Shown here: positions 1 to 64,000 of the stretch, piece by piece | Layout of the letters: each line of letters begins with the position of its first letter | Position numbering within the stretch: the first letter of the stretch is position 1 | DNA from: an uncultured bacterium | GTDB taxonomy: Bacteria; Abyssobacteria; SURF-5 | Assembly: GCA_964607485.1 (NCBI GenBank) | Contig: CAZSKP010000009.1 | Span: 32,001 to 96,000 of the forward strand | Direction of reading: 5' to 3' | Length of the DNA stretch: 64,000 bases | Notes under the pieces: generated by a model | What the model was told of the DNA's origin: nothing | The model's database searches: none | Seen by the model: the letters and a program-made list of their open reading frames with translations, nothing else | Made by a program: the position numbers and the translations under genes

Positions 1-57
1 CCCATAAACGCGTCCTCTCCCATACCCAATGCTGTTCGTAACATTTGACCGAGCAAC

Positions 58-945
58 TCAGTTGTCCGAACCGATCATGCGTGCAAAAGCTTTACTCACT
101 CTCGCAGGTCCCGCGTCTCTAACAGTCAAAGGAGGGGTCTGGCGCTGGTCATAACAGATGCCAACATGGCTGTCAAATGTGCCATTTCCATTCGTGCTTG
201 ACTCTAAAACTATCCCTTCTGTGTCTTCACCCGCCAGACCAGCCCATTCAGCGTTTGTTGCTTCAAGATATTCTTGAATTTCTGGCCAGCTTGAGCACCT
301 CCAACCCTGCCAGAAAATCATTGTTTCTGCAACATTGCGCATCTCCTTATCTGTCTTAATCATTGCTCTGAAATCTATCTCCTCGCCAGCGAGCAAACTG
401 CTCACGCATCCTGCAAATTCAGGATCCATCGAAGCAACAAATTTGAGACTGATCTTCTTTCCTTTAGAAACTTCCTCGTAAAATCCTTCCTCAACCAATA
501 TTTTCCGATAGCTATTATAAACAATATCATCAAGGCCGGAGATATATTCGGAACAGGTTGAAAAGAAATTGTGAATCTCTTGTGCATCCAAATTTCCGTT
601 TGAAGACTGGATCAGAGAACATCTGGACCATATTTTACTTTTGTTTGGTGGAACACAAATCGTAATGGATGGCCTGTACTCGAGCAGAAAACCATTGGAC
701 CTAAATTGGAGACCGCCGAAAACCAATCCAGGCCCTTCCCGCGACTCATTCTCTGGTTCTAGACTCTTTTCATTCGTGATACGCGTCAAGCAATTCTTGA
801 TCTCTTTATGGAGAGATATCCATTTGCGGCTCATTGCATTCCTTACTGCAGTAGCCTTCCCATATTCACTGCTGCAGAATCCACGCGGTTTCACAACCAA
901 GCATGACCTGATCAAAGGGAATCTGTATTGCTTGTCAGCGTACAA
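58..945 (-). CDS. Hypothetical protein in low-GC segment
   Basis: 295-aa ORF in an AT-rich stretch where long ORFs are unlikely by chance; no motif recognised; start uncertain (TTG). Confidence 0.55.
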   Translation of the reverse strand: MYADKQYRFPLIRSCLVVKPRGFCSSEYGKATAVRNAMSRKWISLHKEIKNCLTRITNEKSLEPENESREGPGLVFGGLQFRSNGFLLEYRPSITICVPPNKSKIWSRCSLIQSSNGNLDAQEIHNFFSTCSEYISGLDDIVYNSYRKILVEEGFYEEVSKGKKISLKFVASMDPEFAGCVSSLLAGEEIDFRAMIKTDKEMRNVAETMIFWQGWRCSSWPEIQEYLEATNAEWAGLAGEDTEGIVLESSTNGNGTFDSHVGICYDQRQTPPLTVRDAGPARVSKAFARMIGSDN

Positions 946-1265
946 GATTACACCTGCCTTCCTCCGGTTGCACTTATCATGCTTGCTCTAACTTCTGTTT
1001 TCCTAAGCACATGGACACACTAATATTATATCCTATAACATAAACTTTTTCAAGAAACTTCCCGCCCATGGGGGATAGATTCTGGTTCGGGCGCTGAAGC
1101 GTAAACTCGGCATTAGTGGGCGATTATTTTCTCTCACGAACAATCTACCATAACGCACGCTAACAAATTTGTCAAGTTGAATGCAATATTCTTCTTTCGT
1201 AGTTCCGCAACGAATGTCCAGGTTCCACGAAGGCCGAACGCGAAGCAGCATTAAGCATACCTTTA

Positions 1266-1700
1266 CTATTCTTCGCCGTCTATTTTGCGGATTCGCCTGA
1301 GGTGGCGTCCCCCCTCGAAGGGAGTTTCCATCCACACGCGGAGTATGTCCCGGGCGGCGGCAAAATCGATGAGCCTCGAGCCGAGCACAAGCACGTTCGC
1401 GTCGTTGTGTGCTCTCGACATCTCTGCCATCCGGGTATTCATGCAGAGCGCGGCGCGGATGCCTTTGTACCTGTTGGCCGTGTAGCTCATCCCCAGTCCG
1501 GTGCCGCATATGAGCACCCCGCGCTCGCATGCATTTGCGAGTATCGTCTCGCACAGTTTCTTGGCAAAATCGGGATAGTCGCAGGATTCGGTGCTATAGC
1601 AGCCGAAGTCTTCCACCTCATGCCCTTCGGATGCGAGATGCTCCTTGACCCTTTCTTTCAGCTCAAATCCAGCGTGGTCAGAAGCTACCGCCAACTTCAT
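1266..1700 (-). CDS. rpiB: Ribose-5-phosphate isomerase B
   Basis: ASDHAG, DYPD, CGTGLGMS, HNDAN, GGRH motifs; ATG at 1700 preceded by purine-rich AGGAAGGG. Confidence 0.95.
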   Translation of the reverse strand: MKLAVASDHAGFELKERVKEHLASEGHEVEDFGCYSTESCDYPDFAKKLCETILANACERGVLICGTGLGMSYTANRYKGIRAALCMNTRMAEMSRAHNDANVLVLGSRLIDFAAARDILRVWMETPFEGGRHLRRIRKIDGEE

Positions 1701-2367
1701 CTGGGTTCCCTTCCTGAGAATACAGTCTCCTGCCAAACTCGGCGACCACGGCGCTCAGCCTGTCAGCCGGGACCGCACCCTCCCTTAATATTACTATTTT
1801 TCGACCGGTAACTTCCACTATCGTTGACGGCAGCTTGCAGGTGCTCGGCCCTCCATCGACAACCGCGTCGATTTCGCCCCTGAAGTACTCCATGGCTTCC
1901 TGCGCGCTCCGTGCAGGCCGGCCTCCAGAGGGGTTGGCGCTTGTGGCAACCAACAGCCCGCCCAGCGCGCCCGCGATGGCGCGGGCGATAGTGTTGTCGG
2001 GCATCCTGACGCAGATCATCCTGCGCGCGTCCAGCACATCGGTCGGAAGATTCCCGGAATCCTCGACCACGAGCGAGACCGGGCCGGGCCAGAATGTCTC
2101 GGCGATGGCCGCAGCGACGGGACTGAGCCTGATTCCCCACTCCGCCAGCCGCTCCGGCTTGTCGATGACGTAGGGAAATGGTTTTGCCCCCTCCCTGCCC
2201 TTGAGTATTCTGACCTTGTGGTTGGCGTCGGAGTTGAAGGCGTCGCCGCCGAGTCCGTAAAGCGTGTCGGTGGGGTAGGCAATCACGCCTCCCTTTTTCA
2301 GCAGCGAGGCGACCTCGTTCACCAGTTTAGGCTCGGGCGCTCTTGTGTTTAGTTCGAATACTTTCAT
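1678..2367 (-). CDS. tsaC: L-threonylcarbamoyladenylate synthase (TsaC/YrdC/Sua5 family)
   Basis: YPTDTLYGL, LKGR, WPGPVS, TSANPSG, PSTIV motifs; start refined to MKVFEL. Confidence 0.92.
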   Translation of the reverse strand: MKVFELNTRAPEPKLVNEVASLLKKGGVIAYPTDTLYGLGGDAFNSDANHKVRILKGREGAKPFPYVIDKPERLAEWGIRLSPVAAAIAETFWPGPVSLVVEDSGNLPTDVLDARRMICVRMPDNTIARAIAGALGGLLVATSANPSGGRPARSAQEAMEYFRGEIDAVVDGGPSTCKLPSTIVEVTGRKIVILREGAVPADRLSAVVAEFGRRLYSQEGNPDEVGGSF

Positions 2368-2971
2368 CCTTCTTCGAACGCTCGGCGAGCATTCGCTCCA
2401 GAATGCGGCGAGCCTTCCTGAGGGCTTGCGCGCGGTGGCTGATCTCGTTCTTTGTTTTCGTGCCCAACCGGGCAAAGGTCTTGTCGTACCCCTTGGGAAT
2501 GAACACGGGATCATACCCGAAACCCGATTTCCCGAGCGGGCGCGAGGCGATCCTGCCCTCGCACTTTCCCGTGGCCATCCAGATTTTCTTTCCGTCGGTT
2601 ATGGCCACCACGCACACAAAGCGCGCCGTTCGCTTTTCGGCCTTGACGCCCCGCATCAGGCGCAGCAGCTTCTTGACGTTATCCGCGTCCGTGGCATCGT
2701 CTCCGGCAAATCTGGCCGAATGGCAGCCGGGCTGTCCACCGAGACGGTCAACCTGCAGGCCCGAATCCTCGGCAAGCGTGAGGAAACCGGTCTGACGAAC
2801 ATATGTCCTTGCCTTGATGCGCGCGTTTGCCGCGAACGAATTGCCGCTCTCGCGCGCGGGCTTGACATTCTTGATTTCCTTGAGACTGACTATCTCGACG
2901 GGGAGCCCGTCGAGAATCTTCGAGATTTCGCGGATTTTGCCCGTGTTGCCGGTTGCGAGGAGGAGCTTCAC
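2327..2971 (-). CDS. rdgB: Non-canonical purine NTP pyrophosphatase (RdgB/HAM1)
   Basis: ATGNTGK, EDSGL, SARF, FGYDPVF, KNEISHR; GTGA overlap with rph stop. Confidence 0.95.
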
Positions 2972-3703
2972 GACCCCGCGCTCCCGGCTTCGAGCGCGGC
3001 CGTCTGCGAGCGGACCAACCGTCGAATGCCATCCTGCGCGAGGTCGAGCAGCTCGTCGAGGAGCTTTCTCTCGAACGGGTCCTTTTCAGCGGTGGCCTGA
3101 ATCTCGACAACCCTTCCTGCTTGCGTCATAATCACGTTGAGGTCCGCCTCCGCCCGCGAGTCTTCCTGATAGCACAGGTCGAGCATCGGAATCAACTATG
3201 CCCACGCTGGTGGCGGCCACGACTTCCCTGATGGGCATCGAGTCGATTCCGTTCGACTCGATGAGCCACGAGAGAGCGTCGTGCAGCGCGACGAACGAGC
3301 CGGTGATCGCGGCGGTTCGCGTGCCGCCGTCTGCCTGGAGGACATCGCAATCCATCTGAATCGTCCGCGAGCCCAGGGCCGAAAGGTCCACCACGGAGCG
3401 CAACGTGCGTCCGATAAGCCTCTGAATCTCGAACGCGCGCCCCGATGCGCCCCGGCCGATGCGGGTCTCGTTCGAGCGGGGGAGCATCGCATACTCGGCG
3501 GTTATCCATCCCTTGCCCGAACCCTCCAGAAAAGGCGGGACCCCTTCCCCGACGGAGGCGTTGCACAGGACCCGAGTATCGCCGATTTCAATCAGCACGG
3601 ACCCTTCGGCGTACTTTGTGAATCCTCTCCGGATGACGACGGGCCGCATCTCGTTCCACCGTCGCCCGTCCGGCCTGAGAATGTGCGTGCGATCATCCGC
3701 CAC
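2968..3703 (-). pseudogene. rph: Ribonuclease PH, frameshifted near 3190 (true lesion or assembly error)
   Basis: N-part RPDGR...AEGS...[12 protein letters not shown]...[11 protein letters not shown] in ORF 3086-3703; C-part [19 protein letters not shown]...EIQATAE in another frame (2968-3195). Confidence 0.85.
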
Positions 3704-5123
3704 TGGGAACTTCCTCGGGTTGCGGCTGCTGCTCAGTCTCGGGAGCTGTCGTATCGGGGAGAGCCTCGACAGGCGCTGTGTCCGTCGACGTGCCGGAGGA
3801 AACCTCCTTCGGCTCCTCCTTCGCGGTGGTCTCGATCTGTTTTTTCGCGACGTTTATGTTCTGTTCGATTGTCTTGAAGATGTCGTACCCCTGAAGCAGC
3901 TCTACCGCCCGTTCGAGCTGAATGTCCGTTGCCTCAGGCTTTTCCTGGCCGGCGCCGACCGTGCCGGGTATGGTCATGCCGCTGAGGAGGTGGGCAAGCT
4001 GTTCCTTGCTCATCTTCACGACAATATCCGGAGTGATGCCGACCCCGTTTATGGAATGGCCGTTCGGGGTGAGATACTTCGCCGTGGTCAGACGAAGGGC
4101 CGAACCGTCGGACATTGGGATTATGCTCTGAACCGAGCCTTTCCCGAATGTCTTCTCGCCCAGGATGACTGCCCGATGCCAGTCTCTGAGCGCGCCCGCC
4201 ACAATTTCCGACGCGCTGGCGCTGCCCCCGTTCACCAGCACGACGATGGGCGTACTTGGATCGACCGTCGCGTCGCGCTTCGCCTTGAATCTCAGACTCT
4301 GGTCGGGGTGGCGAGACTCGGTGTAAACGATGAGCTGGCCTTTCTCGAGAAATTCGTCGGCCACGTCGGCGGCCACGTTGAGCAGTCCGCCGGGATTCGT
4401 GCGAAGGTCAAACACGAGCGACCGCATCCCCTTGGCCTTCAGGTCCTCTATCGCCTCGTGGAGCTCGGTCCCGGTCTGTTCGCTGAACTCGCGAAGGCGG
4501 ATGCGCCCGATGGAGTCGTCGAGCATATCCCACTTGACGCTCCGGATCTTAATGTCGTCGCGAACCAGCGTGAACTCCAGCTCTTCCGGAACGTTGCCGT
4601 CGTTTTCGTGAAGCCTGAGAACGGAAATGGTGACCTTTGTGCCTTTCGGACCCCGAAGTTTCTTGACAGCCTCTTCGAGCACCAGTCCCGTTGTGCTCTC
4701 CCCGTCGATCTTTATGATTTTGTCGCCCGCCTGCACGCCGGCTTTGAACGCGGGGGTGTCCTCGATGGGCGAGACGACGGTGAGCACCTTGTTTTCGTCG
4801 AGGCTGATGACGATTCCCAGCCCGCCGAAGTGTCCCTCGGTCTCGACCTTGAGCTCCTTATAGACATCCGGGGGCATGAACTGGCTGTGGGGGTCGAGTC
4901 CGTCCAGCATTCCCTTCAGCGCGTCGTATATCAGCGTTTGGGTGGAGACTTCCTCCACATATTCGCTCTGCACAATGCTGAGGGCGTCGGAGAAAAGCTC
5001 GAGGTCGTTGTATGTCGAGCCGGTCTGAGCCGCGACGTAGCCGGACAGGCTGTTGCCTATGATGAGGCCCAGCGTGAGAACCGACGCCAGAAAAAGGAAA
5101 AACTCACTCCGATTGCGTTGCAT
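3693..5123 (-). CDS. ctpA: Carboxyl-terminal processing protease (S41A, PDZ)
   Basis: N-terminal hydrophobic segment, [38 protein letters not shown]. Confidence 0.95.
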
Positions 5124-7137
5124 GTATATTCCTCCTTTGAAGCCAAACAGCAGGGTCGACGGGGTCTCCGTGTTCCCTTATTTCAAAATACAGAAACGGG
5201 CCCTTCAGCGAACCGGTTTCGCCCACGAGCGCTATGGGTTGGCCACCCTTCACATGGTCTCCTTTCCTCACGAGAATCTCGGAGCAGTGCGAATATATGC
5301 TGTTATACCCGTCGCCGTGGTCGAGAATCACGAGCTTGCCATATCCTCTGAACCAGTCGCAGTAGGCGACAATCGCGTCGTGGATGGCGCGGATTTGCGA
5401 GCCCACCGAGCCCGAAATATCGACGCCAAGGTGCCTGGTGAATGTGCCCGAGTCGGGATTTCGCACCCTGCCGAATGGAACCGTTATTTCGCCCTCGGTC
5501 GGCCAGGGGAGCAGCCCCCTCATTTCCCCGAACGGAACCGCGCCCGTGAGTGCGGGCTGCGCCTCCGCCCGTTGCTTTTCGATAAAATCCTGCAGGTTAC
5601 GAGCCGAAGCCTCCAGGTCGGTTATCGCGGCCAGATAGATATTCTTCTGTTCCCTGAGCTTCGTCAATATGACTTCGCGCTGTCTCTTCTTCTCCACAGC
5701 CTGCTGAGCGCGCAATTTCGCGGCCTCGGTATAAAGCGTATCCAATTCGACGCGCTTACGCAAGGTTTCCTGTTGCTCCAGATAGGTCCTGCGAAGCCCC
5801 TCGGCCCGCTCAAAGGTCTCGGCCTCCTTCTCCGCCAACAGTGAGAGCATTCGTCGACGCCTCGTGATCTCGGATTGGGGAATATCGCAGAGTATGACCT
5901 CGACCAGAGACGGTTCCCGTTGATTGCACAGAAGCCTGAGCCACTGCTCGAGCTCCTGCCGCGAGCGTACATACAGCGTCTCACACCTGCCGAGTTCGGC
6001 CTGCGCCATCCCGATCGCCTCTTTGTTGGCTGCAATATTCGCTTCGCCCGTCTTGATTTCACGGGCAAGGCTGTCTATTTCCTTGTCTCTCCCCTCCAGG
6101 TCGTCTATTATCGCGCGTTCCTGCTGGCCGAGTTTTTCGGCGGCGGCCATGCTCTGTTGCAGGTCGCGTTCGAGCCGCTTCAGTTCCTGTTGATACTTGA
6201 CCAGCTCGGACTCCAAGTCCTCATCGGCGCGGACCAGACTCCCGGCCGGCCACGCGGCGAGCAGGACCGCGAGCGTCACTACGAGCACGTTTCGAAGCGA
6301 AAACCAGCTTGCCATGAGCGCCAGAGCCGGGCCGACGGCAAAGGCCGCCCCCACCAGTCCCAGGGGGAGCCGAAGCGTCTCGCCCATCCTGTTCGAAAGC
6401 AGCGCGGCCGTGACTGCCAACGCGCCGACGCCGACGGCCGACCCGCACATGCCCTGCGCAACACCCTCCACTGCGAAGACGCGGCGAATGAACTTTGTGC
6501 TCGCGCCCAACATGCGAAGCGTGCGTATCTCGCTTTTGCGGGCGGTCGAGGCGAGCCTCGCTATGTTGACCGTGATTATTCCGAACGCCAGGATCCAGAA
6601 AATGCTCGTCCCGGCCGCAAATCCGGCCATTTCCCGGCGAAATTGCAGGTATCGCTCGAGCATCGTTTCCTCGAACCGTACCTCGTCCACCCCCTTGATC
6701 GAAGCAACCCGCGAGGCCACCCGCCTGATGACGGAGAGGTCCCGGTTGCCCTCGACAAGCCTTATCACAATCGAAGGGGGCAACACCTCATCGAGCGGCA
6801 CCTCGCCCAAGTCGAGCGAATCGCCCGCTTCGGAGAAGAGTTCTTCCCACGATTGCTGGCCGCTGACCAGTCTCGCGTCGCCCACCTCGTTGATGGAGCG
6901 AACGTCGTCGAGCACCTTCTGCGGGCTCTGCGCCTCCGGCCCGCGGGAAAGAAAGGCGACCAGCTCCACCCTGCTCTCCCATTTCTTGAGCAGAGAATTC
7001 ACGTTGAGGACGAGGAACGCAAACGCCCCCATCGCAAACACGGCGACCGCCACGCATCCGGCCATGGCCAGGCTAAGAGTGCGCGCCCGCCGGAAATTCC
7101 GAAGCCCTTCCCTAACGGCGAGGTTGTATCCCTCCAT
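5104..7137 (-). CDS. FtsX permease fused to EnvC-like coiled-coil/degenerate LytM (M23) protein
   Basis: aa 1-~282 FtsX-like (RKSEIRTLRMLGASTKFIRRVFAVEG); hydrophobic linker; coiled coil; C-terminal M23 (LPWPTEG, HLGVD, GYGKLVILDHG, GPFLYFEIR); position between ftsE and ctpA. Confidence 0.88.
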   Translation of the reverse strand: MEGYNLAVREGLRNFRRARTLSLAMAGCVAVAVFAMGAFAFLVLNVNSLLKKWESRVELVAFLSRGPEAQSPQKVLDDVRSINEVGDARLVSGQQSWEELFSEAGDSLDLGEVPLDEVLPPSIVIRLVEGNRDLSVIRRVASRVASIKGVDEVRFEETMLERYLQFRREMAGFAAGTSIFWILAFGIITVNIARLASTARKSEIRTLRMLGASTKFIRRVFAVEGVAQGMCGSAVGVGALAVTAALLSNRMGETLRLPLGLVGAAFAVGPALALMASWFSLRNVLVVTLAVLLAAWPAGSLVRADEDLESELVKYQQELKRLERDLQQSMAAAEKLGQQERAIIDDLEGRDKEIDSLAREIKTGEANIAANKEAIGMAQAELGRCETLYVRSRQELEQWLRLLCNQREPSLVEVILCDIPQSEITRRRRMLSLLAEKEAETFERAEGLRRTYLEQQETLRKRVELDTLYTEAAKLRAQQAVEKKRQREVILTKLREQKNIYLAAITDLEASARNLQDFIEKQRAEAQPALTGAVPFGEMRGLLPWPTEGEITVPFGRVRNPDSGTFTRHLGVDISGSVGSQIRAIHDAIVAYCDWFRGYGKLVILDHGDGYNSIYSHCSEILVRKGDHVKGGQPIALVGETGSLKGPFLYFEIREHGDPVDPAVWLQRRNIHATQSE

Positions 7138-7166
7138 TGAGATCGTTCGCCGTCCTCTCCCCCGCG

Positions 7167-7838
7167 TCAGGACGCCGGGGTCTTCTCCATCCGACCGAAG
7201 GAACGTGTGTCGAGCATGATGGGACGTTTGCCCGACTGCTCCGCAAATTCGACGTTATGAGTCGCAATCACGATGGTCGACCCGCGCAGGTTCGCGCCCT
7301 TGAACAGTTCCGCCGCCTTCTCGGCCGACCGCCAATCGAGCCGCTCATACGGTTCGTCGGCCAGCACGATTTTGGGCCGGCGCGCCAGCGCGCGGACGAT
7401 CTTGAGCATCTGCTTTTCATTCTCCGAAACCTGGTCGGGGAACAGGCCGGTCTTGCCGAGGAGGCCGATTCCCCTGAGATAGAAAACGGTCTCCTTCCTG
7501 GCATCGGAGGCCCGCCAGCCCGCGAGTTCGAGCGAAACCGATATATTCTCGGCGAGGGTATGCTGTGGAAGCAGATAGTCGTCCTGAAATATCACTCCGA
7601 GTGTGCGCCTGTACTTGGGATAGTCGCGTCGCGGAATTTCGGTGATGTCGCGCCCTTCCACGATGACGCGGCCGCCCGAGGGCATCTGCTGAAGCGCCAG
7701 CGTGCGCAACAGAGAGGTTTTCCCCGAACCCGCCTGCCCGCAGATGAAAACAAAATCCCCCTTTTCGATATGCAGATTGAGGCCGTCGAGCACCTCGTGG
7801 GGCCCATGTCGCAGGCACAGGTCCAAGGTAATAATCAC
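7167..7838 (-). CDS. ftsE: FtsE-like ABC ATP-binding protein with degenerate signature motif
   Basis: Walker A GQAGSGKT, Q-loop IFQD, Walker B VLADE, ATH switch; GTGA overlap with upstream stop; precedes ftsX. Confidence 0.85.
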   Translation of the reverse strand: MIITLDLCLRHGPHEVLDGLNLHIEKGDFVFICGQAGSGKTSLLRTLALQQMPSGGRVIVEGRDITEIPRRDYPKYRRTLGVIFQDDYLLPQHTLAENISVSLELAGWRASDARKETVFYLRGIGLLGKTGLFPDQVSENEKQMLKIVRALARRPKIVLADEPYERLDWRSAEKAAELFKGANLRGSTIVIATHNVEFAEQSGKRPIMLDTRSFGRMEKTPAS

Positions 7839-8794
7839 TTCCCGGCCGCCTTCCTCGATATGGCCCGACGCGCAGCCTCTGCCACGTTCTCGGCCGTGAG
7901 TCCGTAGGCCGCCATCAACTCTTTGGGCTCCCCCGACTGACCAAACCTGTCCTCTATGCCGACCCTCACCACCGGAGCCGGAGAGGTCTCGCACACTATC
8001 TCCGACACGGCGCTTCCCAGGCCTCCGATGACATTGTGCTCTTCCGCCGTGACGAGCGCGCCCGTTTCGTTGACGGCCGCGACTATCGCATCCCGGTCGA
8101 TAGGTTTGATGGTGCTCATGTTGATGACACGAGCGCCTATTCCGTCCTTCGAGAGCGCCTCGGCGGCGACGAGCGCAATTTGCACCATCGTGCCAATGGC
8201 AATAATGGCGACATCGGAGCCATCCCGAAGAATCGACGCTTTGCCGAGCCTGAAGGGGTAGCTTTCTTCATAGATTATGGGCACTCCCGACCGGCCCAGC
8301 CGCAGATATGCGGGGCCGGGTGTCTCCACCACGGCGGCAACCGCCTTTTCGGTCTCCACCCCGTCGGCGGGAACGATGACTTTCATGTTCGGAATGGCCC
8401 GCATGATGGCGATGTCTTCGATTGATTGGTGAGACGACCCGTCGGGTCCGACGGCGATGCCCGCATGCGAGGCGGCGATCTTGACGTTCAGGTTCGCATA
8501 GCAGATGGAGTTTCTTATCTGCTCCCAAGCTCTTCCGGTGGCGAAGATTACGAATGAACTGGCGAATGCGATCTTGCCCGCTGCGGCGAGGCCCGCGGCC
8601 GTGCCCATCATGTCCGCCTCCGCGATGCCCATGTCGAAGAATCGTTCCGGGAACTTCTTCTTGAACTTTATCGTCTTTGTGGACTTGGCAAGGTCGGCGT
8701 CGAGCACAACGACGTCGGGGTTCTGTTCGCCCAACCGCACGAGCGCGTTTCCGTAAGCCTCGCGCGTCGCAATCTTATCACCGACCTTCAGCAT
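7835..8794 (-). CDS. Transketolase, C-terminal subunit
   Basis: DADLAKST, MGIAEADM, PDGSSHQ, EEHNVIGGLGS. Confidence 0.93.
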   Translation of the reverse strand: MLKVGDKIATREAYGNALVRLGEQNPDVVVLDADLAKSTKTIKFKKKFPERFFDMGIAEADMMGTAAGLAAAGKIAFASSFVIFATGRAWEQIRNSICYANLNVKIAASHAGIAVGPDGSSHQSIEDIAIMRAIPNMKVIVPADGVETEKAVAAVVETPGPAYLRLGRSGVPIIYEESYPFRLGKASILRDGSDVAIIAIGTMVQIALVAAEALSKDGIGARVINMSTIKPIDRDAIVAAVNETGALVTAEEHNVIGGLGSAVSEIVCETSPAPVVRVGIEDRFGQSGEPKELMAAYGLTAENVAEAARRAISRKAAGK

Positions 8795-8813
8795 CTCCTA
8801 TTTTCCCTCGCGC

Positions 8814-9638
8814 TCACTCCATTTCAGCCAATGCGCGAACACACTCCTCCTCCGTGGGTGCGACGCCGTGATAATCGACCATGTTTTCCATGAACGAGAC
8901 GCCCTTTCCCTTGACCGTGCGTGCGACTATCATTGTCGGCCGGGCTTTGGCATCCCGGGCCGTTTCGAAGGCTTGAAGTATCTCCCCCATATCATGTCCG
9001 TCTATTTCGACGACGTTCCAGCCGAAACTCTCCCACTTTGCCGATATCGAGCCCAGAGACTTGATCTCGTCGATGTGCCCGTCGATCTGAAGGCCGTTGT
9101 TGTCCACGACCGCACAGAGATTGTCCAGTCCGTGATGGGCTGCCGTCATCGCCGCCTCCCATATCTGGCCCTCCTGTATCTCTCCGTCGCCCAGAAGGAC
9201 GTACACGCGATAGTCGCGTCTGTCGAGCCTGGCGGCGAGCGCCATGCCGTTGGCGATCGAGAGCCCCTGCCCTAACGAGCCGCTCGACATATCGACGCCG
9301 GGGGTCTTCCGCATGTCCGGATGTCCCTGCAGCGGGCTGTTCAACTTCCGAAGGCCGTCCAGCCAGTCGACGGGAAAATATCCGGCCTTCGCCAGTACCG
9401 CGTACCATGTTGGCGCGCAGTGTCCCTTCGACATCAGGAAGCGGTCGCGTTCGGGCCAATCGGGACGGCGCGGGTCGTGCCGCATCACATGGAAATACAG
9501 GGCGACAACTATGTCGGCGCACGACAGGCTTCCGCCCGGGTGACCGGAGGCGGCCTTGGCGAGCATCGTGACGACATCTCGTCTTACGGCCTTCGCATGC
9601 GCCTCGAGAGCGGCAATCGTGTTCCGGTCAAAAGACAT
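8814..9638 (-). CDS. Transketolase, N-terminal (TPP-binding) subunit
   Basis: SGHPGGSLS, SKGHC, LQGHP, GSLGQG, GDGEIQEG...DNN. Confidence 0.94.
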   Translation of the reverse strand: MSFDRNTIAALEAHAKAVRRDVVTMLAKAASGHPGGSLSCADIVVALYFHVMRHDPRRPDWPERDRFLMSKGHCAPTWYAVLAKAGYFPVDWLDGLRKLNSPLQGHPDMRKTPGVDMSSGSLGQGLSIANGMALAARLDRRDYRVYVLLGDGEIQEGQIWEAAMTAAHHGLDNLCAVVDNNGLQIDGHIDEIKSLGSISAKWESFGWNVVEIDGHDMGEILQAFETARDAKARPTMIVARTVKGKGVSFMENMVDYHGVAPTEEECVRALAEME

Positions 9639-9745
9639 GTCGCGGGCCCCTGTTTATCCAATATATGACATCGGGAGAACAGCATGTTAGTTTATCAGAT
9701 TGGCGGGTAAATGTAAACCGAAATTCACTTGTTCGACGGCGGGAA

Positions 9746-11116
9746 TCAAACCTTGATATCGTACTTTTTTATGCGGTATTGCAGCGTTTTGTACGTCATC
9801 CCCACGAGCTTCGACGCTTTCAGAATGTGACCGCCTGTTCTTGCGAGCGCCTCGCAGATGAGCTTCTTTTCTACCTCCTCTATCGAGAGTCCCTCTTCGG
9901 GCAGCCGCACTCCCGGAAGCTGCTCGGCGGCCGCCTGAGGAGCGAGCAGACTCCGGGGCAGGTCGTCCACGGCTATTTTGTCCTTATCCGTCAGAACCAG
10001 CAGCCGTTCGAGCGTGTTCTCAAGCTCCCGCACATTGCCCGGCCAATGGTACGCCACAAACTTGTCGATGACCGCAGAATCGAGGACGGGATATCTTCGC
10101 TGAAACTCTTGCGAGAGCTTCCTCTTAAAAAAGTCGATCAGCGGGGGCACGTCTTCCTTGCGCTCGCGCAGGGGCGGGATATCGACGACTATCACGTTAA
10201 GCCGGAAAAACAGGTCTTCCCGGAAGTTTCCTTTTGCGACCTCGCGCTCCAGGTTCTTGTTCGTGGCGGCGATCACCCGGACATCCACGGAGATCAACTC
10301 GGTCCCGCCGACGCGCTCGATCTTCATTTCCTGCAGCACCCGGAGCAGCTTCGCCTGCAACTCCATCGACATGTCGCCGATCTCGTCCAGGAAGATGGTG
10401 CCTCCGTCGGCGAGCTCGAATTTGCCCTTTTTTGTCTGTATTGCGCCCGTGAAGGCCCCCTTCTCGTGGCCGAACAGCTCGCTTTCTATGAGATTCTCGG
10501 GCACGGCGGCGCAGTTTACCGCAACGAACGGGTTCTTCTTGCGGGGGCCGTTGAAATGAATGCTGCGTGCCACCAATTCCTTGCCCGTCCCGCTTTCGCC
10601 CTGTATCAGGACGGTGCTGTTGACCGGAATAGACCTCTCGATGAGCCTGAAGATTTTTTGCATCTTCTCGCTTGTCCCGACAATGTTGCCAAGATTGAAG
10701 CGGGTTTCCACCAACTCGCGCAGTTCCAAATTCTCCTGCCGGAGCTGTTTGTGCTCGAGAGCCCTCTGAACCGAGACAAGGAGCACCTCTTTGTCGAATG
10801 GCTTTGTGATGTAATCGTGCGCGCCCTGCCGCATCGCCTCGACCGCGCTTTCTATCGAGCCGTATGCGGTCATGACTATTACCTCGGTTTCGGGAGAAAC
10901 CTGCTTGGCCCCCCTCAGCACGTCGATGCCGTTGCCGTCTTCCATTTTGAGGTCGGTGATGATGAGGTCGAGCCTGTCCTTCTCGATCTGCTCGACGGCC
11001 TCGATCGTGCCGGAGGCCTGCGTGACGTCGTACTTTGCCCGACTGAGAACGTCGGAGATGATCTGACGCTGAGCGTCCTCGTCATCCACGACGAGTATCT
11101 TCGCCAGCGCGCTCAC
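9746..11116 (-). CDS. Sigma54-dependent response regulator (NtrC/AtoC/ZraR type: REC-AAA+-HTH)
   Basis: VVDD and DLKM receiver, GESGTGKE, ESELFGHEKGAFTGA, WPGNVRELEN, Fis-type HTH. Confidence 0.95.
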   Translation of the reverse strand: MSALAKILVVDDEDAQRQIISDVLSRAKYDVTQASGTIEAVEQIEKDRLDLIITDLKMEDGNGIDVLRGAKQVSPETEVIVMTAYGSIESAVEAMRQGAHDYITKPFDKEVLLVSVQRALEHKQLRQENLELRELVETRFNLGNIVGTSEKMQKIFRLIERSIPVNSTVLIQGESGTGKELVARSIHFNGPRKKNPFVAVNCAAVPENLIESELFGHEKGAFTGAIQTKKGKFELADGGTIFLDEIGDMSMELQAKLLRVLQEMKIERVGGTELISVDVRVIAATNKNLEREVAKGNFREDLFFRLNVIVVDIPPLRERKEDVPPLIDFFKRKLSQEFQRRYPVLDSAVIDKFVAYHWPGNVRELENTLERLLVLTDKDKIAVDDLPRSLLAPQAAAEQLPGVRLPEEGLSIEEVEKKLICEALARTGGHILKASKLVGMTYKTLQYRIKKYDIKV

Positions 11117-12522
11117 GGTGCTTTCTCCGGAATGGTGACGGTGACGGTGGTGCCCTGTCCTTGCCGGCTTTCGACTTTTATTTCTCCTTCGTGCTTCTCG
11201 ATTATCGTCTTTGTGAGCGAGAGTCCCAGGCCGGTCCCTGAAGACTTCGTGGAGAAATACGGGTCGAAAATCTTGTCGAGCGCTTCGGCGGGGATTCCCT
11301 TGCCCTTGTCCGCAATCGTCAACTTGATCTGCCCATCCGATTCGGCCATGCTCACATCGATGGTTCCGGTCTCGCCGGAGGCCTCCATTGCGTTTATGAG
11401 TATGTTCAGTATGGCTCCTTTCAAGAGCTGGGGATCAACCAAGAAGTCTCTCGGCGCGGCGGGAATGTTCGTCCGCAGGCTCACGCCCCTTCTTTGCGCG
11501 TCCTTTTCGACCAGGTGCGCCGTTTCCTTCAAGAGCTGGTCGACCCTGCAGGGACGCAGTGAGAGTTCGCGCTCCTTGGCCAGCGTGAGGAAATCCCTCA
11601 CGATGTCGTCGAGCCGGTTTACCTCCTTGAGGATGGTATCGGCATATCTGTTGAACGACGCCTCATCGAGGTCGTGCTGGGAGAAGATATCCTTCAGATG
11701 TGAGATGGTGAGCTTGATCCCGTTGAGCGGATTCCCGATTTCGTGTGCGATACCGGCCGTCAGATTGCCCAGTGCAGACAACCGCTGTGTCTGGGCGAGC
11801 TTCTGCTCCATCTTCGCCTTTGTTCTCAACGCCTCGACCATTTCATTGAACTTCATCTCGAGAGTCAAGACCTCGCTGGCGTTGGGCTTAATATCGATCT
11901 CATGAAGGTTGCCCTCGCTTATTTCTTTGCAGGTCTCGGCCATTGCGCGCAACGGGTGCAGAAGCTTGAAAATGAAGTAGCACAGAGCCCCGATGGTGCC
12001 AAGAAACAGGATCAGGAGCGCGACGAGGACTTTGCTCCGAAGCGCCTTCACCAGATGGGTCTGGGGCGCGACGGCAAGCGCGATGCTCACGTAGCCGACC
12101 GGCTCCGAGTCAACCATGATGGGAAAGGTTTGAAAGTATGCGGTTATCTTTCCGCCACCGGCGGGCCGTGCCTCTATAATCTTGGTATCGGGATTGCCGA
12201 ATTCCAGAAGCGGCGTCTCGTCGTGCTGGATGCTTGAGACGACGTTTTTTTCGGAATCGCGGACGATTATCGCATCGACGCCGCTGGGCGTCTCCAGGTC
12301 GGAGAGACTCTTTTTGAGAACCTCTCGGCGCGGCTCCGCCACTTCCAGATTCTCGAGGTGAACTTGAAAGTGACGCACTACCTGTGAGCTCTTCTCTTCC
12401 ATCTCTGAGAGGATGCTCTGCTGGTAGCGGAAAAGGACGCCGACTACACTTCCGACGAGGCAGAACGTGAGTACGATGCAACACAGGATGATCTTGAATA
12501 CCAGAGATTTATACCACTTCAT
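11113..12522 (-). CDS. Membrane sensor histidine kinase (2 TM, HAMP, HisKA, HATPase)
   Basis: Two hydrophobic segments, AHEIGNPL H-box, NAMEA, DKGKG, GTGLGL; start 12522 (ATG) or 12552 (GTG). Confidence 0.92.
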   Translation of the reverse strand: MKWYKSLVFKIILCCIVLTFCLVGSVVGVLFRYQQSILSEMEEKSSQVVRHFQVHLENLEVAEPRREVLKKSLSDLETPSGVDAIIVRDSEKNVVSSIQHDETPLLEFGNPDTKIIEARPAGGGKITAYFQTFPIMVDSEPVGYVSIALAVAPQTHLVKALRSKVLVALLILFLGTIGALCYFIFKLLHPLRAMAETCKEISEGNLHEIDIKPNASEVLTLEMKFNEMVEALRTKAKMEQKLAQTQRLSALGNLTAGIAHEIGNPLNGIKLTISHLKDIFSQHDLDEASFNRYADTILKEVNRLDDIVRDFLTLAKERELSLRPCRVDQLLKETAHLVEKDAQRRGVSLRTNIPAAPRDFLVDPQLLKGAILNILINAMEASGETGTIDVSMAESDGQIKLTIADKGKGIPAEALDKIFDPYFSTKSSGTGLGLSLTKTIIEKHEGEIKVESRQGQGTTVTVTIPEKAP

Positions 12523-12557
12523 CTGAGTTCTTTTCGGGCGGGGACACTCCACCTCTT

Positions 12558-12587
12558 AGTATACCCCCTGCGGGTCATTTCTGTCAA
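12558..12587 (-). promoter_or_regulatory. Sigma70-type promoter for the HK-RR pair
   Basis: TTGACA-18nt-TATACT on minus strand. Confidence 0.6.
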
Positions 12588-12843
12588 TTCACCCGCAACC
12601 CCGAGATGCAAGACCCGGCGGGTCCATGACATAGGGGTATGCCGATGTTTCTCACTCTCTCAATTACACACACGCCGCCGGTAAAGTCGGGCTCGGCGGG
12701 AAAAAGACGAGGTTTTGTAAGGTCACGCCCCACCGACCGCGATGGCCGGTCGAGCGGATAGAAATGCGCCGCACATCTGCAGGCCGCGGCCCGCCCGGGC
12801 GGCTGAATCCACCCGCATTCCATGGAGTTGTGGTTGACGGAGA

Positions 12844-13242
12844 TCAGGCACGTGAAATGCGGCGAGAGTTGCCGTATGTCTCGAGCGCCTTCCTTGCAAC
12901 GCTCAAGATCTCCTGTCCCTTGACGGGTTTGTTGATGTATTCGAACGCACCCAGATTCATCAGGTCCATGTACGATTCGACCTCGCCGTAGGCGGTGATG
13001 AAGATGACGGGTACTTTCATCTTCTTCCGCTTGATTTCCTCCATCAACTCCATTCCGTTCAGGTTGGGCATTCTCAGGTCGGAGATGACGAGGTCAAACA
13101 CATCTTCCGAGAGCGCTTCGAGGGCTTCACGTCCGTCGGCGGCAACGGTCACGTCGTAGCCCGACTTCTCGAACATCTTCTTCATCGCCTTACGGAACTC
13201 TTGGTCGTCGTCCACGAGGAGTATCGACTGCTTATCGTTCAT
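12844..13242 (-). CDS. Single-domain response regulator
   Basis: LVDDD, DLRMP, ITAY, NKP; AAGGAG SD 8 nt upstream of ATG 13242. Confidence 0.92.
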   Translation of the reverse strand: MNDKQSILLVDDDQEFRKAMKKMFEKSGYDVTVAADGREALEALSEDVFDLVISDLRMPNLNGMELMEEIKRKKMKVPVIFITAYGEVESYMDLMNLGAFEYINKPVKGQEILSVARKALETYGNSRRISRA

Positions 13243-13275
13243 CGACATCACTCCTTTTCTCCTAATTATAACCAG

Positions 13276-14829
13276 TCAATCCTCAAGTGGCAACTTGAGA
13301 AGGAAAGAGGCGCCTTCTCCAGGCTCTGAGTAGAACTCGATGGAGCCGCCGTGGGCGCCGATGATATCGCGCGCTATCGGAAGGCCCAAGCCGGTGCCCG
13401 CCGACTTGGTGCTGAAGAACGGCTCGAACAATTTCTCGGCGTCAACGCGCCGGATGCCCGGGCCGGTATCCGAGATGACTATCTCCGCCCAATCGTCCGA
13501 AGCGGCCGTGACCGTCTTTATCCTGCCGCCATCCGGCATGGCCTCTGCGGAATTCTTATACAGGTTCAAAATCGCTTCCTTTATCCGCTCTGTGTCGAAA
13601 TATATGTTGGGCAGCCTGTCCGAAAAAACGTTCACAAACGCAATTTTTCGGGATTCCATCTCCTTGCGCATGAAATCCTGCAGCTCTCTCAGCGTCCGGT
13701 GCAGACACTGTCGGCGAAACTGCATCTTCGGGATGCGGGTGTAGTCGAGGTATTCTCCCGTGATGCGCTCGAGCCGCTCGACCTCCTTCATTACCGACTT
13801 AATGAGTTCCCCCACCTCGCTGCTGATTCCGCTCTCGGCAATCTGCTCCAGCTCGCATTCCAGCATCTCGATATTGAGCCGGATCGATGCGAGCGGGTTC
13901 TTCACCTCGTGGGCGATCCCAGCCGTCATCCGCCCGACAACAGCCAATTTCTCGGCGTGCAGCTCGTTGGCCTGAAGCCGCCTGAGCTCGGTCGTGTCCC
14001 TTATGACGGCCGACTTGCCGGTGGGCTTGCCCGTCTCGTCGCGCATAAGCGTCCATGTCACGTCGAGATACAGCTTTCGGCCCGTCTTGTCAAGGGCGGG
14101 CATTTCACAACTTCTAAGCGACCCGCTCTCGCCTATGCGCTCGCGGATGTTCTTCAACACCTTCCGGTGGGTACGCTGATCCGGCACAATCAAGGACAAA
14201 CCCCGGCCGATCGCCTCATGCTCGTCGTATCCGAAGATGGCCTGGGCCCCGCGGTTCCAGCTTCGGATACGCCCGCGATTGTCAAAACCTATGATCGCAT
14301 CGGCGGAATTGGTCGCGAGGTTGGCAAGATAATTGGCCTCGTGCCTCAGCTTCCGCTCCAGGTTCTTCTCCCTGGTGACATCCCGCAGAACGCCGACTAC
14401 TCCCGCAACCCGGCCCTGGCGGTTCTTCAAGAGCTTCGCCGTGAGCAGACACTGCAGTTTCCTTCCATCTTTCGCTTTCACCGTCACTTCGCGGTCGTCC
14501 ACGTGCTCCGATGTCGTAAGTTCGTTCAGGATCCCCTCAATATCGCCTCTCAGGATAAATTCGGCCGCAGGATGACCAACGGTATCCTCGTGGCAATAGC
14601 CGAGCAGTTTTTCCATGGTGGCGCTGTGGCTGGTGATGACTCCGCGGGCATCGGTCAAAAGAACCGCAATATCGGGAAGCTCTTCCACAAGACGGTCGAG
14701 AACCTCGCGTTCCGCCAAGGCAGGGGCGGGTGATTCGGCGTGGCGGGAACGGCCGGAGAGGGAGCCCAATCCTTTCGTGACGTTCCTCCGGCCCCCCGAG
14801 TCATTGCTGTTGCGAGGCAAGTCCGCCAT
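13276..14829 (-). CDS. Cytoplasmic PAS-PAS sensor histidine kinase
   Basis: Two PAS/PAC repeats (ending RDVT, RDTT), AHEVKNPL, DTGPG, GTGLGL; GGAG SD before ATG 14829. Confidence 0.92.
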   Translation of the reverse strand: MADLPRNSNDSGGRRNVTKGLGSLSGRSRHAESPAPALAEREVLDRLVEELPDIAVLLTDARGVITSHSATMEKLLGYCHEDTVGHPAAEFILRGDIEGILNELTTSEHVDDREVTVKAKDGRKLQCLLTAKLLKNRQGRVAGVVGVLRDVTREKNLERKLRHEANYLANLATNSADAIIGFDNRGRIRSWNRGAQAIFGYDEHEAIGRGLSLIVPDQRTHRKVLKNIRERIGESGSLRSCEMPALDKTGRKLYLDVTWTLMRDETGKPTGKSAVIRDTTELRRLQANELHAEKLAVVGRMTAGIAHEVKNPLASIRLNIEMLECELEQIAESGISSEVGELIKSVMKEVERLERITGEYLDYTRIPKMQFRRQCLHRTLRELQDFMRKEMESRKIAFVNVFSDRLPNIYFDTERIKEAILNLYKNSAEAMPDGGRIKTVTAASDDWAEIVISDTGPGIRRVDAEKLFEPFFSTKSAGTGLGLPIARDIIGAHGGSIEFYSEPGEGASFLLKLPLED

Positions 14830-14895
14830 GCGCTGTACTCCGGGGAACGTGGGGAAAAAGTTGGCCGCCTCGAAAAATAGGAAAAGTGCATAATT

Positions 14896-14923
14896 ATTAT
14901 ACCACCAAATCGTTTGCTGTGAA
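14896..14923 (-). promoter_or_regulatory. Sigma70-type promoter with extended -10
   Basis: TTCACA-16nt-TATAAT with TGG directly before -10, in AT-rich intergenic DNA. Confidence 0.55.
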
Positions 14924-15099
14924 GTAGATATTTTGAAGAAATCTCTTTTTTTTCTTGCGAAACGCATCGGGCCTTTCCCCAAAGGTTAACATCTGAACCC
15001 AAAAGATAATTGGCGCGATAGAGAGTCTTGAAAGGTGGTTCCTGAATGGAAACTGAACGGCAGCCGAGGCGACGAGCGGCGATAAGTCGAGCGGCGGGT

Positions 15100-15423
15100 T
15101 TACGCGACGTGCGGGCTGGGCCTGTCGAATTGGATGGTCACAGCGCTTCCGAGTTCAATCATGTCGCCGTGTCGGAGCTTCGTCTCTTCGCTTATCGGCG
15201 TTCCGTTCACCGATGTCCCGTTCATGCTCTGAAGGTCGCATATGTAGTATGCGTCGTCCCTCTTCACGATGCGCGCGTGAGAGCGCGAGACCCCCTCGGA
15301 CGCTATCTGCATATCGTTCGAGGGAGCGCGACCGAGCGAAACGGTGTTGGAGACGATGCAACAGGTTTGCGAAGCTAGGCCCTTGATAACAATAAGCTTA
15401 GGGACTGCGGACGCGTCATCCAA
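15100..15423 (-). CDS. Stand-alone FHA domain protein
   Basis: LGR, VSRSHA, DLQSMNGTSVNG motifs. Confidence 0.85.
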   Translation of the reverse strand: MDDASAVPKLIVIKGLASQTCCIVSNTVSLGRAPSNDMQIASEGVSRSHARIVKRDDAYYICDLQSMNGTSVNGTPISEETKLRHGDMIELGSAVTIQFDRPSPHVA

Positions 15424-15454
15424 GGCGGGCTTCCCCCATCTGCCGATGCCGGCG

Positions 15455-15730
15455 TCAACCGCCTGCGATTGCGGAAAGGACGGAGATTTCGTCGCCCTCG
15501 CTCAGGCGTTCGTCGAGCCTTTCCGGGATATCCAGGCGGTCTCCGTTCAGGAGAAACGTGGCTCTCCCCTGCTTCACCAGTCCTTTGAAAAATCTTCTGC
15601 CGAGCGCCTTCTTCTTGTCCAGACGCGCGAAAACTTTCTTGGGCGTGTCGTTCTCGATATAGGGTTCCTCGAACGTCCGGTTCAACGGGCTTCCGAGGAA
15701 CACTCCCGTAACCTTCACTCGAATCGCCAT
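15455..15730 (-). CDS. MoaD/ThiS family ubiquitin-like protein
   Basis: LLNG, GDEISVL, C-terminal AGG; follows AOR gene. Confidence 0.85.
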   Translation of the reverse strand: MAIRVKVTGVFLGSPLNRTFEEPYIENDTPKKVFARLDKKKALGRRFFKGLVKQGRATFLLNGDRLDIPERLDERLSEGDEISVLSAIAGG

Positions 15731-15785
15731 CTCATCCCTGCCGGCCTATCAGTTCCACGCGCGGCATTCGTTCGACTCGAAGCGC

Positions 15786-17783
15786 TCAATCTCCGTACAA
15801 GTCCCTGATCGGGCCGAGCAGGCCAAGAGCCTCAAGCCGCTCCCTCTTGGGAACGCCCGTTTCGTAGTCCCAGCCGAGCTTGTCGTAGTATCGCGACGCC
15901 ATCTTGTCGAGGTCGAGCGTGATATTCGCCAGAGGCCCCTTGCTCAGAGGAGGATAGCCGCCGGCCCTGTTCCTTATCTGCGTGTCGGCGGGCTTTATGC
16001 CCTCGCGGACGTTGAAGCAATGTCTGAGGGTGAGTATCCTCTCTCCGATTCTGAGGGCTTCGTGCGCGTCGATGCTCCAGCCGGTCACCGCGTTTATCAT
16101 CTCGAACAGCGGGTATTCGCCCACGAGCAGCCCGAACATGCAGACGCCGGCGCTGTTGGCGACCTGGACGAACGCGCTGTTGATGGTCTGGAACTCGCCC
16201 GCCTTGTCATAGTTGTACTTCGACGATTTCAGCGATACCTGCTTGACGGGTTTGACTTGCTTGAACTTCTTGTGAAGCTCCATCAGCATGACGTACGTGT
16301 CGGAGGAAATGGTGTGCCGGCCGGGGGTCGGCTCCACCTCGTATGCGGTGCCGAAGGTGGGGTCGAACCGCGGATCGTGCATCGGCAGCTCCTGGCCGCC
16401 CGCATGGACGGCGAACTTCTCGGAGCCCTTCCCTATCTTTTCCGCCGCACGCTTGACGCCGTCGGCCAGAACGTCGCCGAAGCCCGACCGCGCCGCCAGT
16501 TTCTCGGTCATCTTGACGATGGCGTCGGCGTTGCCCCAGGTCAGCTTCAGGCCGTCCGTGTCCTCGTCGGTTAATAGTCCGTTCTCGTAACATTCGATGG
16601 CAAAAGCGATCGTCGCGCCGGCCGAGATGGTGTCCAGCCCGGCTCGGTTGCATATCTCGTTGGCCGCGATAATCGATTCGAGGTCGTCGTTCAGGCACAT
16701 CGTCCCGAACGCAGCAAGGGTTTCATACTCGGGCTTGTGGCTTTCCTCAAGGGCATACTTGCCCTCCTTCACCTTGACGATGCCGCCGCAGCCGAGCGGA
16801 CAGAACGCGCAGTAGTACTTCTTCTCCTGATACTTTATGAGATTCTCGTCGCTGATCTTGTACGATTTGGCGCTGACGGGAAAATCGTGGTGACCGCTTC
16901 CGCCCCAGTTTTTCACGGGTGAGTCGCCGCTTTCTGCCGAGTAGGCCGTCATGCCGCCCGTGCCGTAGCGCATGATGAGTTCCTTGTACGTCGCCGGCGG
17001 CGTGGCGAAGAGGAACGGGAAATAGCTGCGCACGAGCTTTCCCATGAGGTTGATGTTGTCAACCGATGCCTTGTCTTTGAACGGCGGCTTCTTTCGGAAT
17101 TTCTCCAGGTAACTCTTGCGTATCTTCGAGAACGCATCCGGGTCGGCCAGTTCGGTCTTCTTGTCGCCGAAAGCCGCAATGGCCTTGAGCCGCTTCGAGC
17201 CCATGACCGCGCCCAGGCCCGAGCGTCCTGCCGCCCTGCCCCTGTCGGTTATCACTCCCGATATAAGCGAGAGCTTCTCGCCCGCGGGACCGATGCAGGC
17301 GATCTGGTACTTCTTGTTGCCCAATTTCTCGCGGATAAGGACCTCGGTCTCGACGCAATCTTTTCCCCAGACGAACGACGCGTCCACAAGCTCGGCCTTG
17401 CCCTCGTTGATGACGAGCATCACGGGCTTTTCGGAAATGCCCTTCACAAAGACGGCGTCGTAGCCCGTGCGCTTGAGCATCGGCGAGAAATAGCCGCCCG
17501 AGTTGGAGTCACCCCATGTGCCCGTGAGCGGCGATTTGCCGACGACCATGTACCTGCCCGTGAACGGAGCTCCCGTGCCCGTCAAAAGGCCGGTCGTGAA
17601 GCCGATGACCGCGTCGGGGCCGAGCGGGTCGGTCTTGGCGGGCTGGCGGTCGTACACGATTTTCGCGCCCAGCCCGTAGCCGCAGAGAAAGTCGCGATAG
17701 GTGAGTTCGTCTATTTCCTCATCCCATATCTTGCCCGTGCTCAGGTCGGCCCACAGCACCTTTCCCATATATCCGGAAGGCAT
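15786..17783 (-). CDS. aor: Aldehyde:ferredoxin oxidoreductase family (W/Mo bis-pterin)
   Basis: KSPLTG, SGGYF, AGRSGLGAVMGSKRLKAI, CAFCPLGC, PEYET, GLDTIS, HDPR. Confidence 0.92.
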   Translation of the reverse strand: MPSGYMGKVLWADLSTGKIWDEEIDELTYRDFLCGYGLGAKIVYDRQPAKTDPLGPDAVIGFTTGLLTGTGAPFTGRYMVVGKSPLTGTWGDSNSGGYFSPMLKRTGYDAVFVKGISEKPVMLVINEGKAELVDASFVWGKDCVETEVLIREKLGNKKYQIACIGPAGEKLSLISGVITDRGRAAGRSGLGAVMGSKRLKAIAAFGDKKTELADPDAFSKIRKSYLEKFRKKPPFKDKASVDNINLMGKLVRSYFPFLFATPPATYKELIMRYGTGGMTAYSAESGDSPVKNWGGSGHHDFPVSAKSYKISDENLIKYQEKKYYCAFCPLGCGGIVKVKEGKYALEESHKPEYETLAAFGTMCLNDDLESIIAANEICNRAGLDTISAGATIAFAIECYENGLLTDEDTDGLKLTWGNADAIVKMTEKLAARSGFGDVLADGVKRAAEKIGKGSEKFAVHAGGQELPMHDPRFDPTFGTAYEVEPTPGRHTISSDTYVMLMELHKKFKQVKPVKQVSLKSSKYNYDKAGEFQTINSAFVQVANSAGVCMFGLLVGEYPLFEMINAVTGWSIDAHEALRIGERILTLRHCFNVREGIKPADTQIRNRAGGYPPLSKGPLANITLDLDKMASRYYDKLGWDYETGVPKRERLEALGLLGPIRDLYGD

Positions 17784-17931
17784 GAACGGCTCCTTTCATA
17801 GCGTTGCGCGAACAGTACCCAATGCAGCCATTATAGCATGTTTATTGGAGAGCTTAAGAGTCCTCGCACCTAAATCGTAAGTCCAATATAGATAGTTAGT
17901 TATAGGGAAAAGTTGGCTGTGTCCCCATTTA

Positions 17932-18681
17932 TTATTCTTGGCCACGTCTAGGCAAATCTTCCAGAGATAGAACGGGACACTTCCGCTTACCCAGATTGGC
18001 CAAAGTTTCTGCCAACTCTGTTGCCTCTAGATTCCTACCATGTAGTTCATAGAACCTGAGCAAGTCATTTCTGGCAGCAATAGAAGGCAGAGATACACAC
18101 CCCTTCTCATTTGTGATGCGATCAGCAACCGAAATGCTCTTATGGTAACACGCCTCGGCACTTTCCAGGTCCCATAAGATCACGTACAAGTCGGCTGCCA
18201 ATATATAACTCGAATAACTTAAGCGCCAATTTTCATATTCTTCGTAAATTTCTGCGGCCTCTACAAAAGCGTTCGCCGCATTCTTAAGTCGCAAATGGCC
18301 ACAATCAGCAGCAATATGGCCCAACTTATTGTCTAGCTCGGCGCGTAGTTCTGGGGAATCGCTCTCACTTAGCCTGCTGATACTCCTTTCAAGCAAATCT
18401 ATGGCATCATCATATCTGCCAAGTGAATATAGTTTGTCGGCCTCGGCGATAGTTTTCACCGAGAACTGTTCCAAACACTCTTGGCGAGCACTTCTCTCAA
18501 AGAATTCATCCGATTTCTCGCAAATTTCTTCGCCATACTCCTCCTGGCTATCATCAGCTGAGACTTTTGGCTGCCAGAAGACGCATACCAACACAGCTAT
18601 CCAAAGAGCCCAAACCACGCCTCTTTTGGTTGATGTAGTTGATGGGGTCAAATCTTTAGCCTTGCATGTCGAGCTTATCAA
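17932..18681 (-). CDS. Low-GC TPR-like helical-repeat protein, probably exported
   Basis: Hydrophobic N-terminal segment ending VSA-DD; repeats such as LGRYDDAIDLLERSI and DLESAEACYHKSI; start uncertain. Confidence 0.6.
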   Translation of the reverse strand: MISSTCKAKDLTPSTTSTKRGVVWALWIAVLVCVFWQPKVSADDSQEEYGEEICEKSDEFFERSARQECLEQFSVKTIAEADKLYSLGRYDDAIDLLERSISRLSESDSPELRAELDNKLGHIAADCGHLRLKNAANAFVEAAEIYEEYENWRLSYSSYILAADLYVILWDLESAEACYHKSISVADRITNEKGCVSLPSIAARNDLLRFYELHGRNLEATELAETLANLGKRKCPVLSLEDLPRRGQE

Positions 18682-18757
18682 CGAATTTTGGCTATCGCAG
18701 GTTAACCAATTCTAGCATGGGCACAAGGTGCTGTCAATCGCAGTAGCCGTGCCTCGT

Positions 18758-19990
18758 TCAGTCGAAAATTTCCATTGTCTCGAGCTTGTTCTTGAGAATC
18801 TGGAGGAAGCGGGCGGCGGGAGCGCCGTCAACGACGCGGTGGTCGAATGAGAGCGAGAGTTTCATGATAAGAGCGACCTCGATTTTGTCGTCTTTGACGA
18901 CCGGCTTCTTCACAATCGAGCCGACGCCTATTATCGCCGCCTCGGGAAGGTTGACGATGGGGGTGAAACAATCGATGTCGTATGCGCCGAGGTTCGATAC
19001 GGTGATGCTGCTGCCGGTGACATCGTCCACCTGCAAACGGCCCGCACGAGCCTTCTCGATGAGCGCCGCCGAGTCCCGGGCGATGGCCTGCAAATCTTTC
19101 TTGTCGGCGTCCTTTATCGAAACGGTGATGAGTCCGTCGTCGAGGGCGACCGCGAGCCCGATATTGACGTCGGCATGCTTGCGGAGCTTGTCGCCTTCGA
19201 GCGAGACGTTGAGCTTCGGATACTCACGCATTGCCGACGCGGTCGCCTTTACGAGAATCGTGTTGAACGAGAGGTCGGCGCCGGCGTCGCGCTTGAAGGA
19301 TTCCCTGTGCTCTTGCCGGTAGCCGACGGCGCGGGTCATGTCCACCTCGGCGAAATGGACAACGCGCGCGACCGTGCGGGCGCTGCGGGCCATGTTGTCG
19401 CCTATCGAGCGGCGCATCTTGCCCACTGGCACGCTCTCGCCGGGGCGACCCTCGATGACGAAGCCCTTCGGGACGCCTTCGGCCCCGGCCTTCGCCTCTT
19501 CAACGGCGCGGAGCACATCCTCGCGGACAATCCTTCCGTCCGGGCCGGTTCCCTTGATAAGCGACAAATCTATCCCGTGCTCTTTGGCCAGTCTCCTCGC
19601 GGCGGGGGACACCTTGACCTCGGCCTCGGCTCTCTCCTCCTCCGGCTCCGAGGCGGCCTCCTTCAGGGCCTGTTTCTCTTCCCACTGCTCGCGCGTCATA
19701 GCGACGGCCCTCGTCTCGGCAATTATCTCATCGAGGTTCGGTATTTCCTCAGCGGGTTCCGCGATGACGGCGATCGTCTTGCCGCAGGGTATTACCTCGC
19801 CTTCGACGGCGATAATTTTGCGGACCACGCCGGATGCGGGCGACTCGATCAGCGTGGTCACCTTGTCCGACTCGATTTCGAGAAGGTCCTCGCCCTTCTC
19901 GACGCGTTCGCCTTCGTCCTTGTGCCAGAGCACCACGAGCCCCTCTCTCATCACGAGGCCCAGCTTCGGCATCACAACCTTTGTCGCCAT
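18758..19990 (-). CDS. Dihydrolipoamide acyltransferase (E2)
   Basis: Lipoyl domain ESDKV, E3-binding SPAARRLA...GTGPDGRI, catalytic DHRVVDG; start MATKVVMPKLG. Confidence 0.93.
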   Translation of the reverse strand: MATKVVMPKLGLVMREGLVVLWHKDEGERVEKGEDLLEIESDKVTTLIESPASGVVRKIIAVEGEVIPCGKTIAVIAEPAEEIPNLDEIIAETRAVAMTREQWEEKQALKEAASEPEEERAEAEVKVSPAARRLAKEHGIDLSLIKGTGPDGRIVREDVLRAVEEAKAGAEGVPKGFVIEGRPGESVPVGKMRRSIGDNMARSARTVARVVHFAEVDMTRAVGYRQEHRESFKRDAGADLSFNTILVKATASAMREYPKLNVSLEGDKLRKHADVNIGLAVALDDGLITVSIKDADKKDLQAIARDSAALIEKARAGRLQVDDVTGSSITVSNLGAYDIDCFTPIVNLPEAAIIGVGSIVKKPVVKDDKIEVALIMKLSLSFDHRVVDGAPAARFLQILKNKLETMEIFD

Positions 19991-19992
19991 TC

Positions 19993-21960
19993 CTATTCTC
20001 CCATCAGGCTGCGGACGGCCTGCTCGAGCCTGTCCTCGTCGGGGATGACCGTTTGTTCGAGCGATGGCGCGAACGGAACCGGCGTATCCAGCGCAGCGAC
20101 CCTCTCGATGGGCGCGTCGAGATAGTCGAACGCCTCCTTTGCCGCGATGGCGGCCACCTCGGCGCCGAACCCGCCCGTGAGGCATCCCTCTTCGGCTATG
20201 ATCAGCCGGCCCGTCTTCTTGACCGAATCGATGATTGTTTTCTTGTCGAGCGGCGCGAGGGTGCGCGGGTCTATCACCTCGATGGAAATTCCGTCGCGCT
20301 GCAACCGTTCGGCGACGCCCAGCGCCTTCGCCACCATTGCCGAGACGGCGACAACGGTCACGTCTTTGCCGGCGCGCTTGATGTCGGCCTTGCCGAACGG
20401 AATCGTGTATTCGCCCGTGGGAACCTCGCCGGAGTTGAAGTACATCGCCTTGTTCTCGAAGAACAGCACCGGATTGTCCGACCGGATGGCCGTCGTGAGC
20501 AGGCCCTTCGCGTCGCGCGGCGTCGAAGGAACGGCGATTACCAAGCCCGGCACGTGCATCAGCAACGCCTCGAGGCTCTGCGAATGCTGGGCGGCGGCGG
20601 AGAAACCCGCGCCCATGTTGGTGCGTATGACGAGCGGCATCTTCACCTGGCCGCCGGTCATGAAGCGGAGCTTTGCGGCCTGATTGATGATGGGGTCCAT
20701 GCAGCACGTGAGAAAATCGGAAAACTCTATTTCCGCCACAGGCCTGAGGCCGGTCATCGCCGCGCCCACGGCGGCACCGGCTATTATATTTTCGCTGATG
20801 GGCGTATCGAGCACGCGTTCCTCGCCGAACTCCTCGACGAGACCGGCGGTGACGCCGAAGACGCCGATGGTCACATCTTCTCCGAGCACTACCACGCTCG
20901 GGTCGCGACTCATCTCGTCGCGCAGCGTCTGCTGAACGGCCAGTGCGAGCGGGATGTCCTCCTTCTCGTTCGACGCCGCCGCACTCTGCGAGACCGTTTC
21001 AGTGGAATAGACGTTCTGCGTCACGGTTGCGGGGTCGGGGTCGGGACTCTCATCGGCGAACTTGACTGCGTCCCTGACCGCGCCATCGACGGATTCGTCA
21101 ATGGCGTCCAGTTCCCCTTCCTTCGCGACGCCTTCAGCGACGAGCTTGGCGCGGAAATTGGCGATCGGGCATTTCTCTTTCCACTCCTCGACCTCCTCGT
21201 CGCTCCTGTACGAATACACGTCGCCCTCGTAGTGGCCCATCCACCGATAGGTCTTGCACTCGATGAGCGTGGGCCCCTTGCCCGAGCGCGCCCTCTCGAC
21301 GGCCTGCTCAGTCGCCGCCTTGACGGCCATGACATCGTTGCCGTCAACTATGACGCCGGGGATTCCGTACGCCGCGGCCTTGTCGGCGATGTCGGCAACC
21401 TTTGAATGTTTCGCGTACGGCGTGAACTGACCGTACAGATTATTCTCGCAGACGAAGACGACCGGCAGGTTCCACACGGAGGCGAGGTTGACGCTCTCAT
21501 GAAACATCCCCTCTGTGGTCGCGTCGTCTCCGAAGAAGCAGGCGACAACCTGCTTGCTCTTTCGCACCTTAACGCTCAGGCCGGCTCCGGCGGCGATCTG
21601 GGTCCCCGCGCCGACGATTCCGTTTGCGCCGAGAATGCCCAGGCCGACATCGACGATGTGCATCGAGCCGCCCCTGCCGTGGCAGTAGCCCGTTTCTTTT
21701 CCGTAAAGCTCGGCCATCATCTTGTTCAGGTCGCCGCCCTTGGCGATCAGGTGGCCGTGGCCTCGGTGGGTGCTCGTTATGTAGTCGTCGTCGTTCAGGC
21801 CGGCGCAGACCCCCACCGCGACCGCCTCCTGCCCCGTGTACAGATGCACGAAGCCGGGAATGCAGCCGTTGGCAAACTGGACAGAAACCTCCTCCTCGAA
21901 CTTGCGGAGTTCCTGCATCGATTTGTACAGTCTCAGAAGTTGCTCTTTCGATGAAGTCAT
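19993..21960 (-). CDS. Fused E1 alpha/beta TPP-dependent dehydrogenase (acetoin/2-oxoacid dehydrogenase type)
   Basis: Alpha: HLYTGQEA, THRGHGH, GRGGSMH, GDDA...ENN; beta: GEDV, DTPISE, AQHSQ, IDPRTL; GGAGG SD. Confidence 0.92.
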   Translation of the reverse strand: MTSSKEQLLRLYKSMQELRKFEEEVSVQFANGCIPGFVHLYTGQEAVAVGVCAGLNDDDYITSTHRGHGHLIAKGGDLNKMMAELYGKETGYCHGRGGSMHIVDVGLGILGANGIVGAGTQIAAGAGLSVKVRKSKQVVACFFGDDATTEGMFHESVNLASVWNLPVVFVCENNLYGQFTPYAKHSKVADIADKAAAYGIPGVIVDGNDVMAVKAATEQAVERARSGKGPTLIECKTYRWMGHYEGDVYSYRSDEEVEEWKEKCPIANFRAKLVAEGVAKEGELDAIDESVDGAVRDAVKFADESPDPDPATVTQNVYSTETVSQSAAASNEKEDIPLALAVQQTLRDEMSRDPSVVVLGEDVTIGVFGVTAGLVEEFGEERVLDTPISENIIAGAAVGAAMTGLRPVAEIEFSDFLTCCMDPIINQAAKLRFMTGGQVKMPLVIRTNMGAGFSAAAQHSQSLEALLMHVPGLVIAVPSTPRDAKGLLTTAIRSDNPVLFFENKAMYFNSGEVPTGEYTIPFGKADIKRAGKDVTVVAVSAMVAKALGVAERLQRDGISIEVIDPRTLAPLDKKTIIDSVKKTGRLIIAEEGCLTGGFGAEVAAIAAKEAFDYLDAPIERVAALDTPVPFAPSLEQTVIPDEDRLEQAVRSLMGE

Positions 21961-22050
21961 GTAGCACGTGCCTCCGTAATCGTTACTCACGCGGGAGAGT
22001 GTGTTTGTCCTCACAACGCGAGAGGCTGCGCCCACGCAGTTGTCCCGGAC

Positions 22051-22740
22051 TCACCATTGCGAGGAATATTCCTCGGGCAGTTGTTCTCTCAAGGCAGTCA
22101 TACCTGCTTTGACAATGCCGGTCATCTCGGAGACTCTCCTTCCCACACTCTCGGCGCACATGAGTCCTTCCTGGTCCTCAAGCACCTTGTCTTTGGCGAA
22201 CGGGTCAAGCCCTCCGCCCGTATATGCAGCAGCGCCGATGTAGCTTCCCATCAACGTATCGCCCGATACAACGACGCCGTTCAGCATCAGACAACTGGCC
22301 AGCAGAAACGTCAAGACATTGTCCTGCCCGCCATACCGGTGGCCGCCGTTCGTGACAACCCCGCATACCTTGCTGAACCTGGGCATCATCTGCCCCTTGT
22401 GCAGATAGTGACAGAGGGTCAGGTTGCCCAGCCTATCGAGCAGCGCCTTCATCGAGGCCGGCACCGACATATGATAGACGGGCGCGCCCCAGATGACGCC
22501 GTCAGTGTCCAGGTATATCTTGATAAAATCCTGCAGATCGTCCTCGAAGACACATTCACCTTTTTCGAGGCACTTGTAGCAACTGATGCAGTGATGCACC
22601 TTCTTGCCGGCGAGCTGATAGAGGGTCGTTTCGACGCCGGGCAGGCTGTTGGCTCCCTCAAGGGCTTTCGCCACAAGTTTGGCGGTGTTGCCGTCCTTGC
22701 GCGGGCTTCCCGAAACCCCGAGGATTCTCAGGCTCTCCAT
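22051..22740 (-). CDS. Flavodoxin-fold iron-sulfur flavoprotein / NADPH-dependent FMN reductase family
   Basis: GSPRKDGNT, CISCYKC...C, APVY, GGQ; AGGAGG SD. Confidence 0.88.
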   Translation of the reverse strand: MESLRILGVSGSPRKDGNTAKLVAKALEGANSLPGVETTLYQLAGKKVHHCISCYKCLEKGECVFEDDLQDFIKIYLDTDGVIWGAPVYHMSVPASMKALLDRLGNLTLCHYLHKGQMMPRFSKVCGVVTNGGHRYGGQDNVLTFLLASCLMLNGVVVSGDTLMGSYIGAAAYTGGGLDPFAKDKVLEDQEGLMCAESVGRRVSEMTGIVKAGMTALREQLPEEYSSQW

Positions 22741-22774
22741 GTTCAGCCTCCTGCCGCCAGGGGCGAGCGATGGC

Positions 22775-24028
22775 CTAACAGTGCGTTGTCTCAATGAGAT
22801 GGTGGGGAAGCCCCATCACGGTGCTGCAACCGTCTTCGGTGATGATGAGGAGATTCTCATACTGGAATGCTCCTTCGCCGCCGAACTTCCGTAACCCGAC
22901 CGCCCCGAGCGATTCGACCTCGAACGTCATTCCCGCCTCCAGAATCGTTTCGTCGCTCGCTCCCAGTACCGGGGGTTCCTGCAAATCCAGACCGATACCG
23001 TGGCCGTACATCTCAAACCCCATGAGCCCGCCTTCGACATTCACGTTGTTGACAGCTTCCCAAACGTCCCTCGCCTTAATTCCCGGCCTCGCCACTCTGG
23101 CTGCCGCCTCAAACCCTTCCCCTATCGTGTCCCAGCACTTTCTCCAATTCTCGGTGGCGGGACCGACGTTGATCATTCTGCCCATATCGGCCCAATATCC
23201 TTTGTATCGTAAGCCGATATCGATTGAGAGGTAGTCGCCCCGGTTAATGGTGCATCCCTCGAAGTGATGCCCGGTATCCCACATTCCCTCGCGCTCCGAA
23301 CCGCACATGATGTGCCCGCTTTGGACCCAATCCGCTCCGTTCTCATACGCAGCGCAAATGAACAGCTTTCCGACGTCTTGCTCCGTCATTCCCGGCCGGT
23401 ATTTCTCGACAACCGTCGCCATCGCTTGTCTGTGGATGCAGGCCGACTTCGTCAGCCTGTCTATCTCAAGCGGTGATTTGACCATCCTGCATCCCCAGAT
23501 CACTCTGTCGCCGTCCACGAAGCGTGCCTCGGGCAACTCGCTCATCAGCGTGCGGATGTCGTTCAGAGGCCTCGGTATCCATGTATGGCCGAGTTCGCCC
23601 ATCTCCAGAGCGATATTCGCCTTTGCGAAACCCATCTGCTTTACGGTTGCGGCCACCTCGCTGGGGAATTCTCGCTCCGATCGAACCTGGTGAACGTCCA
23701 GTTGCGTCCTGATGTCGCGGATCCAGCTCTGGCCTTCGACCGTCCATCTGAAGAATTCGCCCGTTATGACTACCGGCTCTCCGTCGACGGGGATGAGGAC
23801 CACCAAGGTTTGGATGCTTGGCAGGTGCCAGTGTGTCGACGTGAACGACGCAAAGTAACGACAGTTCTGCCTGCTCCAGAGCATGAGCAGGTCGATGTTC
23901 TCCATCCGCATCAGCTTCTTTGCCTTCTCGATTCGGGCCCGCCACTCTGCATAAGGGACATCCGGAAACTTCGGGTCGGGACCGTAAAGCTCGTACCCTT
24001 GCGGCTCAGGAGGCATCTTCAGCGCCAT
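22775..24028 (-). CDS. M24 (Xaa-Pro peptidase/creatinase fold) hydrolase
   Basis: RMVKSPLEI, metal ligands D (SIDIG), D (WADMGR), H (GHGIG), E (EVES), E (YENL). Confidence 0.88.
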   Translation of the reverse strand: MALKMPPEPQGYELYGPDPKFPDVPYAEWRARIEKAKKLMRMENIDLLMLWSRQNCRYFASFTSTHWHLPSIQTLVVLIPVDGEPVVITGEFFRWTVEGQSWIRDIRTQLDVHQVRSEREFPSEVAATVKQMGFAKANIALEMGELGHTWIPRPLNDIRTLMSELPEARFVDGDRVIWGCRMVKSPLEIDRLTKSACIHRQAMATVVEKYRPGMTEQDVGKLFICAAYENGADWVQSGHIMCGSEREGMWDTGHHFEGCTINRGDYLSIDIGLRYKGYWADMGRMINVGPATENWRKCWDTIGEGFEAAARVARPGIKARDVWEAVNNVNVEGGLMGFEMYGHGIGLDLQEPPVLGASDETILEAGMTFEVESLGAVGLRKFGGEGAFQYENLLIITEDGCSTVMGLPHHLIETTHC

Positions 24029-24061
24029 GAGCAACCTCCTCCGGTGCTTCTTGCAAAGCCA

Positions 24062-25000
24062 TCAGTCGTAGTTAACCGGTGTCGAATACTCGGGTCTCTC
24101 GTGCGCTTTCCAGAAGGCTTCGTGCAACTTCATCGTGATCGGGCCGGGTTTGCCGCCGCTGACGGGAACATCATCAAGCGATTTTACGGGCATGATGCCG
24201 CCCGCCGTGGTGCACATGAACAGTTCATCGGCTGCGCGCACTGTTTCTACGGGAATCTTGCACGCCTTTGCCTCTATATTCATCTCTTTGGCAAGATCAA
24301 ACACTGTAAGGCGTGTTACACCCATCAGACAGTTCGACTCTGGGGTGAGAAGCTTCCCGTCCTTGATCACGAACACATTGAATCCCGGACCTTCGGCCAG
24401 ATTGCCATCGATGTTGAGAAGAAGTGCCGTTTTCGCGCCCTTTGCATGCGCTTCCTTGTCGGCGCGCGTCAGGTCGCCCCAATGGTGGTTCTTAATCTTC
24501 TGATCAACGCACCTATCGGGGATTCGGGGAACCGAACTTATGATGACGTCGGTCCCGATCTTCTGTTCTTCAGGGTCGATAAGCCAGATGAATTCCACGC
24601 AGAACGCATAGAATTGTTGCTGGTATCTGTCCATATCGCGCGGATCATCCATATCCGGCAGCCCGCGTGTGGCGCACAAAAAGACATAGGCATCTCTGAG
24701 CCCCGAGCGGGCGACCATGTCTATCAGTATCTGCCTCATTTCCTCTTTTGTGTAGGGCATCTTGAAGCCGAGCCCGTTGTAGCTCTTCTCAAAACGGTCC
24801 ATGTGGTCGTTGAGCCTGAAGAAGGAACCCTTCCACACGCTCACGACGTCATAGCAGACGTCGCTGTGAAGGAATCCCATATCGATTATGGGAATGCGCG
24901 CCTCGAATATGGGACAAATCTCGCCGCCGACGAAAGCGGCGCCCAGGGAATAAAGCTCGGCGTCCTGATTCTCTTTTGTGTCGACTTGCTTCGTACTCAT
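24062..25000 (-). CDS. PLP class IV aminotransferase, (R)-amine transaminase-like
   Basis: GFLHSDVCYDVVSVW, FFRLNDHMDRF, KNHHWGDL, AEGPGFN, LMGVTR, TTAGG. Confidence 0.88.
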   Translation of the reverse strand: MSTKQVDTKENQDAELYSLGAAFVGGEICPIFEARIPIIDMGFLHSDVCYDVVSVWKGSFFRLNDHMDRFEKSYNGLGFKMPYTKEEMRQILIDMVARSGLRDAYVFLCATRGLPDMDDPRDMDRYQQQFYAFCVEFIWLIDPEEQKIGTDVIISSVPRIPDRCVDQKIKNHHWGDLTRADKEAHAKGAKTALLLNIDGNLAEGPGFNVFVIKDGKLLTPESNCLMGVTRLTVFDLAKEMNIEAKACKIPVETVRAADELFMCTTAGGIMPVKSLDDVPVSGGKPGPITMKLHEAFWKAHERPEYSTPVNYD

Positions 25001-25165
25001 GTTTTCCTCCTTTGAGCATGGCCGACGGCGCCGCCCGCGGTGGCGGCCCATGCGGGTACCGCTCCTATTTGCCTCCGGGATCGAGCAGGACTGCTGTTGG
25101 CAGGACGATACTCGTTTCAATCGACGGCTCGCCGGCGCTCGCGCGTTGCCGAGCATCCGGCCCGA

Positions 25166-25330
25166 TCAGAAGGCTCCCTGCTCTCTTGGTTCGGCGATGA
25201 CCTGCAGCATGCTGTCGGGGTCAAGGTTGTACCGATTGTACAGGGCTTCGGGATAGCCTATTTCCGAGTACTCGTCCCGTACTCCCAGCGCATCCCGTTC
25301 GAGCTCGCGATTTGTGCCAACCGCTAACAC
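25166..25330 (-). pseudogene. Remnant resembling the end of a transketolase C-terminal subunit
   Basis: Manual translation VLAVGTNRELERDALGVRDEYSEIGYPEALYNRYNLDPDSMLQVI; compare VGIEDRFGQSGEPKELMAAYGLTAENV of the tktC in this window. Confidence 0.5.
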
Positions 25331-25343
25331 TCCCCGAAAAAGA

Positions 25344-25772
25344 TCAGTCTATTATCATGTTCTCGTAGCCCAGATCCTTCAGGACGCCCTTATAAATCCC
25401 GAAGGTGGGCCGAATCGCCGTCACCAGCCCGAGCGCCTTCTGCACAGCCCCTGACGCCTTGATCTTGCGCGTGGCGATGGCAGTGACCGCGTTTTCTTTC
25501 CCCTGCCAGTAGCGATGGCTGAAGTCGGCCGATTGGGTCATCGTGACATCGGCCTGGGTTCCGCTGTCGCCCATCTCGTATGAGCCATACATTCCCTCCG
25601 GCGGCGGGTCGGCAAAGTTCAGCAGGATGCTTGCGTCGGGGTCGCTGTAATTGAATCGGATCTTGATCTTGGATTTTGCAAGCTTGGGCGCGACCGCCTC
25701 ATCGGAGAGCACGCGTTTCATGAATTCTTCATAAATCTTGTAGAATTCCTCGGTGTCTTTGAAATATCCCAT
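25344..25772 (-). CDS. SCP2 sterol/lipid-binding domain protein
   Basis: ADVTMTQSAD...YWQGKENAVTAIATRKIKASG; AAGGAG SD. Confidence 0.75.
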   Translation of the reverse strand: MGYFKDTEEFYKIYEEFMKRVLSDEAVAPKLAKSKIKIRFNYSDPDASILLNFADPPPEGMYGSYEMGDSGTQADVTMTQSADFSHRYWQGKENAVTAIATRKIKASGAVQKALGLVTAIRPTFGIYKGVLKDLGYENMIID

Positions 25773-25932
25773 ACCACGCTCCTTCTTCATTCGTCCGGAA
25801 TCCCGCGGAAATATGCCAAGCGGTATCCATCGTACAGCCCCGATTCTATACCGCAGCCCCTCCGACAATCAAGCAGGCGTTTCGAGTCCACCCACACATG
25901 GCCGTGTCGGCTTCCGGGCGAACTACGGGACA

Positions 25933-27029
<1,097 letters not shown>

Positions 27030-27033
<4 letters not shown>

Positions 27034-27776
27034 TGCCTCCTCCCCTCGGATTGCTCCGGCCGGCTGCCTGGTCTTCCGCGACTTATTGGTTTCGACTCCC
27101 ACTTCGGGACAGGCTGTCTCCGATGCGCGGGCGCGATTATGCCGGCTTCAACGACATTCAAAATTTCACGCAGACTCTCCTCCAGAACGTCTCCACTGCT
27201 CGAAATATCCACATTTGCGAAAACGCGGAAGCGCTCCTGCTGATATCGACAGGCAAGTGTCGCAATGAAGATCGCATACACGCTGTCGATCACGTAGGCG
27301 GCGTGTTCGACCGGAAGGTCAGCTCGAATCTCGCCGGACCTTATCCCCTCGGTCAGGACGCGGACAAAGAATTCGGCCGACCTTTTCTCCAGCAACTGCG
27401 CCAGCTCGGCAAGGTGTTTTCCGTCACCGGAGGTGCTGAGGTCGAAATACATCTTGAACATGTTTCGGTAACGCGGAAACACCCGTATGCTTTCCTCGAA
27501 GACTTTCTCGATCTTCGCAATCGGGTCGAGATGCATCCGCTCGATAAGGTCGAAGATTCGGTCCTGTATCCGGACCGCCTCCTTGAAGGTGGAATAGTAG
27601 AGGTCGCGCTTGTCGGCGAAGTAGAGGTAAACGGAACCCTTTCCGATGCCCGCGCGTTGTGCGATCGAGTTGACGTTAGCCTTGTGATAGCCGTGACGCG
27701 CGAATTCGGCGGCGGCATTGCGGAAGATGCGCTCCCTCTTCCTTCCATCCAGCCTGTTGAGCGCTTCCTTTGTCAT
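27030..27776 (-). CDS. TetR/AcrR family regulator
   Basis: IAQRAGIGKGSVYLYFADKRDLY HTH; ATGA overlap with ald. Confidence 0.92.
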
Positions 27777-27809
27777 GCAGGAATCCTCTTTGATGAGAAC
27801 CCGGTGGAC

Positions 27810-27831
27810 TGACTGGGCGGTCACCCAGTCA
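27810..27831. promoter_or_regulatory. Palindromic putative TetR operator
   Basis: TGACTGGG-CGGTCA-CCCAGTCA between a minus-strand TTGACA (27859-27864) and the tetR start. Confidence 0.6.
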
Positions 27832-28019
27832 CTTTGTATATCATATCCCCCGAAAACCTGTCAAGCATTTTTTTCCAAGACAGGCTGCGCCCTCATGCCC
27901 CGCAGGAGAGACGCCCGAACATCGCCCGCATATTGACAATCCGCCGGCCCAGCGACAGAATTAGAAAAAGAGAACGTGGCAAAACACCTTCGGGCACAGG
28001 GAAGGAAGGAGGAATACGA

Positions 28020-28427
28020 GTGGGAAAACTGACGGAGGATATCAAGCATTTCCTTGAAGAAGGCCGGCTGGCGTATGTGGCCACGAGCAGCAGCGATGGC
28101 GTGCCCAACGTCGTGCCGAAAGGGTCGCTGGGCGTGCTCGACGACGACCACCTCGTGTTCGCCGACCTCTATTCTCAGAAGACGCGGAAGAACATCGAGG
28201 CGAACCCGCATGTGGCCGTCGCGGTCGTGAACCCGCCCGCATACCAAGGATACCAGTTCAAGGGAAAGGCGGAGATTCTGGATTCGGGGCCCGCATTCGA
28301 GCGGGCGACCGAAATCGTCGATTCGATAAAGATGGACCCGTCGAAGGTCAAGTATGCGGTGGTGATAACGATAGAAGAGATATACGACCTCGCTCCGGGA
28401 CCGAAATCGGGTAAAAGAGTCGCGTGA
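28020..28427 (+). CDS. Pyridoxamine 5'-phosphate oxidase-like FMN-binding split-barrel protein
   Basis: YVATSSSDGVPNVVPK, KTRKNIEANP, GYQFKG; AGGAGG SD before GTG. Confidence 0.85.
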   Translation: MGKLTEDIKHFLEEGRLAYVATSSSDGVPNVVPKGSLGVLDDDHLVFADLYSQKTRKNIEANPHVAVAVVNPPAYQGYQFKGKAEILDSGPAFERATEIVDSIKMDPSKVKYAVVITIEEIYDLAPGPKSGKRVA

Positions 28428-28488
28428 TGCAAGGCGCGTCGAGCAAAAGACCGGTTGTCCCTTGAACCGGATTGATAAGGAGGCCACC

Positions 28489-28920
28489 ATGAACCAGAGA
28501 GAAGCGAAGAAAAGGGCTCGCAAAATAGTGAATGCCGCCGAGGTGTTTGTGCTGTCAACCGTTGACGGCCGCAACCGTCCGCAGAGCCGCTTCATGGGCG
28601 CAAAGCTGGTTGACAAGGGCATGACCATATACATGGAAACCTATGCCCGCTCGAGGAAGGTGAGACAGATAAAGAAGAATCCGCGCGTCCAATTGCTGTT
28701 CGCGACGAAGAATTATTCAGAAGTTGTCACGCTTTCGGGAAAGGCGTCGATGGATAAATCGGTGGACGTCAGAAAGCGCATCTGGAAGGAGAATCCGGCT
28801 TCGGCAGAATATTTCTCCGGGTATGACGACCCCGCCCTCGGCTTGATCAAATTCAAGCCGGAACGGCTGGAATATTACGGGCCGTCCACCGGATTGGACA
28901 TCATTGAGATAAAGCTGTAA
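28489..28920 (+). CDS. PNPOx-like / general stress protein family
   Basis: LSTVDG..PQSRFM, SRKVRQIKKNP, YFSGYDDP; AAGGAGG SD. Confidence 0.82.
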   Translation: MNQREAKKRARKIVNAAEVFVLSTVDGRNRPQSRFMGAKLVDKGMTIYMETYARSRKVRQIKKNPRVQLLFATKNYSEVVTLSGKASMDKSVDVRKRIWKENPASAEYFSGYDDPALGLIKFKPERLEYYGPSTGLDIIEIKL

Positions 28921-28935
28921 GGCGGGGAGCCTGGC

Positions 28936-29385
28936 TCAACTGATATGCTTCTCCACCAGTTCCTGCAGTTCACGCTTCGGTAGCGCGCCGACCGCCTGTT
29001 CGGCGGGCCGTCCGTCTCGAAACACGATGAGCGTGGGCGTCGCCGTGATTCGGTACGTTCTCGCGCTCTCGGGACTGCTTTCGACATCCAGCTTGCCCAC
29101 CTTTAGCCTGCCCTTATACCGCGAGGCGACGGCCTCAAGCGTCGGTTCCAGGGATCTGCATGCGCCGCACCACGTGGCGAAGAAATCCACGAGCACCGGA
29201 ACATCAGCGCCCAGCACCTCGTCGGCAAACGTGCCGTCGCTCACGCTGAGCGGCCTGTCGGAGGTAGACCCGCGCGGCTCCAGCGTAGCCGAACATTTCC
29301 CGCAGACCGGCTGTTCCCGCTTCTCGCCGTCGAACCGATTGACCGAGCCGCATTGGCGGCATTTGACATAGAGGATTTCGCTCAT
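28936..29385 (-). CDS. trxC: Thioredoxin with N-terminal zinc-binding CxxC pairs (TrxC type)
   Basis: CRQC...CGKC, DFFATWCGAC, TPT cis-Pro region. Confidence 0.85.
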   Translation of the reverse strand: MSEILYVKCRQCGSVNRFDGEKREQPVCGKCSATLEPRGSTSDRPLSVSDGTFADEVLGADVPVLVDFFATWCGACRSLEPTLEAVASRYKGRLKVGKLDVESSPESARTYRITATPTLIVFRDGRPAEQAVGALPKRELQELVEKHIS

Positions 29386-29588
29386 TTTTCACGGGGCACA
29401 TACGTGAGCACGCGAATGATTCCCATCGTCGAGCCGTCCACATTGGCCGTCGTCGCGTCGGACACCGAAATGACCTTTTTCACGTCGTTCTCGGCGATGA
29501 AATCGTTAACCTGTTTGTCCAGGCCGTCGAGCTCCTGAGTAATGTGGAATATCTTGAACTGCGACCCGAACGTCTTCACCTTTACCAT
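29382..29588 (-). CDS. Small hypothetical protein (68 aa)
   Basis: MVKVKTF...LDKQVNDFI...VISVSD...IIRVLTY; GGAGG SD; ATGA overlap with trxC. Confidence 0.7.
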   Translation of the reverse strand: MVKVKTFGSQFKIFHITQELDGLDKQVNDFIAENDVKKVISVSDATTANVDGSTMGIIRVLTYVPREK

Positions 29589-29695
29589 GACTGATGCCCT
29601 CCGGTTTGTTCGAGAAACCGCGTACTTTCTTCTTTCTTTCTCAACTGTAGCATTCGCAAAGGGGCGGGGCAACGCAGCCGCCCCAAAAAAAGGTC

Positions 29696-29724
29696 TTGAC
29701 AAGAGGGGCGACATGGGGTAATAT
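29696..29724 (+). promoter_or_regulatory. Sigma70-type promoter of the arsR-hgc operon
   Basis: TTGACA-17nt-TAATAT; followed by imperfect palindrome GTGT-N8-ACAC (possible ArsR operator). Confidence 0.65.
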
Positions 29725-29765
29725 GTGTATATGTGGACACCTTTCCACCTATAGCGGAACCGAAA

Positions 29766-30131
29766 ATGACCACCACCACTCCTAAACGCAGGAAACTGCG
29801 GGATGCGTCGGCGGACGACGTCCAGTATTGTCACGACTATTTCGAGCAGCTCTTCCGCACGAACTTTTTCAAGTGTCTCAACGATGAGACGCGGCAGAAA
29901 ATCATCCTGCTGACCGGCCTCGCCGGCGAGGAGGGGATGTGCGTCGCGGAAATCGCCGGCCACTTCAACCTCGACAGGACCACCGTATCACATCACCTGA
30001 CAATGCTGCGCAACAACAACTTGCTTGAAGTGACCAAGCGGGGCAAGGAAAGGTATTACCGGATGAACGTCGATTACGTGATAGGCGCGGTCGAAGAGGT
30101 CGCGAGGATACTCAAAGCCTGCTGCAAATGA
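29766..30131 (+). CDS. ArsR/SmtB family metalloregulator with C-terminal CC
   Basis: FKCLNDETRQKII, MCVAEIA, TVSHHL, GKERYY, ends KACCK; start could be 29733. Confidence 0.9.
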   Translation: MTTTTPKRRKLRDASADDVQYCHDYFEQLFRTNFFKCLNDETRQKIILLTGLAGEEGMCVAEIAGHFNLDRTTVSHHLTMLRNNNLLEVTKRGKERYYRMNVDYVIGAVEEVARILKACCK

Positions 30132-30153
30132 CCAGCATGGAAGAACCTGCGCC

Positions 30154-31743
30154 ATGTCCTACATCTTCATGAAAATACTCGAACGCAAGCCGGCGACATA
30201 CGACGCCGGAATCGCCAAATACGCCGCCGGCGACTTCGCCGAAGTGCGCGACGAGATGCTTTCGCTCGTGAGCCCCGGCGACCGCGTGCTCGACGTGGGG
30301 TGCGGGCCGGGCGCGTTCGCAGTCGAATGCGCAAAGAGGGGCGCGCGGGTCGATGCGGTCGATATCAATCCGCAGATGCTCTACGTCGCCGACCTGGCAG
30401 CAAAGAAGGCAGGGGTCGAGAACAAAATAACGTTTCAGCATGCATCCGCAACCGACGTCGAGGCCGACCGCGGCGCATTCGACCTCGTCGTCTTTTCTCT
30501 CTCGATGAGCGAGCTCAGAGAGGTCGAGCAGTGGATCGCCATGCATTCCGCGTTCGATTTCTTGAAACCGGGCGGAAGGCTCGTGGTGGCCGACGAGGTC
30601 GTTCCGCAGGCGTTCGCGCAGAGGACGTGGTACCATCTCCGCAGGCTGCCGCTTCTCGCGATAACGTACCTGATAACGCGGACGACCACACGGCCCGTTC
30701 GTGAAATGGAAGAACGGTTTCGCGCGTGCGGCTTCGAGGTCGAGCGGACCGAGGCATATGAACGCGGCAGCCTGAAGCTCGTCGTCGGCCACCGCATGGA
30801 GCGGAGACCCGCGCCGGAGGTCTTATCACCGGACAGGCTGCCGCGATGGGTCGAGACGCTGGGCAAAATTTACAGCTACCTCACGCTGGCGTTCAATGAT
30901 GTCCCCATACGAACCGGCCTGTATAAGTTCGGCAATCCCACGGGGGAATCGCCGGTGCTCGTGACCGCAAACTATCTCTTGACCTTCACGTCGGTCAAGA
31001 AGCATCTCCGGGGGCTGGATTGTTATCTGCTCGTCGTCGATACGCGCGGAATCAATGTGTGGTGCTCGGCGGGGAAGGGCAACTTCTCGGCCGAGGAGAT
31101 TCATACCTCCTTGCGCGCGACACGAGCCGAGGATGTTACCGAAACGCGCAAGCTGATCCTGCCGAAGCTCTCGGCCAACGGCGTCAAGTACCGCGATGTC
31201 GAAAGGCTCAGCGGCTGGAAGGCGGCATTCGGCCCCGTGTATGCGCGGGACATACCCGATTACCTGGCCAACGGCTTTGCCGAGGGCGAACGGATGAAGC
31301 GGGTGAGGTTCGAGCTGGCCGACCGGCTTTGGGTCGGCCCGCCGTTTGCGCTGTTCGTGGCCTTCTGGTTCCTGTTGCCACTGCTGATTTTCCACAGCTT
31401 GTATTCTCCCGCGATCCCGGCCATTGCGCTCGCGGCCGGCCTCATCTTTCCGGCCGCGTTCTATATCCTGCCGACGGACCAGTTCTTCAAGAAAGGGCTG
31501 GTTCTGGGGCTTGCGGGAGCGGTAGGAGCGGGCATCTTGCTGCTCGTTGCGGGCGCGCCAGCCAAGGACATAGTCCAGTGGGCGCTCATCATAGTCGGCG
31601 TCACGATGTTCGTGGCGATAGACTTCTCGGGAATGTCGCCGGTGAGCAATTACAGCAAAATAAGGGAGGAGTATTACGTCGTCCTTCCCTTGTTGGTGTT
31701 GATAGTGATAAGCTATATAGTAGTGAGTTATCTGTGGAGGTGA
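30154..31743 (+). CDS. hgcA: Class I SAM-dependent methyltransferase fused to HgcA-type corrinoid membrane protein
   Basis: aa 1-~215: VLDVGCGPG, AVDIN, FDLVV, LKPGGRLVVAD; aa ~245-400: GLYKFGNP...SPVLVTANY...DTRGINVWCSAGKG (Cys304)...LILPKL...GPVYARD; C-terminal multi-TM region. Confidence 0.85.
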   Translation: MSYIFMKILERKPATYDAGIAKYAAGDFAEVRDEMLSLVSPGDRVLDVGCGPGAFAVECAKRGARVDAVDINPQMLYVADLAAKKAGVENKITFQHASATDVEADRGAFDLVVFSLSMSELREVEQWIAMHSAFDFLKPGGRLVVADEVVPQAFAQRTWYHLRRLPLLAITYLITRTTTRPVREMEERFRACGFEVERTEAYERGSLKLVVGHRMERRPAPEVLSPDRLPRWVETLGKIYSYLTLAFNDVPIRTGLYKFGNPTGESPVLVTANYLLTFTSVKKHLRGLDCYLLVVDTRGINVWCSAGKGNFSAEEIHTSLRATRAEDVTETRKLILPKLSANGVKYRDVERLSGWKAAFGPVYARDIPDYLANGFAEGERMKRVRFELADRLWVGPPFALFVAFWFLLPLLIFHSLYSPAIPAIALAAGLIFPAAFYILPTDQFFKKGLVLGLAGAVGAGILLLVAGAPAKDIVQWALIIVGVTMFVAIDFSGMSPVSNYSKIREEYYVVLPLLVLIVISYIVVSYLWR

Positions 31744-31748
31744 CGGTA

Positions 31749-32006
31749 ATGATAGCGCTGGATCGGGAAAAATGTGTAGGCTGCGGCGATTGCGCGAACG
31801 TCTGTCCGCAGCAGTGCTACACAATGGGCGACGACCACAAGAGCGTGCATGCATTCCCCGACAGATGCATGGAGTGCGGCGCATGCAGCCTCAACTGCCG
31901 CGCGCAGGCCATCTCGATGGAGGCCGGGCCCGGCTGCATCGTTTACATAATAAAGGAACAGCTGTTCGGCAAAACCGCCGCGGCGGACAGCGAGACCTGT
32001 TGCTGA
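31749..32006 (+). CDS. hgcB: HgcB-type 2x[4Fe-4S] ferredoxin (85 aa)
   Basis: CVGCGDCANVCP, CMECGACSLNC, GPGC, C-terminal CC; GGAGG SD inside the end of hgcA; ATG 5 nt after hgcA stop. Confidence 0.9.
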   Translation: MIALDREKCVGCGDCANVCPQQCYTMGDDHKSVHAFPDRCMECGACSLNCRAQAISMEAGPGCIVYIIKEQLFGKTAAADSETCC

Positions 32007-32051
32007 GCCTGCGCCGGCGAACCTCTATCGACGATGCAGGAGCGTTGAAGG

Positions 32052-32642
32052 ATGAAGCGTATCGTGAGCGTCGATACCGCGCGGCCCGACAGGGTGCCGC
32101 CCGGTCAGAGGGTGATAGAACGGTTCCCGGTGCTCACCCACGGCTCGACGCCCCAGACGGACCTGAAGCGATGGAGCTTCAGGATATTCGGACTTGTCGA
32201 AAAGGAAGTTACACTCTCCTACGAAGATTTCATGTCGCTGCCCAAGGTTGAGGTCCGCGCGGATTTCCACTGTGTGACCACGTGGAGCCGGCTCGACAAC
32301 CTGTGGGAAGGCGTCTCCTGGAGCGAGCTGCTCTCGCTCGTCAATCCGCTTGATACCGCAAAGCACGTGATGATCCATTGCGAACAGGGCTACACGACGA
32401 ACGTCCCCCTGGCCGACATGAACCGTGAGGACGTGCTGTTCGCCTACAAACACGACGGTGAGGAACTCACTCCCGACCACGGATGGCCGCTCAGGTCGAT
32501 CGTGCCCGCGCTGTATGCATGGAAGAGCGCGAAGTGGGCGCAGGGCGTCGAGTTCATGGAGGAAGAGCGGCCCGGCTTCTGGGAGATGCACGGCTATCAC
32601 ATCCACGGAGACCCGTGGAAAGAAGAACGCTACAGCGAATAG
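32052..32642 (+). CDS. Sulfite oxidase-like molybdopterin oxidoreductase (YuiH/MsrP family, no export signal)
   Basis: RVPPGQ, DFHCVTTWS, YTTN, HGWPLR, YAWKSAKW, GFWE..GYH..GDPW. Confidence 0.9.
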   Translation: MKRIVSVDTARPDRVPPGQRVIERFPVLTHGSTPQTDLKRWSFRIFGLVEKEVTLSYEDFMSLPKVEVRADFHCVTTWSRLDNLWEGVSWSELLSLVNPLDTAKHVMIHCEQGYTTNVPLADMNREDVLFAYKHDGEELTPDHGWPLRSIVPALYAWKSAKWAQGVEFMEEERPGFWEMHGYHIHGDPWKEERYSE

Positions 32643-32647
32643 CGAAG

Positions 32648-32863
32648 GCGGGGTCAGGTCTTGCATTGCAACATTCTTCATGATACTGCGTTGGCATGTC
32701 GAGACCGTTGCGCATAGAGTCCCAAGGCGCGGTGCGTCACCTCGCCGCGTGAGGAAATACCCGACAGCAGATATTCTTGGATAATACGAACAGGCAGGAA
32801 TTTCTCCAGGCGCTCGGGCGAGTAGAAAAGGACTGAATGTTGCAATGCAAGACCTGACCCCGC
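32648..32863. mobile_element. 216-bp MITE-like element with 29-bp perfect terminal inverted repeats
   Basis: GCGGGGTCAGGTCTTGCATTGCAACATTC (32648-32676) and its exact reverse complement (32835-32863). Confidence 0.8.
32696..32836 (+). pseudogene. N-terminal remnant of REP-associated tyrosine (Y1/HUH) transposase
   Basis: MSRPLRIESQGAVRHLAA*GNTRQQIFLDNTNRQEFL, resembling the RAYT start M.RPLRIE..GA.YH...RGN.RQ.IF; premature TGA at 32750. Confidence 0.75.
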
Positions 32864-32868
32864 TTATT

Positions 32869-33060
32869 TCATGTTTCAACTTCAGATTCCGCCCGGTGGT
32901 GAAGATAGGTCTGTAATTCCTTCAGGCAGGTGTCAATCTTCTCGACGACTTCTCTCTGATCTTTCGCCAACTTCCCGTGAAATTCCAAGAGCAGATTCTG
33001 AGCCAGCGACATGGCCGGAGCGACGATGTTGGCGATGTCGTGAATTTCCTTGCGCGTCAT
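32869..33060 (-). CDS. Small HisKA/DHp-like helical protein (63 aa)
   Basis: EIHDIANIVAPAMSLAQNLL...GKLAKDQREVVEKI; GAGGAG upstream. Confidence 0.55.
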   Translation of the reverse strand: MTRKEIHDIANIVAPAMSLAQNLLLEFHGKLAKDQREVVEKIDTCLKELQTYLHHRAESEVET

Positions 33061-33159
33061 CCCGCTTTTCTCCTCATCCGGTCCTCTCCTCTCCCGAAGT
33101 ACTGCGCGGCCACGGATAGCTCGCGTCATCCGGCATTCCTGAAGCCGCGGGCTCGACGG

Positions 33160-34356
33160 TCACCCCAATTCCCACAGCGAAATCGAGCGAAGCCGCCTGC
33201 GCCGGAACTCAAGCTTGCGCCCGCTGCCCCAGGCAATGAGCTTTTCGCGCGCAAAAGCGCTGTCTTTCCTGTGAGTCATCATGCGGCAATCCTCCCCCAG
33301 CAGCCTCACCGCCTCCTTCGCGCCTTCCAGGAAGAATTTCGCCTTCTTGGGAAGAGGCATCGTCTTGACAAACCGGCGCGACGGGCTGGCGGGCATGAGT
33401 CCTGCGAAGGCGTGTACGGCGCCCTCGATCCCCGCGATGTGGGCTCCGACTCGATAGTCAAGAGGGGAGAAGAACGACTCGAACGTGTAGGACGGAATCC
33501 CCAGCGAGAGTGTCAGCCAATCGCTGAGCACCATCCTGCCTTTTCTGAACTCGGTCAGCAGCGGACCCGAAATCTCCCTGCCCTCGCCTTTCGTTATGGT
33601 TTGAGGTATGGGCACGAAAAGTTTTCGGAGGAACCTGCCGACGTTGCTCACCTTCCGGGGCACGTAATAGTTGCGCTTCAGATTCTCGATGATGCGCGCG
33701 CCTACGCTCTCGCCGAGCTCGCGCTGCGAGTCGGGGATGAACTCTATCACCGTCACCTCGAAATTGTTGGGCAGGAACCGCCATTGCTGAGGCAATTGAA
33801 ACCTGACGCCCGGCCTGTAGAACAGCGTCTCGTGCAGGTCGAGCGAAAGCGCGGCGCGTTGTTCCAACAGATATTTCTTAAGCGCCCTCGTCTCCGGCGG
33901 CAGGAACTCGTCGGGCCGGCACCAGACCGCGTTGACATCCTCCCAGTTGCTCTCCGAGTAATCCTCCCGAATCTCGGTGTTGCCGATGGGATCGACGCAC
34001 TTCACCCCGCGGCAGTCGTAGCCGTCGGGGTCGAGACACGGAAGCAGGATGAACTGCACGTTTCTCAGTATGCGTTCGAGCGACCCGTTGGGCTGAGCAA
34101 GCCTGCGCGCTATGGAAAGCAGCGCCAGCGGCGGCGCATCCTCGCGGCCGTGATTCGCCGCGGTGAGAAGAATCTTATGGCTTGTCCCGGCCGACCCGGC
34201 CTTGACCGCGTAAATCGGACGGCCCATCTTCGAGCGGGCTATCTCCTCGACGGAAAGGCGGTCGCCGAGAGCCGCGAAACCGGCCTCAAGGTCGGAGTAG
34301 CGCTTGAATTCGTTCAGCTCCTTGATGGGCGGATATTTGTCGAACAGTTCGGTCAT
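33160..34356 (-). CDS. M14 zinc carboxypeptidase/deacylase family
   Basis: SKMGRPI, NHGRE (HxxE), PCLDPDG, LDLHE; ATGA overlap with upstream gene. Confidence 0.8.
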   Translation of the reverse strand: MTELFDKYPPIKELNEFKRYSDLEAGFAALGDRLSVEEIARSKMGRPIYAVKAGSAGTSHKILLTAANHGREDAPPLALLSIARRLAQPNGSLERILRNVQFILLPCLDPDGYDCRGVKCVDPIGNTEIREDYSESNWEDVNAVWCRPDEFLPPETRALKKYLLEQRAALSLDLHETLFYRPGVRFQLPQQWRFLPNNFEVTVIEFIPDSQRELGESVGARIIENLKRNYYVPRKVSNVGRFLRKLFVPIPQTITKGEGREISGPLLTEFRKGRMVLSDWLTLSLGIPSYTFESFFSPLDYRVGAHIAGIEGAVHAFAGLMPASPSRRFVKTMPLPKKAKFFLEGAKEAVRLLGEDCRMMTHRKDSAFAREKLIAWGSGRKLEFRRRRLRSISLWELG

Positions 34357-35834
34357 CTTTCGAGCCTCATGATACACTCGCCCGGCTCTTTGAATTCTCT
34401 CTGATGGAACACGGCCTTCGACTGGTACACATCGGCCACGCCGTTCCAGCCGAAGTGGAGCGCCCTGTGAAAGGTTTCGGTGTAGGCGTCCACAAGGTTA
34501 TTCGTATTTTTCACGAGCTCGTTCAGCTCGGCCAGCTTCTCGTCTTCGACCAACGAAGGCGATGCAAAATCCTCGAAGATTCTGTCGAAGCCTTTCGCAA
34601 TATCGGAAAAGTGCTTCCTGACGCTCCGGCTCAGCAGCAGACTCGCGACAAACGTGGCGACGCCGAACAGCAGGATGGGCGAGATGAAGAGCGACCCCTT
34701 GAAAAGACCGAACACGCTGTCGAGTATGCCCACCGCGATGAGTATTATCGGAATCTGGCGTTTCTCAAAGGATACGAGCTGGCCCAGCTTCATCGCCTGG
34801 AATTTCCTCCGCGAGTAAGCAGTAATGTACAGGCTCTGCGAGAGCTTCGACCTGATTTTCGCCACGTCGAGCTTCTCGGGCACGCGGATGACGTTGTCTA
34901 TCTCGACATTCCTCTCGCTGACAAGGTGCGCGATGGGATGCAGAGCGGGCGGGATGAAGCTCATCGGAAACCATTCCCCGTCGGAAAATTCGTCGGCCAG
35001 GTATATCTCGTAGGACTTTTGCGTCGGCAGCACAATCAGCTCTATCGAACGGTGGTGGCTGCTTTGCTTCAGCAGAGGCGCCTTCCGAACGCTCCGCTCG
35101 GGAATCCGTATGCGCTTGGCGTCCTCGTCGCTGAACAGGACTTTCAGAAAACGGAGCGCGCTCATCAGGAAACCACGGCGGGGTTTGCTGTCCTCGAACT
35201 GGGCGTAGTAGTACCGCTCGACCGATTCGAGCCCCTCTTCGTTGGGCACGGCGGCCAGCTTCAGGTAGATGTCCTGCGTGCTCCCATCGATTCTGTCGAA
35301 GCACTGGACGACCCGGTCCACTCCCGCCGCCGTCTCGTCGTCCCCGCCTCGCACAACCTTCAGGCTGTTGGAAATCTCACAGGCGCAATCCTTGAATTTT
35401 GCGGCGACCGCCAGCTTCTTCACGCGCGCATACGTGTGGATCACGTTGAACACCATGTAAGGCAACAGCAGCGGCAGCAGCAGAGGTTTCACCACGGCGA
35501 GCACGACGCAGCCCGAAAGCCACGCGAACTCCAGCACGCTCGAAAGCAGCCCGACATGCATCAGCTCATCCTGATTGAGCGCCAGGCTGTCCCAATCCTT
35601 CTTCATCTGGCGCTCGACCTCCCTCAGGTCTTCTTCGGCGGGGCGACCGTGAAGGAAAGCAGTCACTGAAAACGAATCCAGGTTCGCAAGAGCGGCGACC
35701 TCGTTCATTAGGTCCACGTAGTGCGAGAGCAGCACGTATTCCTTCTGCCCTATGACGGGCAGATACGCGGCGGCCATGGTCACACGGGCCTCGTTCCGTT
35801 CAACCTCGACCGTATGAAACGTTTCCGCCTTCAC
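34353..35834 (-). CDS. Hypothetical membrane protein
   Basis: 493-aa ORF overlapping both neighbours; two hydrophobic hairpin regions; no known motif. Confidence 0.7.
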   Translation of the reverse strand: MKAETFHTVEVERNEARVTMAAAYLPVIGQKEYVLLSHYVDLMNEVAALANLDSFSVTAFLHGRPAEEDLREVERQMKKDWDSLALNQDELMHVGLLSSVLEFAWLSGCVVLAVVKPLLLPLLLPYMVFNVIHTYARVKKLAVAAKFKDCACEISNSLKVVRGGDDETAAGVDRVVQCFDRIDGSTQDIYLKLAAVPNEEGLESVERYYYAQFEDSKPRRGFLMSALRFLKVLFSDEDAKRIRIPERSVRKAPLLKQSSHHRSIELIVLPTQKSYEIYLADEFSDGEWFPMSFIPPALHPIAHLVSERNVEIDNVIRVPEKLDVAKIRSKLSQSLYITAYSRRKFQAMKLGQLVSFEKRQIPIILIAVGILDSVFGLFKGSLFISPILLFGVATFVASLLLSRSVRKHFSDIAKGFDRIFEDFASPSLVEDEKLAELNELVKNTNNLVDAYTETFHRALHFGWNGVADVYQSKAVFHQREFKEPGECIMRLER

Positions 35835-37164
35835 TACTGACGCCTCCCGATATGGACGCCAACGCGCTCGCGCGCTCCCGCTCGGTCAAGAGGAGGGTGC
35901 TCGACGCATCGGGCACTATATAGGTTGTGAAATCCTTCCGCAAGTTATCGGTCGCGGTGCGATAAGCCTGTTGAAAAGAGGCGCAGGGTCGCATCCTCAT
36001 CCGTTCAACGTCGGATGGATTCAATCCGGAAACCAGAGCGATGTTCACCGTCGTCGCTTTTTCGAACGCGGCGTACGCGGTCTGTCCGTAAATCTCGTAG
36101 TTCGCCCGGAGCTCCTCCTCAAACTCCGCCGCATCGTCGAACCTGAACCAGTCGATGAATCCCGGATAGCCGAGCCCGTCGCCGCACTCGGCGACGACGA
36201 GCATCCAGCCGCCCGGCCTGGTGACCGGATGCGCGCTGTGGATCGCCTTGTGAGCCTGTATGAAGTTGATGTCCTTCGGGCTTCCGCCGCAGCTCACGAT
36301 TGTGAGGTCCGCCGGCTCCGCCACGACCACGCTGAAGTTGTCGATGTAATGAGCGCACGCGACCTCGTGCGCCGCGACGAAATCGCCCGCAAACGCCGCC
36401 GCCACGGTCTTCTCCGGCCCGACGATGGTGTTCAACATGAAGTGGGGGCCCACCATTTTGGCGGCCTCGAGCATGTCCTCGTGCACCGGGTTGCCCGCCA
36501 GGCGCGCAACGCGCGCGCCAGCATTCCTGCCCCGCGCGGGCGACGGCTCGAACACGAGCATATGGCTCTGCAAGTTTGCCTCGAGCGAACACACGCCCGG
36601 CATTATACTCTTTCGGCCTCCACCGAAGCCCGCATAGTAATGCGGGCCGACCGCGCCGGTGAGGATGACTTTGTCCGCTTCGGCAACTGTCCGGTTCACG
36701 GCGACCTCCGTCCCCCTCGAGGTCGTGCCGTAGGAAACGAGCCCGGCACGGTCGCGGGCGTCGTGGTCGATGGGACGAATCCGCTCGTAGAGCGCGTCTC
36801 CCAGCAGACTGCGATGCTCCCCCTCGGTCTGCGGCCGGTGTATGCCCAGTGCGATTACTATGGCGATATCGCGGTCGGGTATTCCCGCCGCATTCAGCTC
36901 CTCCACGAGAATCGGCAGAAATACGTCGCTCGCCGTCGAGCGAGTGATGTCCGAGGCGACGATGGCGACCCTGTCCCCTCGCGAGACAATCTCGCTCAGC
37001 GGAGGCGAACCGATGGGATTCTCGAGCGCGTGCCTCATGAGGTCGGCGGCGTCGGAGGCGGGCTTGGGGCGACGCGGAAGAAGGACTCTCGGTTCTTGCC
37101 CGCAATTCACATCTGCTTCTATTTCTTTCCCACCGTATTTCAGCCGAAACCGGCGGCTGCTCAT
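35800..37164 (-). CDS. larA: LarA-family nickel-pincer (NPN) dependent racemase/epimerase
   Basis: ALENPIGSPPL, SDITR, GIHR, PHYYAGFGGGRKS, NPVHEDM, QAHKA, ECGDG. Confidence 0.88.
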   Translation of the reverse strand: MSSRRFRLKYGGKEIEADVNCGQEPRVLLPRRPKPASDAADLMRHALENPIGSPPLSEIVSRGDRVAIVASDITRSTASDVFLPILVEELNAAGIPDRDIAIVIALGIHRPQTEGEHRSLLGDALYERIRPIDHDARDRAGLVSYGTTSRGTEVAVNRTVAEADKVILTGAVGPHYYAGFGGGRKSIMPGVCSLEANLQSHMLVFEPSPARGRNAGARVARLAGNPVHEDMLEAAKMVGPHFMLNTIVGPEKTVAAAFAGDFVAAHEVACAHYIDNFSVVVAEPADLTIVSCGGSPKDINFIQAHKAIHSAHPVTRPGGWMLVVAECGDGLGYPGFIDWFRFDDAAEFEEELRANYEIYGQTAYAAFEKATTVNIALVSGLNPSDVERMRMRPCASFQQAYRTATDNLRKDFTTYIVPDASSTLLLTERERASALASISGGVSSEGGNVSYGRG

Positions 37165-37221
37165 CTGATGCCCACCAACGGCGCGTTCAGGCCGGAGTTG
37201 CTGTTCGGAAATTCAAGAGAG

Positions 37222-37250
37222 TTGACCATTCAAACTTCACCCTGTATCAT
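37222..37250 (+). promoter_or_regulatory. Sigma70-type promoter
   Basis: TTGACC-17nt-TATCAT upstream of MFS gene. Confidence 0.5.
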
Positions 37251-37311
37251 TATACGGCTTGGCCGTCGCGGCCAAAGGGAAAGTTACATCCTCATCCTTC
37301 CGGGAGGTCTA

Positions 37312-38556
37312 ATGAAACGCCCGAACAAAGTGTTTTTCGGCTGGTTCATAGTCGCCGCAAGCTTCCTCGTCGTCTTCTCGCTCAACGGAGTTATTATAAA
37401 TACATTCGGTGTGTTCTTCAAGCCCGTCTCGGAGAGCATGGGGTGGAGTCGCGCGACGTTCAGCGCAACTCTCGCTATAGGCGCGCTGGCGATGGCGGCG
37501 GGAGCCCCTTTCGTGGGCAGAATGATAGACACAATCGGCGCAAGCAAGACGATGCTCGCGGGCTGCCTGCTCTGCGGCGGAGGGATGGCCGCGCTTGGCG
37601 CAGCCACAAGATTGGAGCATTTCTATATTTTGTTTGCCATAGTTGGCCTTGGATTGTCGGCCTCGACCATGATCCCGGTTTCGCTCCTGATCGCGAACTG
37701 GTTTGTGCGCAAACGTGGAATCGCCATGGGCGCGGCATTCACCGGCACGAGCATCGGGGGCATGATCATGAATCCGGTGAACACCTACCTGGTGCAGACG
37801 TTCGATTGGCGAAAATCGTATGTGATACTCGGCGCGGCAATCCTGCTGGTGACGGTCCCGTTGGTCCTTTTCGTTATAAGGACCCGGCCTTCCGACGTAG
37901 GCTTGCTTCCCGACGGCGACGAGGCCGGGGAAAAGGAAGTCAAGGAGCTCACGGGACACACCCTGAACCAAGCCTTCCGAACTCCGGCCTTCTGGTTCAT
38001 AGCGGCAAACATGTTTCTGGTGACCGTGATGTCCCAGGCCATCGGAGTACACTGCATTCCGTATCTCACCGATATCGGACATTCGGAGATGACCGCCGCC
38101 TTCGTCTTCGGCGCGTCGCTGGGCTTCATGACTATCGGCAAGGTGGGCCTTGGCGTGTACGCCGACCGGTGGGGTGCGCGACCCACGTTTGTTTACAGCA
38201 TCGTCGTGACCGCCGTGGGGATCGGCATACTCATGCTTGCCAAACCTCTCTGGGTGGCAATGCTGTTCGCGGTCGTATTCGGATTCGCTCAGGGCGGCCC
38301 GCTCACACTCACGCCTATGGTGACGGCGGATTGCCACGGATTATCCAATTTTGGCTCCATTTTTGGGACGCTGACCTTCTTCTCAATCGTCGGAGCCGCC
38401 GTCGGCCCCGTGGTCGTCGGGAAAATGTACGACGCCACACAGCCTCACACGTATCAGGGCGCCTTCGCCCTGCTCATCATCATTACACTGATGAGCGCAT
38501 ACTGCATTTACAGAGCCAAACCCACTGAAGAATTCGGACATGTGACCGGCGAATGA
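37312..38556 (+). CDS. MFS transporter (MCT/OFA-like)
   Basis: FFGWFIV, GRMIDTIG, WFVRKRGIAMG, ADRWG; many TM segments; GGAGG SD. Confidence 0.9.
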   Translation: MKRPNKVFFGWFIVAASFLVVFSLNGVIINTFGVFFKPVSESMGWSRATFSATLAIGALAMAAGAPFVGRMIDTIGASKTMLAGCLLCGGGMAALGAATRLEHFYILFAIVGLGLSASTMIPVSLLIANWFVRKRGIAMGAAFTGTSIGGMIMNPVNTYLVQTFDWRKSYVILGAAILLVTVPLVLFVIRTRPSDVGLLPDGDEAGEKEVKELTGHTLNQAFRTPAFWFIAANMFLVTVMSQAIGVHCIPYLTDIGHSEMTAAFVFGASLGFMTIGKVGLGVYADRWGARPTFVYSIVVTAVGIGILMLAKPLWVAMLFAVVFGFAQGGPLTLTPMVTADCHGLSNFGSIFGTLTFFSIVGAAVGPVVVGKMYDATQPHTYQGAFALLIIITLMSAYCIYRAKPTEEFGHVTGE

Positions 38557-38618
38557 TATCTTGTTGGTAACGGCTGAACGCACGGGCGCGTGCCGGAATG
38601 CGCGGTGAAGGAGGAGAC

Positions 38619-40154
38619 ATGGCTGCCGCTGATACAAGAGAGCGTTGGGATGTGATAGTGGTGGGCTCGGGCCTGGGAGGGCTGAGCTGCGGAGCGCTTC
38701 TTGCGAAGAACGGCAAGAAAGTGCTCGTCCTGGAAAGGCACAGCAAGGTCGGCGGCTATGCGCACCAGTTCACCCGAAAAGCGGGAGCCGACATAAAATA
38801 CCGTTTCGACGTCGCGCTGCACGTGACCGGCGCCATGGATGAAGGAGCCTCGTCGCGACGTATCCTGGAGGAGATTGGAGTCTGGGACCGAATCCGGGTC
38901 AAGCGTCTCGACGTTATGTGCCGTTCGAGCTTCCCCGATTTTGAAATGGTCGTTCCGGCGGACAAGGAGCTGTTTCGGCAGAAGCTCGTTGCTCAGTTTC
39001 CGGAGGAAAGGGACGGCATCGACTCGCTCTTCGGCACCATCGACAAGTTTGCGGAAGAGGTCGGCGCACTTATGAAGGCCTCAGTTCCGGGCGAGGCGCC
39101 GTCGCCCGACTTCGCGGAGAGGTATCCCACCGTCATGAAGTACATGGCCGCGACGCTCCATCAGTTCGTGTCGGAGCACGTGACCAATGAAAAAGTCGCC
39201 GCCGTGTTCTGCCAACCGTGGCCCTACTTGGGACTCCCCCCGAAGCGGGTGTCGGCCTTCCTCTACCTGCAGATGTGGCTCAGTTTTTTCACGGGCGGAA
39301 CATACTACATTCAGGGCGGCGGCTACGCCCTCAGCAGAGCCATGAGCGACGCCATCGAGCGACGGGGCGGCAAGGTGCTCACAAGGACGGAGGTGACGCG
39401 GATTCTCACGGAAGGCGGCCGCTGCGCAGGCGTCGAAACAAAGAAGGGCGAAAAGTTCAGCGCGCCGATAATCGTGAGCAACGCGGCCGCGCCCATTACT
39501 TTCGACAAGCTGCTCGACGCCTCCATTGTGGACCCGGCCTACTTGCAGCAGGTCCGAACCAGTGAGGTGTCGGTCTCCATCATCCAGGCGTACATCGGAG
39601 TCAAGGGCACCCCAAGCGAGATCGGGTTCGAGGACCATGAACACTTCATGAATTTCGGATACGACGCCGAAGAAGGGTTTGACCGGATGCTCGAGGGAGA
39701 TTACTCGCAGAGTGCATGTGTGATGGCGAACAACACGTCGGTCAATCCCGACGACACCCCGCCCGGCAGGTCCATAATCGAGATCGCTATTTTCGCGGAC
39801 GGAAAACGCTGGTTCGGTTTCACCGAAGAGGAATACAAGAAGAAGAAGGCCGAGGTGACCGAGCTGCTCATCGACCGCTTCTCCGAAATCATTCCCGACC
39901 TCCGCGACCGCATCGAGGTGATCGAGGTCGGCACACCCCGCACGATGGAACGTTACAGCGGCAACCCGTACGGCGCGGTGTATGGCTACGCGTCCACCCC
40001 GACCGGTCATTCCATATTCAGGCCGAGGCCGGACACTCCGGTGCCGGGCCTTTACCTGGCGAGCGCATGGACGTTCCCGGGACCGGGATTCGGAGGCACG
40101 TTGGCAGGCGGTGCGAACACCGCTCGGATAATCCTGGGGCGAACCGGTGGCTGA
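38619..40154 (+). CDS. Phytoene desaturase/retinol saturase family FAD oxidoreductase
   Basis: GSGLGGL, LERHSKVGG, TPRTMERY...GAVYG, GLYLASAW.FPG.G; AAGGAGG SD. Confidence 0.85.
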   Translation: MAAADTRERWDVIVVGSGLGGLSCGALLAKNGKKVLVLERHSKVGGYAHQFTRKAGADIKYRFDVALHVTGAMDEGASSRRILEEIGVWDRIRVKRLDVMCRSSFPDFEMVVPADKELFRQKLVAQFPEERDGIDSLFGTIDKFAEEVGALMKASVPGEAPSPDFAERYPTVMKYMAATLHQFVSEHVTNEKVAAVFCQPWPYLGLPPKRVSAFLYLQMWLSFFTGGTYYIQGGGYALSRAMSDAIERRGGKVLTRTEVTRILTEGGRCAGVETKKGEKFSAPIIVSNAAAPITFDKLLDASIVDPAYLQQVRTSEVSVSIIQAYIGVKGTPSEIGFEDHEHFMNFGYDAEEGFDRMLEGDYSQSACVMANNTSVNPDDTPPGRSIIEIAIFADGKRWFGFTEEEYKKKKAEVTELLIDRFSEIIPDLRDRIEVIEVGTPRTMERYSGNPYGAVYGYASTPTGHSIFRPRPDTPVPGLYLASAWTFPGPGFGGTLAGGANTARIILGRTGG

Positions 40155-40298
40155 AGACAGAAAAACCGCCGGGCGACCCAACGTCATCACGTGCGCACTG
40201 CGGCGGTAACCCTGAAAAACCGCGCGGGCACAAGCCACCATGGGGCGGTAGTTCGGCTTGTGCCCGCATTCTATGTGTGTGAGGGTGGATCGCCCGCG

Positions 40299-40433
40299 CT
40301 AGAACTTTCTCCTTTTGAATCCCAATTTCTCCAGCGCCCTCAAAGCCTCCCGTCGGCTAGAGGCGCGCACGACTTCGACCTTGCTCACCATCGGGCTGTC
40401 GGGCGAGTGAATGAAAACCATGTACTCTTTCAC
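40299..40433 (-). CDS. Small basic protein (44 aa)
   Basis: GTG start with AAGGAGG SD at 7 nt; MKEYMVFIHSPDSPMVSKVEVVRASSRREALRALEKLGFKRRKF. Confidence 0.6.
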   Translation of the reverse strand: MKEYMVFIHSPDSPMVSKVEVVRASSRREALRALEKLGFKRRKF

Positions 40434-40470
40434 GACCTCTCCTCCTTGGTTGTGTGAAAACATGCAGAGG

Positions 40471-40485
40471 GCAATATTTATGCCA
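40471..40485 (-). promoter_or_regulatory. Sigma54 (-24/-12) promoter
   Basis: TGGCATAAATATTGC on minus strand: GG-N10-GC spacing with TTGC. Confidence 0.7.
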
Positions 40486-40726
40486 TCGACAGCCTGACCA
40501 GCGCTAAATCCATTCACAGCAAATATTTGCGTCTGTTTACCTTAAGTTGCTCTTGTTGAATGTTCGGCGGTCGAATGGAGTTTTTTGCCGCCCCAAGGTC
40601 AGGTAATTTCCCCCTCCTCACTGTCGGGCAAGCAGGATCGCACTTTGGAACTTGGATTCGGCCGTGGTAGAATCTCATGGTTACATTGAATCGCGCGATG
40701 GGGACACGGGGCGAGGGTATTCGCTT

Positions 40727-41500
40727 ATGCAGTATCTGTTCGGTGATTCAGACCTGGCCGCGTACCGGCTTAAGGTTCTGGCCGATGTGTACGCCGAATC
40801 GACCAGGAATTTTGTTCTCGATGCGGTCATCGAAAGGCCGCGTCTGGCCGTGGATATGGGCTGCGGGCCGGGTTATACGACACATCTGCTGGCCGGCCTG
40901 CTTCAGTGCGAACGCACCGTGGGGTTTGACAGCTCGGAGCATTTCATATCACTCGCTCGGAAAACGGAAACGGACGCACTGTCTTTCCGGCTCCATGATG
41001 TCACATCGGTTCCATTTCCCGTGGGACCCGCCGACCTCCTCTTCTGCCGGTTCCTGCTGACCCACTTGAGAGACCCGCAGGCGGTCGTCGCGAGATGGGC
41101 CACGCAACTGGCGCCGAAAGGGCTCCTCCTGATGGAGGAAGTGGAGTGGATACACTCGCAGAATCGGGTGTTCCGCACGTACCTCAACATTGTCGAGGCC
41201 ATGCTGGAGCATAAGTCGGGCAGGCTGTACGTGGGCCAGACCCTCGACCGACTCAGCGACGACAGCGCCTTTGAACGAAGGATAAGCCAGGTGGTCCGTC
41301 TGCGGGTGTCGAACCGCGACGCGGCAACGATGTTCTATCTGAATATCCGGACATGGAAACTCCAGCCCTTCATCAGGACAAATTATCCCTCCTCGATGAT
41401 TGAACAACTGGAAGAAGACTTGAAGACCCTCGCCGGGAGGCGGGACGATGCGAGCGAGATCGAGTGGGGCATGAGACAAATCGTCTTTGAAAGAACATGA
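40727..41500 (+). CDS. Class I SAM-dependent methyltransferase
   Basis: DMGCGPG, GFDSS, RFLLTHL, LAPKG. Confidence 0.85.
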   Translation: MQYLFGDSDLAAYRLKVLADVYAESTRNFVLDAVIERPRLAVDMGCGPGYTTHLLAGLLQCERTVGFDSSEHFISLARKTETDALSFRLHDVTSVPFPVGPADLLFCRFLLTHLRDPQAVVARWATQLAPKGLLLMEEVEWIHSQNRVFRTYLNIVEAMLEHKSGRLYVGQTLDRLSDDSAFERRISQVVRLRVSNRDAATMFYLNIRTWKLQPFIRTNYPSSMIEQLEEDLKTLAGRRDDASEIEWGMRQIVFERT

Positions 41501-41562
41501 ACGGCATCGATTGGGGACAGCCCCTTAGGCTGGAGAGAAGCTGTGTGGAAGACGGCGGGAGA

Positions 41563-42552
41563 CTATTCGCTGTTCTCTTCTTTCGCCCGGTGAAACACTA
41601 CGGCGACTTCTCCATGGACAGGGGATACCCGTACCTGACAGAGCGTTGATTCGCCCCCGGCGGCGCGGACATCTGTCTTGAAATCGACTCCCCTGTTGAG
41701 TCTGCGCGCATCACAAACCTTTTCCTCCAGCGAAGCGGCAGACACGGACGGCATGTATTCAAACAATTTTTTCCCAACCATAGCAGGCCTTTTGACACCC
41801 AGGAATTCCTCGGCCAGCCGATTGCATTCCAACACTCTGAACTCGCGGTCCACTATCAAGATCGCATCGAGCGTGACGTCGAACAGGCTGCGATACTGCA
41901 TCTCAGCCCTCATCAGCCGCTTGTTCGAATCGCGCAGCAGTGAAATGGTTCGTTCCAGCTTCTCGCGGACGGAGATTTTGGGCGGCGCCACCTCGTATCC
42001 GTAAGTTTGCAGGTCGGGTCGTGTGCCGATGAGGAACTCGCACTCCTCGTCCCCCTTGCCGATGCATTTGCTTTCGACAACGGATATATCATCGACGCCC
42101 GTCTTAGCCTGTCTGTGCGTCTCCGACATGAAACACATGAGAACGCCCCGCGTGTAATCGCACTTGGGACGATTCTGCACGTTCCGGTTTTCGACGTAAG
42201 CCCAGCCCTCGAACGAATCGTTGCAGCGGACGATCGCCCAGCCCCTCGACCAGAACAATTCAGCTATCTCGAAGTTGCCGAAGCCTGCATCCGAATACGT
42301 ATCGACCGCGCCCCTGAAGCCGTCCTCGTCCGCCGTGAGCCGGCCCGATTCCATGGCGGAGACCATGAACGAGGTGGAACCCTGTCGGCCGGCCTGACAG
42401 ACGAGGTCATCCTCGGTGTCTCCGACCTCGCGCGCGAGAACTTCCCTGAGCCCGTAGAAGCCGCCCTTCGTCTCGACGAGCGACATCCTCGCGCCGCCCA
42501 CCTCGATCCAGCCGCGCCTGACAAAATTTATGAAATCGGATCCCTTCGTCAT
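41563..42552 (-). CDS. XylR-N/V4R plus PAS domain protein without output domain
   Basis: GFG, DSFEG, CDYTRG, ESKCIGKGDEECEF, coiled coil, YRSLFD PAS. Confidence 0.75.
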   Translation of the reverse strand: MTKGSDFINFVRRGWIEVGGARMSLVETKGGFYGLREVLAREVGDTEDDLVCQAGRQGSTSFMVSAMESGRLTADEDGFRGAVDTYSDAGFGNFEIAELFWSRGWAIVRCNDSFEGWAYVENRNVQNRPKCDYTRGVLMCFMSETHRQAKTGVDDISVVESKCIGKGDEECEFLIGTRPDLQTYGYEVAPPKISVREKLERTISLLRDSNKRLMRAEMQYRSLFDVTLDAILIVDREFRVLECNRLAEEFLGVKRPAMVGKKLFEYMPSVSAASLEEKVCDARRLNRGVDFKTDVRAAGGESTLCQVRVSPVHGEVAVVFHRAKEENSE

Positions 42553-42616
42553 CTCCCCTCCCGGCCGCCGCTCGGGGCTTCCGAATTGTCACGGAAACCG
42601 CTTCACCAACTTTGCC

Positions 42617-43864
42617 TCAGAAAGCCTTCTCCAATATGGTGATGACCATGGCGGCCTCCTCGACGCCGATGTTGCCGCCGCCGTTCTCCGCCAGAGCCAT
42701 TCGGGCGCCCTCGACCTGCCTCTTGTCGCACTCGCCCCTGAGCTGCCACACCAGCTCGGCAAGCTGGGCGGTGCCCGTCGCGCCTATCGGATGGCCGCGC
42801 GATTCGAGTCCGCCGCTGGTGTTGACGGGAAGCTTGCCGCCGAGCTTCGTGGCGCCCGACTCGGCAAACGGTCCGCCCTCTCCCTTTCCGCAAAAGCCGA
42901 GGCACTCGGTCTGATGAAGCTCGCCGAAGGCCGTGGCGTCGTGCACCTCGGCGAGGTCGATGTCCTCGGGACCCACGCCCGCCATTTCATATGCCTTGCG
43001 GCTGAGGCGGCCGCCTATGTCCTCCTCGTCGAAGTCCCGGTCGCGCCCCGATGCGAGCACGCAGGCCCTCACTTTGACAAGTTTCTCTGCGCCGATTTTC
43101 TTCGCAAAATCCGCCGAGCAGAGGATGGCCGCGGCGGCGCCGTCGCCCACGGGCGAGCACATGGGCCTCGTGAGCGGATACGACACCTCGGGCGCGCTCA
43201 GGACCTCCTCGACGGTCATGTCTTTCTGGTATTGGGCGTAGGGATTCATCGAGCTGTGATAGTGGTTCTTGGCCGAGATAACGGCCAGTTGCCGCTGCGT
43301 GGTGCCGTACTTCTTCATATGGTTGCGCGCGGCGAGAGAATAGATGTCCATGAACGCGCTGCGGCTTTTGCCCGCGCCGCCCTCGCCCGAGGCCTTTGCC
43401 CCCATCTCCTTCTTTTTTTCCTCTTCAGCCGCCATCATCGCCTTGAAGGCTTCCATTATCTCCACGTCGGTGGACGCCCAGAACGTCTGGAACATCTTCT
43501 TCTTGTCCTCGAGGTACAGCTTTTCCATTCCCAGCGCGAGCGCTGCGTCGTACACGCCGCATGCGATGCCCATCCACGCGCCGTAGAAGGCCGACGATGC
43601 CGAGGCGCACGCGTTCTCCACGTTCATCACGGGTATCGCGCCAATACCCATCGCCCGAAGCACCACCTGCCCGCGGATGCCCTCCTGCCCCGTCACTATT
43701 CCCTGAGCGGCGTTGCCGACCCAGGCCGCCTGCAGGTTAGCCTTGTCCACGCCCGCGTGCTCGAGCGTTCGCGTGACGGCTTCTTCCGCCAGCGATTTCA
43801 TGTTGCGTTCCAGGTACTTGCCGAACCGGGTCATTCCGACGCCGATCACATATACATCTCGCAT
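42617..43864 (-). CDS. SCP-x-type thiolase
   Basis: IGVGMTRFG, ENACASA, DGAAA, EVHDA, VNTSGG..SRGHPIGATG. Confidence 0.92.
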   Translation of the reverse strand: MRDVYVIGVGMTRFGKYLERNMKSLAEEAVTRTLEHAGVDKANLQAAWVGNAAQGIVTGQEGIRGQVVLRAMGIGAIPVMNVENACASASSAFYGAWMGIACGVYDAALALGMEKLYLEDKKKMFQTFWASTDVEIMEAFKAMMAAEEEKKKEMGAKASGEGGAGKSRSAFMDIYSLAARNHMKKYGTTQRQLAVISAKNHYHSSMNPYAQYQKDMTVEEVLSAPEVSYPLTRPMCSPVGDGAAAAILCSADFAKKIGAEKLVKVRACVLASGRDRDFDEEDIGGRLSRKAYEMAGVGPEDIDLAEVHDATAFGELHQTECLGFCGKGEGGPFAESGATKLGGKLPVNTSGGLESRGHPIGATGTAQLAELVWQLRGECDKRQVEGARMALAENGGGNIGVEEAAMVITILEKAF

Positions 43865-44035
43865 CGTGTTTTCGCTCCCTCTCTCTCCGAACCTTCCTGT
43901 TCCTGGCCGTAGAGGGCTCACACCGTAGCTGGGATGGTTACGCCACTATGCTAGTACATTTCGCGGACGAAATCAAGGATGGAGAACAAACGCTTCGCTC
44001 TGCAGGAACGCTGTTTGAACGATCAGATGGGTGGA
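43830..44035. repeat. Direct repeat copy 1 (thiolase promoter, leader and 5' end)
   Basis: About 200 bp clearly alignable to 52907-53106, with long identical blocks such as TTCCTGGCCGTAGAGGGCTCACACCG. Confidence 0.85.
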
Positions 44036-44082
44036 GCGTGCAACCCCCGGGCGAGAAGAACAATGAGGGTGATCCTGCGAAG

Positions 44083-44946
44083 TCAGGATCCTACCTTCTT
44101 CTTCAGAAATTCCAGGAAGGCCTCCCCGAAATCTTTTCTTTTCAGTCCGTATTCGACCTGGGTCTTCAGGTAGTCGAGCTTGTCGCCGATATCGTATCGC
44201 TTCCCCTTAATGGTCAAGGAGTAAACAGGCTGCTCATTCTGGAGCAATCTCAGAGCATCGGTAAGCTGCACCTCATCGTTCCTGCCCCTCGGCAAGCTCT
44301 CCAGGATGTCGAAAATCCCCGGTGTAAGTATGTAGCGACCGGCTATGGCCAGCGTGGAGTCGGTCTCTTGGACGGAAGGCTTCTCAATCAGGGAGGTCAC
44401 CTCGTGGACATTTTCGCTAATCCTTTTTCCATCGACAATACCATACCGTGAGACTTTTTCCCTTGGTACTGTTTCAACCGCAATGATGGTATGCCTGTAC
44501 TCGTTGTAGCACTCGACGATTTGTCGGACGGCCGGCGTATCGGATTCGATAATAGTATCGCCCAGCAGCACTGCAAACGGCTCATCGCCGACGTGATGGC
44601 GGGCGCAGAAGACCGCATCTCCCAGCCCCTTCGTTTCCTTCTGCCGGACGAAATGTATGTTTGCCGTATCGGCAATCCGCTGGACCTCGTTGTAGAGAGC
44701 CTTCTCCTCTTTGTTGTCAAGAATCCGCTCCAATTCCGGATTGCGGTCAAAATGGTCCTCGATGGCTCGCTTCCCCTTCCCGGTGACGATGAGGATGTCG
44801 TCGATGCCCGACTCCACCGCTTCCTGAACCACGTACTGTATCGTCGGCGTATCGATGATTGGAAGCATCTCCTTCGGTTGCGCCTTTGTGGCGGGTAAGA
44901 ATCTTGTCCCCAATCCTGCCGCCGGAATGACAGCCTTTCGTATCAT
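44083..44946 (-). CDS. galU: UTP-glucose-1-phosphate uridylyltransferase
   Basis: PAAGLGTRFLPATKAQPKEML, GLGDAV, EKP, EVQLTDAL. Confidence 0.93.
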   Translation of the reverse strand: MIRKAVIPAAGLGTRFLPATKAQPKEMLPIIDTPTIQYVVQEAVESGIDDILIVTGKGKRAIEDHFDRNPELERILDNKEEKALYNEVQRIADTANIHFVRQKETKGLGDAVFCARHHVGDEPFAVLLGDTIIESDTPAVRQIVECYNEYRHTIIAVETVPREKVSRYGIVDGKRISENVHEVTSLIEKPSVQETDSTLAIAGRYILTPGIFDILESLPRGRNDEVQLTDALRLLQNEQPVYSLTIKGKRYDIGDKLDYLKTQVEYGLKRKDFGEAFLEFLKKKVGS

Positions 44947-44960
44947 TTGTGAAATGCCCC

Positions 44961-45956
44961 CTACGCTACCGTCGGCTTGACCACCGTGGCCTCCATCTTC
45001 GCGAATGCCTCGACCAGTTCTCCAAACATATCATCGTCTCTGTACATTCCGATTATCGATCCTCCAGAGCCTGCGAATTTGGCCGACGCTCCAAGCTTTC
45101 GGGCGGTTTCCACCATCTCGCGATCTCCCACGCTGATCCTCATAATCTTACTTCTCTGGTCGAAATTCTCATTCATCAGGTCGAACAGACGGTCGAAGTC
45201 ACTGTTCAGCAAGGCCTGTCTTCCTTCCTCAGCGATTTCCGCTATGCGGCCTAGGCAATCGAGAACCAGCCTGTCACCTTGCTCATATCCGATACGTATC
45301 GTATTGAGCGCATGTCCCGACACTTTCCCGAGGCCCTCCTTGTAAGCTATGAACAATTGAGGCAGGAGCTTTGGGTCAAGGCGCTCATAGTGGCCCCGAT
45401 TGTTCCGTTCCATCAGCTCACGATCAAAATCCATGTGGAGACATCCCCCGTACGCCTGGATGACCCTATCCTGCAAGCCGGCATTGATTCCGAGTTCACT
45501 CTTCTCCGCGTCCAGCGTGAGCGAAGGAAGGACCTCCAGCGGAATATCGACGCCAAAGAATCTCATGAGGCACCGGACGGCGGCGGTGACAATCGCGCTC
45601 GAACCTCCCAGCCCTACTTGGCGCGGTATCGACGACTGCGACCGCATCGTGAAATTCTTCTGCTCAAGCTCAATTTCGTTCGAGACGCAGTAATCATGGA
45701 ATTTCGTCATCGCCGCCTTCAGCAGGCGTTCGGCTCCGTAATACCCGTAACGGCCAACCTGGCGAGCAAGATCTTCAACACTCTCATACGAAGATGCCTC
45801 ATAGTCATAATCCTCGATTCGAAGCCTATCTGTTGGCTCAAGCGAGACATGCGCGGTGAAGTTGTCGAGGGCAATCGATATCGTCTTGCCGAAATAGCCG
45901 TCCGATGGATTCCCCAAGAAACCCGCACGCGCGTGTGCCCTGGCTTCTATTGCCAT
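44961..45956 (-). CDS. GHMP kinase, glucuronokinase-like
   Basis: ARAGFLGNPSDGYFGKTIS, PRQVGLGGSSA, AGLQDRVIQ, KFAGSGG. Confidence 0.82.
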   Translation of the reverse strand: MAIEARAHARAGFLGNPSDGYFGKTISIALDNFTAHVSLEPTDRLRIEDYDYEASSYESVEDLARQVGRYGYYGAERLLKAAMTKFHDYCVSNEIELEQKNFTMRSQSSIPRQVGLGGSSAIVTAAVRCLMRFFGVDIPLEVLPSLTLDAEKSELGINAGLQDRVIQAYGGCLHMDFDRELMERNNRGHYERLDPKLLPQLFIAYKEGLGKVSGHALNTIRIGYEQGDRLVLDCLGRIAEIAEEGRQALLNSDFDRLFDLMNENFDQRSKIMRISVGDREMVETARKLGASAKFAGSGGSIIGMYRDDDMFGELVEAFAKMEATVVKPTVA

Positions 45957-46114
45957 GCTGCGCTCATCCTCTCATTGTCTGGACGCTTGTTGCGACCTGT
46001 TTTGTCGAAAGCAATAAAATCTTAACGTCACAGTACCGGTTAGTCAAGAATTCTCCGTTGGAGAGGGTATTAACGTGCGTATTCGCGGAGACCGAATAAT
46101 TTCGGTATTACCAT

Positions 46115-47374
46115 CTATGCGGGCCGGCCTGCACTCTGTTCCGCCGGCGTTTGGCGAAGTCGCTTCAATGACAACGCAACTACCGCAGATACCAACATAA
46201 GAGCAAAGAAAAGCCAGAAGACCGGCAGGTAGGTCTTCCGAAGGTCGTAGAAGATTCCGGCGGCAAAGGGCCCGACGGCCCCGCCAACGGTTGCCATTAT
46301 GTTCAGAATCCCAAAGAGCGCGCCGAAATTTCGCATCCCGAGGTAACCGCTGGTGAGCAAGGGGTTGATGACCAGAGGCGCGCCGCATGCGAAGCCGTAT
46401 ATGCTCGCGAAGACCATTGCGACCCAATAATGCTCGGCCGACATGAGTATCCCGATTGAGACTGCAAACAGAAGGGAGGCTGCGACCATAGCGTTCTTGG
46501 CTCCCCAGCGGTCGGCCACGGGGCCAAACGCTATCTTCCCAAGCACCATCACGCCCATCACGAGGCTCCAGGCGAAGGCGGCCCTTGTGGGCGAATGTCC
46601 CAGGTCATTCAGATAAGCGGGACAATGGTTTCCCAACCCGCCCGTCACCACCCCGGAGATGAGCATGAGGGCCGCAATCTGCCAGAACGCACGCGATGAA
46701 AAGGCCTCCTTCACGCTGAGTCCCCAGTTATCAGAAGAGTCATGCTTGACTGAATCAGTGCTCCGATAAGGTTGCAGTCCCATTTCGGCGGGGCGAGTTC
46801 GTATGAGCAGCAGCACGACCGGAATGACAACGACAAGGATGGTTGCTCCGCTGAACACGAAGGCCGTTCTCCAACCGTGACTGAGAATAATCCAGTTCGC
46901 GACGGGAGACATGATCATCCCGCCGATGCTCGTGCCCACGAACGCCCCGCTCATGGCGGCGCCCCTGCGCGAGACGAACCAGTTCGAGATGATGAATGAA
47001 CAGGGAATCACGGTGGAAAGCATGAGGCCGCATCCGATGAAGGCGAAGATGGTGTAGAGCTGCCACAGATGGTGTATTCTGCTCCCTATGAGCAGACCGA
47101 TGCCGACTATGAGAGCGCCCGTTGCCATAACCGGCTTGGCGCCAAAGCGGTCCACCAGAATGCCCGCGATCGGGGCGGATATTGCGGTGCCTATTGCTCC
47201 CATCAGCAGCGCAAAGGTCAGGGCGCCGCGGCCCCAGTTCATATCCTGGGTGATGGGTTTGAGGAAGACCGGGAATGTGTTCAGCACCATTCCCCACAGC
47301 ATGAAGAGAACCACAAAACAGGCGGCTACAACATAGAACCCATAGAAGAGTTTCGGCGTCCGGCCGGAATCCAT
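46115..47374 (-). CDS. MFS transporter (paralog of 37312-38556)
   Basis: LFYGFYVV, VDRFG, WFVSRRGAAM, ADRWG; TGATG overlap with acylase stop. Confidence 0.9.
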   Translation of the reverse strand: MDSGRTPKLFYGFYVVAACFVVLFMLWGMVLNTFPVFLKPITQDMNWGRGALTFALLMGAIGTAISAPIAGILVDRFGAKPVMATGALIVGIGLLIGSRIHHLWQLYTIFAFIGCGLMLSTVIPCSFIISNWFVSRRGAAMSGAFVGTSIGGMIMSPVANWIILSHGWRTAFVFSGATILVVVIPVVLLLIRTRPAEMGLQPYRSTDSVKHDSSDNWGLSVKEAFSSRAFWQIAALMLISGVVTGGLGNHCPAYLNDLGHSPTRAAFAWSLVMGVMVLGKIAFGPVADRWGAKNAMVAASLLFAVSIGILMSAEHYWVAMVFASIYGFACGAPLVINPLLTSGYLGMRNFGALFGILNIMATVGGAVGPFAAGIFYDLRKTYLPVFWLFFALMLVSAVVALSLKRLRQTPAEQSAGRPA

Positions 47375-49548
47375 CAATCAGCCGTTCCTCTCTCCTGCTT
47401 GACTTCAAGCATTTCCTCTCCCGGCCGATACTCGCGTTCGAGGTTGGCGAGGATGTCGGCCTCATCAAACCAGACGGGCTTCATTTGGCACCGGGCAAAG
47501 AGCGGCGCCTGGTCGGCATAATGAGGAGAATGCTCGTCGAGGGTCGCGCTGCCGTATTGATGGATGCTGCGCGAGCTCACGCCTTTTTCGTCCCACGTCA
47601 CCATGAGCACGTAGCAGTCGCCCGAGATTGCCGTAGTGCGCCCGTTCACCAGCTCACCTCCATCGATGGCGCGGAGAACATCGGGGCCGCCGCCGAGGCC
47701 CACGTCGAGCCCGCCCCGGCGCAGACGGTTGACCTCGCTCCACGGGACGTCGATGCGTCCGTACGCTTTCTTCAGGTTGTGCGCCACTTCGGAGAATCGC
47801 GTCATCAAGTCCGGCGGCACCATATTCTCGACCTCTGGGAAGTAATACGGCAGCACGGTAAGCGCTCCGATGGCCGCGCCGGTATTCTCGGGATTGGTTC
47901 GCATGTCCCAACGCCGCAGAACCTCAACGGCCTCTCTCACCACAGGGTCGGTCGAAGGAGGCGCGGCGAGTATTGCTTTCACATATTGCGCCACCCACGA
48001 TTTCTCTGAGTACGCCATATCATACTTGTATGCGTAAAAATCCTCCTCTGTGATGGAATCATCGGCCCCGAACAGCTCAAGGGCACGCAGGGCGCGGTTG
48101 GTCATTCGGCTCTCAATCCCGAGCGTAGGCGAATAATCCTCCGGTTTCGGGTTGTCGGGCCCAACCGTCGCGTGGAACGGCGAGCTGTTGCAGCTTATCA
48201 CGAAGCCGGACGCGGGATTTTTCACCTGCGGCAGGCGTTCGAGCGGCACATACTCTGTCCACAACGTCTCCGAAGTATTGCCGGGAAGATAGTCTTTCCA
48301 GTTGTATCCCTCTGCACGCACGGGAATGAGACCGTTATAAAGATAATAGATGTTTCCCTCGCGGTCGGCATAGACCAGATTGAACATCTGGATTGCCATG
48401 ATGCGCATCGCATCAAGCCACTCGTCGAACGTGCTCGCCTTGTTCATGCGATACCACTGCTCTATCTGGCGGAGCTCCCCCATGCCCGCGAACCGAATCG
48501 CGTACGTGCCGTGTGGCTGCCTGAGCACCGGTCCGTAAACTGACCAAAGGACCTCGCGCTTGAAGGTCCAGCTAATCGGGCCGAGCAGCTTCACCTCGAT
48601 GGGAGCGGTCCGGACTTCGAGGTCGCGCCATTCGCCGTCGAATCGGTACTGATATGGGTTGTCCGGATTCATCTCGAGCACATAAACGTCAATAAGGTCG
48701 GGCCGGTTGACCGTCATGGCCCAGCCAAGGTCTCGGTTGTGTCCGTGAAATATGACCGGGCTGCCAGGGAACACGCCTCCCGTCATGTCCCATCCTTGTT
48801 CGCTGTGGAGGTGAACCTCATACCATGCGACAGGGCCGTCCCACGGCTGATGAGAGTTGACGGCCAGGCGCGTCTTGCCGTCGGCCGAACGGGCCGGGGC
48901 CACGGCGAAGGCGTTCGAGCCCGGCACGAATTCCGAGAGCGGAATCCAAGCGCCTGCTCGCGAAGCCGCCTTGCGCGAGACTTGTCGCTTGCGTTCCGGC
49001 CCGGTTATTTCCTTAAGCGTCTCATCAATACCGAAGAAGAGCGGCACTTTATGAACGAATCCCGCAACAATGTCCTTTCCTCGAATCGGAAGCACGCCCG
49101 GCCTGGCCGCTCCCGGGTGTAGCTCAGCGTATCGGTTCGCACCCGCGGCGTACGCTTCGCAAATCGCGCGCACTTCAGGGCTGAGGTCCGTTTCATATTT
49201 CTCGTTCACCACGTCCCATATACGGAGGAGATGAACCATATAATCGTTGGCGGCGGCCTTGCGCCCATAAACGGAGGCCAGCCGGCCGCGCGCGGCTAAG
49301 AGCGAGTCCTGCATTGTGTCGAAGTCGTCCTCGGCATGGGCATAGGCCAGCCCGTAGGCGACATCGGCATCCGTCTTGCCGAAGATGTGCGGCACTCCCC
49401 ACGTATCTCTCAGGATGCGGACATCATACTCACGTGGAGCGCTTGAGCGGCCGGGTTTGTCGAATGCCCCTCCTTCGTGAGAAACGAAAGACAGTGCGCC
49501 GAGTAGAAACAGAATGGTGCCTGCAAAGATCGCTTTCCGCATAATCAT
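47374..49548 (-). CDS. Penicillin/cephalosporin/AHL acylase family Ntn-hydrolase (S45)
   Basis: Signal peptide, RDTWGVPHI, YAHAED, G-SNAFAV autocleavage site, NSHQPW, SPHYADQ. Confidence 0.9.
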   Translation of the reverse strand: MIMRKAIFAGTILFLLGALSFVSHEGGAFDKPGRSSAPREYDVRILRDTWGVPHIFGKTDADVAYGLAYAHAEDDFDTMQDSLLAARGRLASVYGRKAAANDYMVHLLRIWDVVNEKYETDLSPEVRAICEAYAAGANRYAELHPGAARPGVLPIRGKDIVAGFVHKVPLFFGIDETLKEITGPERKRQVSRKAASRAGAWIPLSEFVPGSNAFAVAPARSADGKTRLAVNSHQPWDGPVAWYEVHLHSEQGWDMTGGVFPGSPVIFHGHNRDLGWAMTVNRPDLIDVYVLEMNPDNPYQYRFDGEWRDLEVRTAPIEVKLLGPISWTFKREVLWSVYGPVLRQPHGTYAIRFAGMGELRQIEQWYRMNKASTFDEWLDAMRIMAIQMFNLVYADREGNIYYLYNGLIPVRAEGYNWKDYLPGNTSETLWTEYVPLERLPQVKNPASGFVISCNSSPFHATVGPDNPKPEDYSPTLGIESRMTNRALRALELFGADDSITEEDFYAYKYDMAYSEKSWVAQYVKAILAAPPSTDPVVREAVEVLRRWDMRTNPENTGAAIGALTVLPYYFPEVENMVPPDLMTRFSEVAHNLKKAYGRIDVPWSEVNRLRRGGLDVGLGGGPDVLRAIDGGELVNGRTTAISGDCYVLMVTWDEKGVSSRSIHQYGSATLDEHSPHYADQAPLFARCQMKPVWFDEADILANLEREYRPGEEMLEVKQERGTAD

Positions 49549-49593
49549 CTCCTAACCAGGCCAGACTCTCCTGTCCGACCGCCCGATTCTGTT

Positions 49594-51270
49594 TCAATGT
49601 ATTACAGCACCCTCTGCGGCGGAACTCGCGACTTCCGCATATCGGGCCAGATATCCCTTGCTTACCCTCGCAGGCGGGCGCTTCCATTGCTTCGCTCTCT
49701 TTTCGAGCTCTCCGGCGGTGAGATTTACATCGAGCCGCCGAGCATCGATGTCTATCGAGATGATGTCGGAGTCTTTGACGAGCGCGAGCGGGCCGCCGTC
49801 GGCCGCTTCGGGAGAGAGATAGCCGATGCACGGGCCGCCCGTGTAGCCGGAATACCTGCCGTCGGTGATGAGATAGACCTTGTCGAGCAGCCCGACAAAT
49901 TTCAGGAGAGACCGGAACATCTGCATTTCACGCATGCCGGGGCCGCCCTTTGGGCCTTCGTATCGGATTATGATAACATCGCCCGCCTTGAGCTGTTGAG
50001 ACATGAGCGCCTGCGTGGCGTCTTCCTCGCAGTCGAACACGCGCGCCGGACCCTTGAATTTCCATAGCTTCTCCGGGACTGCGACCTGCTTGATGACCGC
50101 GCCACGCGGCGCCAGACTTCCCTTCAAGACGGCGACGCCTCCGTATGGGTGTACGGGCGATTCTACAGTCTTGATGACGTCGTCATTGAAGACCTCGGTC
50201 GAACGGAGGTTGTCGCGCACGCTGCGGCCGGTGACGGTGAGGGCGTCCAGCTCGATCTTGCTCTCGAGGCGCTTCATTACAGCCGGTATGCCGCCTGCCT
50301 CTTCCAAGTCAGTGAGCGTGTGCGGGCCCGAGGGCTCGATGTTGCACAGATGCGGCGTCGAGCGCGAAATCGCATCGAATGCGTCCAATTCGATTCGCAT
50401 GCCCAGCTCATGCGCAATTGCGGGTATGTGGAGCACCGTGTTCAGAGAGCCGCCGATTGCCATGTTGATACTGAGCATGTTGTCAAATGCCGACTTGGTC
50501 ATTATCTTCGACGGCGTGAGCCCTTCCTTGAGCAGACCCATGACCCGCTTGCCCGCTTCGACCGCAAGCCGTTCCTTCTTCGCGGTAGTGGCGTGGGCGG
50601 TGCCGTCGCCCGGGAGCGACATGCCGACTGCCTCAGTCAGGCACGCCATGGTGTTTGCGGTTCCCATTCCATAGCACGCGCCGGCGCATGGATAGATGCA
50701 GGCCGTCAGTTCTTCGAGTTGATCCTCTGAGAGCTCTCCTCGGTTCAGACGCTCCGCGACGATATCCATCGCGTCCTCGCCCCAGCGGAGCTTGAGCCGC
50801 GGCCAGTAGCCGGGGAACATCGGCCCGCCCGCCACTACGATGGCCGGTATGTCCACTCTCGCCGCGGCCATCAGGAGGCCGGGGATTATCTTGTCGCATG
50901 ACCCGATAAGCACCATCGCGTCGTAGCGATGCGCTTCCACTGTGAGTTCCACCGAATCGGCGATCACCTCGCGGCTGGGCAATACGTAGCGCATGCCGGA
51001 GTGGCCGATTGTCAGGCCGTCACAGAGGCTGATTGTGTTGAATTCGGCCGGCATGCCGCCATGCATGAGGATGCCTTCCTTCACCTTGGCCGCGATCCTG
51101 TTGAGATGAAAGTGGCCCGGGTGAAGCTCATTCCATGTGTTTACGACGGCGACAAGCGGCTTCTCGACCTGCTCGCGTGTGAATCCGACGGCATAGAGCA
51201 GCGCCCTGTGGCCGCGGGCAGTCGGGTCAGAGCCAATATACGTCTGGCTGCGTTGTTTTCCGGTGCTCAT
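49594..51270 (-). CDS. ilvD: IlvD/Edd family dehydratase
   Basis: CDG, SREVIAD, CDKIIPG, GAC.GMGTANTM, GPKGGPGMREM, TDGRYSG; substrate could be a sugar acid. Confidence 0.85.
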   Translation of the reverse strand: MSTGKQRSQTYIGSDPTARGHRALLYAVGFTREQVEKPLVAVVNTWNELHPGHFHLNRIAAKVKEGILMHGGMPAEFNTISLCDGLTIGHSGMRYVLPSREVIADSVELTVEAHRYDAMVLIGSCDKIIPGLLMAAARVDIPAIVVAGGPMFPGYWPRLKLRWGEDAMDIVAERLNRGELSEDQLEELTACIYPCAGACYGMGTANTMACLTEAVGMSLPGDGTAHATTAKKERLAVEAGKRVMGLLKEGLTPSKIMTKSAFDNMLSINMAIGGSLNTVLHIPAIAHELGMRIELDAFDAISRSTPHLCNIEPSGPHTLTDLEEAGGIPAVMKRLESKIELDALTVTGRSVRDNLRSTEVFNDDVIKTVESPVHPYGGVAVLKGSLAPRGAVIKQVAVPEKLWKFKGPARVFDCEEDATQALMSQQLKAGDVIIIRYEGPKGGPGMREMQMFRSLLKFVGLLDKVYLITDGRYSGYTGGPCIGYLSPEAADGGPLALVKDSDIISIDIDARRLDVNLTAGELEKRAKQWKRPPARVSKGYLARYAEVASSAAEGAVIH

Positions 51271-51399
51271 GACTTCATTCCTTTCCAGCTTTTCGAGCTC
51301 ATGCATCGCCGATCAGAATCTCCTGTTTTTCATAGACTATACGTCATCCCATGCGCAACTGGCAAACAGCTGTTGGCACAATGCCGATTTCAAGCCCGT

Positions 51400-51429
51400 T
51401 TGACTCCCTCTCGCGGGGAATGATAGAAT
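51400..51429 (+). promoter_or_regulatory. Sigma70-type promoter
   Basis: TTGACT-18nt-TAGAAT with TG extended -10. Confidence 0.5.
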
Positions 51430-51518
51430 GCGACGCCTGTTTCGGAGAACGGTCAATCCTCTGCAAGGTCCGCGGTCGTTCTGATAACCGCTCTGCTTCC
51501 GGGAGTACACGCCACGCC

Positions 51519-52826
51519 ATGACAGAAAGCAAATCCGCACCGTCCTCTTCGGTTGCGCCTCCGTCGGCACTGATGGCCCACACGACGCTGGGCATCCTCT
51601 TCATGATGAACCTCCTGAACTACATCGACCGGAGTGTTCTCAACGGGATGCTGCCGCTCATCAAGGACGAATGGGGCCTCTCCGACCGGTCGCTGGGGCT
51701 CCTCGTTTCGGCTTTTGCGGTCACCTACATGTTCGCCTCCCCGGTGTTCGGATGGATCGGCGACCGCTACGTGCGCAAGTGGATCGCCGGAGGGGCGGTG
51801 GCCGTCTGGAGCGTTGTGACGGCGGGCGCCGCGCTGTCACGCAGCTTCGCCCAACTGTTCGGGCTACGGCTGATCCTCGGCGTCGGCGAGGCTGGCTATG
51901 CCACCGTCGCGCCGACAATAATCACCGACCTCTACCCGCGCGAGAGCCGGTCGAGGATGCTCGCCTTCTTCTACGTCGCGATCCCCGTCGGCTACGCGCT
52001 CGGCTATATCCTCGGAGGAGAACTCGGCGTCAGATTCGGGTGGCGCGCAGCGTTTCTGATTGTCGGGCTCCCCGGGCTCCTCATGGCGCTCTCTATCCTG
52101 TTCGTCCGTGAGCCGGTCCGGGGCCAGAGCGAGGAGGTCGATGCCGAGCAACTATCGCAGTATCTGAACACGTCGCTCCCGCCATCGGCGTACCTTGAGC
52201 TTCTGCGCAACAAGTCGTACGTCTACGACACGATTGGGATGATACTGATGACGTTCGCGACGGGCGGGCTCGCCGCGTGGATGCCGACCTACTTCTACCG
52301 CATCAGAGGAATCGAACTCGAAAAAGCGGCCACGTACTTCGGCGCCGCGACGCTGGCCGCGGGCATTGTGGGCACGTTCTTCGGCGGCTGGCTCGCCGAC
52401 CGGCTCCAGCGCCGCTACAAGAGCGCGTACTTTATGGTGTCGGGCGTGGGCATGGTGCTGAGCGTCCCGTGCGCCTTCGTCGCCCTTTACGCAAAGACGC
52501 CGCTCGTCTACTGGATCGCGGTATTCTGGGCGGAGTTCTTCCTTTTCGTCAACACGGGGCCCGCGAACGCGATACTCATCAACGTCGTGATGCCGAAGAT
52601 GCGCGTCACGGCGTTCGCCATCAACATCTTTCTGATCCACGCGCTGGGCGATGTGCTGTCGCCGGGCATCGTGGGCTGGGTGTCGGACGCTACGAACCTG
52701 AACTTCGCGCTCATCTCGGTCCTTCCGGTCACGATGGTGCTGAGCGGGGTCTTCTATCTTGCGGGAATGCGCCACCTGGAGCCGGACACGCAACGGGTAA
52801 CGGAGAGAATCAAGGCGGCGCATTGA
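51519..52826 (+). CDS. Spinster-family MFS transporter
   Basis: NLLNYIDR, GDRY.RK, GVGEA.Y...APTII.D.YP, IHALGD..SP. Confidence 0.9.
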   Translation: MTESKSAPSSSVAPPSALMAHTTLGILFMMNLLNYIDRSVLNGMLPLIKDEWGLSDRSLGLLVSAFAVTYMFASPVFGWIGDRYVRKWIAGGAVAVWSVVTAGAALSRSFAQLFGLRLILGVGEAGYATVAPTIITDLYPRESRSRMLAFFYVAIPVGYALGYILGGELGVRFGWRAAFLIVGLPGLLMALSILFVREPVRGQSEEVDAEQLSQYLNTSLPPSAYLELLRNKSYVYDTIGMILMTFATGGLAAWMPTYFYRIRGIELEKAATYFGAATLAAGIVGTFFGGWLADRLQRRYKSAYFMVSGVGMVLSVPCAFVALYAKTPLVYWIAVFWAEFFLFVNTGPANAILINVVMPKMRVTAFAINIFLIHALGDVLSPGIVGWVSDATNLNFALISVLPVTMVLSGVFYLAGMRHLEPDTQRVTERIKAAH

Positions 52827-52883
52827 TTTCGGCTCTGCGTGGCGTATAATAGTGAAGATGGTTCCCGCGACCTACGCGGCTGC

Positions 52884-53106
52884 GACGCACGCGTGCTCGA
52901 GAGTGAGTCATTCCGACGCCGATCACATACACGTCTCTCATCGTATTCCCTCTCTCTCCGAACCTTCCTCTTCCTGGCCGTAGAGGGCTCACACCGCAGC
53001 TGGGACACTTCCGCCACTATGCTAGTACATTTAGCGGCTGAAATCAAGAATGGAAGACGAAAACTCGATCTGCAAACAACGATATTTGAACGGTCGGGTG
53101 GGTGGA
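52884..53106 (-). pseudogene. Direct repeat copy 2: thiolase 5' remnant with promoter region
   Basis: ATG 52941 MRDVYVIGVGMT identical to the thiolase start, then internal deletion, then TLEHACV (vs TLEHAGV). Confidence 0.8.
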
Positions 53107-53233
53107 AATTACACTCTGAAAAGGGCATAGGAGTGAAGGTTTGAGCAATATTCTCAAACTCTATCCCCTCCGCTTATGCTGCTGAATGGACATTGGCTCA
53201 TGGGAGTGTTGGTCCACAGTGCCAATAGCAGAC

Positions 53234-54364
53234 TTATTTCCCTTTTCGTTTTTCCAGCAAAGAGAGCTGGTAAATATCGCCGAATTTGTTTGCTAGCTTG
53301 AACACTTTTCCATTCAAGGGATTCCTAGAATAGAAATAAAGACCGCACGGCTCAAGGGAATCAATGAGACGCAGCTTCGTATAGTTGTCGATCAGGCTGT
53401 AGTGAACACGCTTGATATTATTTTTGATCGCATAGTCAAGCGAAGCTACAATTACGCGTTCGTAGGCAAAGCTCTTCCGGGAATGGTCACGGTTGAATCC
53501 TCCCAGGACTCCTCCCATATCCGAACCGCTGACCTGAAATGTATGGAACCCGGCAATCGTGCCATCTACACGGACGAGAATATGGAGATACTTGTTTGAG
53601 TTGAAAATGTCCGTTTCAAATATATTGTCCTCAAAGAATTTCTGGCAGGGAGTGTTGACTCTGCTGTGTTCAACTGAGCATTTAATACAGGCCTTTACCT
53701 GCTCTTTATCCGTATCCGACATCGGGCCTTGCTGAACCTCGCAAGCTGTGGATTCTTTTCTTCTGGACAGATTCTTCTTGAGACTTCGGTGTTCACCGAG
53801 ATATTCGGATATGTCTTTGTACCTTGTCGCATCAAGCAATGCTTCTGAGGGAGAGGGATACTTTACAAAGCCTTCAGTTTGATAGATATCATCATGGGCT
53901 GATGTGTCAACGATTGTAACCATATCCGCTTCTTTTTCATTCTTCAAATATCTTAGAATGGTCTTCATGATAACGTCTGCCATTTCCGGTTCCCGGTAAA
54001 AGAATGGCCTCGTAAGATTTGATGTGATTAAATTGCGAAAAGATAAATAGACGCAGTTATTGGCAAGTACTGATAGACCCCCAGCCAATTGTCTCAGAAA
54101 TGGGTTGTCTCTTAACGCTGAATAGGAAGACCGGAGATCAAATGGCTGGACCTTTACGAAAAGGCCAAGTCCTATTAACTCATCATCCCTACAAACCTTC
54201 AAATAGAAGAAGCCTACACGGGAAGTTGATCTTGCGACCCATTCACCGAAGAGATCCCAGACATTATCGGACAGTCCCTGCTGCTTGAGATGTAATGAGA
54301 ATACCTGCTTCTCTTGTTCTGTCAGTGCCGTCTCTTTTGTGCAGTATTCATTATTCATAGTCAT
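53234..54364 (-). CDS. Low-GC GNAT/FemAB-like fold protein (tentative)
   Basis: 376-aa ORF in AT-rich DNA; VDGTIAGF...LGGFNRD...YERVIVASLDYAIKNNIKRV resembles a GNAT C-terminus. Confidence 0.55.
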   Translation of the reverse strand: MTMNNEYCTKETALTEQEKQVFSLHLKQQGLSDNVWDLFGEWVARSTSRVGFFYLKVCRDDELIGLGLFVKVQPFDLRSSYSALRDNPFLRQLAGGLSVLANNCVYLSFRNLITSNLTRPFFYREPEMADVIMKTILRYLKNEKEADMVTIVDTSAHDDIYQTEGFVKYPSPSEALLDATRYKDISEYLGEHRSLKKNLSRRKESTACEVQQGPMSDTDKEQVKACIKCSVEHSRVNTPCQKFFEDNIFETDIFNSNKYLHILVRVDGTIAGFHTFQVSGSDMGGVLGGFNRDHSRKSFAYERVIVASLDYAIKNNIKRVHYSLIDNYTKLRLIDSLEPCGLYFYSRNPLNGKVFKLANKFGDIYQLSLLEKRKGK

Positions 54365-54624
54365 GCATCGCTCAAAAGGTAAAGCAGTGCAATTGGTGGA
54401 AGGCGTCTCGGCGCGTGCGAATGGTGCTTGCGGAGAAGTATATCAAAAGCCGGCGGTTTTTTCATGAAAATGAGTTAAGAGTGGAAAACGAGAACCCGAG
54501 CTGCAAACGGCGATATGTGAGCGATCGGATGGGTGATGCCTTCACTCTAGAATACGAGAGGTCGGAACAGAATGAAGCTTCGGACGCCGAGCTGGTGTCT
54601 CCCTGGTGGGAGGCATAAAGAAAT

Positions 54625-55149
54625 TCAGAGAAGATACTCCATCACGAGGACATCGACGAACTCGTCTCTTATCCTGGCATGGCTCTTGAGGACGCCCATA
54701 TCCTCATACCCCATTTTTTTGTAAAATTCCAGCTTCTCTCTGTTAAAGGAGTAGGCGAAGAACATGAGCTTCCGGTAGCCTTTTTTCCTGGCGACCGTAT
54801 GCACTCTTCTGGCGAGCTTGTTTCCGATGCCTCGCCCACGAAAATCCTTCTCGACCCAGATGGAGGGCACACCTATGTGTGAATATACCTCCTCCGGTGA
54901 ATAAGGCTGCAAGGTGGTGAAGCCTATGACATACCCTCCAGAATCGGCCACAAGCACAGCTTCTCGATCGCTCAAGTTCCTGAACCAGGCAAGGCGCTCC
55001 CTGAGCGGGTGGGGAGTAATGTCCAGGACGGACTCGCGGTCAATGATGCCCTGGTTATGGATTTCGTTGATCTTTTGGACGTCCTGCATAACCGCTTCGC
55101 GAATGCGCAGTTTTTCGGGGCCATGTCTCACACGTTTCGATTGTGCCAT
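54625..55149 (-). CDS. GNAT N-acetyltransferase, phosphinothricin/arsinothricin acetyltransferase-like
   Basis: INEIHNQGIIDR, SIWVEKDFRGRGIG, FYKKMGY, VDVLVME. Confidence 0.8.
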   Translation of the reverse strand: MAQSKRVRHGPEKLRIREAVMQDVQKINEIHNQGIIDRESVLDITPHPLRERLAWFRNLSDREAVLVADSGGYVIGFTTLQPYSPEEVYSHIGVPSIWVEKDFRGRGIGNKLARRVHTVARKKGYRKLMFFAYSFNREKLEFYKKMGYEDMGVLKSHARIRDEFVDVLVMEYLL

Positions 55150-55205
55150 GTTCGCATCTCCTTAGAAGGATTTCTCCTCGACGATGGCTGGTAGCATGTT
55201 GCCCC

Positions 55206-55937
55206 TTAGACGCCTGCCGCCAACCTCTCGACCAAATAAGTATTGAGGCCGGCTCTCTTCACCTTCCTTGCAGTCTTGGACACGTCATATTCCAATCTAA
55301 AGAACTCGACAGTCATTTCACCGGAGTCGAAGATCCCGAAGCATGTCCGCGGGTCGCCGTCGCGAGGCTGGCCGAGCGCTCCGAAATTGATGAGATAACT
55401 GTTTTTCCTGTTAAGCGTGTGCTTCTCATAGTTCTGCAGATCGTGGTCTGAGCCTTGACGGACAAACAACGAGGGAAGATGGCTGTGTCCAAAGAAGCAA
55501 ATTTTGGCTGACATCCTGTCCATGATGGCAAATTGGCGCATCGAGTCCATCCAGTCAACTATGTAGTTATCGCGGTTCTCGGGCGAGCCATGCGCAAGCA
55601 AAATCGTCTTGTCCAATATCATTGTTCCCGGCAGGCTTCTCAGGTACTCGACATGTTTTGGCTCCAGCTTCTTTCTCGTCCAAAGCAATGCTTCCTTAGC
55701 TGCGGAGTTGAACCAATGGAGTCGCTCCAAGCCGCAGGCTGCGGCGTCGTGATTGCCCATTATCGACGCTATGTTCTCGCTCATGAATATCTCAACACAT
55801 TCGTTGGGATCTGCATTGTAGCCGACAATATCCCCCACGTGTACTGTGCAATCCACTCTCTGACGCTCTATTTCCTTCAGGACAATCTCAAGTGCCTCAA
55901 GATTGGAGTGGACATCGCATATGACTGCATAGCGCAC
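55206..55937 (-). CDS. Calcineurin-like metallophosphoesterase
   Basis: DVHSN, GDIVGY, GNHD, AHGSP, GHSH, GQPRDG. Confidence 0.9.
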   Translation of the reverse strand: MRYAVICDVHSNLEALEIVLKEIERQRVDCTVHVGDIVGYNADPNECVEIFMSENIASIMGNHDAAACGLERLHWFNSAAKEALLWTRKKLEPKHVEYLRSLPGTMILDKTILLAHGSPENRDNYIVDWMDSMRQFAIMDRMSAKICFFGHSHLPSLFVRQGSDHDLQNYEKHTLNRKNSYLINFGALGQPRDGDPRTCFGIFDSGEMTVEFFRLEYDVSKTARKVKRAGLNTYLVERLAAGV

Positions 55938-56320
55938 TTGTGCTTCCCCTGCTTTCCTTTCATCCGGAGAGGAACAATCAAGGAGACTGTCTCTCCTGCA
56001 ATAGGACGAAAAGCTGCCGCTTCTCCGCGCGTTCGGAGAACGACAGCTTACAATAACCTTTCCCCTTCCAAAACCTCTGCACCATCTTATCCCCTCCCAG
56101 GGCGAGGTCTCGAAGCTGAGAAAGCCACGTACTAGTCTTATATCACAACGCGCCGAACATTTCCAGCGGCAAGTGAAACTTCGGCCCGGAAAAGCGAGTC
56201 TCCCCTAGAACATGTCCGCTGTTTTTGGCATCCTTACATAAAGATATGTAGGATGCAGAAAGGGTCAATTCGAGGAATTTGAGGAGCAGCAGGTGCTTTC
56301 GACATAAGGAGGAATCGGCC

Positions 56321-56866
56321 ATGAAAGTGTTAACTTCGTTAGTGGCTATAGCTGTTGTGTTGAGCATGATTCTGACCGTACAGGCCTTCACCTCTCAGAG
56401 CGAAGCGGTGGCGTGGGGCTTGCCCCCGGGATTCAACCCGGAGACGGGGAAAATCGGGATGACGACCGAAGCGCCGGGTGTGTGCAAGGCGAGCAAGCTC
56501 GTCGGAATGACCGTGAAGAGTGCCTGGGGCGAACGGTTTGGGTCGGTCGAGGAAGTCGCGTTTGCCGACAACGGAGCAATCAAGTACCTGCTCGTGGACC
56601 GCGGAGACAAGGCCAAAAGCAATGAACGCCTCGTTCCGGTTCCCTGGAAGACCGCGGAAGCGGGAATCAGAGGAGACAGGCTTATCCTCGGCATGAGCAA
56701 GGACAGATTCGAAAAGGCTCCGAGCTTCGCGATGGGCGACCGGGAAAAGCTCGCCGACCCCGCATGGAATAAGAAAGTCCACAGCTATTACGAATCCGAA
56801 GAGATGAAAGGAGCGCGGCACGACCGTACCGAACGAGCGCAAATGTGTGCTCGGTACGAAAGGTAA
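56321..56866 (+). CDS. Exported PRC-barrel domain protein
   Basis: Signal peptide; ASKLVGMTV...GE.FG.VEEV...IKYLLV...LVPVPW; AAGGAGG SD. Confidence 0.82.
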   Translation: MKVLTSLVAIAVVLSMILTVQAFTSQSEAVAWGLPPGFNPETGKIGMTTEAPGVCKASKLVGMTVKSAWGERFGSVEEVAFADNGAIKYLLVDRGDKAKSNERLVPVPWKTAEAGIRGDRLILGMSKDRFEKAPSFAMGDREKLADPAWNKKVHSYYESEEMKGARHDRTERAQMCARYER

Positions 56867-56892
56867 CTACTGAGCCGAATCAAGACGCAACG

Positions 56893-56947
56893 GGGGCTTG
56901 GCGCCGATTTCGCTATCGAACCGGTGGTGGGAGAAGCGCCGAGCCCC
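56893..56947 (+). terminator. Stem-loop after PRC-barrel gene (possible terminator)
   Basis: GGGGCTTGGCGC...GCGCCGAGCCCC, 12-bp stem with one G-U, 31-nt loop, followed by TCTTGTTTCT. Confidence 0.4.
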
Positions 56948-57004
56948 TCTTGTTTCTGCCTCGATTGTGTTCGCGGAACCCCTGAGACGGACTGAGTTTC
57001 CGTG

Positions 57005-57033
57005 TTGCAGATTTCCCGCCAAAATGGTATGAT
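57005..57033 (+). promoter_or_regulatory. Sigma70-type promoter directly before dxr
   Basis: TTGCAG-17nt-TATGAT with TGG extension; ATG 6 nt downstream. Confidence 0.6.
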
Positions 57034-57039
57034 TAAGCG

Positions 57040-58197
57040 ATGAAAAAGGGGGTTACAATCCTTGGCGCAACCGGTTCCGTCGGCAGAAACGCCCTCGCGG
57101 TGATCGATTCGCTCTCCGAGCAGTTCGAGGTTGTCGGGCTGACTGCCCGCTCAAACGCGCCCTTGCTTCGGGAGCTCATCGAGCGGTTTCGCCCGCGCTA
57201 TGCGGCACTGGTAGACGAGGAAAAGGCGGCGGCCCTCAGGTCGAGCTGTCCCAAGGACACTCAGGTGCTCGGCGGACTCGAAGGCGTGCTCACCGTGGCG
57301 GCGGCGCCCGAGGCGCAGATTGTCCTTTCGGCAATCGTCGGCGCTGCGGGGCTTCGGCCGGTGCTGGCGGCCATCCGGCAAGGGAAAACCATCGCGCTCG
57401 CCAACAAGGAGCCGCTGGTGATGGCGGGCGCCATCATCACATCGCTCGCCGACGAGTTCAACGCCCCTTTGATACCGGTGGACAGCGAGCACAGCGCCAT
57501 ATTCCAATGTCTGTGCGGAAACAGAAATCAGAAGATTCACAAGATAGTCCTCACCGCTTCGGGCGGGCCGTTTTACGGCATGAGCATCGATGCGCTCGAA
57601 AACGTGACGCCGGAACAGGCGCTCGAACACCCGACGTGGAGCATGGGCGCGAAGATAAGCGTGGACTCCGCCACGTTGATGAACAAGGGTTTGGAAGTCA
57701 TCGAAGCGCACTGGCTGTTCGGAGTTGACGTCGAAAACATCGAGGTCGTCATCCATCCCGGCAGCGTGGTTCATTCGATGGTCGAATTCATAGACGGCTC
57801 GATAATCGCTCAACTGGGCCGGAGCGACATGAGGCTGCCCATTCAGTACGCCCTCACCTATCCGGACCGGATGGAATGCAAGATGGAACGACTCAACATA
57901 ACCGAAGTTTCGCCCATCGAGTTCTTCCCGCCGTCGCTCGAAAAGTTCCCGTGTCTCAGGCTTGCCTACGAGGCGGCGAAGATGGGAGGCACGATGCCGG
58001 CCGTCCTGAACGCGGCCAACGAGGTGGCGGTGGATGAGTTTCTTAAGCGCAGGCTGCGCTTTTGCGACATACCGGCCGTCATAGAGCACGTGATGAGCGA
58101 GCATCTGCCCGTGTCCGAGCCCGCTCTGGACGACATCCTGGCCGCGGATGGGTGGGCGCGCGAAAGCGCGAAGGCCTGCCAAAGGAGTTATCAGTGA
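57040..58197 (+). CDS. dxr: 1-deoxy-D-xylulose 5-phosphate reductoisomerase
   Basis: LGATGSVG, LANKE, PVDSEH, TASGGPF, HPTWSMG.KISVDSATLMNKGLE, NAANE. Confidence 0.97.
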   Translation: MKKGVTILGATGSVGRNALAVIDSLSEQFEVVGLTARSNAPLLRELIERFRPRYAALVDEEKAAALRSSCPKDTQVLGGLEGVLTVAAAPEAQIVLSAIVGAAGLRPVLAAIRQGKTIALANKEPLVMAGAIITSLADEFNAPLIPVDSEHSAIFQCLCGNRNQKIHKIVLTASGGPFYGMSIDALENVTPEQALEHPTWSMGAKISVDSATLMNKGLEVIEAHWLFGVDVENIEVVIHPGSVVHSMVEFIDGSIIAQLGRSDMRLPIQYALTYPDRMECKMERLNITEVSPIEFFPPSLEKFPCLRLAYEAAKMGGTMPAVLNAANEVAVDEFLKRRLRFCDIPAVIEHVMSEHLPVSEPALDDILAADGWARESAKACQRSYQ

Positions 58198-59846
58198 CAC
58201 ACGCTTCAGCCGCGTTTGAGTTCATGATCGGCCTCGGCCGCCTGTTGATTTTGCTCGGCGTGCTCGTGTTCGTTCACGAACTCGGCCACTTCCTGGCCGC
58301 CAAGCTGTGCAACGTGTACGTCGTGAGGCTTTCGCTCGGGTTCGGCAGGAGACTGTTCGGTTTCAAGAGGGGAGAGACCGACTACTGCATCTCGGCCATC
58401 CCGCTGGGAGGCTACGTGAAGATGGTGGGCCAGGAGGACATGCCGAGGAGCGCCGAGGAAACGGAACAGGCCGAGCCGGACCTGCCCGACATCCCTCCGG
58501 AAAGACGCTTCGACACCCAGCCGACTCGGAACAAGCTGGCCATCAGCTTCGCCGGCCCGCTCATGAACCTGCTGTTCGCCGTTCCCGTCCTGTGGGTGGT
58601 CTTCATGATTGGCATCCACGTGCCCATATTCGGCCAGTACACACGCATCGGCGCGGTCACCGAAGGCTCGCCGGCTGAACGGGCGGGCATCAAGGCCGGC
58701 CAGCGCGTGGTTTCGATTAACGGCGTCCCGGTCAGCAAATGGGAACAGGTCCAACTGAAGGTATTGACCAATGAAGGTAAGCCGCTCGAGCTGGAACTGG
58801 AAGACTTCTCGGGCGAGATAACCCATGCGACTGTCACGCCTACACGCATGGACGATTCGACGAGGGCATCGATCGGCATCGAACCCTTCGTTACCGTGGC
58901 CATAAGGAACGTCGTGCCCGGCATGCCTGCCGCACGGAGCGGCCTCAAGCCGGGCGACGTCGTCCTCACCTATGATCATCAGACGCCGGATAACGAAAGC
59001 ATGAGCTTGAGCAAGCTCATCGGGAAGGTGAACGAAAGCGCCGGCAAGCCGCTTGTGCTGACGGTTCTCAGGGACGGCCGAACGCTCGATGCGACGGTTG
59101 TCCCCGAAAGCGTGAGCGTGATAGACGGCGTGGAATTCAACAACAATGTCGTTGCATATGTGGAGAAAGACGAAGCCGGTCCGGCGGCCTCGCTCCTGAA
59201 GCCGGAAGATGTCGTCACCGCAATCAACGGCGAACCGTTGCGAGAACACACCGCGGATTCGCTCACCAGAAGACTATTCAAGGATAAGGCCGACACGGTC
59301 GCGCTTACAGTCGAGAGGGATGTCGGATTCTTCCACGAGCTGGAGAGACTGAACGTCACCGTTCCGCTGACCCGGAAGGGCATGATCGGCGTCGCCTTCT
59401 CTCCGCTCGTGACGGAGAAGTTCGGGCCTGGCAGGGCGTTCATTAAGGGTCTGGGCGCGTTCGGCGATTCCTTCATGCTCGTACTGAAGACGATCTATTA
59501 TCTCGCCTCGGGGAAAGTAAGCACGAGGGAAATGGCGGGTCCCATAGGCATTGGCGTCCTGACCGAGCAAACCCTGAAACTGGGAATCGGCTACTACCTC
59601 AACTTCGTGGCGTTCATCACGATAAACCTTGCGATACTGAACCTGCTGCCCATACCCATATTGGACGGCGGGCTGATTCTCATTACGCTCATCGAGCTGG
59701 TGCGCCGCCGGCCGCTCGACGAGAAGTACGTCATCCTGCTCCAAAAGGTTGGGCTTGCCTTCATTTTGTTGCTGGTGCTGGTTGCCACTTATAACGACAT
59801 ACTCAGAGCCATCAAGTACTTCCTAGGTGGCGAATTCATAGAATAA
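58194..59846 (+). CDS. rseP: RseP site-2 intramembrane zinc metalloprotease with PDZ domains
   Basis: HELGH, PLGGYVKM, AGPLMN, NLLPIPILDGG; GTGA overlap with dxr stop, AAGGAG SD. Confidence 0.94.
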   Translation: MTHASAAFEFMIGLGRLLILLGVLVFVHELGHFLAAKLCNVYVVRLSLGFGRRLFGFKRGETDYCISAIPLGGYVKMVGQEDMPRSAEETEQAEPDLPDIPPERRFDTQPTRNKLAISFAGPLMNLLFAVPVLWVVFMIGIHVPIFGQYTRIGAVTEGSPAERAGIKAGQRVVSINGVPVSKWEQVQLKVLTNEGKPLELELEDFSGEITHATVTPTRMDDSTRASIGIEPFVTVAIRNVVPGMPAARSGLKPGDVVLTYDHQTPDNESMSLSKLIGKVNESAGKPLVLTVLRDGRTLDATVVPESVSVIDGVEFNNNVVAYVEKDEAGPAASLLKPEDVVTAINGEPLREHTADSLTRRLFKDKADTVALTVERDVGFFHELERLNVTVPLTRKGMIGVAFSPLVTEKFGPGRAFIKGLGAFGDSFMLVLKTIYYLASGKVSTREMAGPIGIGVLTEQTLKLGIGYYLNFVAFITINLAILNLLPIPILDGGLILITLIELVRRRPLDEKYVILLQKVGLAFILLLVLVATYNDILRAIKYFLGGEFIE

Positions 59847-59879
59847 CCGGTTCGACCTCATTCCCCGGATGCGAGAAAA

Positions 59880-60965
59880 ATGAAGCGAAGAAGAACGCGA
59901 ACGGTTTACCTCGGCAACGTGCCCGTCGGCAGCGGTCATCCTATCTCGATTCAATCGATGACCAAAACCGACACGCGCGATGCCGTCGCGACCGTCAACC
60001 AGATAAGAAGGCTCGAACAGGTGGGATGCGAAATCGTGCGAGTCGCCGTGCCCGACCTAGAGGCGGCCGACGCCCTGAAGGTTATCAAGAGCCGCATCTC
60101 GATCCCTCTCGTGGCCGACGTGCATTTCAACTATCGGCTCGCGCTCAAGGCGATGGAGCATGGGGCCGACGGCCTGCGCATCAATCCCGGCAACATAGGC
60201 GCGCGCGCGAACGTCGAGAAGGTCGTCAGGGCCGCCGCCGCGTCGAACGTGCCCATCAGGATCGGCGTCAACTCGGGCTCAATCGAAAAAGAGTTCCGAA
60301 AGCTCGTCAAGGGAGAGGGCAGGCAACTGATCGAAACGACCGCGCAGGCGATGGCGCAGAGCGCGCTCAAACACATCGCGATACTCGAAAAGATGAAGTT
60401 CCACGACATAAAGGTTTCGCTCAAGGCGTCCGACGTGCCCACGACCCTGCTCGCCCACAAGCTTCTCGCGCGCGAATGCGATTACCCGTTCCACATCGGA
60501 ATTACCGAGGCGGGCACGCTGCTGACCGGCGCGGTCAAGTCGGCCATCGGCATCGCCCTGCTGCTCTCGAAAGGCTACGGCGACACCGTGCGCGTCTCCC
60601 TCAGCGCTCCGCCCGAGCGCGAGGTGATGGTGGCGCGCACCATCCTCCGCTCGCTCGGCCTGCGCGAGCGGGGGGCGGAGGTCATAAGCTGTCCCACCTG
60701 CGGACGCTGCACCATAGACGTCGAGGGCATCGCGTCCGAGCTCGAGCAACGGCTCTCGGACGTCGAGGCCGCCATCAGCGTGGCCGTCATGGGATGCGCC
60801 GTCAACGGGCCCGGCGAGGCGGCGCGGGCGGATTACGGCGTCGCGGGCGGACGCGGCAAGGGCGTCATCTTCCGTCACGGAAAGATAGTGTGCAGGAATA
60901 TCGAAGAATCGAATATAATAGAAACTCTTATCGCTCACATAGCTGAACTGAGGGAACCCGATTGA
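59880..60965 (+). CDS. ispG: HMBPP synthase
   Basis: IQSMT, ADVHF, RINPGN, RIGVNSGS, CPTCGR, MGCAVNGPGE. Confidence 0.97.
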   Translation: MKRRRTRTVYLGNVPVGSGHPISIQSMTKTDTRDAVATVNQIRRLEQVGCEIVRVAVPDLEAADALKVIKSRISIPLVADVHFNYRLALKAMEHGADGLRINPGNIGARANVEKVVRAAAASNVPIRIGVNSGSIEKEFRKLVKGEGRQLIETTAQAMAQSALKHIAILEKMKFHDIKVSLKASDVPTTLLAHKLLARECDYPFHIGITEAGTLLTGAVKSAIGIALLLSKGYGDTVRVSLSAPPEREVMVARTILRSLGLRERGAEVISCPTCGRCTIDVEGIASELEQRLSDVEAAISVAVMGCAVNGPGEAARADYGVAGGRGKGVIFRHGKIVCRNIEESNIIETLIAHIAELREPD

Positions 60966-62680
60966 TGCGCTGGAGCAAGGCTTACATTCCCACGACCAAA
61001 GAAGACCCCGCCGAGGCGGAGACCGTCAGCCACAAACTGATGCTCCGAAGCGGCATGATAAAGAAGGTGGGCTCGGGCATCTATACGCTCCTCCCGCTCG
61101 GCCTCATCGTGACGCGCAAGGTCGAACAGATCGTCCGCGAGGAAATGAACCGCATCGGAGCGCTCGAGCTGTTCATGCCCGTGCTCAGCCCCGCCGAGCT
61201 GTGGAAGGAAACCGGCCGCTGGAACGTTTACGGCGACGAGCTGATGCGGCTGAAGGACCGCCACAGCCGCGATTTCGTGCTCGGCCCGACACACGAAGAG
61301 GTCATCACCGACCTCGTGCGGGGCCGCGTGCGTTCGTATCGGCAGCTTCCGCTCACGCTCTATCAAATCCAGACGAAGTTCCGCGACGAGATCCGCCCGC
61401 GCTTCGGCGTGGTGCGCGGCCGCGAATTCATCATGAAGGACGCCTACAGCTTCAACCGGGACGAACAGTGCCTGGACAAAACGTACCGGGACATGTACGG
61501 AGCGTACGAGGCGGTCTTCCGCAGGTGCGGCCTGCGGTTCAGGCCGGTGCTGGCCGATTCGGGCGCCATCGGAGGAGACCTCACGCACGAGTTCATGGTG
61601 CTCGCCGACACCGGAGAGTCGCGCGTGATAAGCTGCCCGAGCGACGAATGCGCATACGCCGCCACCGACGAGACGGCGGAATCGATCATAGAAAATTCCG
61701 CTTCCGACGACAAACACCTCCCCCTCTCGGAAGTGCACACGCCCAACATGAAGACCGTCGAGGAAGTGTGCTCGTTCCTCAAGACCGACCCCCGAAGGCT
61801 GGTCAAGACCATCCTCTACAAGGCCGACGGCGAGGTCGCCGGGGCGCTTATCCGTGGCGACCGCGAGATAAGCGAGCCCAAGCTGCGCCGCGCACTGGGG
61901 GTCGATGTGCTGACGATGGCCGATGCGGATACGGTGCGCGGGCTCACGGGCGCGGAGGTCGGTTTCGCCGGACCGGTCGGCCTGAAGGATGTGAAGCTGA
62001 TAGCCGACCGGACCGTCACGAAGATGGCAAACTTCATCACCGGCGCAAACAGGACCGACTACCATCTGACCAACGTCAACTGCAACCGTGATTTCTCGCC
62101 CCAGCTCGTCGATGACATAACGGTCGCCGCCTCGGGCGACAAATGCATCCGCTGCGGCCGCACGCTGACCGAGTATCGCGGCATTGAGGTGGGCCAGGTG
62201 TTCAAGCTGGGAAAGAAATACAGCATCGCAATGAACGCCACGTTCAACGACGAGAACGGCGCGGAGGTGCCGTTCACGATGGGCTGCTACGGAATCGGAA
62301 TCACCCGCACCGTCGCGGCGGCCATCGAGCAGAACCACGATGAGAACGGAATAATATGGCCGCCGTCCATCGCGCCGTACCAGGTGCTCATCACGCCCGT
62401 TGCGGTCGGAGACGAGGCAATAATGTCGGCCGCCGAGCGCATCTACTCGGAGCTCTGCGAAAAGGGCGTCGAAGTTCTACTGGACGACCGCGACGAGAGA
62501 CCAGGCGTGAAGTTCAAGGACGCCGACCTCGTCGGCATCCCGCTCCGCGTCACCGTCGGCTCGCGCGGCCTCAAGCAGGGGAAGGTCGAAATCCGCATAC
62601 GCCGCACCGGCGAAGACCGCGATACGCCGCTCGCAGACGCGGTGGAGAACATCATAAAATTGTTAAGCGAGGTCAATTGA
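60965..62680 (+). CDS. proS: Proline--tRNA ligase (bacterial type with editing insertion)
   Basis: [45 protein letters not shown]. Confidence 0.97.
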
Positions 62681-64000
62681 TGCAGAAGACGATTCCAAAA
62701 GTGTATGACCCCCATGCGGTCGAAGAGAAATGGTACCGGCGCTGGGTCGACAGGGGTCTCTTCCACTCCGAGCCCGACCCGAAAAGGAACCCCTATTGCA
62801 TCGTCATCCCTCCGCCGAACGTGACCGCCGAACTGCACATGGGGCACGCATATAACAATACCATCCAGGACATCTTCATACGGTACCATCGGATGCGCGG
62901 CGACGAAACCATGTGGATGCCCGGCACCGACCACGCCGGCATCGCGACGCAGAACGTCGTCGAGCGCAGCTTGGCGAAGGAGGAAGGGCTGACGCGGCAC
63001 GACCTAGGCCGGGAGGAATTCGTCGAGCGCGTGTGGCGGTGGCGTGAGAAATACGGCTCGACCATCATCTCCCAGCTCAAGCGCCTCGGCTGCTCATGCG
63101 ACTGGGACCGCGAGCGATTCACAATGGACGAGGGCCTGTCGAAGGCCGTCATCGAGGTGTTCGTGAGGCTGTACGAGAAGGGATTGGTCTATCGGGGCAC
63201 GTACATAATCAACTGGTGTCCTCGCTGCCACACCGCTCTCAGCGACGAGGAGGCACTCCACCAGGAGCATGAGGGAAGCTTGTGGCACGTCCGGTATCCC
63301 ATAAAGGGCGGCGACGGGTTCGTCGTCGTCGCGACCACCCGGCCGGAGACGATGCTCGGCGACACGGCTGTGGCCGTTAACCCGGCCGACGAGCGCCATC
63401 GCGGACTTGTGGGCAAGGCCGCCGTCCTGCCGGTCATAGGCCGCGAGCTGCCGATAATCGCGGACGAGTACGTGGACCCGTCATTCGGGACGGGAGTGGT
63501 CAAGGTCACGCCGGCGCACGACCCGAACGACTACCTTATCGGACAGAGGCACAATCTTCCGTCCGTCAACATACTCAACGAGGACGCCACCCTGAACGAA
63601 AATGCCGGCCCGTACAAAGGCTACGACAGGTTCAAGTGCCGCGAGGAGTTGGTGGAACAGCTCAAGGCGGAGGGGCTGCTCGAAAAAGTCGAGCGGCACA
63701 CTCACGCCGTTGCGCACTGCCAGCGGTGCGACACGATTCTGGAGCCCTTCCTGTCCGAGCAGTGGTTCGTAAAGACCAAGCCGCTCGCCGAACCTGCGCT
63801 CAAGGCGGTCACGGACGGCCGCATCAAGTTCTACCCCGAGAAATGGACGAAGGTGTACGTGGGCTGGATGGAAAACATCCGCGACTGGTGCATCTCGCGC
63901 CAGTTGTGGTGGGGGCATCGCATACCCGTCTATTACTGCGACCAGTGCGGCCACATGATGGTCAGGCGCGACGCGCCGGAAGAGTGCGAGAAGTGTTCGT
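62680..64000 (+). CDS. valS: Valine--tRNA ligase, 5' part (runs off window; absent from ORF track)
   Basis: Manual translation [11 protein letters not shown]...[14 protein letters not shown]...[10 protein letters not shown]...TTRPET...[20 protein letters not shown] overlap with proS. Confidence 0.96.

Follow-up and report, generated by a model that had tools for sequence, protein, structure and literature searches.

HgcA and HgcB, known from Pseudodesulfovibrio mercurii ND132 and Geobacter sulfurreducens (families NF040863 and NF040864), are the described proteins that come closest to the locus analysed here. HgcA has a cysteine on its cap helix and five transmembrane helices, and a preprint by Haft and Gwadz reports a CC or CU near the N-terminus of most HgcAs. 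HgcB is an adjacent 2x[4Fe-4S] ferredoxin, recognised by C(M/I)ECGA, a cysteine about 12 residues past the second motif and a C-terminal cysteine (PMC7305189, PMC10087281). Surveys of mercury genes accept one of six cap-helix motifs together with a neighbouring C(M/I)ECGA ferredoxin, and NVWCSAGK is one of these six 'high-stringency' hgcA motifs (PMC10087281). According to the available part of a preprint, the ND132 hgcAB operon also has an ArsR gene upstream. The available passages of a 2024 paper (PMC11588087) report SAM as an unexpected donor, which in vitro methylates the corrinoid that true HgcAB carries. These passages name no SAM-binding site in HgcAB, and the purified true HgcAB described in them takes its methyl group from SAM with no CpaM methyltransferase present. 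Hence, a dedicated methyl loader is not strictly needed in this family.

Fused HgcAB-like proteins, in which the corrinoid protein and the ferredoxin are joined, were described in Pyrococcus furiosus, OP8 and OP9 (PMC4646819), and organisms with such fused genes gave no methylmercury in culture (PMC4646819, PMC10087281). CFeSP (AcsC/CdhE), the corrinoid iron-sulfur protein of the Wood-Ljungdahl pathway, has a homologous B12 domain and is charged by a separate loader, the methyl-H4folate methyltransferase, which is a TIM-barrel folate enzyme. Finally, a Hydrogenedentes HgcA modelled in 2025 has an 'additional globular domain' of five strands and six helices (PMC12953829); the accessible part of that paper counts the protein as HgcA and gives the extra domain no function.

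We analysed a window of 64,000 nucleotides from an uncultured bacterium, in which a single gene joins a SAM methyltransferase to an HgcA-like protein. The features of the locus, and of a related gene pair in the same genome, are as follows.

29733..30131, plus strand: ArsR/SmtB-family regulator, 132 aa from a GTG start (NF033788, Pfam HTH_5)
30154..31743, plus strand: CpaM-HgcA-like fusion gene; 529 aa plus stop
30157..30792, plus strand: CpaM-family class I SAM methyltransferase domain, residues 2-213 (NF043040 match)
30793..30858, plus strand: inter-domain linker, residues 214-235, between the two HMM matches
30859..31314, plus strand: HgcA-like corrinoid-binding domain, residues 236-387 (HgcA_corrinoid and CdhD matches)
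31048..31080, plus strand: cap helix GINVWCSAGKG, residues 299-309, with Cys304 inside
31315..31737, plus strand: transmembrane domain of five helices, residues 388-528 (hydropathy and DSSP)
31749..32006, plus strand: HgcB-like 2x[4Fe-4S] ferredoxin, 85 aa, ending in ETCC (Fer4 families)
32052..32642, plus strand: molybdopterin-binding oxidoreductase domain protein, 196 aa (PF00174, 149.8 bits)
Locus L012 of the same genome, 5228-6382 and 6379-7044, minus strand: a bona fide copy of the arrangement of HgcAB-like fusion with stand-alone CpaM

The fusion is real. As the original prediction had it, the two halves of the 529-residue protein are read in one frame (30154..31743, plus strand) with zero internal stops. 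One could argue that an assembly or frameshift artefact has joined two separate genes, since the paralogous CpaM of the same genome is a gene of its own. Yet, a CpaM match of at least 180 bits and an HgcA-like domain occur colinearly in one chain in 72 of the 78 homologue clusters scanned, from independent assemblies, which argues that the fusion is not an artefact. About 25 more clusters at 50% identity match colinearly over both halves, and fused frames exist in three other genomes of the phylum. Around the junction, where the original prediction had asked for a check that no stop was lost (near 30800-30900), two further samples of the study provide contigs that show 0 differences over 30747-30897 and 30829-31075, a comparison in which all runs belong to one study and the run spanning the whole stretch may be the window's own source. 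The linker of 22 residues is devoid of cysteines (the protein has Cys at 50, 59, 192, 290 and 304 only) and is confidently modelled: residues 211-240 have block-mean pLDDT of at least 91 in an AF2 model whose mean pLDDT is 92.0 and pTM 0.87. The recurrence of the fusion in independent assemblies and the junction-covering contigs led us to reject the artefact reading, the probability of which is practically nil.

The methyltransferase half can be assigned with confidence, from its profile match, to the CpaM family as a full-length member above the cut-off. Residues 2-213 match NF043040 over profile positions 1-215 of 216 with 245.9 bits (E 2.8e-73; curated cut-off 180 bits), so that the resemblance of the N-terminus to CpaM, noted in the original prediction, was correct. 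The whole-genome profile scan recovers the same domain at 248.8 bits. The class I SAM-binding motifs had also been read properly: the GxGxG motif, VLDVGCGPG, starts at codon 45 (nt 30286), the acidic motif with D70 and LKPGG are both present, and a Methyltransf_25 match spans residues 45-141. Eight residues are invariant across 45 fusion homologues (E10, G49, G51, D70, D110, E120, G141 and E148), and G49, G51 and D70 are also invariant in eight stand-alone CpaMs. The nearest solved folds of this domain by Foldseek are RebM, MitM, TleD and Coq5; the Foldseek matches are generic class I methyltransferases only, and neither they nor the PDB sequence search include a methyltransferase that is known to act on a corrinoid.

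CpaM is known as an NCBIfam family, and PGAP annotation already gives this name to some fusion homologues. We found no paper stating its partnership with corrinoid proteins. Literature searches for the name gave unrelated acronyms only, and the phrase 'corrinoid protein-associated methyltransferase' was not found in the literature searched. The Haft and Gwadz preprint makes no mention of CpaM, and the main texts of McDaniel 2020, Gionfriddo 2020 and Podar 2015 describe no methyltransferase fused or adjacent to hgcA-like genes.

The other half is an HgcA-type corrinoid and membrane protein, a point on which the HMM, CdhD and transmembrane evidence agree with the original prediction. It matches HgcA_corrinoid (NF040863) with 228.3 bits (E 1.3e-67), Pfam CdhD (PF03599) over residues 254-370 with 57.1 bits (gathering score 24.8, E 1.7e-15) and, in the PDB sequence search, the CFeSP large subunit 4djd_C (E 6.3e-10). 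NVWCSAGK at residues 301-308 fits the motif N(V/I)WC(A/S)(A/G/S)GK; the TGC codon of Cys304 lies at 31063-31065, where it had been placed, and G299, N301, W303 and C304 are invariant across the 45 fusions. Cys304 is presumably the lower-axial cobalt ligand. The C-terminus, described beforehand as multi-TM, has five hydrophobic helices, both by hydropathy scan (roughly residues 392-527) and by DSSP on the AF2 model (388-412, 420-435, 444-465, 470-492 and 500-528). Foldseek puts 9a0b_A, a computed HgcAB model, on top for the corrinoid domain, and neither Foldseek nor the PDB sequence search returned a solved HgcA structure.

CpaM, the HgcA-like protein and the ferredoxin are found in three different joinings. 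In the window CpaM is fused to the HgcA-like protein and the ferredoxin is separate, as in three further genomes of its 11-species GTDB phylum. In 12 of the 72 clusters the ferredoxin is included in a triple fusion. On contig C2 of the same genome a separate CpaM (291.6 bits) accompanies an HgcAB-like fusion (465.3 bits). The modules and the CpaM family are unchanged there (NF043039, NF043040), and it is the ferredoxin, not the methyltransferase, to which the corrinoid protein is joined. Because all three joinings exist, there is strong comparative evidence that CpaM is a functional partner of these corrinoid proteins. With our own HMMs, a 100-bit threshold and flanks of at most 4 kb, a fused or adjacent CpaM accompanies 7 of 7 corrinoid modules classed as other than true HgcA, versus 0 of 33 true hgcA loci. 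The architecture is not singular to this genome: a search for it elsewhere found dozens of clusters in several phyla. Public records give their lineages as Hydrogenedentota, Poribacteria, Abyssubacteria and Anaerolineae, and the nearest named homologue of the fusion, labelled Hydrogenedentota, has 77% identity. A scan of genome contigs gave three relevant loci only.

The predicted structure of the unfused pair points in the same direction. The contig C2 CpaM, modelled with its HgcAB-like neighbour and SAM and without cobalamin, reached an ipSAE of 0.70, which is the model's own confidence and concerns the paralogous pair rather than the window protein; the best of three controls had 0.00. Among 80 solved complexes 58 attain the interface mark of that prediction, and among 110 mismatched pairs only 2 do so. 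At least 51% of contacts are common to the runs, and partner pLDDT is at least 75. The interface sets CpaM residues 72, 74-75, 98-102 and 124-130 against residues 83-94 of the HgcAB-like protein, which follow its cap-helix Cys75. By sequence motifs alone, we place these CpaM residues in the loops after beta2, beta3 and beta4, the presumed SAM face. The unfused CpaM is thus predicted to bind its neighbour specifically, with its presumed SAM face beside the cap-helix region. This interface and the fusion patterns agree with the earlier suggestion that the methyltransferase would charge the corrinoid.

The neighbouring genes are conserved to different degrees. The ArsR regulator scores 67.8 bits against NF033788 (cut-off 55), its true start is likely M12 at 29766, and its gene ends 22 nt before the fusion gene. 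In 3 of 3 orthologous loci the gene immediately before the fusion is likewise an arsR (61-74% identity), and the cysteine of FFKC and the C-terminal (A/S)CC(K/R) are kept in all four sequences. The separate hgcB-like gene had rightly been placed 5 nt past the fusion's stop codon. Its product has two CxxCxxCxxxC motifs for [4Fe-4S] clusters and CMECGA. Counted from the second of these motifs, its tail cysteines are at +13, +34 and +35; the one at +13 and the terminal CC are hallmarks of HgcB as defined in PMC7305189. It scores 77.2 bits against NF040864, below the cut-off of 99. Two orthologous loci extend far enough to show the ferredoxin gene, and both have it downstream (76-78% identity). 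Among the three orthologous ferredoxins GPGC is kept in 3 of 3 and the CC tail in 2 of 3, locus L014 being the one without it. Tail cysteines are absent from 16 of 17 triple fusions and from 7 of 16 fusions of corrinoid protein and ferredoxin. The molybdopterin-domain gene starts 45 nt downstream of the ferredoxin gene and may be co-transcribed with the operon; since it has no counterpart in L014 or L016, we do not count it as a fourth component.

Where the original prediction is unsupported or overstated is in its link to HgcA: the corrinoid module is not HgcA proper. Its HgcA score of 228.3 bits is below the cut-off of 275, whereas 54 true HgcAs score 380-452 bits; the best of the 72 fusions reaches 237.7 bits. 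None of these 54 proteins above the cut-off has a CpaM match at E<=1e-25, so that the N-terminal domain of 213 residues sets the window protein apart from them. It also differs from the HgcAB-like fusions: its score against HgcAB_like (NF043039) is 218 bits over profile positions 10-282 of 350, for a cut-off of 285, its ferredoxin is a separate gene rather than a C-terminal fusion, and this ferredoxin keeps the HgcB cysteine tail. In our careful tree the true-HgcA clade (33 rows) has support 100/99 and a stem of 0.88, and the window clade (99/98) is placed outside it, as it is in a quick tree. The deepest split (91/88) leaves the window clade on the HgcA side and the HgcAB-like fusions on the opposite side. 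Profile scores and trees together indicate that the corrinoid module is not a true HgcA, and that the window protein's group is a conserved and widespread sister group of HgcA.

These results bear on whether the fusion and its ferredoxin form a working mercury methylase, i.e. a true functional HgcAB with a built-in SAM loader that makes methylmercury. NVWCSAGK and CMECGA satisfy the 'high-stringency' criteria of PMC10087281, and the five transmembrane helices and the side of the deepest split on which the clade falls fit as well. The cysteines that Hg methylation needs in ND132, the Cys73-equivalent and the terminal CC, are retained in this ferredoxin, unlike in the triple fusions, nearly all of which lack any tail cysteine, and an ArsR gene lies upstream as in the available part of the ND132 preprint. 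However, the score and the place outside the true-HgcA clade argue otherwise, as do the replacement of the cap-helix lysine by glutamate in 10 of the 22 members of the window's own clade and the absence of the N-terminal CC/CU motif, the N-terminus being the CpaM domain. Moreover, tested HgcAB-like relatives gave no methylmercury (PMC4646819, PMC10087281). The fusion and its ferredoxin may methylate Hg, but that the pair is a true mercury methylase seems to us doubtful.

We favour as probable a more general reading, in which the locus encodes a three-module, membrane-anchored machine for methyl transfer from SAM through a Co(I)-corrinoid to a thiophilic acceptor, in a sister group of HgcAB. 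The HgcB-like ferredoxin would reduce the corrinoid, held by the HgcA-like domain via Cys304, to Co(I). The fused CpaM domain would then bind SAM and methylate Co(I) to methyl-Co(III). From there, at the membrane face, the methyl group would go to a thiophilic acceptor that the ferredoxin presents on its cysteine tail (Cys63, Cys84 and Cys85); candidates are Hg(II), As(III) and other soft metal(loid)s. These steps go beyond the domain assignments, the conserved fusion, its place outside the true HgcAs and the predicted interface: we infer the direction of methyl flow, the role of the tail and the acceptor. The ArsR-type repressor, with its three conserved cysteines, would control the operon. 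Several observations point against this mechanism: true HgcAB takes SAM unaided in vitro, cultures of organisms with fused HgcAB-like genes gave no methylmercury, the ferredoxin of L014 is without the CC, a search of about 15 kb around the locus met neither ars nor mer genes, and the Foldseek matches are to generic class I methyltransferases only.

In the cobalamin-dependent methionine synthase MetH, the SAM module is fused to the cobalamin domain; a small redox protein supplies it with an electron, and reduced cobalamin is methylated. This activation domain uses SAM and the electron to re-methylate oxidised Co(II), for repair only; its fold and family are unrelated to CpaM, whose action we propose for every turnover. 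CpaM might similarly be a repair module re-methylating oxidised Co(II), with a routine donor such as the methyl-H4folate of the Wood-Ljungdahl pathway. The ferredoxin and the SAM domain are the exact parts that such repair requires, and the CFeSP large subunit is encoded by this genome, where the AcsC gene adjoins an acetyl-CoA synthase-sized ORF, and by 9 of 9 other genomes of its family. The available passages of PMC11588087 also state that cobalamin methyltransferases need reductive reactivation, but they make SAM the catalytic donor for true HgcAB. Moreover, no methyl-H4folate:corrinoid methyltransferase gene is seen in the operon, and the one-to-one and triple fusions suggest that the methyltransferase acts in each turnover. 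The window protein also differs from CFeSP, which it resembles in its B12 domain: its carrier is membrane-anchored with a cysteine on the cap helix, its loader is a Rossmann-fold SAM enzyme, and a true AcsC is encoded separately in the genome. We regard a role restricted to repair as quite unlikely.

The corrinoid module might instead work in another direction, dehalogenating halomethanes reductively or demethylating methylated compounds, for example, with some other small molecule as the substrate of the methyltransferase. In the accessible part of a 2026 preprint, heterologous HgcAB is reported to dechlorinate CCl4 in addition to methylating Hg. Yet, dehalogenation requires no SAM domain, the predicted interface sets the presumed SAM face against the corrinoid domain, and the cysteine tail and ArsR point to a soft metal(loid). 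This makes such a function very improbable.

In the unrooted tree, true HgcA is nested among CpaM-linked lineages, which bears on what HgcAB evolved to do. The fusion might represent the older state, a self-sufficient SAM:metal(loid) methyltransferase from which true HgcA derived by losing the domain and keeping SAM. When five CFeSP sequences served as the outgroup (169 columns, quick tree), the base of the tree became a polytomy, in which the first branch is a long-branch fusion pair and the root is not on the true-HgcA stem. We consider this scenario unlikely; were it true, poorly known anaerobes of the lineages Hydrogenedentota, Poribacteria, Abyssubacteria and Anaerolineae would be an unrecognised guild of methylmercury or methyl-metalloid producers, and the fusion would show where and how SAM reaches the corrinoid.

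The window gene pair passes both survey criteria for mercury genes, but neither HMM score nor tree makes it a true HgcA. CpaM-fused genes can thus inflate or mislabel counts of putative methylators, and, from the accessible part of PMC12953829, the 2025 survey appears to have counted one such gene. Compared by description only, its Hydrogenedentes HgcA shares with the window protein the cap-helix motif, the five transmembrane helices and an extra domain as expected for a class I methyltransferase, and probably belongs to the CpaM-fused group. More generally, a sister group with a fused or neighbouring SAM domain provides a concrete model for the methyl supply of HgcAB, with a predicted docking surface beside the cap helix that is open to mutagenesis. 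Most matches in our scan of metagenomes were true hgcA or generic methyltransferases; L018 was the sole full-length fusion among them, and at another metagenome locus, L038, a separate CpaM frame overlaps an HgcA-like frame.

The fusion gene is a single frame between an ArsR-family gene and a ferredoxin gene:

29733..30131 (+), ArsR-family gene, ending 22 nt before the fusion gene
30154..31743 (+), fusion gene, a 529-aa ORF without interruption in the reading of the window
31749..32006 (+), HgcB-like ferredoxin gene, 85 aa, two [4Fe-4S] motifs, ending in ETCC

The sequence details listed in the original prediction, which saw in the fusion a possible self-contained metal(loid)-methylating enzyme, all hold. 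VLDVGCGPG starts at nt 30286, LKPGG and an acidic D70 after the second strand are present, as is GLYKFGNP...SPVLVTANY, and the cap helix reads GINVWCSAGKG, with the Cys304 codon TGC at 31063-31065. The C-terminus is hydrophobic, with five transmembrane helices in residues 388-528 (hydropathy scan and DSSP of the structure model), and the ferredoxin gene starts 5 nt past the fusion stop. The resemblance to CpaM suggested there was correct: residues 2-213 match NF043040, the NCBIfam "corrinoid protein-associated methyltransferase CpaM", over profile positions 1-215 of 216 with 245.9 bits (cut-off 180). The HgcA-type module stands as an HgcA-like corrinoid and transmembrane region but not as a clear HgcA, since residues 236-524 stay under both NCBIfam cut-offs, with 228.3 bits on HgcA_corrinoid (cut-off 275) and 218 bits on HgcAB_like (cut-off 285). 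The ferredoxin is likewise under the HgcB cut-off (77.2 bits, cut-off 99). Pfam finds generic class I methyltransferase families in the fusion protein, and CdhD (PF03599) in residues 254-370.

A search of 5.8 billion clustered proteins returned 157 relatives of the window protein, of which 78 (P0005-P0082) were scanned against NCBIfam. CpaM (at least 180 bits) and an HgcA-like domain share a single polypeptide in 72 of these 78, and in two more CpaM is slightly below the cut-off. Three contain the HgcA-like part alone and one the CpaM part alone; these four are shorter and lie on short contigs, and are therefore probably truncated. One group of fusions (18 clusters, labelled Hydrogenedentota, Poribacteria and Abyssubacteria) is 66-91% identical to the window protein, and a second (21 clusters) about 40%. 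A third, of about 21 clusters labelled Anaerolineae and roughly 536 aa long, has a corrinoid part nearest HgcAB_like and no ferredoxin. The fourth comprises 12 triple fusions of methyltransferase, corrinoid protein and ferredoxin (582-596 aa), scoring 333-381 bits across the whole HgcAB_like profile. All 72 fusions stay below the HgcA cut-off, the highest at 237.7 bits. HMMER, run exhaustively on 1.84 billion representatives at 50% identity, gave 306 proteins at E<=1e-30, and about 25 further clusters colinear with both halves of the fusion. CpaM passes its cut-off in 4 of the 11 species genomes of the window's GTDB phylum, in every one within a fused frame. Across the domain junction, contigs assembled from two other samples show 0 differences, all runs being from one study and the run that spans the whole stretch being possibly the window's source. 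With homologous fusions this widespread and no differences in the junction contigs, an assembly artefact is practically out of the question.

On the HgcA model, the true unfused HgcAs that we sampled reach 380-452 bits, compared with 173-224 on HgcAB_like; the pattern is reversed in bona fide HgcAB-like proteins, and the window's group has near-equal, sub-threshold scores on both. Among 66 proteins scanned, none of the 54 over the HgcA cut-off has a CpaM match at E<=1e-25. For a phylogeny, we cut out the corrinoid and transmembrane region of 210 proteins; thinning at 62% identity left 124 representatives. The 82 rows of the tree are all 46 representatives not of plain HgcA type, 32 of the 78 plain ones (16 chosen and 16 drawn at random) and four extra members of the window's group. 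In the careful tree (IQ-TREE, LG+C20; ultrafast bootstrap/SH-aLRT), the true HgcAs group together in a single 33-row clade (100/99, stem 0.88). The window protein and four close relatives form a clade outside it (99/98), which is joined by the fusions of about 40% identity (94/87 and 94/89). Another fused group is sister to true HgcA (84/91), the deepest split separates the HgcA side from the HgcAB-like side (91/88), and a quick tree recovered the same two key clades. The corrinoid domain is thus HgcA-like and placed beside true HgcA, but not within it. Without a root, the tree shows true HgcA nested within lineages linked to CpaM. A CFeSP outgroup (five sequences, 169 columns) left the base unresolved, with a long-branch pair as first branch and the root not on the true-HgcA stem; given this and the unrooted nesting, that CpaM was lost along the HgcA stem is a reasonable inference rather than a result. 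In metagenome loci, examined with self-made HMMs and threshold, flanks of at most 4 kb and many short contigs, a CpaM-like ORF of at least 100 bits was found in 0 of 33 loci classed as true HgcA (the best scored 48 and 57 bits), and CpaM is fused (5) or adjacent (2) in 7 of 7 classed as not true HgcA.

Some sequences deserve separate mention. At metagenome locus L019, a generic methyltransferase-like frame (3653-4564, +; 48 bits on our own CpaM HMM) overlaps the 5' end of a true-type HgcA (4336-5559, +), in a region to which tblastn had aligned residues 36-514 of the window protein; this may be a different methyltransferase beside hgcA or a frameshifted fusion. The true HgcAs P0170 (477 aa, 447 bits) and P0236 (621 aa, 419 bits) are extended at the N-terminus by about 160 and 290 residues, with no CpaM match there at E<=1e-25. 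P0228 (415 aa), an HgcA-ferredoxin fusion that keeps the tail cysteines within the true-HgcA clade, seems to have been fused independently and to stand apart from the HgcAB-like family. P0093 and P0102 (about 350 aa, one labelled Nitrospirota) are unfused HgcA-like proteins that miss both cut-offs (160-171 and 137-151 bits); on a long branch adjoining the fused groups, they may represent another divergent lineage that lacks a methyltransferase domain.

The window's own genome (4.70 Mb, 97.5% complete) has no HgcA above cut-off in a whole-genome scan. On its contig C2 lies a second system (locus L012), joined differently:

5228-6382 and 6379-7044 (-), HgcAB-like fusion and stand-alone CpaM, identified by NCBIfam scores

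The stop of this CpaM (221 aa, 291.6 bits) overlaps the start of the HgcAB-like fusion (384 aa, 465.3 bits), which has the cap helix GVNVWCAATGG and a C-terminal ferredoxin without a Cys tail. Judged by sequence, the pair is paralogous to the window system and its HgcAB-like fusion is bona fide. Hence the methyltransferase is separate from a corrinoid-ferredoxin fusion on C2, fused to the corrinoid protein beside a separate ferredoxin in the window, and joined to both elsewhere; this is the classical Rosetta-stone pattern for proteins working together.

In an AlphaFold2 model of the window fusion, built on an alignment of 45 fusions (mean pLDDT 92.0, pTM 0.87), strands and helices alternate in Rossmann fashion over residues 44-214; the model also shows the corrinoid domain and the five long helices. 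The high pTM of this three-domain chain suggests that the modelled domains have a defined mutual arrangement. The top Foldseek match is the HgcAB model computed by Cooper et al. (9a0b_A), followed by the generic SAM methyltransferases RebM, MitM, TleD and Coq5; a sequence search of the PDB found no solved HgcA. We also predicted the complex of the natural C2 pair, with CpaM as partner of the HgcAB-like protein and SAM included. It scored 0.70 (runs 0.70, 0.69 and 0.72), and the best of 3 controls 0.00. The score mark is reached by 58 of 80 solved complexes versus 2 of 110 mismatched pairs, counts that hold only roughly for a job with user-supplied alignments and an added ligand. At least 51% of contacts are shared between the runs, and the pLDDT of the partner is at least 75. 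Confident predicted contacts link CpaM residues 72, 74-75, 98-102 and 124-130, assigned by sequence motifs to the loops after the strands bearing D71 and the invariant S121-E122, with corrinoid-protein residues 83-94, the helix right after cap-helix Cys75. The window equivalents are about 71-74, 97-101 and 122-128 versus 312-323. The prediction supports a specific binding of CpaM to the corrinoid protein, its presumed SAM side toward the corrinoid site.

We propose that the HgcB-like ferredoxin would reduce the Cys304-ligated corrinoid to Co(I), that the CpaM domain would pass the methyl of SAM to Co(I), and that the methyl would then move to a thiophilic acceptor handled by the ferredoxin cysteines at the membrane face. 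Transfer from SAM to the corrinoid fits 2024 work in which SAM methylates the HgcAB corrinoid (PMC11588087). The same work shows that the family can do without a dedicated SAM domain. CpaM might instead be a MetH-like repair module in a system with another routine methyl donor, which we consider quite unlikely. A dehalogenase-type role of the corrinoid module, for which a 2026 preprint offers a precedent in heterologous HgcAB reported to dechlorinate CCl4 besides methylating Hg, seems very improbable.

Should the SAM-dependent system act on mercury, it would be a genuine Hg methylase, a reading that we find doubtful. Two features of the gene pair count as "high-stringency" criteria in the consensus protocol (PMC10087281): a cap helix of exactly NVWCSAGK, and CMECGA in the ferredoxin. 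The ferredoxin also has a Cys 13 residues past the second cluster motif and a terminal CC, matching Cys73 and Cys94/95 of ND132 HgcB, needed for methylation according to PMC7305189. In this it is unlike most triple fusions, as no Cys lies beyond the second cluster in 16 of 17 of them (and in 7 of 16 corrinoid-ferredoxin fusions); orthologous ferredoxins keep the CC tail in 2 of 3 cases and the GPGC Cys in 3 of 3. Other features point away from an Hg methylase: the sub-threshold scores, the position outside the true-HgcA clade, and the cap-helix Lys, which 10 of the 22 proteins in the window's own clade replace by Glu; GK is kept in at least 79 of 100 plain HgcA-type sequences. The window protein, whose only cysteines are the five at 50, 59, 192, 290 and 304, lacks the N-terminal CC/CU motif carried by most HgcAs according to the Haft and Gwadz preprint. 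Moreover, organisms with fused HgcAB-like genes gave no methylmercury in culture, according to PMC10087281 and PMC4646819.

A CpaM-HgcA-like fusion is neither unique nor categorically new: CpaM and HgcAB_like are existing NCBIfam models, and PGAP already labels some fused proteins CpaM (P0040, P0057). Our literature search found no paper using the phrase "corrinoid protein-associated methyltransferase", and the CpaM acronym only in unrelated uses. A 2025 survey (PMC12953829) models a Hydrogenedentes "HgcA" in which "an additional globular domain" comprises five strands and six helices, calls the function of this domain unknown and counts the protein as HgcA; we infer that it belongs to the CpaM-fusion family. 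What is new is the assignment of the extra domain to the CpaM family of SAM methyltransferases, the placement of fusions with a separate ferredoxin in a clade of their own next to true HgcA, the three-way fusion pattern, including two arrangements within one genome, and the predicted docking surface between CpaM and the corrinoid protein. The family can help to understand how the HgcA corrinoid gets methylated and which "hgcA" matches in metagenomes are real methylators.

The genomic context includes the following genes, the last from contig C60 of the same genome (locus L013):

15789-17783 (-), aldehyde:ferredoxin oxidoreductase, a window gene of note
27834-28424 and 28462-28917 (+), two PNPOx-like flavoprotein genes just upstream of the fusion locus
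28939-29385 (-), thioredoxin with N-terminal CxxC...CxxC extension, just upstream of the fusion locus
29385-29588 (-), small ORF of 68 aa between thioredoxin and ArsR
32052-32642 (+), molybdopterin-binding oxidoreductase domain protein, 196 aa, that domain alone (PF00174, 149.8 bits)
40652-41497 (+), stand-alone class I methyltransferase (Methyltransf_11/25)
C60 3686-5086 (+), CFeSP large subunit (590.8 bits), next to an ORF of acetyl-CoA synthase size

An ArsR gene lies directly upstream of the fusion in 3 of 3 orthologous loci. Its three cysteines (FFKC and a C-terminal CC), kept in 4 of 4 sequences, could presumably bind a soft metal(loid), by analogy with ArsR/SmtB sensors. No ars or mer genes occur within about 15 kb of the fusion gene. 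According to a preprint, hgcAB of ND132 is preceded by an ArsR-like gene, which is transcribed together with hgcAB and responds to both arsenic and SAH. The orthologous loci L014 and L016 lack a counterpart of the molybdopterin-binding gene, which starts 45 nt past the ferredoxin gene. The first PNPOx-like gene is kept beside both loci (69-81% identity). The 68-aa ORF has no Pfam match; being about 81% identical in L014, L015 and L016, it is probably a real conserved small protein. We saw no link of the stand-alone methyltransferase or the aldehyde:ferredoxin oxidoreductase to the fusion. The CFeSP gene with its neighbour, and a CFeSP gene in 9 of 9 other genomes of the family (L101-L112), indicate that the organism is probably an anaerobe with a Wood-Ljungdahl pathway, which, from the CFeSP gene in all nine, seems to be a family trait.
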